DNA from: Octopus vulgaris | Lineage: Eukaryota | Direction of reading: 5' to 3' | Assembly (NCBI GenBank): GCA_951406725.2 | Contig: OX597827.1 | Location: 24,986,001-25,050,000, forward strand | Length of the DNA stretch: 64,000 nucleotides | Part shown: positions 1-64,000 of the stretch, in pieces | Layout: the number at the start of each line of letters is the position of its first letter | Numbering within the stretch: the stretch's first letter is position 1 | Position numbers and translations under genes: made by a program | Notes under the pieces: model-generated | The model's input: the letters and a program-made list of their open reading frames with translations, nothing else | Told to the model about the DNA's origin: nothing | Databases searched by the model: none

Positions 1-48
1 GTTCTGTAAAACATAAATGGTTTTTCCATCAGTAAAAACAAGTCGTTA

Positions 49-440
49 TACGAATTAAAAGAAAAAGTAAAAGATATTTTTCCTAGAGTTCTATCCTACA
101 AATTAGGCCTGTGTACCAAGACAAAGGCATGTTTTAAAGTACTATTCTTTAAATCAAATCGAATGGTGCCCTTCGAAACGATGAAGAATTAGAGATACTA
201 GAAAAAATTGGAGTTATTCGAAAAGCAGAATATTCTAAATGGGCAGCACCAACTGTGTATATTACAGAAAAGAATAATAAAATCAGAGTGTGTGCCGATT
301 TTTCCACTGAGTTAAATGAATGTCTTAAAACATGCCACCATCCGCCACCTACTCCGGAGGATATTTTTGCGAAGTTAAACGGTTAAAATATATTTTCTAA
401 GCTGGATCATCTCTTTGACGCGTACCTACAAATTTCAATG
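49..440 (+). mobile_element. Decayed Ty3/Gypsy LTR-retrotransposon reverse transcriptase fragment
   Basis: Manual translation gives LEKIGVIRKAEYSKWAAPTVYITEKNNKIRVCADFSTELNECL...PTPEDIFAKLNG*NIFSKLD..DAYLQI, the N-terminal Gypsy RT motifs, interrupted by stops and frameshifts. Confidence 0.85.
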
Positions 441-1569
441 AAGGAGCCTTGGGTCTAGGTTAGAAACCGGCTCTTTCTCTAATGTGAAGAAATCTTGAAA
501 TAAAACTGAACAATTGCACACATACATACACACACACACACACACACATACATACATACATACACACATACATACATAATACATACATACATACACACAC
601 ACATACATATATTTCAGTGCCCAGTGTGCATTTTATTGATGCCTTTCTACCAATATTCTTTCATATTTTGAAGCATTATAGCCTTCACCTCGTTGTATTT
701 CCTTATATTTATTGTCCTCAAGTTTGTGTTTTCTCGGATTGCATTCCACAATATTCTTGCTATGATATCATATCTCATTAATAGAAAATACGAAGATGAT
801 ATTTTCAGAAATCTACTAATGATGTAAGCTATATTAAATCCCTGAGCGAGATGTCAACAGTGGCAATACGGAATCGTAGCATATAATTGCCAACCAAATG
901 TGATTTCCTATACAGGACAGTGATACTGACGTTTATACCCCAGTAAGACATCTCTTCTAGCTGGCTAACAACACACATTCTGTGTCCAATTAGTATTTGC
1001 GAGGTGAGGTCATCGCTCCGATCCCTAGTCTTACGTGATACACATGGACTCGAGTTTCTGGGTGGTTACCCGTCCTCAGCGTTTGTTAATTACCAGCTAG
1101 TGATGAAAACTCACCCCATTCGCAAAATACTTTATGCTTTTTCCTACGACGAACCGTCGCTGATCTCGAATAAGGAGAAATAAGCTATATTAAATCTCTG
1201 AGCGAAATATAAACAGTAGCAATACGGAACCATAACATATAGTTGATATCTTTATTACTATTTCTACTGAGTCTACACCGGTTGTTGTCTCTAGGTTGTT
1301 TATTTGCATCGCGATCCTTTTTGTACATCAGGAATTTTTGTCATCATCTCTCTCTCCTCTACCGCAAAGGCTTACCAAAAGCTAATATCTCGGTTGCCTT
1401 GATCAAGGATTCACTATTCTGGTTATCAATGTTGCTATCAGTTCGAAGCCTTCTGGGAATAATATTTATGCATGACTTTTTCGTTATATGCATACAGATT
1501 GCCTTTCCTATACCCTATAGTACATCAGTTCAAGAATACTTCCCGAGGAGCTCCTTTCAAATGTACTCA

Positions 1570-2270
1570 TGATTTTATCAACCTCCCTGGATAGATCTTC
1601 AGCATCTGGTGGTTAGTAAATGTTATTAAAAGGATATGATATGGCATTTGTTGGCAGTTGGAAACGGATGTTGAGCTTCGACTACGTAAACTTAATTTTA
1701 GGCAATGGCGACCTATGTTACTGTTCATGTGTGCATTTCTGGTGCGGAAGAGAGCTTTGTGTTTTACTAACGATATCTGAATCTCATCTAGCGTCCAGCT
1801 GAGTAACTCTGTCATCTACTATTGTATCAAACCATTGCTTATGTTACTCTAGAGGTTTGTCAGAAGAGCCCCTTTTCGGCCGCCTGCACCCGCGGTCTTA
1901 TTACACTTTTGGTAATTACCCAACATTCATGACTACAGGTTAGGAGAGGCACGAAAATGGAAATGAAGATAAGGAATTTGGATTTTTTTTCTACCAGCCT
2001 CTCCTCTTCTAAGGACTGAATACCGGGGTTGGCACATGTGCCAGCACCTGCAATCTCTAGCGTCCAACCAATCCACTTGCTTCTATTCTCTCGTACGTAC
2101 GGCCCCGGGAGGTACTTAAACGACTCCAGTTATCTCAATGATGTTCCACAACAATGAAGATTGCGGTGGGACGAGTTTCTTGAGAGAAACCATGTCGTTG
2201 ACTTCGCATCACTAATCCTCATCTCTGCCGATACACGTAACTAAAGCTGTACAACATTTTGTACGGTGCC
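1570..2270 (-). mobile_element. Highly decayed RTE-like LINE fragment (first copy of a triplicated block)
   Basis: 2040-2270 aligns by eye with 6070-6320 and 7910-8160, which carry RTE-type coding remnants. Confidence 0.5.
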
Positions 2271-2779
2271 TTAACTATTCTGCCATTTGGCTGCATCTAA
2301 CAACAACAACAACAACAACGACGACGACGACGATGATGACGACGACGACGACGACAATGATGACGACGACGACAACATCAACAGCAGCAATAACAACAAT
2401 TAAGCAATAATAACAATGTTGGTTTTGAGAATAGATGTTATCTGAATAAGTACAGAGCGCAACGAATCTGTCCGTGATAATTATGCGTAAATAAAAACAA
2501 CTTTCTTCATCCTGTTTTGATTTCATTGGAATTTTTTCTAAACAACAAATAACCACCAAAATGCCACAGCTTACGAAATGAAATAAATAAAGGAAAGGTA
2601 TTAAAGTGTTTAAACATTCAATTAAAAGCAATTGTCACATTGTGAAATCATCGGAGCGAAAAATTAAGCTAACTACACAAGTTGATGGGTGTGTGTTTGT
2701 GTGTGTAGAACTAAATAATGGAAGGAATTTGTTAAATGGAAATTTTATTATTCAATATAGAAATAGTCCAAATTTGCCA

Positions 2780-3480
2780 TCAATCACTGCAAATGGTTGT
2801 CAGAAGGATTATTGAACCATTCTTCCAAGTAAAAACTACTGTAGCTCTTTTAGCGACAATGGCAGATGGAAGCGGCTCTTTAATTGCTGCTGTAAAATGA
2901 ACCATGAATGTTCAATTCCACTGAGATCTTGTGATTCCATGAGCCAGTCTAAATATTCTATCTTACACACTTGTGCCCTATGCATTAATTTTCAATAACA
3001 TTAGCCACGTGAATCGGTGCATTATCATCCCGGAAGATTGCAGCGCCACTAGGGTACAAAGTTTGTGCCAAATAGTTAGATATTCCTTCTCGTTAATTCG
3101 GCCATTGCTCAAATCATCACAGAGCCACCTCCTATGATTCACGGGTTGCTCTCCAGAGCTAAACTTTCTCCGAAGTGAGAAAAAAGGGCGATTGAGGATT
3201 CACCAGAGATGACATTGTTCTTTTGATTCATTGGTAACCTCTAATTGCCTAAACACCATTCCTTCCGTTTATCAATGTTGATGGTGGGAAAGGAGAGGCT
3301 TATCAATTACAAAACTCTTATAGTATATAAATTCATGGAACTCAAGAACGATTTTGATTGCCAGAGGTTTTTTTGCAAAGTGATGGTCTAGGTTTGCTGT
3401 CCCTGATGCCGTTGAATATGCAATTCGATAGCATTTAGGTTCGATACGTTTCACTATTCTGTTGTCCTTTATACGTGCTT
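2780..3480 (-). mobile_element. Decayed Tc1-like DDE transposase fragment
   Basis: The reverse strand reads IFRDDNAPIH (around 3010-3040) and SQDLSGIEHSW (around 2902-2934), matching the Tc1 QQDNAPxH and SPDLNPIEHLW motifs. Confidence 0.75.
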
Positions 3481-3854
3481 TGGTTACTGTCCAGTATTAT
3501 GCTCGTCAGAGTTGGTTTTCCAACATGATGTTAGAGACTATATCATCAAGCAATTCAACAAATATAGTGACTGAAGCTCCAGCCACCCATGCTTTAACTA
3601 TTGGTTCTATTTGGAAATCACATTGGTCACAACATTTTTACATTTTCAATATTATTATACGCAACAAAAAGAAGAAAAACGGGGACCTATATTATGAGGT
3701 GCAAGGCACACATAACCCAGTCGATCTCGTATAAACAGACTAGAAGAGTTCTGAATCTCATATCACCAAAAGATAAAAGATAGTTAAACAGAAATTTCCA
3801 TAATTTTGTTCAATTAATGTCTATATTCATCTGTATACGCATATATACATAAAC

Positions 3855-3922
<68 letters not shown>

Positions 3923-3940
3923 TATATATATACATACATA

Positions 3941-4130
3941 CCAGAGTAATCACATAAATGCGAAACAAGGTGGAAAATATAGTACTTGAATACCAGAGGT
4001 AGAATAATATGCTTTATTAAAAAGCAGCAAAACTATCACAAAATATCACATTTCTAAACAAAACTGTCCGACGAAGGGGAACGTGAAACTCTGAGTAACA
4101 GTTTTTGTGATATTTTTGTTGCTTTTTAAT
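3941..4130. mobile_element. Short foldback repeat, probable Penelope-like terminal remnant within (TA)n
   Basis: Inverted arms ttaaaaagcagcaaaactatcacaaaa (around 4017) and tttttgtgatatttttgttgctttttaa (around 4102), flanked by (TA)n tracts. Confidence 0.45.
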
Positions 4131-4137
4131 GTATATG

Positions 4138-4178
<41 letters not shown>

Positions 4179-5651
4179 TTCCGATGCGAGGATTGTAAAA
4201 ACGGCGCCGTATAAAAAAACCCATTCGGACCGAAAGCATATAGAAGGTTTACTTACATATAAAGAAACAGACACGAACTATTATAGTTTTTAAATTTGGC
4301 AGGAAACGGGAGGCTGATTCGCTGGTGTGAAGGTAACACACTTAGTCACGTTAACAAAGGGATGTGAATTCGTCTCCCACGCGGATAGGAAAGCCTTCCT
4401 TCTTTTTCTGTCGAAGGCTTATATGCCCCGTTATTAGACTAATATACAAAATATCTAAAATTTAAAATTTAAATTATTTTAAAGTTAAAAATTGATATGT
4501 ATATTTATATGTATATTTATAAATTTATATATATATATATTTTTTTTATTTTTATATTTTTTTAATTTTTATTTATTTATTTTTTTAACTATCAAAAAGT
4601 ATTAAAAAGTTTAATGAGCAAATGCCCCCCGTCCAATGGACGGTGCTGAGTTGTCAAACATTTAAACTAAATTTTCTCAAAACAACTTGTCCGACCGTCC
4701 CATAGACCTCCCCTTTGAGAAACACTGGTTTAACCTAAATTTGAGACACCAGCAAAAGAAGAAATAAAGATAGACTTTTTTCTATTCCAAAGAAAAGCGA
4801 TTTTATTCACGCAAATATGCAACCGAAGAGTTTAAAGTACCAGTAATGATAAGGCTGTTGACTGGGAGAACACAAACATGGTTGAAACAGTAAGCTTGGC
4901 AGGAAAGATACATGCCTTTAAGCAGTACAAAAACAACAAAAAATGGAAGGTGCAGTTATGTACAGGTTGACGGAAGAAAAGCAGGACAAGAACGATGCAT
5001 GCAAATGGGTTAGCTGGAGGTAAATCTTGATGGAAAAGCATGAGGAATTTATGAGAACGTACCTGGGACAATAAAAAGTTTATCCGATAAAACATGTAGG
5101 AAATCAACTTGGGGCGATTTTTGATAAAAAGCAACAACCTAGGGAACTAAGTTACTAATTTTAAGCTAACTTACTTTACGGGATGTTCTCTTTTGCATCT
5201 TACTTTTTGGTCTCTTAAATATACTGCATTTTGTGGCATTATTTCAAGCCAGCCGGTTTTTTTTGCGCAAACTGCACGTGCATTTTTCTCGCGTACGCGT
5301 AGTATCGATCGCAACAGCTGAAGTACTTGCGCGTACAAATGCACGTTCCCACGGATTTATCGATCGCATTCCCACCTGGAATTGATTTTTGCAATTTTTT
5401 CAAGACTTATACACGCCCTGATACAGTCGGTATCTACATATCAAATTTGAGCGCAATCGGATGGAGGGTGCCCGAGATCCTAGAAGACACACACACAGGC
5501 GGACAGAACAGATTTTATATAATAGATATATATATCTAACCAGTTCCACCGCCCTCTACTTCTGGGAGGATTGTGAGACTATAGTTCTTTGGCATCAACT
5601 CCATAAGGCGTTATCAGAATCAATCCTCATTAGATTTTCCGGTTGGATTCT

Positions 5652-6320
5652 TCAACGCCACCAAATGGGACTGAAGATATTATTCGACCATCTCGTTCTT
5701 GGTGCAGCCCTTGGTCCCCCGCCGTTTGGCTTGTTTTGAAGAATTCGTCTTGTGATTCTTTCCTGTGACATTCGAATCATCTGTTCGTAGTACCAGAGAT
5801 ATGATCTCTCAATGTCGAGAAGTAGCGACTCGTCTTGGAGAGACTCCCTGATCCCCATGCTACACGACCTCTCGAATAATGTTAGTCTACAGGCAATTCG
5901 GCAGTACCCAATTTCGGCCGCTTGTATTCTCGATTGCACTCTTTCCGTTCTTACCAAGTAGTCATGACCATACATGAGAATAGGCACAAAAACGGAATTG
6001 AAGCCAGCGAGTTTGGATTTTTACCAAAACCTCTTCTATTCTGATCATTAAATCCTGGTGTTGACGCATTATTATGCCACTACCGGCAATTCTAGAAGTT
6101 AATTCAGCTTCTTATCTCCTATTACTCTTGAATAGTTTGCTTCCAGATCCTTAAACATCTCCACATGTTTCAATGATGTTCCACTAACATGTAGAGTATA
6201 TTGGAACGAGTTTCTTGAGTAGGTCAGTGTCTCTGTCTTCGTAACGCTTATCCTCATCCGAGAGGATTTATGTCACAGAAACCGTAAAGCATTTAGTCCA
6301 GGGCTTTGAATATTCTCCTA
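5652..6320 (-). mobile_element. RTE-clade LINE 3' fragment (decayed)
   Basis: ORF 5652..5987 reads PILMYGH...IQAAEIGYCR...RMSQERITRRIL...G.PR..PRTRW, typical of the region C-terminal to RT in RTE elements. Confidence 0.8.
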
Positions 6321-6747
6321 GCTACTGCCTTAACAATAACAATAATAATGGATTTTGATGTAGACACAAGGTCAACAGTTTTGGGGCAGAAGAAAGTAGT
6401 CACCAGCACTTGACTGGGATTTGAACTCAACTGGTAAAGGACGGCAAAGCGTTTTGTCCGACGCTCTAACGTTTCAGCTACCACTGAATGTTATCTCAGT
6501 AAGTACTGAGCGTAACGAGTCATTATGTGACAAGTTTTTGTGAATAAAAACACCCTTCTTCATTCCATTTTGATTTCATTGGAACATTTCTGTCCAGTAT
6601 TATGCTTGGCAGAGCTGGTTTTCCAACATGACTTTAGAGACTGTACCACTTCAAACATAATATTTTCAGTAGTTTTAATGACTGAAGCTGCAGTCGTCTG
6701 TGCTGCAGCATTTTGTTCAGTTTGGATATGAAATAGGTAACACCAAG

Positions 6748-6960
6748 GTGGCGTGCTGGCAGAAACATTAGCACCCTGAGTGAAATGCTTAGAGGTATTT
6801 CATCTGTCTTTACGTTCTGAGTTCAAATTCCGCCGAGTCGACTGTGTCTTTCATCCTTTCGGGGTCGATAAATTAAGTACCAGTTACGTACTGTATTCGA
6901 TCTAATCGACTGGCACCACTTCTCCCCAAAATTTTGGGCCTTGTGCCTAGAGTAGAAAAG
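6748..6960 (+). mobile_element. tRNA-derived SINE with Meta-type core (dominant family in the window)
   Basis: Head ggtggcgtgctggcagaa..ttagc, B-box-like gagttcaaattcc, core ctttcatcctttcggggtcgataaattaagtaccag. Confidence 0.8.
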
Positions 6961-7156
6961 AAATAGGTAACACCATTTTAAATATGCAAAAAGAAAACAA
7001 TTAGTTGAATTGAAAGTGGTGTTTCCATAATTTTGTATAACCAATATGTAATTTGTGATACGTGTACGTTCGTATGTATGTGTTTGTATGTATGTATTTA
7101 TGTATGTATGTATGTATGTATGTATGTATTTGTCTGTCTGCCTGTCTGTCTGACTA

Positions 7157-7224
<68 letters not shown>

Positions 7225-7544
7225 GCAAACGCTCACACACACATGCTCACACATTCACACAGACACACACTCACACACACACAAATACTCACACACTCGT
7301 TCAAACACACATGCTCTCACACACACACAGACAGGCTCACAGACTCACAAACACACACACAAACACAAACATATATATATTTGTACATCCATCCAACCGT
7401 CTTCTTTGCCTCGTATTCCTGGGGGAACACTGAGATTAGATACTCAGGCATCTACACAATAATGCTTTCTCAGAACCAACCCTCATTTGATTTTCCGGCT
7501 GGATTCCCAAGCATCAACAAATGAGACTATTAATATTATCCAAC

Positions 7545-8160
7545 TATCTCGTTGATGTTGTAGGTCTTGGTACTTCGCCCTTTGGCTTGTTTTGAAGAAT
7601 TCGTCTTGTGATTCTTTCCTGTGACATTCGAATCATATGCTCGCAGTACCGGAGCTACGATATCTCATGCCGAGAAATAGCGACTCGTCTTGGAGAGACT
7701 CCCTGATCCCCATGCTATGCGACCTCTCGAATAACGTTAGCCCACAGACAATTCAGGGGTACCCAGTTTCGGCCGCTTGTATTCTCGATAGTACTCTTTC
7801 GGTTCTTTCCCACTATCCGTGACAATAGATGAAAATAGACACAAAAACCGGAATCAAGGTAGCCAAATTGGCTTTTTTACTCACCTCTTTTCTTCTAAAG
7901 ATCGAATGCAGGTGCCAACATGTCTGTGAAAGCACTTGCGATTCTTGTCTTCAATTTAAGCTTCCTGCCTCCCATCACCTTTGAATATGCTCTCAAGATT
8001 CTTAAGCGTCTCCAGATGTTTAGCTGATGTTCCACTAGCAAGCATAGGCACGTGTTTCTTGAGAGGACCAAGGTTTCTGTCTTCGCAACACATATCTTCA
8101 TCCGAGAGGATTTATGTAACAAACCCCGCAAAGTCCGGTGCTTTGACTATTCTCCAGCTT
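7545..8160 (-). mobile_element. RTE-clade LINE 3' fragment, paralogous to 5690-6320
   Basis: Long near-identical stretches shared with 5725-6000, e.g. tttggcttgttttgaagaattcgtcttgtgattctttcctgtgacattcgaatcat. Confidence 0.8.
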
Positions 8161-8894
8161 ACTGCCTTAATAATAACAACTAGCGTAGTTTTACTGAGTT
8201 TCCACTGATTGATTGGCAAATTTGGTAAACTCGAATCAAATTAAAATTTCTTGCACGAAAAGGATCACCCTGATAACCTTATGCCCCTGCTGTGCAGGTA
8301 GCAAATGATTCGATCTTAGGCTGAATGCAAACAAATAAACGTTTTTTTTAATGAAAATCCCTTGGGGGTGGGGGTCAACTTACCCATTTATTATTTTTAA
8401 TCCTACTTGAATAAAACATACTGGGCTCTCGCCGAAAGCATAAAAGTAAAGCCCTTCCTAAATAGATTCATTGAATAAGCTCCAACTCTTTGATGGCATA
8501 CTTAAGGAACGATAGCATATCAAGCATATTTGGTCTTTCATGAAAATCCCGCTCTCTTGTCATTCACTTGGTCTAACTCGTTAATTATTCCCTGCATTTC
8601 TCAAATAAGAAAAGCGTGCACGTTTGAAAGCCAAAACACATGATAACGCGTCTTCGCAAAACACAAAAATGCGCTGAGTCATACAGACTGTCTGCAAATG
8701 CGCACGTGCATTCAACTGTCAAGGGTAAAATTATCTCCGTCCAATCAAAAAACAGTTGGCAGTCTTTTGGCGTATCTAGCTGTACGCACGCACCACAGGA
8801 CGGCAAAGCGTTTTGTCTGACGCTCTAGCATCTCAGCTACCTCACTGCTCGTAATGATAATAATAATAATACTTCCAAGATTTGGAATTCTGAA

Positions 8895-9436
8895 GGTAAG
8901 AAGTAGCCGATTACATCGACACCAGTGTTTCACTGGTTCTTAATTTATTGATCCCAAAATTTGAACTCAGTTAACACCTTAACAATAATAATAATAATGG
9001 CTTTAAATTTTGTCACAAGGGTAGCCATTTTTGTGGGGAGGGGCTGTGTCGATTACAGAGACCCCAGTGCTCAACGGGTACTTAACTTATCGACTCCGAA
9101 AGGATGAAAAGCAAAGTCAACCCCGGCGGAATTTTAACTCAGAATTTAGTGGCAGACTAAATATCGCTAAGCATTTCGCCAGGCGTGCTAACATTTCTGC
9201 CAGCTCGCCGCTTTAACAATAATAATAATAATCCATTCTACTAAAGGTACAAGGCCTGAAATTTGTGAGATGGAGGTATTTCGATCACATCGTTTCACTG
9301 GTACTTAATTTATCGACCCCAAAAGGATGAAAAGCAAAGTCGACTTCGGCGGAATTTGAACTCAGAACGTAAAGACGGACGAAAAATCACTAAGCACTTT
9401 GCCCGGTGTGTTAACGATTCTGCCAGCTCGCCGCCT
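8895..9436 (-). mobile_element. Cluster of Meta-core SINE copies
   Basis: Reverse-complement core (aaggatgaaaagcaaagtc...gaatttgaactcagaa) and head (ctgccagctcgccgcc) occur twice, plus a fragment. Confidence 0.8.
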
Positions 9437-9799
9437 TCAATAACAATAATGATAACAATGTTGGGTGTTGAATATAGATGTTATCTCAATAAGTACAGAG
9501 CGTAACGAATCTTTATGTGACAAGTTTTTGTAAATGAAAACAACCTTCTTCATTCCATTTTGATTTCCACCCAATATACCACAGCTGGCGAAACAGACGA
9601 AATAAAAGAAAGATATTAAAATGTCCAAACGTTTAATTAAAAGCAATCGTCATGCTACATCGGAGAAAAATGTAAATGCAGTTAATAAAACTAAAATTGT
9701 GTTTGTGTGTGTGTGTGTGTGTAAGTCAGACAAAAGAAAGGAAACACTTTTTTCATTGGAAGTTTTATGTTTTTTTATGAAAACATTCAAAATTTGGCA

Positions 9800-10520
9800 T
9801 CGACCGCAGCTTGAGTTTGTTCAGGTACTGACTCATACAGTAAATGGTCTTTTAGCGGAATTTTGAGCCATTCTTCAAGTGAAATCTACTTTAGGTCTTT
9901 AGGCGACGGCAGCAGAAAGACTTGATTCTTTAATTATTGCGGCAAAATTAAGCACAAATGTTCGATTATGTTGAGATCTTGTGATTCTGTGGGCCAGGCC
10001 GTGTGGTCTATTTCACACTTGTGTTCTGTGTACCAATTTTAAATAACATCAGCCTTGTGAATCGCTGCATTATCATTCTGGAATATTGCGTTGACAATGG
10101 GGAACGGTGTTTGTATGAATAACCAAGATACTTAAATAATCTTTGGCATTCACTCTACCTTGTACAGTAACAAAGGGGCCAAGAAAATTATGTGATATGA
10201 CTGCCCTAATCCAGACAGAGCTATCACGATGATTCACAGGTTGCTTTCTAGACATAAACTTGTCCACAAGTGAGGAAAAGGTGGTATTTTGACTCAAGAG
10301 ACAAGATAACATTGATCACATCTGATAGTCTGAAACAATTTTCCCCCTGTTTATCAATGTTGGTGGTAGGATAGAAGTGTTTTAATAATTAAAACCCTCC
10401 CATGCTATCCAAATTTAAGGAGGTATGACAAATATTTTTGAGTGTCAGTGGTTTTTTTGCAAGGTGGTTTCTTAGCTCTGCTGTCACATATGTTGTAAGT
10501 GCTTTGCATTTTGTCGTCTA
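9800..10520 (-). mobile_element. Decayed Tc1-like transposase fragment, paralogous to 2780-3480
   Basis: Reverse strand reads IFQNDNAAIH and SQDLNIIEHL; ORF 10073..10312 contains GPFVTVQGRVNAKDYLSIL. Confidence 0.75.
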
Positions 10521-10826
10521 TTATGTCCGCTAGAGGCGGTTTTCCAACATCATTTTAGAGACTGTACCACTTTAAACATTAACAAATTCAACAGTTTTAG
10601 GAACAAGCTTCAACCAACTGTGCCCTAACAATTTGTTTTATTTGCGATCAGGACACAACTTTACTTACGCATATATACAGACTTGAAGATTTTTAAATCT
10701 GTTATATTGGCAAAACAAAAAATGAAAGCAATGTATCAATTAGTTTGTTCACCCAGTATATATATATATATATATATATAAATATATACACACTTCCATA
10801 CATACATACATACATACATACATACA

Positions 10827-10858
<32 letters not shown>

Positions 10859-10859
10859 A

Positions 10860-11012
10860 CCGCGTGTGTATCGTTGGTGATTTTTTCCTCCGTTTTCCCT
10901 TCCTTGGATCTTTCCTTTTTCTATGTTTCTGACGAAGAGCTCCGCTCGAAACGTTAAATCCTCCTTCTTTCTTTCCTTTCCTGAGCGTCCAATAACACTG
11001 TACTTATTCCAC
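10860..11012 (+). mobile_element. Penelope-like terminal remnant with a minimal hammerhead-like motif
   Basis: CTGACGA-a-gagc-tcc-gctc-GAAAcgtt at 10929-10955. A mutated relative lies at about 11998-12026. Stem I is not convincing. Confidence 0.45.
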
Positions 11013-11016
11013 GTCC

Positions 11017-11077
<61 letters not shown>

Positions 11078-11442
11078 TATAAGTACCAGAAAAATAGTTT
11101 GAGGAAATTTTATTTTTGACGAGAAAATTCAAATAACACGACAAATTGTTTCGTAACTTAAAAGCATGTAAATGATTTATGTTATTATATTTAATAAATA
11201 CGTTACATGCCTGTATTAATGCAAAATGCACAAAATTCTTTCAAAATAAGACAGAATTTTAGCCGCACGCAATAGAAAGCCATACAGAAAAATGTAGTGG
11301 TTACTAAACGTGACTGGGAAGGTGCTAAGAGCATAGTTATTGTTAGAAATAAGAGTTAAACTCTTGGAGCTGCGTTAAAAGCACATTTATATATCCTGAC
11401 AGGGTAGATAAATGCTCCATGAACAAAGCTAGAACACAGGAC

Positions 11443-11830
11443 CACGCCGGGTGAAATACTTAGCGGCATTTTGTCTGTCGTTACGTTGTGAGTTCAAATT
11501 CCGCCGAGATCGACTTTGCTTTTCATCCTTTCGGGGTCGATTAAATAAGTACCAGTTACGCACTGGGTTGATATAATCGACTTAATCCGTTTGTCTGTCC
11601 TTGTCTGTCCTCTCTGTGTTTAGCCCCTTGTGGGTAGTAAAGAAATAGGTATTTCGTCTGTCGTTACGTTCTGTGTTCAAATTCCGCCGAGGTCGACTTT
11701 GCCTTTCATCCTTTCGGGGTCGATTAAATAAGTACTAGTTACGCAGTGGGGTCGATGTAATCGATATAATTCCTTTGTCCGTCCTTGTTTGTCCCCTCTA
11801 TGTTTAGCCCCTATTGGCAATAAAGAAATT
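11443..11830 (+). mobile_element. Dimeric Meta-core SINE
   Basis: Two ~184-nt body units joined by aaagaaataggtatttcgtctg. Confidence 0.85.
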
Positions 11831-12526
11831 AATATGTCGATTATAGTATATTGAATTAAATGCACATGTTTTAGTTGCTTGAGGTCACACGTTCAAAAAT
11901 TTAGGATATTTCGATATTTATTGCTTTATTAAAGCTATAATACTCGGTTTAGCCACTACGCACATTTTTTTCTCTCCTTGTTTTTTCTGTGTCCCTTTCT
12001 GTAGAAGAGCGTAGGCTCGAAACGTAAAAGACTTTTTCTATTCCTGAGCGTTATACTAATACATCTGTTTGTTTTGTACACCACCTGTCTTCGTCTTTTG
12101 TTTTTTTCGTAAACTCTCCCTATACATATATACAAAGCAGTGCATTACAAGGATATATACAGATACAAGCGTAAAAGTAGAAAAGAAGTTCTGAACGTAT
12201 TGTCAAATCAGGATTTCCCGTTTCTCATTGAGCTCATTTACCAATCAATGTGAAGAAATCAGTGTGAGTGAAAGGAGTGAAATGTTTCCAAGGATCCGGG
12301 TAGGGTTGAGGTTAAAAAGCAACACTGACACCAGTTGCTTATATATCACTTCCTTGTGACACACTCAAAAGAGACACATAGACCTGATCACTTCACAGTC
12401 CACAGACGATAATAAGCACATCACTTTCGAATCACCGTTTTAAGTCAAAAATAAATAAATAAATAAATAAATAAATAAAGAGGTACACACACTGGATCAT
12501 GTAGCGGGTAAGAAATAAAAGATGAC

Positions 12527-12930
12527 TAGCTGGCAGAATCGTTAGCACGCCGAGCGAAATGCTTAGCGGTATTTCGTCTGCCGTTACGTTGTGAGTTCAA
12601 ATTCCGCCGAGGTCGACTTTGCCTTTCATCCTTTCGGGGTCGATAAATTAAGTACCAGTTACCCACTGGGGTCGCTGTAATCGACTTAATCCGTTTGTCT
12701 GTCCTTGTTTGTCCCTTTTGTATTTCGCCCCTTGTGGGTAGTAAAGAAATAGGTATTTCATCTGCCGTTACGTTCTGAATTCAAATTCCGCCGAGGTCGA
12801 CTTTGCCTTTCATCCTTTCGGGGTCGATTAAATAAGTACCAGTTACGCACTGGGGTTGATGTAATCTACTTAATTCGTTTGTCTGTCCTTGTTTGTCCCC
12901 TCTGTGTTTAGCCCCCTGTGGATAGTAAAA
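12527..12930 (+). mobile_element. Dimeric Meta-core SINE
   Basis: Head agctggcagaatcgttagcacgcc followed by two body units with the same junction type. Confidence 0.85.
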
Positions 12931-13718
12931 CAACAGGTAAGAAATAAACGATGACATGGTCATGAACGTAATGTTTTGATCATAGATATCTTGATCAAGT
13001 TAGATGTGGCGCCAAGCAGCTTTAGTAGCAGGTGGACCAAGCGAGTAAATCACCTGTTGTTGTCAAGATAGAAATCCAGATGTTATGTTTGTCTACTTCT
13101 CTCATGACATATCTATTTGATAAATTGTTTACCCTGTTACAAATTATCAAATATTGTCCACGCTCCTAACAAAAGAACTTGAAGTTATATAAACCAGCTT
13201 TCTCTGTTTGTGTAATCAACCTTTCAGCGTAGAGTAGCGCAAACATTGTGAATATTTAGAAGTTTCAGTGATACAATTTGTGACGATCCAACGTGTTCGT
13301 AGTTTAATAACCTGAGTACAATTTCCAATTTTTATTTATTTATTTATTTATCTCGTGGCGCCGATCAAGTTTGAAGGTTTAAAGGAAGGTTGACATTCTG
13401 CTGTTTTGAGGCAAATCATTTACAAGGTGGAGTGCTTGTAGACTTTTCCTGTTTTTTTTTTCGTTTCGTAACATAAAGTAGCAGAACACAGTACATTGTG
13501 AATAACCTCGATTGAAACTCAGGCCTCAACCAGAGCTGTAGAAAAATAAAGCTGGTCGCAGAGGCCTTTGGGACCGAGTGTTGGTGGGAGAGGACAAAGA
13601 TTAAATTTATTCTCTTACATTGAGAAAATACTACAGAAGTACAAAGACACAAGAACACACGAGGAATTCCAATCCGATTTCATATTTCGCAATATTTAGT
13701 AACACAGTTAGTAACATA

Positions 13719-13880
13719 GGCGCAGGCGTGGCTGTGTGGTAAGAAGCTTGTTTCCCTACCACATTGTTCTGGATTCAGTCCCACTTCGTGGCACCTTGGG
13801 AAAATGTCTTCTACTACAGCTTCGGGCCAACCAAATCCCTGTGAGTGGATTTGGTACACGGAAGCTGAAAGAAGCCCGTC

Positions 13881-13947
<67 letters not shown>

Positions 13948-14150
13948 TGTGTGTGTATTTGTGTTTGTCTTACGCCATCACTTGGCAACCGATGTTGGTG
14001 TGTTTATGTTCCCGAAACTTAGCGGTTTGGCAAAAGAGACCGATAGAATAAATACTAGGCTTGCAAATAATAAGTCCTCGAGTTGATTTGTTCACCTAAA
14101 GGCGGTGCCCCAGCATGGCCGCAGTCAAATGAGTGTAACGTGTAAAATAG
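13719..14150 (+). mobile_element. Second SINE family (tRNA-like head, internal (TA)n, tail ggcggtgccccagcatggcc)
   Basis: Head ggcgcaggcgtggctgtgtggtaagaag. Related fragments at about 32360-32510 (-) and 34035-34320 (+). Confidence 0.7.
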
Positions 14151-16169
14151 TAAAAGAACTAAAGAATATTAAGGTGGCGAGCAGGCAGAATCTTTAGCGT
14201 CTCAAACAAAATGCTTAGCGGTATTTCGTCTGCCGTTACGTTCCGAGTTCAAATTCCGCCGAGGTCGACTTTGCCTCTCATCAATAAAATAAATAGCAGC
14301 CGAGCACTGGAGTTGGCGTAATCGATTTATACTCCTTCTAAATTGCTGGCCTTGTGCCAAAATTTGAAACTTGTGTTGTGAAGTGGTAGACTTGTAGAGT
14401 GTCAGGTAAAGTGCTTTGTGGAATTTGGTGGCGCCCTTTACTTCTTTTGTGCATAGAGAATCTCACGTTGGTCAACAATGTCGTTCATCCTTTGGGGGCC
14501 GATAAAATAAAGTACATGTCAAATGTGTGTGTGTGGGGGGAGGTATACTTAAAATGCGGCTAAGACGGGAATGGAATTATATTTGAACAGACTTCTTAGA
14601 TACACATATAAAACTTGAAAAATAAATGGATGGGATGGTCACGGCTAGAATGTTTTGCTTAGAGGCGGACTCGAATAAGGCTGGAGTTTAACAACACCAA
14701 GAACAACAAAACCGTGAGATTATTATGATTATTCTAAGCGGTTAAATGAAGCTGTATAAATTTGCGTTTTGAAATTAAATAAGTATAAAAAATGGGGAGG
14801 AATGTAGGAAGAGTGACCGTTTTTTTTCCAAGGGAAAGATCAAAGAACCATATTGATATGAAGCAAGTTAAAAGTATTGGATGTAAACAGTGACGTCATT
14901 CAACAGCTGTTAAGTGTTAATTTCATTCTGTGTATTTTACGTCAGAATAATCTACCGCGAATGTTTCACGCAAACACCGTGTTTTGACCACAAAACACCT
15001 GTAAACACGGCCGATCGCATGTTACGCTGTAATTTTCAAATAAAAGAAAATGTATTTACAACACATACAATCAATTTGACTATGGGAAAAAAATTAGAAT
15101 GTTTCATTCTGTTCTCTCATTAAAGACAATACATGTCAACAAAGGCCCGAAGCGTTTCGCTCTCAAATGCATGATTTTGTTTGCTTTGAACTCTTGAATA
15201 TGAATAATGTATTTTAGAACAACCATTTAAGTGTGATAAGTTGTGCGAAAAGATATTAAAACGAATTCATTTATAAAAGAAAATATCGGAGAACGTAGCT
15301 TGTTTACATTGAAACAAATCGTTGCACCTATCCCTTTTATTGTGAATAAACCACCTGCAGCAATACCTTTGGGTCATTTAAAAAGCAAAGAATTGCCAAT
15401 GGAATATTTTGTTTTAAGCATAAATATCGTGGGTGTTCACTCCATTTCCTTTTCCGCACAGCATTTCTGTCGACAGGACAACTCAACTTTAAATTTTTTT
15501 TTCCACACTGACGAAGCTGGATTTTCGTTATGCATTTAATGAATATATATTAAATATTGGTAAAAAATTTAATATTGGTGTGACTTTTATTTTTGGTTTT
15601 AGTAATCCTGAAGGTACCCATCTCCTGTGCAGGATATAAGAGTCGTTGTGGAGGCACATGGCCTAGTTGTTAGAGCACTAATTCCTAATTTCCTAATTCT
15701 GCTCTACGCCTACATACTCTCCTCACCGACGAGACCTAATTGGGGACCAATTTACTCCTCGATTATGTCGTATTGGGTCATATGGTTAAGGATAGAAGGT
15801 TTGCACCAGATTTTGATGGAACTTCTTTACATCTTTTCATCGAGCGATATTGTATCTTCTTCATATAGAACAGGGTTTGATGGAATGTCGATAAGGATAG
15901 ACATTTTTAGGGACTTTTCCTTCAGTAAGGAGGAGAGAAATGGAGGAAGGCTTTCGTGGAGTTGCTGTCACAAGTTTCCCTCAGAATCTGTCTTCTGCCT
16001 TTTCAGCCTGGTTCACCACACAACCTCTTTCGCGAAGTCTACAAGATAGAAAAACACTACCTATCCTTCCCGGCCGAAGGAAAGCGGAGGGACAATTTTC
16101 ACAATGGACTCATCCTACACGCGACAACAGGTGTTTGGCATAACCCCCAAATCAACAATACTCAGGCAC

Positions 16170-16427
16170 TGGAAGGCAGCGAGTTGGCAGAAGCTATTTC
16201 TTTACTACCCACAAGAAGGTAAACACAGAGGGGACAAACAAGGACAGACAAACGGATTAAGTCGATTATATCGACCCCAGTGCGTAACTGGTACTTAATT
16301 TATCGACCCCGAAAGGATGAAAGGCAAAGTCGACCTCGGCGGAATTTGAACTCAGAACGTAACGGCAGACGAAATACGGCTACGCATTTCGCCCGGCATG
16401 CTTAACGATTCTGCCAGCTCGCCGCCT
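16170..16427 (-). mobile_element. Meta-core SINE, full monomer
   Basis: Reverse complement of the family head, core and tail seen at 20861-21090. Confidence 0.85.
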
Positions 16428-16568
16428 TTGCGAGCTGGTAGAATCGTCAGCCGTGTGTGATGCTTCGTGTTTTTTCGTCTGTGTAAGTTGAATGGTTCAG
16501 GGTTGTATTTGGTTTGCGTAATTGTTTTGGATTTTGCTGTTCGCAGCGGCGGTGTTGTTTAAGAAATG

Positions 16569-17800
16569 GCAAGGAGGAACAGGTATTCTGACCTCGGTGA
16601 GTCGGACCTTCGGAGGAGGAACTGGCGAGAGCGGTCAACAGACTGGATATGGCGTTGGAAGGAAGAAGGACTTTCGCAGGAGCAATGAAACCAACAAGTA
16701 AAGAGGTTAACCTTGCTAAGTTACCGGACGGCCAAAACTGGGTGAAGAAGGTAGGCGGTAATGTGGAACTGTCTCCGCCAAGGAAAACGATAAAGAGTTT
16801 TGAAAGGAAAGCTATTACATACATGGTGTTTGCGACATAAAAAAGAAAAATGAATACAGTCAGAATGGAAACCGTGGAGGAGGCATTACGGCCAACAGCA
16901 GAGGAAGTAATATTCCTGACAAGAGGGAATAAGTATGGTACTGTCGTTGTGCAGTTCGAGTCGGAGGCAGTCGCTAGGAGGATGGCAGCAAGGTCTATCA
17001 AAACAGAAAACATATTTTTCTGCCCTCGTATCTTGGCAGGAAGACGTCCCGAATCAGGGTGGAAGGAATCCCGCTCGACATAGAAGCTGAATGGGTAGTG
17101 TCAGCCATCCTCATTGACAATGAGGATAAGGTGAACATACTGCAGGCCACGATTACGGATGAAGGCAACTGGAAAGGAGGAGTATTGGAGATGAGCGTCC
17201 AGGCGGAAGGTGAAGTCCTGGAGCGCTTAACAGAGGTGATCACAATGGGAGACATAAGTATGCGAGTATGGGTGGAGGGCAGATCACCTCGATGTCTTAA
17301 ATGCGGCCTGAAAGGCCACATAAGAGCTAACTGCTCTCCACCAACAAAGGAACCAACGAAGGAGCCCGTAAAAGAGATAGAAGATACCCGGGAGCCGCAA
17401 GAGGAACAGAGAAAGACAAGAAAAGTTGGAAGATAAAACAGATTGGGAAACCAATGGTAAAAGGAAGAAGAGAAAAAGAAAGAAGGCAAGTTATTATGAA
17501 CCCCAATCCACCCCAGCACCACCCACACCCTCTTCGTCCCACCCTTCCCCTACAGACACAAAACCTACCCACTATCCGCCAACAAGAAAACAAAAAACAG
17601 ACACACAGAACAACTTACAAAATCCACTCCCCACTTTAGGTTTATTAGACAAGGAAGACGAGGATCCGTTGGAAATATTAAGGGACTGGGATGGAGTCAA
17701 ATTGCCGGATAGTTGGGATGGGGAGGAATGTATAGAGGTACTTTTAACGGGAAAACAAGTGAAAGAACTTGAAAATGAACTGAACAATGTTTTTTATTAG
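16569..17800 (+). mobile_element. Decayed ORF1 (gag-like) of an L1/Tx1-type LINE
   Basis: Consecutive broken ORFs (16649, 16850, 17059, 17426) with a CCHC knuckle CLKCGLKGHIRANC, followed by a K/E- and P/T-rich region. Confidence 0.75.
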
Positions 17801-18087
17801 TAAGAAAGGAAATAGACCCGGACAAGAAAAAAGAACTAGAAAACAGTACGGGGTGAAAATAGGGGACTATGTATTTTTCGAACGACTGTAAGAAGAGGAC
17901 CTAGGAAAAGAGGACAGGTAAGCGACGTTTTCCGATGGGGCGGGTAGCATCACTTTCATCTTTCATTTTCACCCTCTCATTTTTATCATACGTTTTGTTT
18001 TGGTGGGTGGGGCGTTGGGGACATTTTATGTCCCTAATGTGTTGTTTGTTTCTTATCTTTGTCAGCCCGTCCTGGGTAATGAAGAAA

Positions 18088-19195
18088 TTAGAATCGTTAG
18101 CACGACGAGCAAAATGCTTAGCAGTATTTCGTCTGCCCTTACGTTCTGAGTTCAAATTACGCCGAGGTCGACTTTGCCTTTCATCCTTTCAGCGTCGATT
18201 TCATCCATTTACGCACTGGGATCGATGTAATCGACTTAATCCGTTTGTCTGTCCTTGTTTGTCCTCCCTGTGTTTAGCCCTTTCAAGGGTAGTAAAGAAA
18301 TAGGTATTTCGTCTGCCGGTATTTCGTTCTGAGTTCAAATACCGCCGAGGTCAACTTTGCCTTTCATCCTTTCGGGGACGATTAAATAAGTACGAGTACG
18401 TAACTGGTACTTATTTAATCAACTTTATCCCTTTGTCTGCCCTTCTTTGTCCCCTCTTTATTTAACCCCCTGTGGGCAATAAAGAAATAAATACTTAGGC
18501 ACTGGATGAGTGATGCAGAACAGTTTCGTCACTTTACGCGCATCTTGTGCAGGACCGGCTGACAAGAATTTCCGTGCCTGTTGAATCTCTCTCGAACCAG
18601 CAATGACCCAACCCCCGGTAGCACTGTTAGTCCAGAGATTTCTGAAAATTATTCATAGATCCCCGACCTGTGAGCTCTCCGGCACAGAAAGCTCGTTTGA
18701 TTCCCGTTGACAATTAAAGTCTCCCTTAGAATGTCATTGCCTTTGCCCGCCATTAAACATCTATAGAATACCATTTAATTATATCATTACTAATCTTTTC
18801 TACTATAGGTACAAGGCCTGAAACTTTGGGGGAGGGCTTAAGTCCATTACATCGACCCCACTGCTTAGCTGTACTTCTTTTATCAACCCCGAAAGGATGA
18901 AAGGCAAAGACGACCTCGGCGGAGTTTGAACTCAGAACGTAAAGACGGACGAAATGCCGCTAAGCATTTTACCCGGCGTGGTAACGATTCTGCCAGATCG
19001 CCGTCTTACTTTCTACAATACGCATAAATCCTGAAATTTTGGTGAAGGGGGGCTATTCGACTGCATTGACCCCAGTACTTGACTAGAGCTTATATCGACC
19101 CCGAAAGAATGAAAGGGCAAGTCAATCTGGCGGAATTTGAACTCACAACGTAAAGACGGTAGGAACGCCGCTAACCATTCTGCCAGCTTGCCCTC
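18088..19195. mobile_element. Meta-core SINE cluster (+ dimer 18088-18490; - copies 18795-19195)
   Basis: Family core is present in both orientations. Confidence 0.75.
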
Positions 19196-20860
19196 TTATC
19201 TGTAACAACAGTAATAATCTCTTTATCGACTTCTAGACTTCTAAGGATTTACACGCAGATCGAGGATGGTGCAATACAATGCGATATGATGTGATTCGAT
19301 GTGAGGCTACACGAAAGCGTATAAACAATAAAATAGCAAAAAACAAACTAGAAAATTTCCCCCAAAGTGTGCGGAGGAGACTTTTAAGGACCGCCCGTGG
19401 AAACCCCAGTCACCCTCACCACTACGGTAAGTGTCCCCTCCTCCCTAAATCTATAGGCGTATGCTTGGAGAAGGCCTGTTTATCCGGACCATTGTTGCCA
19501 CCCTCACTCCTTTTCAACAAATTTGCTGCACTTCACTTTCCCCTCGCACTTTCCTTTTCAAGTGGAACTTGAAAAAGTTGGTGAAGGCTTGACCAAAGAG
19601 AAAAGTGTATGGTTTTGTTATTGTATTTTGGTCGCTGCTGCTGCTGCCGTTGCAGCTGTTGCTTTCTGTTTTTAAATCTGCTACTGATTTTACTGTTGAA
19701 AAGAAAAAAAACCTTTGGTCGTCTTGTTGTAGTTGAAGGCTTTTCGTTGACGCCCGACACCACTGGGAGGTGGTCCCCGAAGTCGCTGGAAATGGAGATC
19801 TCCAGGTCCAAATTCTTGAATGGCAGTTGCTGCTGCTGTGGCTGTTTGTTTAGTTTCGTGCTGTTGGTGTTGTAGCTGCTGGAAGCAATGGACCCTACAA
19901 GTTTTCGCTTTCTGTTGCTGTCAAAAGACTTGCAATTGGTTCTTATCACCACATATATGACACCTGTGTCTTCTGTCCTTATATGGAGTTCGGCAAATAT
20001 CGAAAAAGCTACACTTCTCTGATAAAATCTTAGAAAGCTTAACTATATCTAGAATTATCACATTGATGTCCAAAGTTTACCCTAATTCATGTTGATTAGC
20101 TGTGGAGGAAATAATAATTAACCGGATCTGGTTGGAAGATAACTTTCTCCCTTTCTCTCACTAACCTCAACTGTATGGAAAAGCTAAAAGTGTCACAGGC
20201 GTTACACATCCCTGAATAAATATTTAAAATTGAGGAAGTAAGAAAACTTTATTCCTCCTCATTGTAAGCGCAATTCTAATAGTAATTCACCGTCGCTTCT
20301 ACCTGACCGGATAATATATTATAAGTATTAGAAGGGTTTTATTTGCTTTCTATTTTTAAAGATATATTGAATGAAATAAATGTAGCACACTTGACGCTTT
20401 AGTTTTTCAATATCTCTGAAGTTGATTGGAAGAATGGGGAAAGTAAACTTCAAACTAGACAACTGGCGAGAGTTCATGTTCGGATGGAACTTTACTAAAG
20501 ATATTCAAGGAACAGGCGGCTTGTTAAGCACTGGATTAAGATGCAAAAATACCCCGTGTAGAAAAAAAAAGAAAAAAAGAAAGAAAAAATAGAATCCCCA
20601 CGAAACCTCAGTTCCTTCAGTTTAGCAATTCTCTAGCAATTCTCTTAATCACCCCGCTACCCAACACTCTGCTACTTTATTGATTCCAAAACGATGAAAA
20701 GAAGGTTACCGCTTGATACTTTATTTTTATCGCCGATGAAAGAATAAAGAGCGAAGGCGACCTCGGTGGGATTTGAAATCAAGGCACAAAGATCCGGAAC
20801 AATTGCTGCAAAGTTCGAACAACTGACTGAATTCTAATTAACCGATATTTCAGAATTGTG

Positions 20861-21644
20861 AAGGCGGCGAGCTGGCAGAATCGTTAGCACGCCGAGCGAA
20901 ATGCTTAGCAGTATTTCGTCTGCCGCTACGTTCTGAGTTCAAATTCCGCCGGGGTCGACTTTGCCTTTCATCCTTTCGGGGTCGATAAATTAAGTACCAA
21001 TTACGCACTGGGGTCGATATAATCGACTTAATCCCTTTGTCTGTCCTTGTTTGTCCCCTCTATGTTTAGCCCCTTGTGGGTAATAAAGAAATAGGTATTT
21101 CGTCTGCGTTACGTTGTGAGTTCAAATTCCGCCGAGGTCAACTTTGCCTTTCATCCTTTCGGGGTCGATAAATTAAGTACCAGTTACGCACTGGGGTCGA
21201 TGTAATCGACTTAATACCTATGTCTGTCCTTGTTTGTCCCCTCTGTGTTTAGCCCCTTGTGTGTAAAAAAGAAATAGGTATTTCGGCTGCCGTTACGTTG
21301 TGAGTTCAAATTCCGCCGAGGTCGACTTTGCCCTTCATCCTTTCGGGGTCGATAAATTAAGTACCAGTTAAGCACTGGGGTCGATATAATCGACTTAATA
21401 CCTATGTCTGTCCATATTTGTCCCCTCTATGTTTAGCCCCTTGTGGGTAATAAAGAAATATGTATTTCGTCTGCCGTTACGTTCTGAGTTCAAATTGCGC
21501 CGGGGTCTACTTTGCCTTTCATCCTTTCTAGGTCGATACATTAAGTACCAGTTACGCACTGTGGTCGATATAATCAACTTAATCCGTTTGTCTGTCCTTG
21601 TTTGTCCCCTCTATGTTTAGCCCCTTGTGGGTAATAAAGAAACA
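20861..21644 (+). mobile_element. Tetrameric Meta-core SINE with 16-bp target-site duplication
   Basis: One head, then body units starting at 20911, 21095, 21278 and 21462. Flanked by gatatttcagaattgt (20844-20859) and gatatttcaaaattgt (21645-21660). Confidence 0.9.
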
Positions 21645-22334
21645 GATATTTCAAAATTGTCTCCCCTACCAAACGTGATCAAGTTGAAGGAGGGAGCCAC
21701 TGACTACTCCTCGTTGTCTTGTTTTATTTCTTTGCACAACATCTCATGAAATATCTTAGCACTGACTTAACTATTACAAATATCATCCGTTTCCCATATC
21801 TACAGTTGCAATATCGCATTCATCTACACGAGCCTACCGGCCTACTATTAATTTTTACCCGTTCAAATTTATCTTCATCACATCAAAGTTGTGAATCAGT
21901 AGTCATTGTAGCAAAGGATGAAATGCCTTCTGGTATTTGTTCTTGCTCTCTGCGTCCCGACTTCAAGTTCCTTTCAGGTTAATATTGCCTTTGATCAGTC
22001 TCCGCTATCGATAAACTAAAGTAGCAAACCCGAGCAGAATTGCTATAACTTCGGATGCTTTGTGTTATTTGTTATCACACTTTGGGTTCTGAGTCCTTGG
22101 GTGTTAGACAAATTATCATCCGGTTTAACTCCATCACACAGTCCATGGGTTTCATTTCGCAGAGTTCTTTCTAATTAAAGATTCAGGATTGATTTCCAGT
22201 TTGAAGATAACGTCCTCCCTTCGACCCATCAGACGCTAAGGAGACGCGATCTGTTTTTTTTCTCTCCCTGGTTCAATGGTAAAACCATTGAATATTTCCG
22301 AATATTTAGTCTTTGAAAGTTGTCAAAATAAATA

Positions 22335-22335
22335 C

Positions 22336-22433
<98 letters not shown>
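22335..22433. repeat. (CA)n microsatellite
   Basis: Directly visible. Confidence 0.95.
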
Positions 22434-22434
<1 letters not shown>

Positions 22435-23335
22435 TGCAGATTACTACACTTAAGGTAGTAAGCTGAAATTAATTAGCTGTTGTAACTTAGAGGAATTAGT
22501 AATTTGCGTTAATTAAAATTCTCATTAGGGTTATAATTTCGATGAGTTAAAAAGTAGTTTCCGCTCACTTAATCATGTATGATAACTAGTATACTTAACT
22601 GTATGTTACTCATGCAGAAGACCCACGTGGGGAACTTTTTTTGCAGTGTCATTTCAACAAATAATAAATTATTACACTGAACGTGGGTGCTTATATGTGG
22701 TCACTCGATCGACTAGAAATAGCAGACAACTCTTCCTCAAATTATACCTTATTGCTAGAAGAATCAATGATTGGTAAGTGTTTAATGTTTAAACTATGGT
22801 TTTCTTGAGACAGATATCACTCCTCAACAAGAATGTTCTTCTATTTAGATGTCCGTTTCTTAAACTCAACGAGATCTCATCTGAGAATATCAGGGCTCAA
22901 ACGACGCATTCAAGTTAGGACTATCCCAACAGTTTTTCTCAATTTAATATCAAAATATTCAATACAGTTTGAATTTTGTATATTTTTTTTTGGCATCAGG
23001 CAATGAGAATGTGATTAAAGGGAGATTTGGTCGGTCTTTTATTGTCGTTTTCGTTGCTTAATTCAACTAGGCCCTGAATTAACAAACCTATGATCAAATA
23101 AATTTCAACCATCCTATATTTTAAGACGCATGTCTAAAACTACAGTATTTAGGGTGTCCTTTCCTTCTCTGAGCCAGTAAGGTTATAACAACACAAAACC
23201 CTGACTTCAAAATAAGAAGTTCAAGGAAATTCCCCCTGAAATATGATATAGACTTTTATTATTCATCGCCAGTAATAATCTCCCTAATGGTGTGGTAAAA
23301 ATTGGTTGAATATCGTGTTTCATGGTTTATTACAT

Positions 23336-23488
23336 GTTTAATGGTTTTATTTTTGTACACATATGTTGCCTTCCAAATGGTTTCTAATATTTTCATTGGC
23401 GCTACTGTCTACGATAAATGACTTTTGTTCATTATTAAAGATTATAACATATTTTAATTGCTTCTTTTTGTTTTGTTTCTGTTGACAG
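23336..23488 (+). promoter_or_regulatory. Conserved 3' intron segment and splice acceptor of channel exon A
   Basis: Pyrimidine tract cttctttttgttttgtttctgttgacAG (AG at 23487-23488); 150/153 nt identical to 41379-41531. Confidence 0.85.
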
Positions 23489-24436
23489 ATTTATTCCACG
23501 GTAACAATTACGTTTATTATACTGTCCGTAATATCTTTCATCGTAGTTACTCATCCTTGCTGCCGAATACAAGGCGATCGGGATTTTTTTGGAATGGTAC
23601 ACTTAAACGAAACGAGGGAGCAGGAATTTACCTCTATGCCTCATCCTGCGTTTATTGTAATTGATTTAGTTTGTCTCGTATTCTTTACATGCGATTTGGC
23701 AATCAAATACTTCAGTTATCCAAACAGGAAGCTTTTCTTCATAAATGTATTGAATCTTGTGGATATTGCTTCGGTCTTACCTGATTTTATCGCTATTTTT
23801 ATTAGCACTACACTGGATGTAAAAAAGGCCAATGAAGTAATGCACTACGTCAATATTTTAGGGTTATTTCGTTCCCTCAGGATTTTCCGATTGGCACGTT
23901 ACGTCCCAGGATTGTGGATTTTGTTCTACACATTCAAAGCCAGTATCTGGGATTTGTTGTTGATGAACGGCTTTATGATGGTCGGTATGATTGTATTTGC
24001 GACTTTAATTTATCATGCAGAAGATGATAATTTCAACAATATTCCTATTAGTCTGTGGTGGGCGCTGGTCACTATGACTACAGTTGGTTATGGAGATATG
24101 TTCCCATCAAATTTCTTTGGCTATATAGTTGGTTCCCTTTGCGCTATCACCGGCGTGTTAATGGTTGCTTTCACTGTTCCGATTATTGTCAATAATTTCC
24201 TCATGTATTACACGTATTACATACACATTCAATCCAAACAAGAACTAAAGAGACGTCGGGAAAAACATAAGAAAAACGTTGAAAAAACTGAAGAAGATAG
24301 CAAGGTTGGGGAAAGTGAAGAAGATGGTAACGTTGAGAAAAATAAAGAAGATGACAACCTTGAGAAAAAGGAAGAAGATGGCAACGTTGAGAAAAAGGAA
24401 GAAGATGGCAACGTTGAGAAAAAAGAAGGAAGATGA
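23489..24436 (+). CDS. Voltage-gated K+ channel, Shaw/Kv3-like, S1-S6 plus short tail (terminal exon A; N-terminal T1 exon not in window)
   Basis: The frame is open from the acceptor (IYSTVTITFIILSVISFIVVTHP, S1) into ORF 23594..24436. S4 is LFRSLRIFRLARY, the pore is WWALVTMTTVGYGDM and S6 is GSLCAITGVLMVAFTVPIIVNNF. GLWILFYTFKAS resembles the Shaw S4-S5 linker. Confidence 0.9.
   Translation: MYSTVTITFIILSVISFIVVTHPCCRIQGDRDFFGMVHLNETREQEFTSMPHPAFIVIDLVCLVFFTCDLAIKYFSYPNRKLFFINVLNLVDIASVLPDFIAIFISTTLDVKKANEVMHYVNILGLFRSLRIFRLARYVPGLWILFYTFKASIWDLLLMNGFMMVGMIVFATLIYHAEDDNFNNIPISLWWALVTMTTVGYGDMFPSNFFGYIVGSLCAITGVLMVAFTVPIIVNNFLMYYTYYIHIQSKQELKRRREKHKKNVEKTEEDSKVGESEEDGNVEKNKEDDNLEKKEEDGNVEKKEEDGNVEKKEGR
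24275..24436 (+). repeat. Coding minisatellite, 6 x 27 bp (consensus NVEKKEEDG)
   Basis: Units such as aacgttgagaaaaaggaagaagatggc. The last unit has an extra base that leads to TGA. Confidence 0.92.
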
Positions 24437-24835
24437 TAAACGAAAAATTGGATGGGTCAACGAAAGAAGCAAGATGAGAGTAGTCACCGATTCTTCAAGA
24501 GATACATGTACAGTTACAGTGAGTACAGCCGCAGAACGTTTAAATCAATACGCGCGAAGTTAACTTTCTAATCCTCCATTGTCAAACATCGATAGTCGCA
24601 AGCGATTGCATTTGGGTATGGCTAGAAGTTTAACGTCGGGCATTACTAACAAACAAACGAAAAATGGACAGTATCAGTTAAGAGATCCTTTTAAGCATCA
24701 GTTCAGAGACCCTAAATTTCAGCATTCTGCAAACATTATTGAGATATTTTAGACGTTGCCGTCCATTTTAAGGGTGAGAATTCACATTTCGCCTCTGAAC
24801 AAGATATAAATACTATGAAAGCATTCGCATTATAA
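24437..24835 (+). pseudogene. Decayed ancestral C-terminal coding tail of exon A (now downstream of the stop)
   Basis: Out-of-frame translations RKRLHLGMARSLTSGITNKQTKNG and DVAVHFKGENSHFASEQDINTMKAFAL* align with exon B HRRLRVGIARNYMLANNNKQTTNG and DVHQHMNDENSNINCGPEINDLETSML*. Confidence 0.8.
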
Positions 24836-25404
24836 GACATTATTATTACCATTATTATAATTACTGGGGTAGGTCAAACTAGTACAAACCGTAGAATGCC
24901 GGACGAATCGCTTTCCTTAATTAACTTCTTGCACTGAAATCCCGGTAAGATCGTATTTAATTTGGTCTCTCTTGGGTCGATGATTTCATTAGCTACAATT
25001 AACTGGAGTCGATTCTTATAAACTACATCACATTCAATCACACAAAAGTAAGCATCAGATATGATGGCAGTAGTGATGATGATGTTGATGACGATAATAA
25101 TAAAAATAACACTTTAATTTAATCACCAAGTCTAATATGCCAAAGAAAAGGGGCTAGTCGAATATATACACCGTAACACGTGACCAGTAGCTTATTAAAA
25201 GCAAAGTTGACCTGGGTAGGGTTTGAATTCCCTACTTAAAGGGGCCCCGAAAAAATGCTTTAAAATACTTTTTACCCACCACTATAATCCTATGTAAGAG
25301 GAATTCATTCAATAAGATAATAAAAAAAACTACACATTCTGTACATAACACATGATCTAACATCATAGCATCGGTCATAGTCTAATAATATAACATACGA
25401 CATA

Positions 25405-25722
25405 AATTGGCACTCCGTCGGCGATGACGACGAGTGTTCCAGTTGATCCAATCAAAAGAACAGTTTACTCGCGAAATTAAGATGCAAGTGGCTGAGCACT
25501 CTACAGACATGCATACCCTTAACGTAGTTCTCAGGGAGATTCAGTGTGGTATAGAATGGGAAAAGGCTGGCCCGTTTGAAAAATTCATTTTTGACCGTTG
25601 AGTGGACTGCAGCAACGTGAAATAAAGTGTCTTGCTCAAGGACACAACATGCAGCCTGGTCCGGGAATCGAAGTCGCGACGTTACGAGATCGTGAGTCGA
25701 ATGCCCTAACCATTAAACCACG
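25405..25722 (-). mobile_element. tRNA-derived SINE, third family
   Basis: Reverse strand: gtggtttaatggttagggc...tgtgtccttgagcaagacactttatttcacgttgc; related to 60666-60980. Confidence 0.7.
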
Positions 25723-26585
25723 TTATAACATCCAAACTAGCCTAACATAATAGCATCCGACATTATAATTTGAACAACATATGTTAACCTCACTCCTCAC
25801 TTCTTTGTTTATAATATAACACACTAACAGAACACTTGCCCTACACAATCACAGTCCGATATTAAAACACACCACACATAGATAACACTAACAAGAAGGG
25901 ATTCCAGTAAGGAGGAAACCACGGAACAGAATTGGGGGTAGAAACCTCGTGCAGTATCTGGGATTGCTATGCTTCATAAAAAGTTTTAAAAGGTGCCCCG
26001 TTTCAGGTCCTCGCCACCCCTTTAATATATTATATTACCAGACTAGGCTCATTTCGCCATGTCAATTTCTCTGCTCCTACCCTCCTTATCTCATACGTTC
26101 ACACTAGGGAGCCGCACTTTTTTCTCAGTCCTTAGCTTGGTGTTTAAATTGTACTGAAAGAAGGTGATGCGGGATGAGCTATCAGTTGCATCCACAGCAC
26201 AATTTCCTTCACCACGGCCGCTAAACAAAAGAAAACTAGGCTGATTTGCATGAAATATGCATTCCTTGCCATCTAAAGAGATAAAAAAAAATCCGGCTTT
26301 CCAACTTCTCTCCCGGGCTGGGGGAGCACATGGCAACATGGTCAATTTTTAAGCACCCACCTCCTTGTTCCTTCTGCTAGATATATTTTTTGTGATATCA
26401 ATACGTTTTATTTGATTCCTAGCTGAAGTCTGTCGTTTGGTGTGTTTTAGACGGTGAGTTTATCAAAACCGTTTTCAAATTGAATATTTTGTCTGTTCAA
26501 ATGTTATCAAATTCTTAATCATCCTTTTGGAATTCGGTGTAGTTGAAGAATTCGTCTGAGACTAATTGCTCCGGTTCTTATGCTT

Positions 26586-26617
<32 letters not shown>

Positions 26618-26916
26618 ATTGTTATTGTAGTTCTTTTTTTGTTGCTGGTTTATTTATTTCTGTTACTGTTTTTTTTAAAATTCTATCATTCCTTAGTTTT
26701 ATTGCTGTTGTTGTTGTTACATTAGTTGCTGTTGTTGTTATGGAATTTGTTGCTGTTGTTGTTATGGAATTTGTTGCTGTTGTTGTTCTCTTTGTCTTGT
26801 TGGCTGTTTTATATATTGTCTTTTTTTTGTTTTTGGTCATATCTTCTTCGTTTTCTGCTTGTTTATGTACCGTTTAAGTTTAACAATCAGTCTACATGAT
26901 TTCCTCTTTGTGATTG

Positions 26917-27028
<112 letters not shown>

Positions 27029-27239
27029 ATTTTCGGAATCTTTGCGGTCTTCTTTGATGTCTTCCGCATTCCATTTGAGGAGTAAGAGCAATAGAAAATG
27101 GAAAAATTAGATACGACAGACAAGAATTCTTGTGGTGTTCAGGGGGAACACCATTATCACCATCACCGTCTCCATCACCGCTGCCGCCGCCTCGACGACG
27201 ACCACCATCACCACCACCAGCAACAACAGTAATAATCCT

Positions 27240-28070
<831 letters not shown>

Positions 28071-28098
28071 CTTCTTGATAATAATAATGATGATGATG

Positions 28099-28129
<31 letters not shown>

Positions 28130-28399
28130 TAATAATAATAATAATAATAATAGTAATAGTTATAATAATAGAATGCCTAGATGCATTCACTCTCAATCCC
28201 AACAGAAGCAACGAAAAACAAATAGAAACAAAGTCAAGTAACTCATAAAAGGACGAGAAACCGCCATGTTGTTTGCGTGGTTATTCATTATGACTTGGAA
28301 TCTGAAAGTTTTCTATTTCGGGTCATGAAACAGGCGGTCTTAATGGTGGTGTATCGTGTGAGCATAATCGTTTCCTGAACGCGCTTTTACGCAACTCGA

Positions 28400-29350
28400 C
28401 CCCTTGACGGATCAACAGTCTTGGATCAGGCGTAGACTGAGGCAGGGAGCTTAGCACGTAGAGTGTATCCAAGCACTCACAGCCCTCGGCCAGTTGGGCA
28501 ATGCAGTCGATGGAAGTTCCACCTTGGAATTCTGTAGGGGATTAGTGAAGAGCAAGAGCGACGAAGTACTCGGAGATGTCCTGAGCGTCGGTGTGGATCA
28601 ATTGGCTGGTCTCTTCGGGGGGCCTTTGGGGTTGGGAACAATGGATAATTTCCAGAAATCCCTGTCCTAGCAATGCTACCGGGTGTGCTGTCAGTCGGGC
28701 TTGTGCGAGATGCACGCGGAGCGATGAATCCGTTCTGCATGCTCTCGTACTGTGTCCGCGCATTGCTGACTTGTGGAGCTTTATCGAACAATAATTGTCA
28801 CGTGTAGGACGGATTCAGCTATCGTCCGGGTCTACTGTGAAGATCGCCGCGCCCTCTTCCTTTGGCCGGGAAGGGAGGGTAACTTTTCTCTGTCAGGTGG
28901 CTATGGCAAAAGAGGTTGTGTGGTGGACGCGATTGAAAGGGTTGGAGACGAGTACCTTCCTCTTTGGCCAAAGCCCCATTGACTTTTTCATGTTCCACCT
29001 GAAAAGGAAAGTGAGGCTGGAGAGGGAGGTACTCTCACCCAGTAGGTTCGTTGAAAGGTGGGTGACTGTAGCAAGAATGGCCCACGTGAATGGGTCTACT
29101 CTAAGTGTGCGCCTATTGTTCGGATGGAAGAGAGAAGAGAGGGCGTCTTCCTGAGGAGGCTTTGGTATTAAGGGGTCCAAAGTGCGTGAGGATTCTTTGG
29201 TCACCTTACGGTAGAATTCCCCACTATTGGAGAAGCATATTGTTGATCTCTTTGTTAATCGTGTTTGTTTGCTGTTTACACGTTTAACCTCACTGTCCCT
29301 CGTCTGTGCATCGTTCTATGTTTTGTGTTCGGCTCTGGTGGCCAATAAAG
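28400..29350 (+). mobile_element. 3' end of an L1/Tx1-type LINE ORF2 (decayed)
   Basis: C-terminal zinc motif CARC..SDESVLHALVLCPRIADLW, followed by ORF 28795..29154 and AATAAA near 29344. Confidence 0.75.
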
Positions 29351-29999
29351 TCCCTATTTCCACCAAGTGACTGAGTATTCTTGTTTGAAATTAATCCTTA
29401 TATAAGTTTGCTGCGACAAAACTGGCCCTTCAAATGAACAAGCTGTTCTACGCAGTTTTCTTCAACTCACCTTCATTCACACAAAACGATGGTATAACCG
29501 TTGGGCAAGGTTTGCCTCAGTCAATTACTGTGGACCCAATCATCGAGTCTGCTGACGTAACTAAATTGATGCATATGGTTTTCAATAATCGGTTTGGATA
29601 ATTAGTGAATATCTAAGAACATCCTGGTCATGTGACAAGGGTGGGTGCCACGGTCGGACCTCTGTTGGTCGGGCAAAGCGAGGATCATCTTGAAACGAAA
29701 TATTTCCCGATCGAAATCTTGAAAACCATTTTTAACACACGTTCTCTAACAGTACTCTCTCTGCACGCAGCGCATATCTTCCAACACGTTTCTGCTGCTT
29801 TCTTTCCTTCTTCTTAAATAAAAGCATTAAGTGATTATACTGTTCTCTTTGGTTCCCCATTTGCAGGGTGGTCCCAAGCACACAAAATACAAACTCTTTC
29901 GTCACAAGTTCACGTCAAATATCTAACATGTGTGCATGCGCAAGGGACAAACTGAAGTTAGCTACTTATTAGAGTGCTTGAAGTGTTATGTCGACAAAG

Positions 30000-30087
<88 letters not shown>

Positions 30088-30323
30088 ACAATAATAATAA
30101 TAGTAATAATAGTAGGAAATATAATTCCAAACTTACAGGGAAAAATTCAATTTAGCAATTCTAAATCAAATTTCACAATATATAATATATGTATATAATT
30201 TTGAGAAAAACCTCTATTAAACAATACAATAATGAAAGATGTTATTCACACCATATAGAATACATAAACTATACAAGATATATTCTTTTCTAGATGGTAT
30301 AGGAATATCTTTCAAAGATGAAT

Positions 30324-30370
<47 letters not shown>

Positions 30371-31263
30371 CACACATGCATATCATGTGTGTGCGCGCGC
30401 AAGCAGATATTGAAGAGGCAATGTTTACGCGTTGGTTGCGATTTGATTGATAGAATGTGAGATCAATAAACTATATGACACTCATTAAAGTTATTGATTG
30501 TTGCTCTCATTTTACGTAGAGGTGTTACATACGAGAAAGAAGAATGGTACAACTCAAAGCGAACCTCTACTGCCCCTATCTTCGAATACATCATTTCGTG
30601 AACCCAAGAAACTTCCAGGACATTTGTGAAGGCTGATTCAGAGCAAAAGAAGCAGACGTCGAAGATGCGCCATACTTTCTGTCTGCTATGTTCCGAGATG
30701 TATCGCATGCTATGCTTTATTTCGATTGAATCTATATTCGAGCACAAAAGACCCTTTTCGGTAGTTATTTATCAATAACAAACTAATACGAAACTGTACG
30801 AATGACTTTTGAAAAAAAAGAGAAAATATATTTTGTTATAACAAGTTATATTCTGATATTTATTTTCGATTGAGTAATATTTGAAACAAGGCACAGGAAA
30901 TACGAAGGAAAATAAAATGTAAAAACGAAACGAGCAATAAAATAAAAGTCTGTCTACTGAGGAGGATACGGTATTATTAATTATAAATTGTGTTTGTTTA
31001 GGTGAGGCTGAGGTATGTGTCTTTTATCTTTGAATTGTTTCAATCATTGGGTTGCAGTCACGCTGGGGCAAAGCCTTGAACGATTTTGTTGAACAAACCC
31101 ACCCCGGGACTTACTGTTAAAGCCTGGTACTTAGTCTATCGCACTCTCTTTATCGAAATACCAAGTTACGCGGATGTAAACAAACCAACGCCGGTTGTCA
31201 AGCGGGAGTGGGAGGGAGATAAACACACGCACATAAACACGCATATGGATAGATGTATATATA

Positions 31264-31633
31264 TCTCTCTCTATATAAACGGCAGTTTGTCTGTGTGTCT
31301 GTTTGGTTGTACCCTCACTCTGACCACGGCTTTCAACCGATTCTGATGAAACTTGACACACACATAGCCCAATGTCATAATTCAAAACTAACGCAGCGAA
31401 AATTTTGAAAAGTTCCCCCAGTTCTGAAAAAAATCGATAAATTCGACATGGGGTCGAGAATCAGAAACACAAACCACAGCCTGTCTAGGGGACGCAACTC
31501 AACCTTTTTAACTCTCAAAAAAATTTACCATCATTTTTCCCCCATTTTTTTGCTATTTTTTGGCTATAACTCTCTAAAAATGCTTTATAGTTATTTCCCT
31601 TACAAACCCGAGCAACGCCGGGCGATACTGCTA

Positions 31634-31634
<1 letters not shown>
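31264..31634 (+). mobile_element. Non-autonomous Helitron-like element
   Basis: 5' TC..tatataaac start, subterminal hairpin cccgagcaacgccggg (31607-31622) and CTAG end (31631-31634) next to (TA)n. Second copy at 59298-59548. Confidence 0.75.
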
Positions 31635-31684
<50 letters not shown>

Positions 31685-31735
31685 TGTTTTCTACACCACC
31701 TGTCTTCGTCTTTTGTTTTCTTGCAAATTGTCTCC

Positions 31736-31770
<35 letters not shown>

Positions 31771-31922
31771 AGTAATTGAATGAATTATCTTATTAAGGAT
31801 AATTCGAAAGATAACCGATACCTGGGTAGCAAATTCACATCAGAAAGAACACGGTTGAAGCTACGTCCATAGGGCATAGACTACGTGTCTTCGTGCGGAA
31901 ATTTGTATGTTTATTTTAAAAT

Positions 31923-32335
31923 TATAAGTATATGAAAGAATGGAGTTGAACGACTAGTTAACAAGTATCCTTTATTCTCGACATATGTTTCGAAGGCTGC
32001 ATATTCCTAATTCCGAAGGAATAAGGAGTACATTATGCAGATTTCTCATCAGGAAAATCAAGGAACTTATGTCGACATCAAAATGCACAAAAAACTTTTA
32101 GCTGACCGCTCTCAAGGAGCTCCTTGTGCATTTTGATGTCGACATAAGTTCCTTGATTTTCCTGATGAGAAATCTGCATAATGTACTCCTCATAATGAGA
32201 AATCTGCATAATGTACTCCTTATAATGTACTCCTTATTCCTTCGGAATTAGGAATATGCAGCCTTCGAAACATATGTCGAGAATAAAGGATACTTGTTAA
32301 CTAGTCGTTCAACTCCTTTCTTTCATATACTTATA
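31923..32335. mobile_element. Long foldback (inverted repeat), Penelope-like, with a type I hammerhead motif in each arm
   Basis: Arm 31923-32090 is near-perfectly complementary to 32124-32335 apart from a ~43-nt internal duplication in the right arm. Confidence 0.85.
32149..32289 (+). ncRNA. Predicted type I hammerhead ribozyme
   Basis: Stem I ccttgattttc/gagaataaagg; CTGATGA at 32162-32168; long stem II with ctgcata/tatgcag and a cTTCGg loop; GAAA at 32267-32270; palindromic stem III acatatgt; GUC site ending at 32278. Confidence 0.7.
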
Positions 32336-32964
32336 TGTATAAATATATATATATATATACAACGGGTTTCTTTCAGTTTCCGTTTATCAAATCTACTCTC
32401 AAAGCTGTAGTCGGCTTTAGTAGAGGGCACGCGCTCAATGTGCTACACGGTGGGACCGAACACGGAACCATGTGGTTGGGAAGCAAACTTCTTACCACAC
32501 AGCCACATCTGCGCCTGAGAGAAAATTGTGTAAAATGAGTTACAATAGTTGAAAAAAAAAGTGGGAGATAGGCTTACTTCCCAACCAAATGGTTCTGTGT
32601 TCAGTTCACCATGTAGCACCTTGGGCAAGTGCGCACGAGTGAATTTTGTAGGCAGAAACATGTTCCGCATTATGACGACGCAACTTCGCCGTCTGCGTGA
32701 CTGACCAGAACAGCGTAGCTCACTGTCTGATACTGCTTGCTGTGTCTGTTCGCTATTCATCAGTAGGGAAACAGCCCACTTCTCACTTGGAGGTGTCCGC
32801 CACGACATCTCCCCCCTTTGAATTTTTTTTCCTCTTTCACACAATATCATTGTTTTTTTTAATCTTCAGTCTACATTGTTTACCGGTAGCGCTACTAACA
32901 CAAAGCAACTTGACGAAAATCCTTCACACGGACTTACCATTATTATTATTATTATTATTATTAT

Positions 32965-33477
32965 TACTTTTTTCTTCTTCTTTCAAATTTGCTTCCATTT
33001 CTTGCCGAGTGTCTTCCCGACTCCTAGGGCAAAGAAACTCATAGTATACATTGGTAGGCCATTAAACCAAACTCAATAGTTCGTTCATTTTTTTTTTCTT
33101 TTAAGTTAAATTAAAATACATGAGCAGCAACAGTTCTCACATCGACAATACTCTTCTCAATACGTGTGATGTACCAGTTAAGACAATCTTTTGCACTTCT
33201 TGCAGGGATGGTAAGCCAGGGATCATTCTCATATAATTTTCGGTTCCCTTCTTGATCATTCCTAGTGCTCCTACGATCACTGGTATTGTAACCGCCTTGA
33301 GATGCCACATTTTCTCAATTTCAATGAGTAGGTCTTTATATTTTCTGAGCTTGTCAAACTCTTTCGCTGAGATATTATGATCACAGGGGATGCTCATGTC
33401 GATCAATAAGCAAACTTTATTGTTTTGGTCTTTCACAACAATATCTGGTTTATTGGCCTTGATGGTTCGGTCTGTAT
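32965..33477 (-). mobile_element. 5'-truncated R4/Dong-type retrotransposon, same family as 53878-57860
   Basis: TDRTIKANKPDIVVKDQNNKVCLLIDMSIP...RRVLSM and the 3' UTR are nearly identical to the full-length copy. (TAA)n lies on both sides. Confidence 0.95.
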
Positions 33478-33487
33478 TATTATCATC

Positions 33488-33573
<86 letters not shown>

Positions 33574-33600
33574 CATTATTATTGTTATTATTATTGTTAC

Positions 33601-33697
<97 letters not shown>
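33478..33697. repeat. (TTA)n microsatellite
   Basis: Directly visible. Confidence 0.95.
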
Positions 33698-34054
33698 GTT
33701 TATCTTCCACACAGAATATTTTTTCTCTTCAGAATGCCGCAGGTAGTACCAGTCTACATCGTTAATCTGTAGCGCTGCTTACACATAGCGAACTGACAGA
33801 AATCTTACTAACGGAGTTATATTATTTTTCACTGTGTGTAGTCCAGTTCTGTGTTAGTCTAATCTGTTACTGAGTGTAGTTCGACTGATATGTCCCGCAT
33901 TATGACGGCATAACTTCGCCATCTGCATGAAGCCCGAACAGCGTACTTCACTGACTGGCCTTGCTTGCTGTGTCTGTTCACTGTTTATCAGTAATGGAAC
34001 AGCCCACTTCTCACTTGGGGGTGTCAGCCACAACAAAACTGAAAGAAGCCCGTC

Positions 34055-34101
<47 letters not shown>

Positions 34102-35664
34102 CATACATACATATGTGTGTGTGTGTCTGTGTTTGTTTCGCACCACCGCTTGAAAACTGGTGTTGGTGAGTTTACCTCTCCGTAATCTAGCGGTTCAGCA
34201 AAAAGAGAATGATAGAATAAGTACCCGGCTTCAAAAACAAGTTCAGGGTTGGTTTATTCGATGAGAACCCCTCAAGGCGGTGCCCCAGCATGGCAGCAGT
34301 CAAATAACTGAAACAAGAGAAAGGATAAAACATAGATACCAACCAGTGACACTTCCTTGCTTATTAAAAGGACCAGATGTTGGTAAGAATCCGATAGAAA
34401 TACATTTATAGATTCTGTTTGTGTAAATGGATTATTTAAAACAGGAATCACAGTTTCTGTGATCTTTCCAGGATCTGCTTGCCTGGTGAGTAGACATGAG
34501 AAAGTTAACCTTAATACCGGTGACTCGTCCCTAAAATATCCAAGGATCAAATACTTGGGTGAAACCGGAAGCTACATTAAGTCTAATATTCTTTTATACA
34601 TTAAAGGCTAACCCTTTGAGCCATGTATACTTCTATCGTCTCCCTGCTTTCCTTTTTCAGGTTGCTGTTTATTTTGTATGTAGGCTTCAACATATCTAAC
34701 AAAACAACGTGTTTTGTTGATCTTTTATCTTGAAGAAGAAAAATATCACTTATTGATATATGTCTTATATCGTGTAGCTATATATTGTTTAAATATGACA
34801 TATATTACTTATAGATATCTACCATAAATATCATGTCTTATAGATAGTAAAATAGTATCTTATTGAAGGTATGTGGCTTTAAACACATGTTTATTATATT
34901 TTCTCAAATTTGATGGGAGCAATTTTTCGTTTTGTGAGGGGAAAAGTTGGGCCATGTTTGCAACATGAAACTTCATTTAGAAACGTTCGATTTTCTTTAT
35001 TGCGATTGATTTTCAGTCCCCGTTTCCATCTCTTTGTTCCCATGGTTGTAGATGATTCAACATTCCTTTTGTCCAGAGAAACATGAGATATTTTCTTTTA
35101 ATATTTCCCCCGTTTCAGCCACATTTATGGTTTCGTTATCTAACTTGAAATGTGTGGATATCAGCCAGCATCATTAGGCTTTGTTTGAATGCTTTGCAAC
35201 TTTTCTCAAATGTATTTATTCTCCAATCCCCCTCATTTCTCTACTGATTTAATGTCCTGTGTTTCTTAAACGTCTTAACTTTGCTACCATGAATCAATTT
35301 TTCAGTGGTGTTTTCTGAATTTTTGTTTTGAATCCTTCAAATTGTTACAATATCCTTCTTCTTTTCGATTATTTCCAATTACATGTTTTTGTTTCACAAT
35401 GGTTCCTTTGTTTGCTTTCAAGGTTTTTCTATGATGTCATCACAGTCAGCGTTGGCTTCATTTTTGTTTGTTTCAAATCCAAGAGATAACAATTTTTGTC
35501 TCCCTTCCGCGTTTCCATACAAATGCCAAAATACAAAAAACAAAAACAAGTTACAGTCTTCATTCCTAACGACTGTTGAACATATTTCACGCCTTACAAA
35601 CTTTATTTTAGTTCCTACACACAAGCTACAGTGTACAAAAGTTAGCATATACTACTATATATAT

Positions 35665-35885
35665 TTCTTTACTACCCACAAGGGGCTAAACACAGAGAGG
35701 ACAAACAAGGACAGACAAACGGATTAAGTCGATTATATCGACCCCAGTGCGTAACTGGTACTTATTTAATCGATCCCGAAAGGATGAAAGGCAAAGTCGA
35801 TCTCGGCGAAATTTGAACGCACAACGTAACGACAGACGAAATACCGCTAAGTATTTCACCAGGCGTGCTAACGTTTCTGCCACCT
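35665..35885 (-). mobile_element. Meta-core SINE with probable TSD
   Basis: Family sequence in reverse, flanked by tatactactatat on both sides. Confidence 0.85.
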
Positions 35886-38129
35886 TAACGTATACTACTA
35901 TATCGATATAATTTATGGCTCATGCAATTATTTCTGACGAACACTTCGCTCTAACAGAGTGTTTGTAGTTTATATATTATAGCTTTGTCGAGGTGTTGGC
36001 AGGCTGCGGCATCAGATATCCTGAGTTTATTATGGTGTTTCGTCGATACTGCTATTACAGGTAGTTAATGAAAATGTGTTTCTTGGCTGCATGAAGAAGT
36101 AACTGAATGACATCCGCGAACATTTAACAGAAAAAACTTATTGTCGAACATAAAGATAAATTGCGTTTCCCTTTTACAGTTAACAACAATCATGATTATA
36201 TACTGGAAGAGACATACTGCACTGAGATTTGCTCAACATATCTGAAAACAATTGTGCCACATTCGTGGTAACGGAAGTTACTGGTTATCTATCTGCATCA
36301 TCTGTCTTAGCCGTCTTCATGAGTCGTCTGCCTGGGCTGTCTGTTGGCAAGAGAGGGGACGCATATCACTCATTCGTCTTTCGACACTCTGCAAAAAGTT
36401 TAACGCAAAAGCAGCTTTTTACAGGGTACAAAATGAAGATTCTAGAAAACTGAATCACGCTACGGCTGGTTTGTTGCTTAACGGGTTGATCACGTGAAAC
36501 TATTGTGGTTCGGTCGTGATGTCTGACCGGTTACCTCACGGTAGATTTCAAATCATCGCAACAGCTCATGCATTTTTATAATACATTTTTTATTAAACTG
36601 AATTTTATGTCTTTATATTTCTGTTTAATTTCTTTTACAATACATTTTCGAAGTTTGTATTCCTTTAGAACATTTTCTGTCATTCACATATAGCTGTGCT
36701 AGATTGTTTGGCCTTTGTTTGCTCTGTTCTAGTGTGAAATCCGCCCTGTTGTGTTTGTGGTGAGACGCAGAAGGGGAATGGGACTAATGGAGGGAAATAA
36801 GAGGAAGAAGTAACTATTGATCGATTAATGTTGTAGGAAGAAGCACATTGAAACATGCAGACCCGGTATGGTTTGCTTAGAAGATAGCTAGAGTTGCTAA
36901 AGTCGCCTAAAAGCCAGGAACCGTGGGACGTTTAGGTTTGCTGTCGAAGGACAGATGCAGAATTTCGCACAATTTCACCCTGCTTAGTTTCATGGGAGAA
37001 GGCTTGGATTTCTTTGAAATTATGTTAGATAGTGCAGTGTGATCGAATTTGGGACCACGTGACTGAGAAAGGAACTTCTTAAACACACAGCCATGGTTAT
37101 ATCCAGATTGTGTGATGGACTGAGATGTGATCCGAGATCCATAGAAATTGACGGTAATTTATATCCATAAAACTTTGTGGATAAAAATTAAATTACAGTG
37201 TGATAATTCATTGTGAGGAGCAAACAAACCAAACGTTTCGGATAACCGTTCTACTTCATATATCGAAAAGAGTGAATTTTTTCTCCTCGCAGCAAATAAG
37301 TCTGCCGCAGTAATTTTTTTTAATGTTTTTGTATCTTCGATTATTACTTTCCTTTAAATACCCTCCTTAATTTTATACAGTTTATATTAAATGCTTTTCT
37401 GCTCCAGATTTATTAAGTCATGTTCTCCGAGGTGTTTTAATTTGTTTACGGTCTAATTACAGGAGGAAAAATTAAACCGCAAACATTTATGGGAAACTTC
37501 AAGACTGGGGATGATGGGAAGGGATGAAAACACCCTAGAAGGGTTACTGTCGTAGAAATCAGCGTATCAAGTTATCAAGATATCTTCAGTCTGAAAACCT
37601 GATACCAATACTTGCGATTTTAGTGGGGTCTCTTAACGGTATTCGGGTAGCATGCAGTGAAGGAACTAAAACCTAGCAACTAAATTCATCTCTGCTTGTC
37701 ACAATATGTGTTGGGGAGTCACGCTTTAAAACGACCTTAGCTATGGAACAAAATCAAAACCTTAATGAAGAAATTTAATGTAATGACGTTAAGTCTGAAT
37801 GTTACGCTTTAAAATACCTCAACTATGTAAGTAAATTGAAGACATTAACCGAAGTATAATAAAACAGGATCCTGCTACTGTGTCTAATTACAATTGTGGT
37901 ACAGTCATCCAACTGTTGTGTGCATGCGTGACTCTGTGTGTGTGTGCGCGCGCGCACGGTAGAATGCTACTCATCTTTTAATTTTTACTTCATTTAGTCA
38001 TTTGATTGCGGCCATGCTGGGGTACAACTTAGAAGGGTTTCAGTCAAACGAATCGACGCCAGTACTTAATTCTTAAGCCTGTACTTATTCTATCGATTCC
38101 TTATAAAATCTTTCTCCTGTTCTATAAAT

Positions 38130-38648
38130 GGGTTTCAAATTTTAGCACAAGGCCAGAAAATTTTGATGAGGGGGCTAAGTCGATTACATCGACCTCAGTG
38201 TGTAACTGGTACTTATTTTAAGGATGAAAGGCAAGGTCGACCTCGGCGGAATTTGAACTCAGAACATAAAGACGTGAGAAAGACTGCTAAGCATTTTACT
38301 CCTCGTACCAACGATTCTGCCAGCTCACCACCTTTTCTTATTCTAAAACTTGGAAATAGAATTATACTATCAAATGTAGGGCATCAAAGCATTTAGAAAA
38401 GTTATATATGTATATCTATTTCTTTATTGCCCACAGGGGGCTAAACACAGAGGGGACAAACAAGGACGGACAAAAGGCTTAAGTCGGTTACATCGACCCC
38501 AGTGCGTAACTGGTACTTAATTTATCGACCCCGAAAGGATGAAAGGCAAAGTCGACCTCGGCGGAATTTGAACTCAGAACGTAACGGCAGCCGAAATACG
38601 GCTAAGCATTTCGCCCGACGTGCTAACGATTCTGCCAGCTCGCCGCCC
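38130..38648 (-). mobile_element. Two Meta-core SINEs
   Basis: Family cores at about 38180-38330 and 38415-38648. Confidence 0.85.
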
Positions 38649-40169
38649 TATATGAATATCATGCAGCTGTTCAAACAACGTCGATTTGATGAAGGGAATG
38701 AGTTAATGTCCGGCACATGCATTTGTTCACCTTAACAAATCCCCTGTGCCGGTTGTTTAGCAAGAAATTGCGGAACCATCTCTCACGAACTACGAGAGAC
38801 TACTATCATCTTACAACTGGATGGTCAAGCCTGGAATGCATTTCATAAGATATCCATAAAGTTACGACTGGCCTAATTACAACAACTAGAGATGCCCCAC
38901 CCCCAACAAAGTGGTTACTCGCTCTGCTAGAAATAACAACCACATTTTTCTTAAATCGCGGTCTTATCTAAAACTATCCAAGAAAAGAGGGGTTAGTCAT
39001 AGATGGAACGCATTTGAATATATGTCTGATCTGTCATGGCCGATCATTTTGATGTTTTAACACTCCACTCTGTTGTCAATATTTTACTGAGTCTAAGGTG
39101 TCTACGTTCTCTGATCCACGAAACATAGAAACGACCATGCTCTGAGGATGTCAAATACGACTGCAACCCGGATAGAATTGTCCTCCATATGCATCAAAGA
39201 TCTATTAATTTGCTATTAGTCCTTGAGCTATTGTCCTCCCCCACCTCATTTCATGAATATTTGTAATTCTAATTCATTAAAATTAGAGAACCGTTACTGC
39301 TCTTCTATCTTCCTCATTTTTTTAAATTAACGCGTTCGGCTAACGTTTTCATTTCCCCATTTTTTGTCGTGTTTTTTATTTTTTCATTTTTCTTAGCTGT
39401 TAGTCAAAGAATAAAGAGCAGCATTTCTAGCCATTTATTTTTTCGAAAGCTTTAAGACTGGAAAAAGAAAATATTACCTTAAAGTTGTACCTCAAAATTT
39501 AAAATACGAAAATACCGAGGATAAAAATATCGCAAAACGTTTGTTGCTCCGCACTAATTCTTTTAGTACCTTCTTGAGTCTGAAACGCGAAAGTCCTCGG
39601 AGGGATTTGAAGTTATTGGACAAAGAAACGGGACATTTACCGAAAAGTACCACCCAGCTCTGGTGCATTATTACATCTGCGATAAAAGGGTAAAAAACAA
39701 TGGTGGCCTCGGTAGGATTCGAAATTAAGTTGCAGAAACATTACCGCAAAGCACGTTGTCTTAAGCTTTAATGACTCAGATAATTCCTCTTACTGAAGGA
39801 ATAATTCTAACTTTGGTATTTCGGAATTACCTCTCCTAAGTAAAATTGATCGAATTTATGCAGCAAGTCACTTATTTGCCTCTAAGAAAATCAAGAATGC
39901 AACATAAGTATAAGTTACTATACATGAGGTAATAATCTGAAAGGCAATGGAATATAACTTTACCTCCGACCAAAACAATGGCAATTTCGTAGCAGTTCCA
40001 CCTACCTGTTCAGAAATTATTGGGAAGCCATGATTAAAGTTATCTCGAGCAATTTGATTACAATAAAACGCATTAAGGCTTTCTTGCTGTCTGATATCAA
40101 CATCTGCTGAATTTGTCTAAAAGGGGGCAACCGTCCACCTTGGATTGTTAATTTCTTTGAGCCTAATAC

Positions 40170-40402
40170 CTGTTTCTTTATTACCCACAAGGGGCTAAAC
40201 AAAGAGGGGACAAACAAGGACAGACAAACGGATTAAGTTGATTACATCGACCCCAGTGCGTAACTGGTACTTAATTTATCGACCCCGAAAGGATGAAAAG
40301 CAAAGTCGACCTCGGCGGAATTTGAACCCAGAACGTAACGGCAGACGAAATACGGCTACGCATTTCGCCCGGCGTGCTAACGTTTCGGCCAGCTCGCCGC
40401 CT
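40170..40402 (-). mobile_element. Meta-core SINE, full monomer
   Basis: Reverse complement of the family sequence. Confidence 0.85.
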
Positions 40403-41378
40403 TCTAATTTCTATATCATTGAGCAGTTTCTTCAAGTGCTCAATCAAACCCTAAAATACCATTCTCTTGCAGATCGTCCTCAATAGTAGCAAGAACTGAA
40501 ACTGCATCATCTTACGCCCAATATTGATTCTAAATAAAGTTTTCCAAACAGAACATTAGGAGGCTCTTTGAAAATTAAAGGATTTGTATTTCTACCTTGT
40601 AGCTGTTTGTTTAGCAAATTTAGTTTTTCACATATATCTGTAAGGTAAAAAACGTCCCATTTGCTTGCTAGGAGTATCTTTTTTTACTCAGCTATTTACT
40701 ATTCAGAAACATTACAGCATCGTCTCAAAGTCCAACAAAACGACGCAGGCAATTACCTTTAGAGATTGTTATCGGTTTTATGAACTTCAAAGCAGTAACA
40801 TAATACTTAATCCATCCAAGACCTTCCAATGCCAATTTGAAACATGATTGATCAATAACGAATTATTATCGAAGTATTAAATAAACCCTTTTTTCCTTTC
40901 ACGACAGATTTTCAATTGCAGAAAGTAAATTGTCTGTATGTGCGTGTGTATATATTTTAGTATATAAATTTCGAAGTGTTACAGACAGTAACAGAAAAAT
41001 TTTAGGCGAAACCAGATTGGTAGTTGTGTGGTTCTTTTCATTTGTCTGTGACACCATCTACTTCCAAAGCTTTTCTATGGACCGACTGAACTTTAGGGTC
41101 ATATGATCCCAGTTCGGCAAACAACACTGTTTTAAGATGGACTTTTAGAACTTCCTTCTTCAATTTGTCTTTTCTTTATCTGAGACGATAAGGTCAAACT
41201 TGAGGTAGAGTTGGCTCATATTTCTTGTTGGTCCAACGACCAAGTTGAAAGGAAGGGGTTCGAGGACATTCTTCCTGGAATACAATATAGACGTATAAAA
41301 AAGGGTCTTTTATTATTCCTTGCCACTAATACTCTCCCCGATGCTGTGGTAAAAGTTGGTTCATGGATTATTACATAC

Positions 41379-41531
41379 GTTTAATGGTTTTATTTTTGTA
41401 CACATGTGTTGCCTTCCAAATGGTTTCTAATATTTTCATTGGCGCTACTGTCTACGATAAATGACTTTTGTTCGTTATTAAAGATTGTAACATATTTTAA
41501 TTGCTTCTTTTTGTTTTGTTTCTGTTGACAG
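41379..41531 (+). promoter_or_regulatory. Conserved 3' intron segment and splice acceptor of channel exon B
   Basis: Same pyrimidine tract and gttgacAG (AG at 41530-41531) as exon A. Confidence 0.85.
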
Positions 41532-42707
41532 ATTTTTGGCATGATAACAGTTATGTTTATTATACTGTCCGTAATGTCTTTCATCGTAGCTACTCATCCT
41601 GCCGGCCGAATAGAAGGGGATCGTGACATTTTGGGACGATTACACAGAAACAGAACGAAATTAAGTGTGCCTCATCCTGCATTGGTCACAATCGATTTTA
41701 TTTGTCTCGCATTCTTCACATTTGATTTAATCACAAGGTTCATCACTTGTCCAGAATGGAAAAAATTCGTTCGGGATACTTTGAATATTGTGGATTTCAT
41801 TGCGATTCTTCCTGATTATATCGACATTATTGTTGTCTACACAGTTGAGGCAAATGTTGCATTGGAAACCATGCACTACGTGAATTTTTTAAGAATCTTT
41901 CGTGCCCTCAGGATTTTCCGCTTGGTCCGTTATGTTCCAGGCTTGTGGATCATGCTGTACACATTCAAAGCCAGTTTCTGGGACTTGTTGTTGATGATTT
42001 GTTTTATGAATGTCGGTATGATTATGTTTGCCACTTTCATCTATTACGCCGAGGAGGAAAATTTCCCCAATATTTTCATTGGTATGTGGTGGGCACTGAT
42101 CACTATGACTACGGTTGGTTATGGAGATATGTCTCCATCAAGTAACTTAGGGTACCTTGTTGGCTCGTTATGTGCTGTCACTGGTTTGTTAATGGTCGGT
42201 TTCACTGTTCCTATAATCGTCAGTAATTTTGTCATGTACTACAAACATATGCAATCCATGCAAGAAGCAGGGAAACGTGAGGAAAAAGCTCAGAAAGATT
42301 TGGATCTGCTGCAAAAGTTGATAGAAAGTGAAGAAACAAGTGAACTAACAACCGAAGACATGGGACCTGAGACTTCGTCGGAAAAGCGTTCTAATGAATC
42401 AGAAGAAAAACGTAAACAACATCTGAATTCGTCAAAATTTCCTCCGCCATCTTACGACAGTTTGCCATCTCGCACTAATCACCGGCGCTTGCGTGTAGGA
42501 ATAGCTCGAAATTACATGCTTGCCAATAATAATAAGCAGACGACAAATGGATCACATGTATTAAAGAAACCTCCTAAAGAAACTGGGAATTCAGTACCAA
42601 GCAAAAATAATCGGGATAATTCAGACGTTCATCAGCATATGAATGATGAAAACTCAAATATCAACTGTGGACCAGAGATAAACGATCTTGAAACATCTAT
42701 GTTATAA
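41532..42707 (+). CDS. Voltage-gated K+ channel, Shaw/Kv3-like, S1-S6 plus long tail (terminal exon B; no T1 exon visible)
   Basis: Acceptor, then IFG into ORF 41541..42707. S4 is FLRIFRALRIFRLVRY, the pore is WWALITMTTVGYGDM and S6 is GSLCAVTGLLMVGFTVPIIVSNF. Confidence 0.92.
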   Translation: MFGMITVMFIILSVMSFIVATHPAGRIEGDRDILGRLHRNRTKLSVPHPALVTIDFICLAFFTFDLITRFITCPEWKKFVRDTLNIVDFIAILPDYIDIIVVYTVEANVALETMHYVNFLRIFRALRIFRLVRYVPGLWIMLYTFKASFWDLLLMICFMNVGMIMFATFIYYAEEENFPNIFIGMWWALITMTTVGYGDMSPSSNLGYLVGSLCAVTGLLMVGFTVPIIVSNFVMYYKHMQSMQEAGKREEKAQKDLDLLQKLIESEETSELTTEDMGPETSSEKRSNESEEKRKQHLNSSKFPPPSYDSLPSRTNHRRLRVGIARNYMLANNNKQTTNGSHVLKKPPKETGNSVPSKNNRDNSDVHQHMNDENSNINCGPEINDLETSML

Positions 42708-43149
42708 AGACATTGGTATTGCCGGGCGACAATCGGGTGAAAGCCGCCGCCATTGTATATCATTAACTTCCACTATTCAAATGTTGCTGTGATTTTGCTT
42801 ATTTTAATATTTCTAATGTTGATACCCTTAATACCTGCAGTCAGTACGAGTCGTTGATTCTTATAAATTACATATCACCACGCCGTCTATAAAAGAAGGC
42901 ACCAGAAATTACTATGATAATGTTGCTGCTGCTGATGATAATACTAATATTAAAAGTAATAAATTAATAAGTAAAATAATAATGATTTTTTTATTTGCCA
43001 ACATGGCGACAGACGAAGAGACAACTGAGAGAGACAGAGCGAAATGTGGAGTTTTATATAGAAAAATCGAATGCGAACAAAGATGACGTAAGATAGTATA
43101 TAAATTGTATACTATTATTTTATAATGATGATGATGATGATGATGATGG

Positions 43150-45130
43150 TGCCGCCTTCCTGGTGCAAAAGATCGTGAATCTAGGACCGATCGAATGAAT
43201 AATTCCACAAGATCATTCTGGAGAACAAGGGCAAGCGTCCTCCATCCTTCAGATGTATATTCAGAGTAATCACATCTACTCCTACCATTTTCCTAACTCT
43301 CGCTTATCTTGAAGGCGGTGCCACCACTTTAACCCTACTCCCATTTTTCAAGTGAAAGTTGGAAATGTCTATGAGAACTCGGCCAATAGTCGTATGTACC
43401 CTACGTGCGACAGCTGCTGTTTGATATAACTCTGCCAAAAATCCTCTAAAGGTTGCTTGAGTGGAAATTTCGCGATACGAAAACGGTTTCCACGAGTGAT
43501 CATTTATGAGAATATGTTGCTGTACATTGCAGTGAGCAAGCCTATGAAATGAGTTCGTTTCCTGGTTAACTTTATCGAAAGCTTTCAAGCGATCCAACTT
43601 GGTACGGGTCCCACAGAACTCAACCTTGTCAGTGATGTTTTACTGGGGTAGGAATTGATGCATACAGTCTTAAGTTCTTTAAGTTTGCGTTTATCACTGT
43701 AATGGACCAAGTGTTGTCTACAACATATCTCTTGTTGGTATCCTTTTTTCAGCTGTATTACTACACTTCAGTTCACAGCACTTGGAATTCTCTTATTCCG
43801 CAGTCAGTTGCGGTAGACATCTTCCAATAGGCTACCCAGAAATCTAGCATGTATTTTTCAATATCAGGTTAGATCTTCGAAACCAGGATATTCGCTCCTC
43901 GTGCAACTCCTTCCTGTCTCCCGTATTTCAGTCGATATTATCATCTTCTGCCATTGATCGCAATAGGCCGACGAGGTAGGCAGTAAACTCCACTACCGTT
44001 TACAATTCATTGTCCACCTCTAAGTGTCGGACCAATTAGTGTTAGAAAGCCATACACATCTGTTCAGAACCGAGTATCTTGCGCCCGTCTATGTTCATCA
44101 AATACTAGATTGGGATTTGGTTGCTATGTCATTCTTCGCCCACTCCGGCCTATTGGAAAGCTTTTTGTTCCCCACAATTGTTTAGTGCACGAGCATTAGC
44201 TCTGGCAACATAACATTTGTGTTTTGTGCTAAAAGCTATTCTCGCCGCTAGTCTGTTGGTCGTGTAGCTTCTCAAACAACCTCTCTATTAATAACTCTTC
44301 AATAAACGCTACCGAGCCTCTCTATTCACCCTCCTCGGGATCATCATCGCTGGTTGTTGACAATTCCTTTCGACAACTGTTCCCTAGTTTGCTAATCCGA
44401 TCCTGTTGCCTTTCCAGTAACTGAATTTCTGTCAACGGGCCCTATCTATATCGATCGTGTAGACCTCAAATCTCTGCTATTCTTATCTGCTGGTCAGACA
44501 AAGACTCTTTTTTAGACACGGGTCCAAGACAATTTCCAGTCCATTGAGGTCTAAAGGTTTCACGAATAATACATCGACCCTTCTTCAGATCCTTAGAGAT
44601 CACGGAATGAGTATACCTTTTAGTCGATTACATTTGCTCCAGAGATTCTGGTCTCTCTAATAGCCATCACATCTATATCCAGTGACCTGAACTCGTCGAA
44701 CAAGTTGAACCCAGTCAGCACACATTTATCTGAGTGAAGAAATTTTGATTAAAGAAAAAAAAACTGAGAAGGTCACTCATTAAGTCCTCGAAAGACCTGT
44801 TGACCCGGTTACCTCGTTTGATAAGTAGGAGATATCAAAGGAGACTTTAAAAATCCTTTTGTTGTGCTTCTTTCTAAAAAGGCAAACATCAAAGAGATTA
44901 TTTTCCTTCGACTGTCTATATGTTTGGAAATTCATTTCCACCTATAATCTCTCTTTACAATCTCCTTCGTCAATTTAGTATTTGTTGTTTATTTTTCTTG
45001 ACCTTTTTTATCGATTTTGTTTTTTGCTTCCTTTCGTTGTGATGGTTATGGTTATCAGTTTTGCTTAAACTGCTGCTTCTATTCTTATTTATTTTGCTTC
45101 TGCTTTTGCGGCTCTAGTTGAGTTTGTCGT
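43150..45130 (-). mobile_element. Decayed L1/Tx1-like LINE (endonuclease and RT remnants)
   Basis: Reverse strand has LDIDVMAIRETRI (APE-like, around 44650-44690) and KAFDKV (RT, around 43570-43590). Confidence 0.6.
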
Positions 45131-45169
45131 CACTAGTTTGGTTCTTGTAGATGCTGCTTGTTTGTTTGT

Positions 45170-45535
45170 TTGTCTGTTGAGCGAAGCGGTCTTCGCACGT
45201 AGTGGGAGAAGTCCGATACGTCGTCCTTTGCTATTCGTAAGACCCGCAGAAGAGAAAGCAGGTCAACCCCCAACACCGAGAGAATCGACGGATGGATGAA
45301 TGTGCATCCAGGCTCAGCGGTTGCGTAGGAAGTCGGGGATAAAAAATAGGAAGAAAGAGTGAGAGAAAGTTGGAGCGAAAGAACACAACAGAAGTCGCCA
45401 CCACCCCCTATCGGAGCCTCGTGGAGCTTTAGGTGTTTTCGCTCAATAAACACACACAACGCCCGGTCTGGAAATCGAAACCGTGATCCTCCGACCGCGA
45501 GTCTGCTGCCCAAACCTCTGGGCCATTGCGCCTCA
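45170..45535 (-). mobile_element. tRNA-derived SINE, fourth family
   Basis: Reverse strand: gaggcgcaatggcccagaggtttgggcagcagactcgcggtc...ttcgatttccagaccgggcg..gagcgaaaacacctaaagctccacg. Confidence 0.8.
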
Positions 45536-46063
45536 ACTGTAGATGCTGCTTTTGATGTAGGGTCGGCAGGAGTGTGGGACTGATGCCTACCACTACCGAC
45601 TACTGGGCGCGCCCTTTCGTATAAGAAGAGGTTAAGTATTTCTTAAATATTTTCATGTTCTCTCTTTATGTTTATCGCCATACTCGGACCCAATCAGCCA
45701 CTGTCTTAGTGTAACCTTTCTATATTCAGGATGCTCCGCACACGTTCATCACACACACGATGATAATTATCGAAAACCAGATGTCTATTTATGGCGAACA
45801 TCATTCAGCTTTAACATGACCAGACTTTTCTCCACGCTGGAGGGAATACACAAAGTTTTCTTATTCTTTAAATGTGCAACAATGCGAGTTTGCACCTGTT
45901 TTACCGAGGCAACGATCACGTCTATCGCGCTGATTTCCTTACCACGATAAGCAAATGTGGGATTTCACGTAAAAAAACCCTGCGATTTTCTTGGAAAACT
46001 CAGAGTAAAGGCTTGGTGTGACTTCCTTGTACTGTAGCAATGGTGTTAATGATGATGATGCCT

Positions 46064-46121
<58 letters not shown>

Positions 46122-46786
46122 GATAATCTTTTCTTTATTTACACTTGAAGGGATACAGGAAACTACGATGTAACAATAAACAGGGAGCTTTACACATGTG
46201 GGGTCGGGCGGAGAAGATATAGGAAGACGAGGAAAGGCGTGTAGGAGTGTACAATATATAACTGGACGAATTCATCATTTATAAACCACAAATTTACATG
46301 GAAATAAGTATAAAAAAATTATAACACATGCGATAAATAAAACGAGTTTTTTTATAAAAAATTAATTAAAATCTAAATTTGTGTTAACCAAGGTACCCCC
46401 ACTTCACAGATAACGTCTGCTGTGTGCTTCCTTATTGGATTGTTCAAAGTAGAAAGAGGAAAATCTTCGGGAAGTAATTGTGTTCATTTTGGCAAGTGAG
46501 AAGCCACTTCTTGTGTATTGTTATAAAATATCATTTCGTAAACTGGGGTTAACTTTGCCTTTCATCCTTCCAGGGTTGATGAAATAAGTACTAGTTGAAC
46601 TCTGGTCAACCTCCCCTCACCACAAATTGCAGGTCTTGTGTCTATTGTCGAACTTTACTCTGTAAAGTCTGAGATTTGAACTATTGTTCTCTGTGTTTAT
46701 TTCTGTTATTCGGTTTGAAATAAAATACTATTTCCTTCTCATTAGCATATCACTCATGGATATTTCAAACATGTCTTATTAGAACA

Positions 46787-47080
46787 TGGAGGCACATGGC
46801 TTAGTGGTTAGAGCAGCGGACTCGCGACCGAGGGATCGCGGGTTCGAATCTCAGACCGGGCGATGTGTATGTTTATGAGCGAAAACACCTAAGCTCCACG
46901 CGGCTTCAGCAGAAGGTAATAGCGAACTTCTGCTGACTCTTTCACCACAACTTTCTCTCACTCTTTCCGCTTGCATCTTGCAGCTCACTTGCGACGGACC
47001 GGCGTCCCGTCCAGGTGGGGAACCTATACGCCAAGGAAACCGGGAAACCGGCCCTTATGAGCCAGGCATGGCTCGAGAAG
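46787..47080 (+). mobile_element. tRNA-derived SINE, fourth family
   Basis: A box tggcttagtgg, B box ggttcgaatc, then gagcgaaaacacctaagctccacg. Confidence 0.8.
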
Positions 47081-47539
47081 AATTTAAAAAAACTTAGAAC
47101 AGTGTTTTATTATTTTCGAGAATGGTTATGAATTCTATATCGTTTTAGCTCGCAGTTCACCGGTTCTCTTTCATAAAATATGGTTTCTTTCTTTCTCAGC
47201 GGAAAAAAATGTACTTTATGACAGAAAGTGTGCATCATCTCGCTATCTTTTAAGAGTATATCCTTGCTTTTTACCCTATCGGGTCGATTTTTGTTTTTGT
47301 TATTCCTCCCCTGCCTCATTAGCCTCTTTTCGATTCTCATCTTCGTTACTCGATGGATTAGTCATAACGTGTGGGGTGCTTTTGGGATTCATGGTTCGCT
47401 CCTGGCAACTAGTTTCATTTAGCACCTCACAAGTTGTGTAAGGTGTCGTCATAGAACAGGCACTCTCCAAAACATGGTTGCTTTGGTTCTTTTGAACTTT
47501 CTACACAGAACATATTTAGTTGGAATTTGCTTCCACATA

Positions 47540-47760
47540 CGTGGCAGCTTTTGATACTCATCTTTAAGGGTTTCCTTTTAGTACTCTCAACAGAAGACAG
47601 TTTTGGGATGGGTTTGTGCTCTTATAGGGTTAAGAGGATATGTTCCTCTTGACTACCTTTCGTCAACCGTTATGTCTGCACTAATCCCTTACTCATATTG
47701 TATCCCACACCAAGAATCACTAAACACGTTCCAACATCATCCCTGATGTTCCTGATGAAA
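47540..47760 (-). mobile_element. Possible piggyBac-like transposase remnant
   Basis: Reverse strand reads SADITVDE, resembling the piggyBac first catalytic motif. Little other support. Confidence 0.25.
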
Positions 47761-48519
47761 CCATGTTTCTGCTTCCCAAATGCTACGCAATTAGCTTATG
47801 GTCAGGTGTTTCGTGTACTAATTGAGGTTGGGATTTGAAGACGTTAGCGGGATTTGAACCCAGAGCGTAAATAACTGAAATAACTACCGCAGATATTTTC
47901 TTCAGCCTGCCAACAATTCTATCAATCAACCAATGAGAAATAATTTGAAAAATAGAAACATCACTTAACCCACGTTCTCTTTGACACAGCCACGGTGTTT
48001 CTTCATATCCCCCAAGGAAAATTTGGAGACGGCCCTGGTAGATATTTTAAGCGAAATCTTTATTATTGCGAGAAGCAGAGTATATGACACCACAGTGTCA
48101 TCTGTTAAACATACAACAGCGTTAAAAATCAAGTTAAAATTATCAATAAATTAGTCTTGCAATATCTGAGAAGAAGAAACACAAGGCTCACCGTCAAGGA
48201 CATCGGTGAAGATGTTAATTCCTGACTGGTAGTCATCTTTGTGGCATTTTGTAGACAGGAAATCAGTGCAGACGCATCTTTTGGTAACAATGTTTTGATA
48301 GAGTTGCAATGAAAAATAAAGGTTATCATAAGCCACAACCTCTTGGTTATGATGTGGGGAAAATATGGAAAAAAAAAATAAAACAAGAAATATTTAGGTC
48401 AAGTATTTTAATATCATCCTATGAATCTGTTCAAAACGTGGAGTTCTTTCATTTGATCATATTATCGTTTCTTTAAGCAGAGTTATTTTAGATTTGGAGA
48501 CATTTTCTCTTATTAAAAA

Positions 48520-49420
48520 TCTATACATTTATACACGAGAGTCGTCTCTTAAACCATACCAGAAAAGGAGGATTTGAATTTGTTCTTGAAAATTTGTAAA
48601 TGTTCACTAAAAACTATTTTCTATAATTCCGGATGATGCATTTGTTATGTATCTTTGTTCATTCACATAAAGAGTTGTTAGACTGGCCGATGTAATTGAT
48701 GAAGGTTTCATATGTTGTATATCATATCCGCATATATCTTGAAGGATCGCCTAGTTTTGAGTTTCATCTCCGAGCCAGTTTCCATCTGGTTGTAATTTTA
48801 AATGCTACATACTTCATTTCTGCTATTGCTGCAAGTTCTGAGAGAAAATTTTCTGCTATGAATTTTGGCCATGTGAAGAATCCGTTGAAGGTTTTTGATT
48901 AACGTTCGGTCTTGATGTCTAGCCTTTGAGAATCAAATCCTTGACTTCCTTCTGCGCTACAAAAAATGACTGGGGTTTCGTTTTGATGTAAGTGTATAGG
49001 TCAGACACTCATTGGTCAAAAGTGTTGAGAAATAAGATTACATTCTCTTTGATTGCTGGTGTTCTAAGTTGCAGTATATTTCTCTTTTTATTCCTGTTAA
49101 TTTCAGTGGATATTACGGTAGTTTTAGAAAGTCTTTAAGATCGTCCGGTTGCATAAGTCGTTGGTCTAGATTGATCACTATTGCAAATATGCATCTTGTT
49201 ACGCAGTATGTGATATTTCGTTTGATGCATGAAAGACGACACAAGTAAAAATTTAAATATTAGCCTCTTTAAAAAATATGTCTGTTGTTAACCTGGAATC
49301 ATATAATTTAACAAGGATGTTCATGAATGGTAGCTTATTCTCTCTAACTTCCATTGTAAATTTAGTGAACAGATAGGTGTTTACGTTGTTATGAAACATA
49401 TACAGTTTTTTTTTTCTGAT
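48520..49420 (-). mobile_element. Decayed Penelope-like element (RT thumb and GIY-YIG endonuclease remnants)
   Basis: Reverse strand reads KFTMEVRENKLPFMNILVK (around 49307-49365) and NYIGQSNN (around 48675-48698), in the PLE domain order. Confidence 0.7.
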
Positions 49421-50429
49421 CTATTCCAAAGTGTCCATGCGAAAGTGTAGGCGTACATAATATTGAAATTACGACGTCCATAGCATTGAACTAATTAAAT
49501 CCTTAATCAGTCGATAAAATGTCATGTTAATGAAATACACAATCAACTAAAGCCGAAACAAATGCCACCGATCACTGTATCCGAAGCGCTAACGACTTCA
49601 CCTTCAGTTTGCGATGTATTATACTCCAATTGGTTGAGTTTTATAACTAAACCGGTAATAATATCTACACCAGATATATTAATATTTCTTTCAGAAAACA
49701 ATAACTGCACCACAAGAACAAACTTTCCTTTCAGCTGCTAAAAATGTAAGAGAGTTAGACCATGCTCACCCCTCCGTGGATTAACTTTATTTTTCATTAT
49801 TCTGCAAATTTTAAATAAAATAAATTTCTAGTTACATAATAAGGCACTGAATTATAATTTATGTCACAACTGTTGACCCTACATCCGATTCCTGACGTTT
49901 GACCACCGGATGTAGATGTTTGTAACTTTTCCTGAATTTCTGACGTATTTAGGAAAAGCAAGATTCATTGGTTTCTGCAACTACCCGCATCTATCGTGTT
50001 CTGTGAATAATGTAGTGTTTAAGATAAGGAAATCAGTCTTAGTTTCTAAATAGTGATAAAATAAAAAGAATTTATTATTATAAACCACAGCGTCGACATT
50101 GTCATCGCGGATATTTGAGAGTTCTAAGTGATGGGCGATCTCGTTACGGGCTTAACTGAAGGGAAGACATCTACATGTTAGAAGCTATAATTCTTTGCTG
50201 TTGCTGCTGTTCCTCAGAGTGTCAGGCGCGTTCGAACTGATCTATGTTCAGCGGATTTTCAACCATCATAATCCCGTTTAACACTAAATTATCCAATGGG
50301 ACCTCCATTTCTTCAAATGGTAGATGAACATTTGAGGGAGTCTGGCAACTATTTTTAGCAATTGTTACGACATTATTGAGGTTAATTTGTTGGCTCACAC
50401 ACATTGACATCGTGTCGACAGATCTCAAT

Positions 50430-50880
50430 ATCCTGACCCTGACGATTGTGGTCACAGACCTTGACGATCGAAGACGTTGGTCTTGGTGATCGGAGTCACT
50501 GACTGTGATGTCTGAACTAACTGAACTTGATGGACGGACTCACTGTTCTTGCTGATTGTAGTCATTGACTCTGACAACTAAAGCCACCAACTTTCACGAT
50601 TAGAGTCACTGACCTTGATGACTGGAGTCGCTGACCTTGACAACCAGAGTAATTACTTTTGAAGACTGGAGTCGTTGACTATGACGACTGGTACTTCTGA
50701 CTTTTACATTTGGAATCACTGATCGTGACACAGAGTCGCTGACCTTCATCGCTGGAGTCACTGACTTTGGCGATTGAAGTGACATTGGTGAGTGGAGTCG
50801 GGAATCTTGATTAGTGGAGTCGCTGACCTTGCCTAGTAGAGTCGATGATTTTATCAAGAGTCGTTGACATTGACGATTGG
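50430..50880. repeat. Degenerate minisatellite, ~21-24-nt unit ctggagtcgctgaccttgacga
   Basis: More than ten imperfect copies of gagtc(g/a)ctgac(c/t)tt are visible. Confidence 0.75.
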
Positions 50881-51129
50881 GTTTTTGATGTGGAACTTCC
50901 TCTAAAAATGCAATTTACAGTGATTTATCGAGTGACAGATATTTTGAAATGACATTCACACTTCACTACAACACAGCACTCGTCATTTACATTGCCTCCT
51001 CTGTCTATTAAATCAATTGAATGAAATTGTTATTGTTGTTTAGCTCTGATCCAGCACATTATTGATCAACACTGCAACACCCGTAATCATATCATTTGTA
51101 TTCTTTACTCACCACTCACGCACACACAC

Positions 51130-51196
<67 letters not shown>

Positions 51197-53037
51197 ATCG
51201 CAGACTTGTGTGTATATATACATGCATACATTGCAATCTTTATATCCTAGCTAATGTGTACATACTTATATATTTTAAGAACGCCATATTGCTGCAGTAT
51301 TCGTGCTTCAAAGCACCTCGTTTAGATGTATAGTTTTAAAAAGCACAGAAATATCAGCGGCAGACAAAACATGCTTAGCATCTTCGGTGGAACTGTTACA
51401 TCGCGCAATTTCTGCTTGTTTGTGCTTCATTAGCAGGAGGTGTACACTCTCACCATATGTTCGCCAAACATAGTTTTCTCTGCTTTATAGGACTATGCGT
51501 CTATACGAGATGCTCCCTCAAGACAAGTAACGCAGTGCCGTTCTGCGCTTTTGGCTGACTACACAACATTCAGTTAGATATTTTACCCAGTGGGTTTGGC
51601 TTGAAAGCGCTCGTATGGTGCATAGTTGGTCCTTAGCAACTTAACAGAAATCTGCTTAGGATTTTAATATTTTCAGAGAGGCGACCTGGTTTGAATATCT
51701 GCACCACCGTGGTTTTCGCTAAAGGTATGAACAGGGCCACTTGATAGAGTTAAACGGATGCTGGACTAAGTCTATTTTTCAACAACAAGAATAGTGTTTT
51801 CATATGGACTTCATACGAGTCAACTGAATACTGTATTAGAAACGACTCGCCAAAGTTGCCGGACGTTGAGAATGAACATGGAGCCGTTTCAATGAAGAGC
51901 GAATATGTTAACTAAATTTCATGTCATGGAAGAAAAGCTCGAAACTTACAAAACTGTGTGAATGCTTTCATTATTAATAAATACGAAAACGAAAATTACG
52001 AGAATGACATTTTCAAATACGCAATAAAAGAAATAAAAATAATTACTAAATATTAGAATAAATACATTTATGTATTTGGTTTGGAAGCTCCTTGATGTGA
52101 AATCGTGTTCTGAAACATATATTGTTATATTTATGGACGGCCATATTGCCAGTAAACACACACGCTATATATTTGATCTTCACGCCGAAGAACAGATAGT
52201 TATTGAAGAGGTCACAGAATGTGTGACGAAAGAACTTTGACAAACAAACTAATAATAATAATGATAAGGCTAAAATGGCAGTCAAATAATAGTTCGTTTG
52301 GTTACTGGCAAAAGGACCCTCCCTATATATAACGATGAATAATAAAATTCAAAATAAATTAAAATAAAATGAAAGAATACAGTAATTAAAATGAACAAAC
52401 AGTAAAATAAATAAATGCAAAATGAAAATAAAAGAATAATTAAATGAAATATACGTCACTGACAGTGAAAACGAAGTATAAAGTAGAACAGAAAGAAGGG
52501 AGGTAAGTCTAACTTCTCGATCTAAGGGAGATAATTCAGATATTTTTATTTTCGTAATGGACGTTATCCTGTCAGAGTGACATTTAATTCTCGACTCATC
52601 GCGATAAAGTAGGGTTTTCATGAAAGGCACTCCAGTCGTGGCCAACTGTTCTGTTATTTTGTTTTCGTAGAAAGACTGGTGAACAGATAAATATGTAAGA
52701 CGAAATATAGAATGAATTTAAGGAGAGTCTGCGATATATCAGATCGAAGAATACATGCCTGTCGTTGGTGAACTTTACTGATGTTTCTTACCAATTTATA
52801 TACTTTAAGGCAAGTTACACGCTTATACATACATACATACATACATACATACATACATACATACATACATACATACATACATACATACATACATAGGTTC
52901 ATTAGGCTTAGAAATTTACATAAAAACCTAGAAATACTTTGACTTTGGAAAAACGATCAAAGGAAACTGATTCGCATTCTCCCAATCCGATCTATTAATA
53001 GCACAGTCAAAATCTGTTGGACACTACAAAGATTCTA

Positions 53038-53308
53038 CAGTTCTATATTTAAGAGATGAGGAATTATTTACATTATTTACATCATTTACATTTGACGGAT
53101 ATTTGTCCTCATCTTGTTTGTTGTTAACACAATGTTTCAGCTGATATACCCTCCAGCCTTCATCATGTGTCTTGGGGAAATTTTGAACCTCAGTTCTCAC
53201 TCCTAAGGTATTTTCGATGTTATTATTATATGCCCACCGACATATGGCGTAGTGGTTAAGAGCGCGGGCTACTAACCCTATGATTCTGAGTCCGATTCCA
53301 GGCAGTGA

Positions 53309-53381
<73 letters not shown>
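53038..53381. mobile_element. tRNA-head/(AAT)n/hammerhead-tail element: inverted tail (53038-53229), head (53237-53313), (AAT)n
   Basis: The tail is the reverse complement of 58582-58756, with a mutated core. The head has A box tggcgtagtgg (53245-53255) and B-box-like gagtccgattcc (53288-53299). Confidence 0.7.
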
Positions 53382-53382
<1 letters not shown>

Positions 53383-53877
53383 TTCTCTGGTCGAACACAA
53401 CTTCTCTATTCACAAACAATACAGGACACCCCTTCCTTAATTTTTCTTAAGGCTAATAGTAGTAAACATCTGAACTTTTTTTGACCCCACCCAAAAAAAA
53501 AAAAAAAAAAAAAAAGATAGTAATAGTGCTGATATTCTATCTATCTATCTACACACACACACACACACAAACCTCACCTCGGCTCTATTGTTAACCAAAT
53601 ATGAAAGTATTATTTGACAGGCAAGAACTCTGGCATTGAAGACAGTCAGCCAGCCAACCACCAAGCCAGCCAACGAGACAGACAGACACTACTGTGATGG
53701 TGATAATGATAAAAAAACAAAAATAACAATAATAAGATACTGCTGTGACTACACATAAGACAATATCATTGATGATGATGGTGGTGATGGTGATGGTGAT
53801 GATGATGATGATGATGATGGTAATGGTGGTGATAATGATGATAGTGATGGTAATGGTGAAGATAATAACAATAATAA

Positions 53878-56800
53878 GCCGACTACGGCTGCTATAATGG
53901 TACGATTATAATTATAACGGCAATGATGGCCGTCTCCCCACGAGCCAATCAAAGCTAAAAAATGATAACATTATCGTAGCACCAAAATGTTTTTGGAAAC
54001 TAAAAGGAAAACTAAATCAGTATACCAAATCGCTTGTCCTATGGTTAATCTGGAAGCGCGTCCCCCAGGGAAGAGCCAGCCTGGGATCGAAAAGTCATCA
54101 ACTGGCACAAACTCTTCTCCGAATACGGACATGGATGGTCACTTGAACGGGAAATCCCCCAACTCGAGCCCTCCAAGTTCACCACCACAACCACCACAGA
54201 AAGAAAAATGTAAGCGGAACAAATGGACCCGAGAAGAGTATAAAGAAGTAATATACGCTTATTACTATGCATTAGGTAGGCCATCTCAAGAGAGACACAC
54301 CGCAAACTCTTACAGTATATGGAGAACACGGAATCAAGACAGTAGGCCCTATTTGGACGAGAACAAATTAGCAAATGTGAGGAGGGATATCTTTAGAAAT
54401 AACAGACTCACAGACAGTGAAATAAGTGCGATCAAGCACGCAACGGAAAATGACATAAATATAAGACACAAAGGAAATGAAGAATCAGATGAACAGTATA
54501 GCCCGCCACGAGGCTTAATTGAAAGACTGCCATCTGACCAAAGTACGCAAAGGCCTGAAGATACAAGAAATTCTATTGTACCTGTTAAAGATAGCCAGGA
54601 AAACGAAAAAACAACAGTAACTGAAGATCTCGCATTTGCTGAAGAACACAGAGAGTCTATGGCAGAAATGAGGCAGAAAATCCTGAATACGCTTGAAGTT
54701 GTAAGACATACAAGTATGAATGATAGAGAACCGCTTCATAAACTCTCAAATACAAACCAAAATAAAAAACAAATCCAAATTGGCAACTATGTAACAAATG
54801 AAATAATACGAGAATTAAAACCTGATTTTACTGAGTTAAATGAAATTATTTACGCTTCTGCTAGGGCAATTGAAACCAGCTGTATTCCCCCGAAAAAACA
54901 AAGAAAACAAAACCTGGGAAGAAATCAAACCTGGAGAAGTAAAATTGAAAAAGAGATTGAATTTATGAGAGGGGAAATATCAATATTAAATGAACTAATA
55001 TGTGGAAATGATGTAAGATCCAGAACAGGAAGAAAGATGAAGAGAAAATTTGGATCCTCACCAAGAGAAGAACTGATATCAATAAAAGAAACGCTGAAAC
55101 AAAAAGTCCAAGCAAAAGCCCAAAGAATACGAAGATTTGAGAAGAGAAACAAGTTTTACAAGCAAAATAAGCTGTTCACATCCAATGCCAAAAAATTCTA
55201 CAGAGAAATAGGGAAGGAGAAAGTAACCGTTAAAGACCCCCCTCCCATGGAAGAAGTTCAAAACTTTTGGGAAAGGATTTGGAGTGACAAGAAGACGTAC
55301 AACATAAATGCAGACTGGATTATACAAACTGAAGGATCCTACCAAAATTTACAACAACAAGCATGGGAAGACATCACAATAGCAGACCTAAGAAAGGCAC
55401 TCACGAAGGCCCATAATTGGAAATCCCCCGGTAAAGATAGGGTGCCGAATTTCTGGCTCGCATCGCTCCCGTGCGCACACGGTAAGCTAGTTCAGCTGCT
55501 CAATGGAATTTTGAGAGACCCAAAGAAAACACCTGAATGGTTAGCAAGTGGCATTACTTACCTACTCCCAAAGAATAACGAAACCAACCTTCCAAAAAAC
55601 TATCGGCCTATAACCTGTCTATCCACCACGTATAAAATCCTAACATCTATCCTGGCGGAGAAAACATATGCATTCATGGAGAAGAACGATATTTTCCCCA
55701 TTGAACAAAAAGGGTGCCGCCGAGGCTCTTACGGATGCAAAGATCAACTGCTAATCAATCGTATGATCCTTGAGAACTGTCACAACAAGCGCAGAAATCT
55801 CAGCACCGCATGGATTGACTATAAAAAGGCCTTCGACAGTATACCGCATCCATGGATCTTGAGATCGCTGGACATCTTTAAAATTTCCCCTGTGATTTCA
55901 AACTTCCTGAAGCACAATATGTCGTTGTGGAATACGAATCTCCAATTATACCACTCTAATGGAGTACTTGCCTCAGAAAATATAAACATCAACTGTGGAA
56001 TTTTTCAAGGTGACTCACTTTCACCTTTAATATTCTGCATAGCCCTAATACCCCTTACAAGTAAATTAAACAGAACAGGGTATGGGTATAAAATTGCCAA
56101 TAAAAAAATAAGCCATCTATTTTATATGGATGACTTAAAACTTTATGGTAAAGACAATAATGAACTTGAAGGCCTATTGCGCACCGTGAAAGCATTCAGC
56201 GATGACATCGGGATGGAGTTTGGACTTGAGAAGTGTGCCAAGGCCACTTTCCAGAAAGGGAAAGTGAAGACCACAAATTCAGTCGTGTTAGATGTTGACA
56301 CAGTCATAAGAGAGCTTGAGCAAGAACAGACATACAAATATTTAGGGATAAATGAAGGCTCTGGTATTCAACATGCAAGCATGAAAGAGAAAATCAGGAA
56401 GGAATGTTATAGGAGAGTTCGTGCAGTCCTGAAATCTGAACTAAATGCACGTAACAAGGTGTTAGCTATAAATTCCTTAGCAGTTCCAGTTGTTACTTAT
56501 AGCTACAATGTGTTGAACTGGAATATGAGTGAAGTAAAGAATATAGATAGAAAAATACGCAAGCTGCTGAGTTGTAATAGGATGCACCACCCAAAGGCAG
56601 ACGTAGATCGCCTTTACCTTCCCAGAGCCCAAGGAGGTCGAGGCCTGATCCAATTTGAACTAGCTTACAAAACAACCACAATTGGACTGGCCAAATATCT
56701 CGAAATATCGAATGACTGGATGCTAAAGCTCGTGGAAAATCACGAGAGACGAAAGAAGCTTCATTCTATCATCAAGGAAAGCAAAAAATTTGCTATTGAT

Positions 56801-57860
56801 CTCGTGCAGGATACCCAAACTGAACAACCCGAGGGAAGTACGGCAACTATTGTTGCAAAGAAGGTGAAAATGATGGCAATGAAAAAAGCGCACGAGCAAT
56901 TGGCTGATAGGTGGGAGGAGAAACCTCTGCACGGCAAATATGTGACCCGCAGCAAACAAGCTGATGTTGACCAGAAGCAAACCCATCAGTGGCTGCGGAG
57001 CTCAGGGCTAAAAGCAGAGAGCGAAGGTTTCATCCTGGCTGCTCAAGACCAAAGCCTATTAACCCGGAACTACCAGGCCAATGTGATGAAAAATGGAGCA
57101 GACCCAAAATGCCGATTCTGCAACGACATGATTGAAACAGTGGACCACCTAATCTCTGGATGTAAAGTTTTAGCACCAGTGGAGTATAAATTAAGACATG
57201 ACAGAGTTGGCCAATATCTCCACTGGCTAATAAGTCGGCATTACAATATCAAAACTGCCGACAAGTGGTATAATCACCACCCTGAGGCTGTAACTGAAGG
57301 AGAAAATGTAACCATTCTGTGGGACTTTCCAGTACATACAGACCGAACCATCAAGGCCAATAAACCAGATATTGTTGTGAAAGACCAAAACAATAAAGTT
57401 TGCTTATTGATCGACATGAGCATCCCCTGTGATCATAATATCTCAGCGAAAGAGTTTGACAAGCTCAGAAAATATAAAGACCTACTCATTGAAATTGAGA
57501 AAATGTGGCATCTCAAGGCGGTTACAATACCAGTGACCGTAGGGGCACTAGGAATGATCAAGAAGGGAACCGAAAATTATATGAGAATGATCCCTGGCTT
57601 ACCATCCCTGCAAGAAGTGCAAAAGATTGTCTTAACTGGTACATCACACGTATTGAGAAGAGCATTGTCGATGTGAGAACTGTTGCTGCTCATGTATTTT
57701 AATTTAACTTTAAAAAAAAAAAAAAAAAAAAATGAACGAACTACTGAGTTTGGTTTAATGGCCTACCAATATACACTATGAGTTTATTTGCCCTAGGAGT
57801 CGGGAAGACACTCGGCAAGAAATGGAAGAAAATTTGAAAGAAGAAAAAAAAAAGTAAAAA
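53878..57860 (+). mobile_element. Apparently full-length R4/Dong-clade non-LTR retrotransposon inserted in a (TAA)-type microsatellite
   Basis: Single long ORF and a ~185-nt 3' UTR running into (TAA)n. The 5' side abuts an (AAT/GAT)-rich tract; the 5' boundary is uncertain. Confidence 0.85.
53987..57676 (+). CDS. Non-LTR retrotransposon polyprotein: reverse transcriptase plus restriction-like endonuclease (1229 aa)
   Basis: NYRPITCL, WIDYKKAFDS, GIFQGDSLSPL, LFYMDDLK, YKYLG; CCHC motif CRFC..ETVDHLISGC; RHD; RLE motif KPDIV..LIDMSIP..K..KY. No APE domain. Confidence 0.97.
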   Translation: MFLETKRKTKSVYQIACPMVNLEARPPGKSQPGIEKSSTGTNSSPNTDMDGHLNGKSPNSSPPSSPPQPPQKEKCKRNKWTREEYKEVIYAYYYALGRPSQERHTANSYSIWRTRNQDSRPYLDENKLANVRRDIFRNNRLTDSEISAIKHATENDINIRHKGNEESDEQYSPPRGLIERLPSDQSTQRPEDTRNSIVPVKDSQENEKTTVTEDLAFAEEHRESMAEMRQKILNTLEVVRHTSMNDREPLHKLSNTNQNKKQIQIGNYVTNEIIRELKPDFTELNEIIYASARAIETSCIPPKKQRKQNLGRNQTWRSKIEKEIEFMRGEISILNELICGNDVRSRTGRKMKRKFGSSPREELISIKETLKQKVQAKAQRIRRFEKRNKFYKQNKLFTSNAKKFYREIGKEKVTVKDPPPMEEVQNFWERIWSDKKTYNINADWIIQTEGSYQNLQQQAWEDITIADLRKALTKAHNWKSPGKDRVPNFWLASLPCAHGKLVQLLNGILRDPKKTPEWLASGITYLLPKNNETNLPKNYRPITCLSTTYKILTSILAEKTYAFMEKNDIFPIEQKGCRRGSYGCKDQLLINRMILENCHNKRRNLSTAWIDYKKAFDSIPHPWILRSLDIFKISPVISNFLKHNMSLWNTNLQLYHSNGVLASENININCGIFQGDSLSPLIFCIALIPLTSKLNRTGYGYKIANKKISHLFYMDDLKLYGKDNNELEGLLRTVKAFSDDIGMEFGLEKCAKATFQKGKVKTTNSVVLDVDTVIRELEQEQTYKYLGINEGSGIQHASMKEKIRKECYRRVRAVLKSELNARNKVLAINSLAVPVVTYSYNVLNWNMSEVKNIDRKIRKLLSCNRMHHPKADVDRLYLPRAQGGRGLIQFELAYKTTTIGLAKYLEISNDWMLKLVENHERRKKLHSIIKESKKFAIDLVQDTQTEQPEGSTATIVAKKVKMMAMKKAHEQLADRWEEKPLHGKYVTRSKQADVDQKQTHQWLRSSGLKAESEGFILAAQDQSLLTRNYQANVMKNGADPKCRFCNDMIETVDHLISGCKVLAPVEYKLRHDRVGQYLHWLISRHYNIKTADKWYNHHPEAVTEGENVTILWDFPVHTDRTIKANKPDIVVKDQNNKVCLLIDMSIPCDHNISAKEFDKLRKYKDLLIEIEKMWHLKAVTIPVTVGALGMIKKGTENYMRMIPGLPSLQEVQKIVLTGTSHVLRRALSM

Positions 57861-57900
57861 TAATAATAATAATGATAATAATAATAATAATAATAATAAT

Positions 57901-58505
57901 AAAGAAGAAGGAATATATTCACAGACATGACAGAGTTGGAACCTACATACATTGGAAGCTATGCCAACATTATGGAATAACAACAGAAAAAAGATGGTAT
58001 AGGCACACACCAGAAAAGGTCACAAAAAACGAGAAAGCAACCATACTCTGGGATATGCCGATACACACAGATAGAGAAATTAAGGCCAACAGACCAGATA
58101 TAGTTGTCAGAGATCATGAAGAAAAAAATGCTTTCTAATTGATGTATCAATACCGGCAGATGACAACGTGTCTCTAAAAGAAATGGAGAAACTCTCAAAA
58201 TACAAAGACCTGGAAATAGAGGTAACTAGAATGTGGAATCTGAAAACAGAAACAATTCCTATCATAGTAGGTGCATTAGGCATGATAAAAAAATATTCAG
58301 ACAAATACATTACAAAAACACCAGGACTTACAAACACATATAACATACAGAAAATTGCACTACTAAGCACTGCACACATCCTACGCAGAACACTTTCCAT
58401 ACAATAACCATCAGAGCATCACAACAAATCACAGCACATACCCAAGGCACACAGAGCTGCGCTCGGTAGTGAAGTGAAAGCACGCTATAAAAATAAAACT
58501 ACTGA
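57901..58505 (+). mobile_element. 5'-truncated R4/Dong-type element of a second, diverged family
   Basis: EYIHRHDRVG..WDMPIHTDREIKANRPDIVV and, after a frameshift, KLSKYKDLEIEV..IPIIVGALG. The 3' UTR differs from the first family. (TAA)n lies on both sides. Confidence 0.9.
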
Positions 58506-58511
58506 ATAATG

Positions 58512-58583
<72 letters not shown>

Positions 58584-58756
58584 TCGAAAAATACCTTAGG
58601 AATGTGAACTGAGGTTCTAAATTTCCTCAAGACACCTGATGAAGGCTGGAGGGTATATCAGCCGAAACGTTGTGTTAATAACAAACAAGATGAGGAGAAA
58701 TATCCGTAAAATGTAAATAATGTAAATAATTCCTCATCACTTAAATATAGAACTGA
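58506..58756 (+). mobile_element. (AAT)n plus hammerhead-containing tail
   Basis: Same tail as 62321-62466; inverse of 53038-53229. Confidence 0.8.
58631..58676 (+). ncRNA. Predicted minimal type I hammerhead ribozyme
   Basis: gacac-CTGATGA-a-ggctg-(10 nt)-cagcc-GAAA-cgtt-gtgtt. Stem I gacac/gtgtt, stem II ggctg/cagcc, loopless palindromic stem III (AACGTT), GUU site. Confidence 0.65.
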
Positions 58757-58954
58757 AAAACATAACTGTGAAACAAATATTGAGGGATGCTAAGCCAGAC
58801 GGGGTAAGGTGGCGAACGCTGAGGAACATTCTTTGACAGGAGAAAAGATGGGAGAGGAGACAAACAAGAATACGTCTGGTCTGTGCAACAGACCGGAAGA
58901 ATAGAAAGATCAACACGTGTGGGAAAAAAAGATGGACGATATTCACGTGTGTGT

Positions 58955-59277
58955 GTGGAGGTGCAATAGCCCAGCAATTAGGGCAGCGGAGTCGCAGTTT
59001 TGGTATCGCGGTTTCGAAGCTAGAGCGGGCGTTGTGTGTGTTTATTGAGCGAAAACACCTAAAGCTCCACGAGTCTCCGGCAGGGGGTGGTGGCGAACCC
59101 TGCTATATTCTTTTACAACTTTCTCTCACTCTTTCTTCCTGTTTCTGTTGTACCTGTATTTCAAAGGGCCATCCTTGTCACACTGAATCTTCCCGAGAAC
59201 TACGTTAGGGGTACACGTGTCTGCGGAGTGTTCAGCCACTTGCACGTTAATTTCACAAGCAGGCTGTTCCGTTGATC
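58955..59277 (+). mobile_element. tRNA-derived SINE: fourth-family head with a tail related to the 25405 element
   Basis: Head matches the 45170 and 46787 copies. Tail gaactacgttaggggtacacgtgtctgcggagtgttcagccacttgcacgttaatttcac matches the reverse of 25470-25530. Confidence 0.7.
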
Positions 59278-59297
59278 TGATATATATATATATATAT

Positions 59298-59722
<425 letters not shown>

Positions 59723-60525
59723 TCAAATCAATTTGGTACTTAAGTTGGAGGCACCAGAATTTAGCATGGTTATTATCCATATAATTTAAAATAAGGTGAT
59801 TATAATCAAAATAAGCAACAAGGATATCCAGAGATAGTGCAGTACGATCGTTTTATGCGACTCCATTTAATTGAACAATGCAATCATTGCATCAATTTAA
59901 AATGCAGAGCAATCCTCAGCTGCATAAAAATATAGAATTTAGTTAAATTCGAAGGGCTCATTAGTATATTTATTTTATCCAAAATCACCAAGAGGATAAG
60001 TAGATAGACAAAGAACATGTTTTACCAACAACATCACAGTTGTAACAAAGATTTTTTCAAAAAAGACACTGCGTATCACTGATAATTTTCTGCTATTTAG
60101 ATTTACTAAGGGTAGGGGGTCAGTTTTAATTTATAGGCTAGTTTATCAATATATATAACATAGAAATATCATACGATGTTAGAGACGTAAGTAAAATACG
60201 TGATGGAGAAAGAATGGAAATATGAAACCACGCTGTTATCACGTAAAGTATGTATTCTAAGAAAATAAACACAGATGTGTATGATTTAAGGTTCAGAATT
60301 CTAAGCTTACTCAAAGAGAAGTAAAAGCAATAAGAGAAGTTAGAGAAATAGAAATAGAATCGGCAGCCATTTTGTGAAACCCGTTCCTATAGCAGTCTTA
60401 TCATAAAATGAATAGTATGACATTTGAAGCGAAAGGGGAAGCAGTCTGGATTACTGTGAGAGTAACGAAGGGGTGAGGGAAGAGTGAAGGAGAGAGAAGG
60501 AAAGGGAGATAGAGGGAGAGAGAGT

Positions 60526-60564
<39 letters not shown>

Positions 60565-60665
60565 TGAAGAAGAATGCAGTGGAAGTTGAGAAAGATGGAG
60601 AGGAAAAGAGCAAGAAAGTGAGCGCAGGAACGGAGGTCCTCAAGATATCGACGTGCGTGTGTAGA

Positions 60666-60980
60666 AGGCGTATGGCTCAGTGGTTAGAGCGTCGAGCTTA
60701 CGATCGTGAGGTTGTGAGTTCGAATCCTGGATCGGGCTGCGTGTTGTGTTCGTGAGCAAGACATTTTATTTCACGTTGCTCCTGTTCTCTCAGCTGTAGA
60801 AATGAGTTGCGACGTCACAGGTGCCAAGCTGTATCGGCCCCTTTGCCTTTCCCTTGGATAACACTGGTGGCGTGGAGAGGGTAGGCCGGGTGACTGCTGG
60901 TCTTCCATAAACATCCTTGTGCCTGGGAGGGTAACTTTCTAGGTGCAATCCCACTGTCAGTCATGACCGAAGGGGGTCTC
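60666..60980 (+). mobile_element. tRNA-derived SINE, third-family head and core
   Basis: A box tggctcagtgg, B box gagttcgaatcc, then gagcaagacattttatttcacgttgctcc. Confidence 0.8.
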
Positions 60981-61029
60981 AGCAATACATCTATCTAAGA
61001 AATCATCTCTCTCCCCACCTCTCTCTCTA

Positions 61030-61064
<35 letters not shown>

Positions 61065-61439
61065 CGTGCTGCTACTGTATAAACCTCTCTGAGAGATTTA
61101 GAAATGCAATATTTCTAATTTCGAAATCAGTGAATGTATTTCCCTTGAAATAAATATGTTTTCAATGGCGAATAAGCATCAACAGCTGGCAAGCAATGAT
61201 GATCAGTGACTCTGAAACTAGTCTCTGGATGCTGGCTTTGCTGGGTGGAGGTGCTTATCTCCCCCTTTGAAAACATAAGGACACAGAAAATGTGTTATGG
61301 CCAACTGGAAACGGTGTTACCTAGGGCTAAATAGCAGTAGCATTCTTCCCTTTCATGGGACTGCCACATTAAGTTGACAACATGCCATCACTTTATCGTG
61401 CTGCTACTGCATAAATCTCTCTGAGAGATTTAGAAATGC

Positions 61440-61525
<86 letters not shown>

Positions 61526-61677
61526 GGAACTGCTATTGATGTACTAGCAATATACTTCCGGAGTGGGGCAGTAATTGGGCAAAATTTCGGGTCAAGTAAC
61601 CGAAAACAAGTTAGAATAACCAAAGACCATTTCGTTGGGGTTGACTCTGCCTTTCATCCTTTCGGGGGTCGATAATA

Positions 61678-61909
61678 CCGGGTGTTCAAAATGTCTCTCC
61701 GCAGTGAGTTCTTTTCCACCCTGCACCTCACCATGGCGCTACCTCAAGAGTTTTTCAGTGAATGGATTATTTCGAAGGGACTTTGGCTACCAAGATCACC
61801 TGATTCAACACCGCCAGACTTTTTTTTCTGGGGAGCATGTAAAGGATCAGTGTACAAGAATCGCCCGAAAAACCATCAAATACTGCGGAGAGACTTTTTG
61901 AGCACCCCG
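61678..61909 (+). mobile_element. Internally deleted mariner-like element with TIRs, inserted into a SINE
   Basis: TA-ccgggtgttcaaaatgtctctccgcagt ... actgcggagagactttttgagcaccccg-TA, with internal WLPRSPDSTPPDFFFWG. Confidence 0.88.
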
Positions 61910-61985
61910 TATAAATACCAGTAGAGTCAATGTAATACACTTCCCCTCCCCTCAAAACCGCTGGCCTTGTGTCAAAATTTGAAAC

Positions 61986-62092
61986 CAACGTTTCCGCTGA
62001 TAAACTCTCCAGTCTTCATCAGGTGTGTTGAGGAACTTTCGAACCTGGGTTCTCATTCCTAAGGTATTTTTCGATGTTATTATTATTATTAA

Positions 62093-62168
<76 letters not shown>

Positions 62169-62188
62169 TATCATTATCATTATTATTA

Positions 62189-62264
<76 letters not shown>

Positions 62265-62466
62265 GGTTACTGCCTGGAATCGAACTCGGAATCTTGGGTC
62301 TAGTGATCTGAATAATAATAACATCGAAAAATGCCTTAGGAGTGAGAACCCAGGTTCGAAATTTCCCCTAGACACCTGATGAAGGCTGGAGGGTATATCT
62401 GCCGAAACGTTGTGTTAACAACAAACAAGATGAAGACAAATACTCGTCAAATGTAAATAATGTAAA
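61986..62466. mobile_element. Inverted pair of tRNA-head/(AAT)n/hammerhead-tail elements
   Basis: Tail(-) 61986-62078, (TTA)n, partial head(-) 62265-62299, head end(+) 62300-62311, short (AAT)n, tail(+) 62321-62466 with CTGATGA at 62376 and GAAA at 62404. Confidence 0.78.
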
Positions 62467-63418
62467 CCAATATAACACAATATACTTAATAATTGGTTAG
62501 TAGCGAGGTGTATTTCACCAAAAAATACTATGTATTTGATTGGAAGAAATTTACATAAATCAATGTAAGCGTAAAATTTATAAAGTAAAACCTGAAAAAT
62601 AAGTTTTTTTTTAAAGACAATTACAATTACATAACAATCTAGTATTTATGGAAAGCAGTTTACTTTACAATATAAAATACGCGAAGAGCATTCGCTGCAG
62701 GATTTTGTCACTGAGAAAAAAAAACCTTTTCGTAAACGTGAATAAAAAATCACATCGAGCTTTGCTACTAGTGATATCAGCTGACAATCACATACAGGGC
62801 TCCGATGTAATTTTTGCCTCCTCAGTGACAGATACCGTCTCAAACATTTGGAGCTATGCCAGAACTCCTGTTCTTGGGAGCAGGTAAAAATAAATGTAGA
62901 CATCTTTATATTGATCTTCGTCGCTCCATGTGCCTCGATTAAATTAATTCCAGTATGGCAAGCTTCAACATAACTCAGCTAAAATCAGGCCGAGACTCAG
63001 CGTTTTGTTATCTGCTGACTTACTTTGGAGCTCCTTTCGATGTATTTTCTCTATGTATATGCCGAATATTTTCTCCAAGAAAAATTCTGCAGCGGAAGGC
63101 TTCCACGTTCCGTTGTGCGACAGCGTGTTAAAACCAAGAAAATTCTTTGCGGTGTCAGACGTGCCATGCAGACCATCATGTCACTTGTTTGGCATTGTGT
63201 TTTTATTCTCTTCTATTTTATTTTGATATGCACATTGCGTTTGTAGTCTTCTCTCCTGTTATACACGTGCGCACTGTGTGTTCATGCTTCTTTTTCCGAT
63301 TCCTACTCAAAAGTTGTTTACAAATCACAACCATCTCACGAACGCGAATTCATGAAAAGCGCTTCAGGCTCCGATGGTTTTATAATAAATGTCTGATTCT
63401 TTATACAAGCCGTCACTG

Positions 63419-63502
<84 letters not shown>

Positions 63503-63764
63503 GTATGTGTATTTTTCAATATTTACAAATAACCCAGCATGGCCACAGCATGGCAACAGCATGGCCACAGCTCATGAGCTGAAACTAGAATCAATAAAAA
63601 AACACGGAAAAAATAAATAGTTGCCAGTGTAGCAAAAATTCACACAAGTACCAAGGATGTAACAGTCTGCTTATAAAGGTAGAAACTCCAGGTTTAGGTG
63701 AAATGTTTTGTATATCATAGATAAATATATAAATGGAGTTAAACGCATGTGTTATTTAAATCTT

Positions 63765-64000
63765 TATACTTCCGACATATGTTTCGAAGAAAACATTGGT
63801 ATAAAATGGATAAAATGATGTAAAACAATGCAATCTTATAATCAGGGGAAAAAAGAAAGAAAAACAAAACGCATCGATAAGACATTTTAACCGAATATGA
63901 TTACAGCATATATTACTGAGAAGATTGTATTGTTTTACATAGTTTTATTCCTTCTGGAATAATACCAATGTTTTCTTCGAAACATATGTCAGAAGTATAA
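63765..64000. mobile_element. Older foldback related to the 31923-32335 element (runs off the window end)
   Basis: tatacttccgacatatgtttcgaagaaaacattggtat and its inverse ataccaatgttttcttcgaaacatatgtcagaagtata share the ttcgaaacatatgtc motif. The CTGANGA cores are mutated. Confidence 0.7.

What the first reader, a model, noticed from the sequence alone, without database searches (positions are those of the whole stretch)
23336..23488. Intron upstream of the acceptors is far more conserved than the exons it precedes
Seen: 23336-23488 and 41379-41531 match at 150 of 153 nt, and all three differences are A/G. The encoded S2-S6 is only about 60% identical by manual alignment, and intron homology further upstream is weak. 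Inference: either recent gene conversion or a constrained cis-element for exon choice. Such an element could be a shared selector that pairs with a single docking site near the common donor, as in Dscam1-type mutually exclusive splicing. A/G-only variation is compatible with pairing to U.
Basis: partly seen in the sequence, partly recalled or inferred. Interest (0 to 1): 0.8.

Follow-up and report, generated by a model that had tools for sequence, protein, structure and literature searches.

The report
Octopus channel gene's recombining exon cassettes
Two almost identical 153-base intron ends lie in front of duplicated membrane-coding exons of an octopus potassium-channel gene; they are most likely the footprint of recent DNA exchange between the duplicates rather than a splicing switch, and the more interesting point is that one gene likely plugs three or four alternative voltage-sensor-plus-pore modules onto one shared front end.

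Summary
Observation confirmed: 150/153 identical, all three differences A/G. The locus is an octopod Shaw-like Kv gene. One T1 exon lies 30 kb before the window, followed by three S1-S6 terminal exons: A, B and C (C just past the window); named relatives have a fourth, D. Exon codon 25 onward groups B with C; the 153-nt segment groups A with B (29 sites against 1; permutation p=0.0002). C's copy is 80% identical, the neutral B/C level, so no extra constraint is needed. No complementary docking site, Rfam match or fold beat shuffles. Exons B/D and C/D share residues by species, so exchange recurs in this cluster. In one relative's run, B-type upstream and A-exon contigs are about 7-fold deeper than A-upstream, which fits unequal crossover inside the segment (one run only). 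Best reading: gene conversion and unequal crossover, as in human red/green opsins, held back from the exon by selection (0.8). A Dscam/PGRP-LC selector is unsupported (0.04), though a short stem is not excluded. Conservation in distant octopods could not be tested. The mechanism is ordinary; the Kv cassette architecture was not found in five paper searches.

The parts
23336..23488 (+). 3' end of intron before exon A; homogenised tract, copy A; holds the polypyrimidine tract and AG acceptor; AG-poor (1 AG in -153..-41). The intron begins outside the window, after the only T1 coding exon found in 264 kb (G000:C14:24955359-24955925, 189 codons, phase 0, GTAAGT donor, 30 kb before the window start)
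41379..41531 (+). same tract before exon B, 18,043 nt downstream; 150/153 identical to copy A. A third copy (about 81%) and terminal exon C lie beyond the window end (G000:C14:25053749-25054984; exon C starts at 25053905)
23364..23430 (+). 67-nt perfect A/B identity run (B copy 41407-41473); contig paths in runs X8 and X11 merge at its start; inferred crossover zone
23229..23335 (+). older, partly decayed A/B tract (77/94 identical; A/C 64/107, B/C 58/100); B counterpart about 41270-41378
23489..23560 (+). first 24 codons of exon A (S1): 15 of 15 same-residue codons identical to B, but 9 residues differ
23489..24436 (+). terminal exon A: S1-S6 and acidic C-terminus of a Shaw-like Kv subunit, phase 0, own stop; lacks the first S4 arginine
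41532..42707 (+). terminal exon B: S1-S6 and C-terminus, phase 0, own stop; 390/391 identical to the O. sinensis model P0001

Best explanation
The two 153-nt intron ends are most likely a tract made alike by recent non-allelic recombination (gene conversion, and likely unequal crossing-over) between tandemly duplicated last exons of one Shaw-like potassium-channel gene. Shown: one T1 exon, three phase-matched S1-S6 exons, and a local tree in the tract (A with B) that contradicts the exon tree (B with C). Inferred: B's sequence overwrote A's in -153..+3, because A's copy is as far from C (127/157) as B's is (126/157), the neutral B/C distance, while A/C elsewhere is 56-60%. An older exchange ran the other way in -260..-153. 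The tract persists here because acceptor-region sequence is interchangeable between cassettes, indels and repeats break homology upstream, and selection on A's distinct S1-S4 residues removes tracts that enter the exon. Its long perfect runs then seed further exchange, which would yield extra [B-upstream | tract | exon A] units. Exon choice itself is inferred to be ordinary competition between alternative last exons (acceptor use against polyadenylation); with near-identical acceptors the tract cannot itself tell A from B.
For: Sites where one copy differs from the other two: tract 29 C-only, 1 A-only, 2 B-only; exon +70..+720 50 C-only, 112 A-only, 40 B-only (Fisher p=3.5e-12). Sawyer-type permutation over 316 polymorphic sites: A/B run p=0.0002 (0 of 5000), A/C 0.69, B/C 0.08-0.10. 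C versus B in the tract 122/150 equals B/C four-fold sites 57/72 (p=0.72), so no excess constraint is needed. Protein-level concerted evolution: B and D share 3 residues by species in one block (35/37 within each species, 31-33/37 across); C/D of O. bimaculoides are 34/37 in S1-S2 against 23-27/37 for the ortholog pairs; 3 more species-grouped sites for C/D, where the C rows are from this genome and O. bimaculoides and the D rows from O. sinensis and O. bimaculoides. Run X8: A-upstream contig depth 26.5, second upstream contig 186.9 (matches only 23336-23393), tract-plus-exon-A contig 192.5, B/D-type exon piece 69.1; six extra units predict 185.5 and 192.7. Precedent: red/green opsin introns kept alike with a divergence peak in the exon (PMC3924837, passages).
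Against: No orthologous intron from a distant octopod was reachable, so neutral drift of the tract between species is not shown; among close relatives 1 change in 153 nt against 2.7 expected (P=0.24) has no power. Run X12 shows the A contig unbroken and no second copy over 23340-23399: a coverage hole, a lost copy, or no A/B identity there. The tract is AG-poor (1, 1, 2 AG in A, B, C; 1.5% of 413 intron windows have 1 or fewer) and S1 silent sites are unusually alike (A/B 15/15, p=0.006; A/C 15/16, p=0.02); both also fit some constraint. The X8 reading rests on one run of 4 laid; the tool warns that depth is no copy number; the contig's unaligned part was not shown; 645 pieces were not listed. 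Protein-level evidence concerns other parts of the cluster and rests on gene models.
Confidence: 0.8

Rival explanations
1. Purifying selection on a single-stranded splicing element (distant branch point with a long AG-free zone, or protein-binding sites reaching into S1) is the main reason A and B stay alike.
For: AG depletion in the tract (shuffle P=0.035, 0.029, 0.15 for A, B, C); three blocks invariant in all three copies (12, 19, 15 nt); A/C tract identity 123/150 exceeds A/C four-fold identity 35/62 (p=0.0002); silent-site identity in the first 24 codons.
Against: C uses the same kind of acceptor with 20% divergence, equal to neutral B/C divergence. Constraint does not explain why A sides with B against B's closer relative C, nor 98% over AT-rich filler. 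A and B are not independent observations. It may act alongside conversion.
Confidence: 0.12
2. Docking-site/selector pairing as in Dscam1 exon 6 or the PGRP-LC 3' variable region: the tract holds a selector that pairs with one site near the T1 donor.
For: The architecture fits (common exon, duplicated 3' cassettes, similar sequence before each acceptor; PMC6191721 passages). A/G-only differences.
Against: Pairing-aware alignment of the core (-153..-41): 24-30 of 200 shuffles reach the observed score in the first 2 kb after the donor, 10-28 of 30 in the whole T1 intron, 10-29 of 30 in the whole unit. Duplex with T1 exon plus 1 kb of intron is no better than shuffles (24-38 of 40). Three-way invariant blocks: 18 of 18 block-by-region tests unremarkable (best 5 of 30). 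Known stems are about 14 nt (PMC6071210 passage) and would not need 153 nt. A>T at 23446 in runs X8 and X12.
Confidence: 0.04
3. The tract is an editing-complementary or other structured RNA element that pairs with its own exon.
For: Cephalopod K+ channels are recoded by editing (PMC9068888 passage); 1 of 9 local folds reached z=-2.5 (B, -100..+150); Rfam K_chan_RES matches the S6 region of all three exons.
Against: Tract fold z=+1.3 and +0.3; duplex with own exon no better than shuffles (11-26 of 40); consensus fold has a covariation term of only -0.64 kcal/mol; the Rfam matches lie about 700-750 nt inside the exons, not in the tract.
Confidence: 0.02
4. Assembly or polishing artefact: one copy pasted over the other.
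For: Run X12 shows only one copy over 23340-23399; the assembly has a 100-N gap nearby and lacks exon D.
Against: Runs X8 and X11, of other organism labels, have contig ends at 23393 and starts at 23364, the signature of two upstream sequences converging after the 23363 difference; in X11 the merged contig continues into exon B with exactly the 18 B-exon differences.
Confidence: 0.02

Closest known systems
Human red/green opsin tandem array (PMC3924837, passages)
   Same: Tandem paralogs about 20 kb apart, intron kept more alike than the adjoining exon by conversion, selection holding exon differences. Copy-number change and hybrids by unequal crossover there are recalled, not from a call.
   Different: Here the units are cassettes of one gene behind a shared exon; only about 150-280 nt of intron is homogenised.
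Drosophila 3' variable regions PGRP-LC, CG42235, Pip (PMC6191721, passages)
   Same: Common 5' part spliced to one of several tandemly duplicated 3' cassettes, each with its own end.
   Different: There a conserved docking site pairs with selectors at 0.3-1.25 kb and was tested by mutation; here acceptors are 54, 72 and 98 kb from the donor and no docking complement was found.
Dscam1 exon 6 docking/selector (PMC6071210, passages; PMC3236188, passages)
   Same: Duplicated alternative exons with related upstream intron.
   Different: Internal cassette exons; short selectors; no gene conversion detected in Daphnia arrays 4 and 6, whereas this cluster shows it.
Vertebrate clustered protocadherins (PMC1852091, passages)
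   Same: Variable and constant exons, with lineage-specific regional homogenisation of variable exons by conversion.
   Different: Mirror image: variable first exons with constant last exons; here a constant first exon and variable last exons.
Molluscan Shaw-like Kv genes (P0006, P0008, P0009, P0015 and bivalve models)
   Same: T1 plus S1-S6 with TTVGYGD filter; P0006/P0008 are the sister group of the cluster (92/90).
   Different: Of 127 proteins held (those over 400 aa compared), only P0002/P0007 shared a whole T1 part and then diverged at the junction; that set was the top hits of two searches, not a survey.

Membership tests
Docking-site/selector splicing (Dscam1 exon 6, PGRP-LC type) | Tandem duplicated alternative cassettes behind a common exon | tested here: met
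   One T1 exon, three phase-0 S1-S6 exons; O. bimaculoides models P0002 and P0007 share 201 N-terminal residues, then 63%. Gene models, not reads; nothing seen joins T1 to C or D.
Docking-site/selector splicing (Dscam1 exon 6, PGRP-LC type) | Docking site complementary to the shared upstream element, above chance | tested here: not met
Docking-site/selector splicing (Dscam1 exon 6, PGRP-LC type) | Short (about 14 nt) stem conserved across species with compensatory changes | tested here: inconclusive
   Chance 11-14-nt complements occur; only close relatives were reachable.
Docking-site/selector splicing (Dscam1 exon 6, PGRP-LC type) | Disruptive and compensatory mutations shift exon choice | not testable with these tools
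   needs a minigene
Non-allelic gene conversion / concerted evolution (opsin type) | Bounded tract whose tree conflicts with flanking sequence | tested here: met
Non-allelic gene conversion / concerted evolution (opsin type) | Paralogs within a species share changes absent from their orthologs | tested here: met
   Protein level only: B/D 3 sites in one block, C/D 3 sites.
Non-allelic gene conversion / concerted evolution (opsin type) | The same for this intron tract across species | tested here: inconclusive
   Contigs of close relatives merge or may pop the A/B bubbles; X12 shows one copy.
Non-allelic gene conversion / concerted evolution (opsin type) | Copy-number change or hybrid units with breakpoint in the tract | tested here: inconclusive
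   Depth pattern in 1 of 4 runs fits about six extra hybrid units; not confirmed by reads.
Shaw-like (Kv3-related) voltage-gated K+ channel subunit | T1 domain, S1-S6, K+ filter motif, nearest named relatives Shaw-like | tested here: met
   PF02214, PF00520/PF07885, TTVGYGD, source names. Strict Kv3 orthology was not tested: no Kv1/2/4 outgroups in the tree.
Shaw-like (Kv3-related) voltage-gated K+ channel subunit | Forms a conducting channel | not testable with these tools
   needs expression and recording
Known intronic ncRNA (Rfam) | Covariance-model match in the tract | tested here: not met
   None of the 5 matches at E<=1 in L001-L003 overlaps the tract.

The most novel reading that the evidence does not exclude
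Octopods built a Kv gene with a 3' variable region: one T1 exon is spliced to any of three or four whole voltage-sensor-plus-pore modules, so all isoforms could co-assemble through the same T1. The homogenised acceptor tract is a standing recombination site that shuffles, amplifies and deletes these modules, making the channel repertoire copy-number variable among closely related octopuses.
Probability: 0.4. Interest if true: 0.65.

Novelty: new member of a known kind. Interest (0 to 1): 0.4.

Why it matters
The intron identity itself is a known process and argues against reading such tracts as splicing selectors without an outgroup copy. The locus is the worthwhile part: a K+ channel gene that likely swaps its entire membrane module, including a variant S4 lacking the first arginine, under one T1 domain. 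It is a compact case of conversion opposed by selection in an ion channel, with a possible copy-number polymorphism. Current annotations split or miss its isoforms. It gives channel physiologists a testable set of isoforms and heteromers.

Tried and rejected
Complement searches by blastn-short, pairing-aware Smith-Waterman, duplexfold and invariant blocks: nothing above shuffles; the intron scans began 2 nt inside the intron, the whole-unit scan covered the donor. Rfam and folding: nothing in the tract. Hidden coding exon or repeat: the tract has 3 matches in the genome (which warns that it skips common words), and the B-upstream stretch 41050-41400 has 2. Separate genes with their own T1: none found between the exons. 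Exon D in this assembly: not found. Expression: no RNA holder listed; presumed-RNA run X14 gave two short exon-A contigs and no junction, so no verdict. O. bimaculoides-distance DNA was not evidently among the 24 runs listed; 4 of 24 were laid, once. Earlier scan notes: none in 3 look-ups. Paper searches for this gene or architecture (listings only, except PMC9068888 passages) found no description; the library lacks most subscription journals and no supplements were read, so cephalopod genome-paper supplements may mention the locus. No structure or complex prediction was run, as neither bears on the question.

Full report
Observation. The two segments are 150/153 identical with A/G differences at 23363, 23431 and 23444. 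Each ends at an AG acceptor before an open frame encoding S1-S6 and a C-terminus of a Kv subunit. A and B exons are 147/237 aa, 527/711 nt and 41/60 four-fold sites identical, so 150/153 is far outside background (P about 1e-16 to 1e-21).

Anatomy. A genome search finds a third copy of the segment, 81% identical, just past the window, before a third S1-S6 exon, C. The only T1 exon in the 264 kb examined lies 30 kb before the window (G000:C14:24955359-24955925), has 189 codons and ends in phase 0 at GTAAGT. Acceptors lie 53.6, 71.6 and 98.0 kb from it. The O. sinensis model P0001 is T1 plus B (390/391 identical to B here). O. bimaculoides models P0002 (T1+B) and P0007 (T1+A) share 201 N-terminal residues and then fall to 63%. 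These are gene models; I saw no spliced read, and nothing joining T1 to C or D. Both named species have a fourth exon, D (P0003, P0005), absent from this assembly; a 100-N gap follows C. In a 31-row protein tree A-D form one clade (100/99), with A first and B sister to C+D, next to P0006/P0008.

The tract conflicts with the exon tree. Over exon +70..+720 the odd copy out is A at 112 sites, B at 40, C at 50; over -153..0 it is A at 1, B at 2, C at 29 (p=3.5e-12). A Sawyer-type permutation gives p=0.0002 for A/B, 0.69 for A/C and 0.08-0.10 for B/C. Ungapped identity by zone: -260..-153 AB 82%, AC 60%, BC 58%; -153..+3 AB 98%, AC 81%, BC 80%; +4..+71 84/79/87%; rest of exon 73/71/82%. Four-fold identity is 56% for A/C and 79% for B/C. 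So A's tract is B-like and sits at the neutral B/C distance from C (p=0.72), and the zone before it in B is A-like and older. Two nested exchanges in opposite directions account for every figure without added constraint; this is inference.

Exchange recurs in the cluster. In the S3-S4 block B and D are 35/37 identical within each species and 31-33/37 across, with three residues grouping by species; C and D of O. bimaculoides are 34/37 in S1-S2. Most diagnostic sites still group by paralog (32 for B/D, 24 for C/D), so exchange is patchy. In the first 24 codons A and B have no silent difference in 15 same-residue codons but 9 residue differences (p=0.006), and A's S1 residues are largely kept in O. 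bimaculoides. This fits conversion opposed by selection, as described for opsins (PMC3924837, passages), though splice-linked silent constraint would look similar.

Other animals. Of 24 runs listed, four were laid on 22500-24290. In X8 and X11, contigs end at 23393 and begin at 23364, so two upstream sequences converge right after the 23363 difference; in X11 the merged contig goes on into exon B with 18 differences, exactly the B-exon count, and none at 23431 or 23444, which means either identical copies or a popped bubble. This rules against an artefact. In X8 the A-upstream contig has depth 26.5 (two unrelated contigs 28 and 20.9), a second upstream contig matching only 23336-23393 has 186.9, the tract-plus-exon-A contig 192.5, the rest of exon A 97, and a B/D-type exon piece 69.1. 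Six extra units of B-upstream, tract and exon A predict 185.5 and 192.7, which is the duplication product of unequal crossover inside the tract. That the second contig is B-type is inferred from its boundary; depth is not a copy number; one run shows it; the majority A path there has a 4-nt insertion after 23729. Against: X12 has an unbroken A contig and no second copy over 23340-23399. Divergence in the tract among these relatives is 1 change (A>T, 23446) against 2.7 expected from the flanking intron (P=0.24): no power.

The selector idea. No complement beats shuffles in the first 2 kb after the donor, the T1 intron or the whole unit, by duplex energy, or for the three blocks invariant in A, B and C. 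No Rfam family or stable fold lies in the tract. Known selectors are short and need a conserved docking partner (PMC6071210 and PMC6191721, passages); a stem of about 14 nt cannot be excluded in 54 kb without a species alignment. One hint of real constraint remains: the tract is AG-poor, as expected before an acceptor with a distant branch point (recalled, not from a call).

Mechanism. Shown: the architecture, the bounded tract and the tree conflict. Inferred: recent B-to-A conversion; persistence because acceptor-region DNA is interchangeable while exon A's residues are selected; further exchange and unequal crossover seeded by the 67- and 48-nt perfect runs. Untested: how cells choose among A, B, C and D; AATAAA occurs 662, 250 and 837 nt after the three stops, compatible with alternative last-exon choice.

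Comparison and verdict. It works like the opsin array and the converted protocadherin variable exons (PMC1852091, passages), in a gene built like Drosophila 3' variable regions; it fails the docking-site test, and differs from Dscam arrays, where conversion was not detected in Daphnia (PMC3236188, passages). Five searches found no account of this gene; PMC9068888 (passages) mentions conversion only for protocadherins. New member of a known kind; interest 0.4.

Noticed in passing
window 23850-23905 (S4 of exon A); P0007, P0012: Exon A lacks the first S4 arginine present in B, C and D, in all three A sequences aligned; exon C of this genome has Leu in place of the last S4 arginine, which O. bimaculoides C keeps.
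   Followed up: no
run X8 laid on window 23729-23753: The majority exon-A path carries a 4-nt insertion (frameshift) and depth halves after 23753, so many amplified A copies may be broken or truncated.
   Followed up: partly
G000:C14:25062359-25062458 (L013): 100-N gap 7 kb after exon C; exon D, present in two named relatives, is missing from this assembly and may lie here.
   Followed up: partly
L001 2248-2361, L002 2236-2349, L003 2242-2355: Rfam K_chan_RES (K+ channel editing signal) matches the S6 region of all three exons (70.9, 49.1, 51.7 bits; cut-off 51); may be plain S6 homology; editing not tested.
   Followed up: no
window 53969-57676: Uninterrupted 1235-codon frame that reads like a non-LTR retrotransposon ORF (label from recall, no family scan); an inverted 96% fragment lies at 32939-33477.
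   Followed up: no
window 24320-24436: Exon A ends in short acidic tandem repeats; the O. bimaculoides A model has a different acidic repeat at the same place.
   Followed up: no
G000:C14:24949974; P0121 and P0005 N-termini: The first exons of two models match a locally abundant repeat, so they are exonised repeat or model artefacts. A 237-aa model (P0122) starts inside exon B and misses the T1 join.
   Followed up: partly
window 22774-22782: Runs X8, X11 and X12 all have 32 extra letters between two copies of a 9-nt stretch, so this genome likely carries a small deletion.
   Followed up: no
window 20861-21652, 11443-12939, 18090-18500: Tandem copies of a roughly 184-nt dispersed repeat; a similar array lies upstream of both exon A and exon C.
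   Followed up: no
window 22776-23488 versus G000:C14 upstream of exon C: A and C keep gapped homology over about 710 nt upstream (65%), where B has unrelated sequence beyond about -330.
   Followed up: partly
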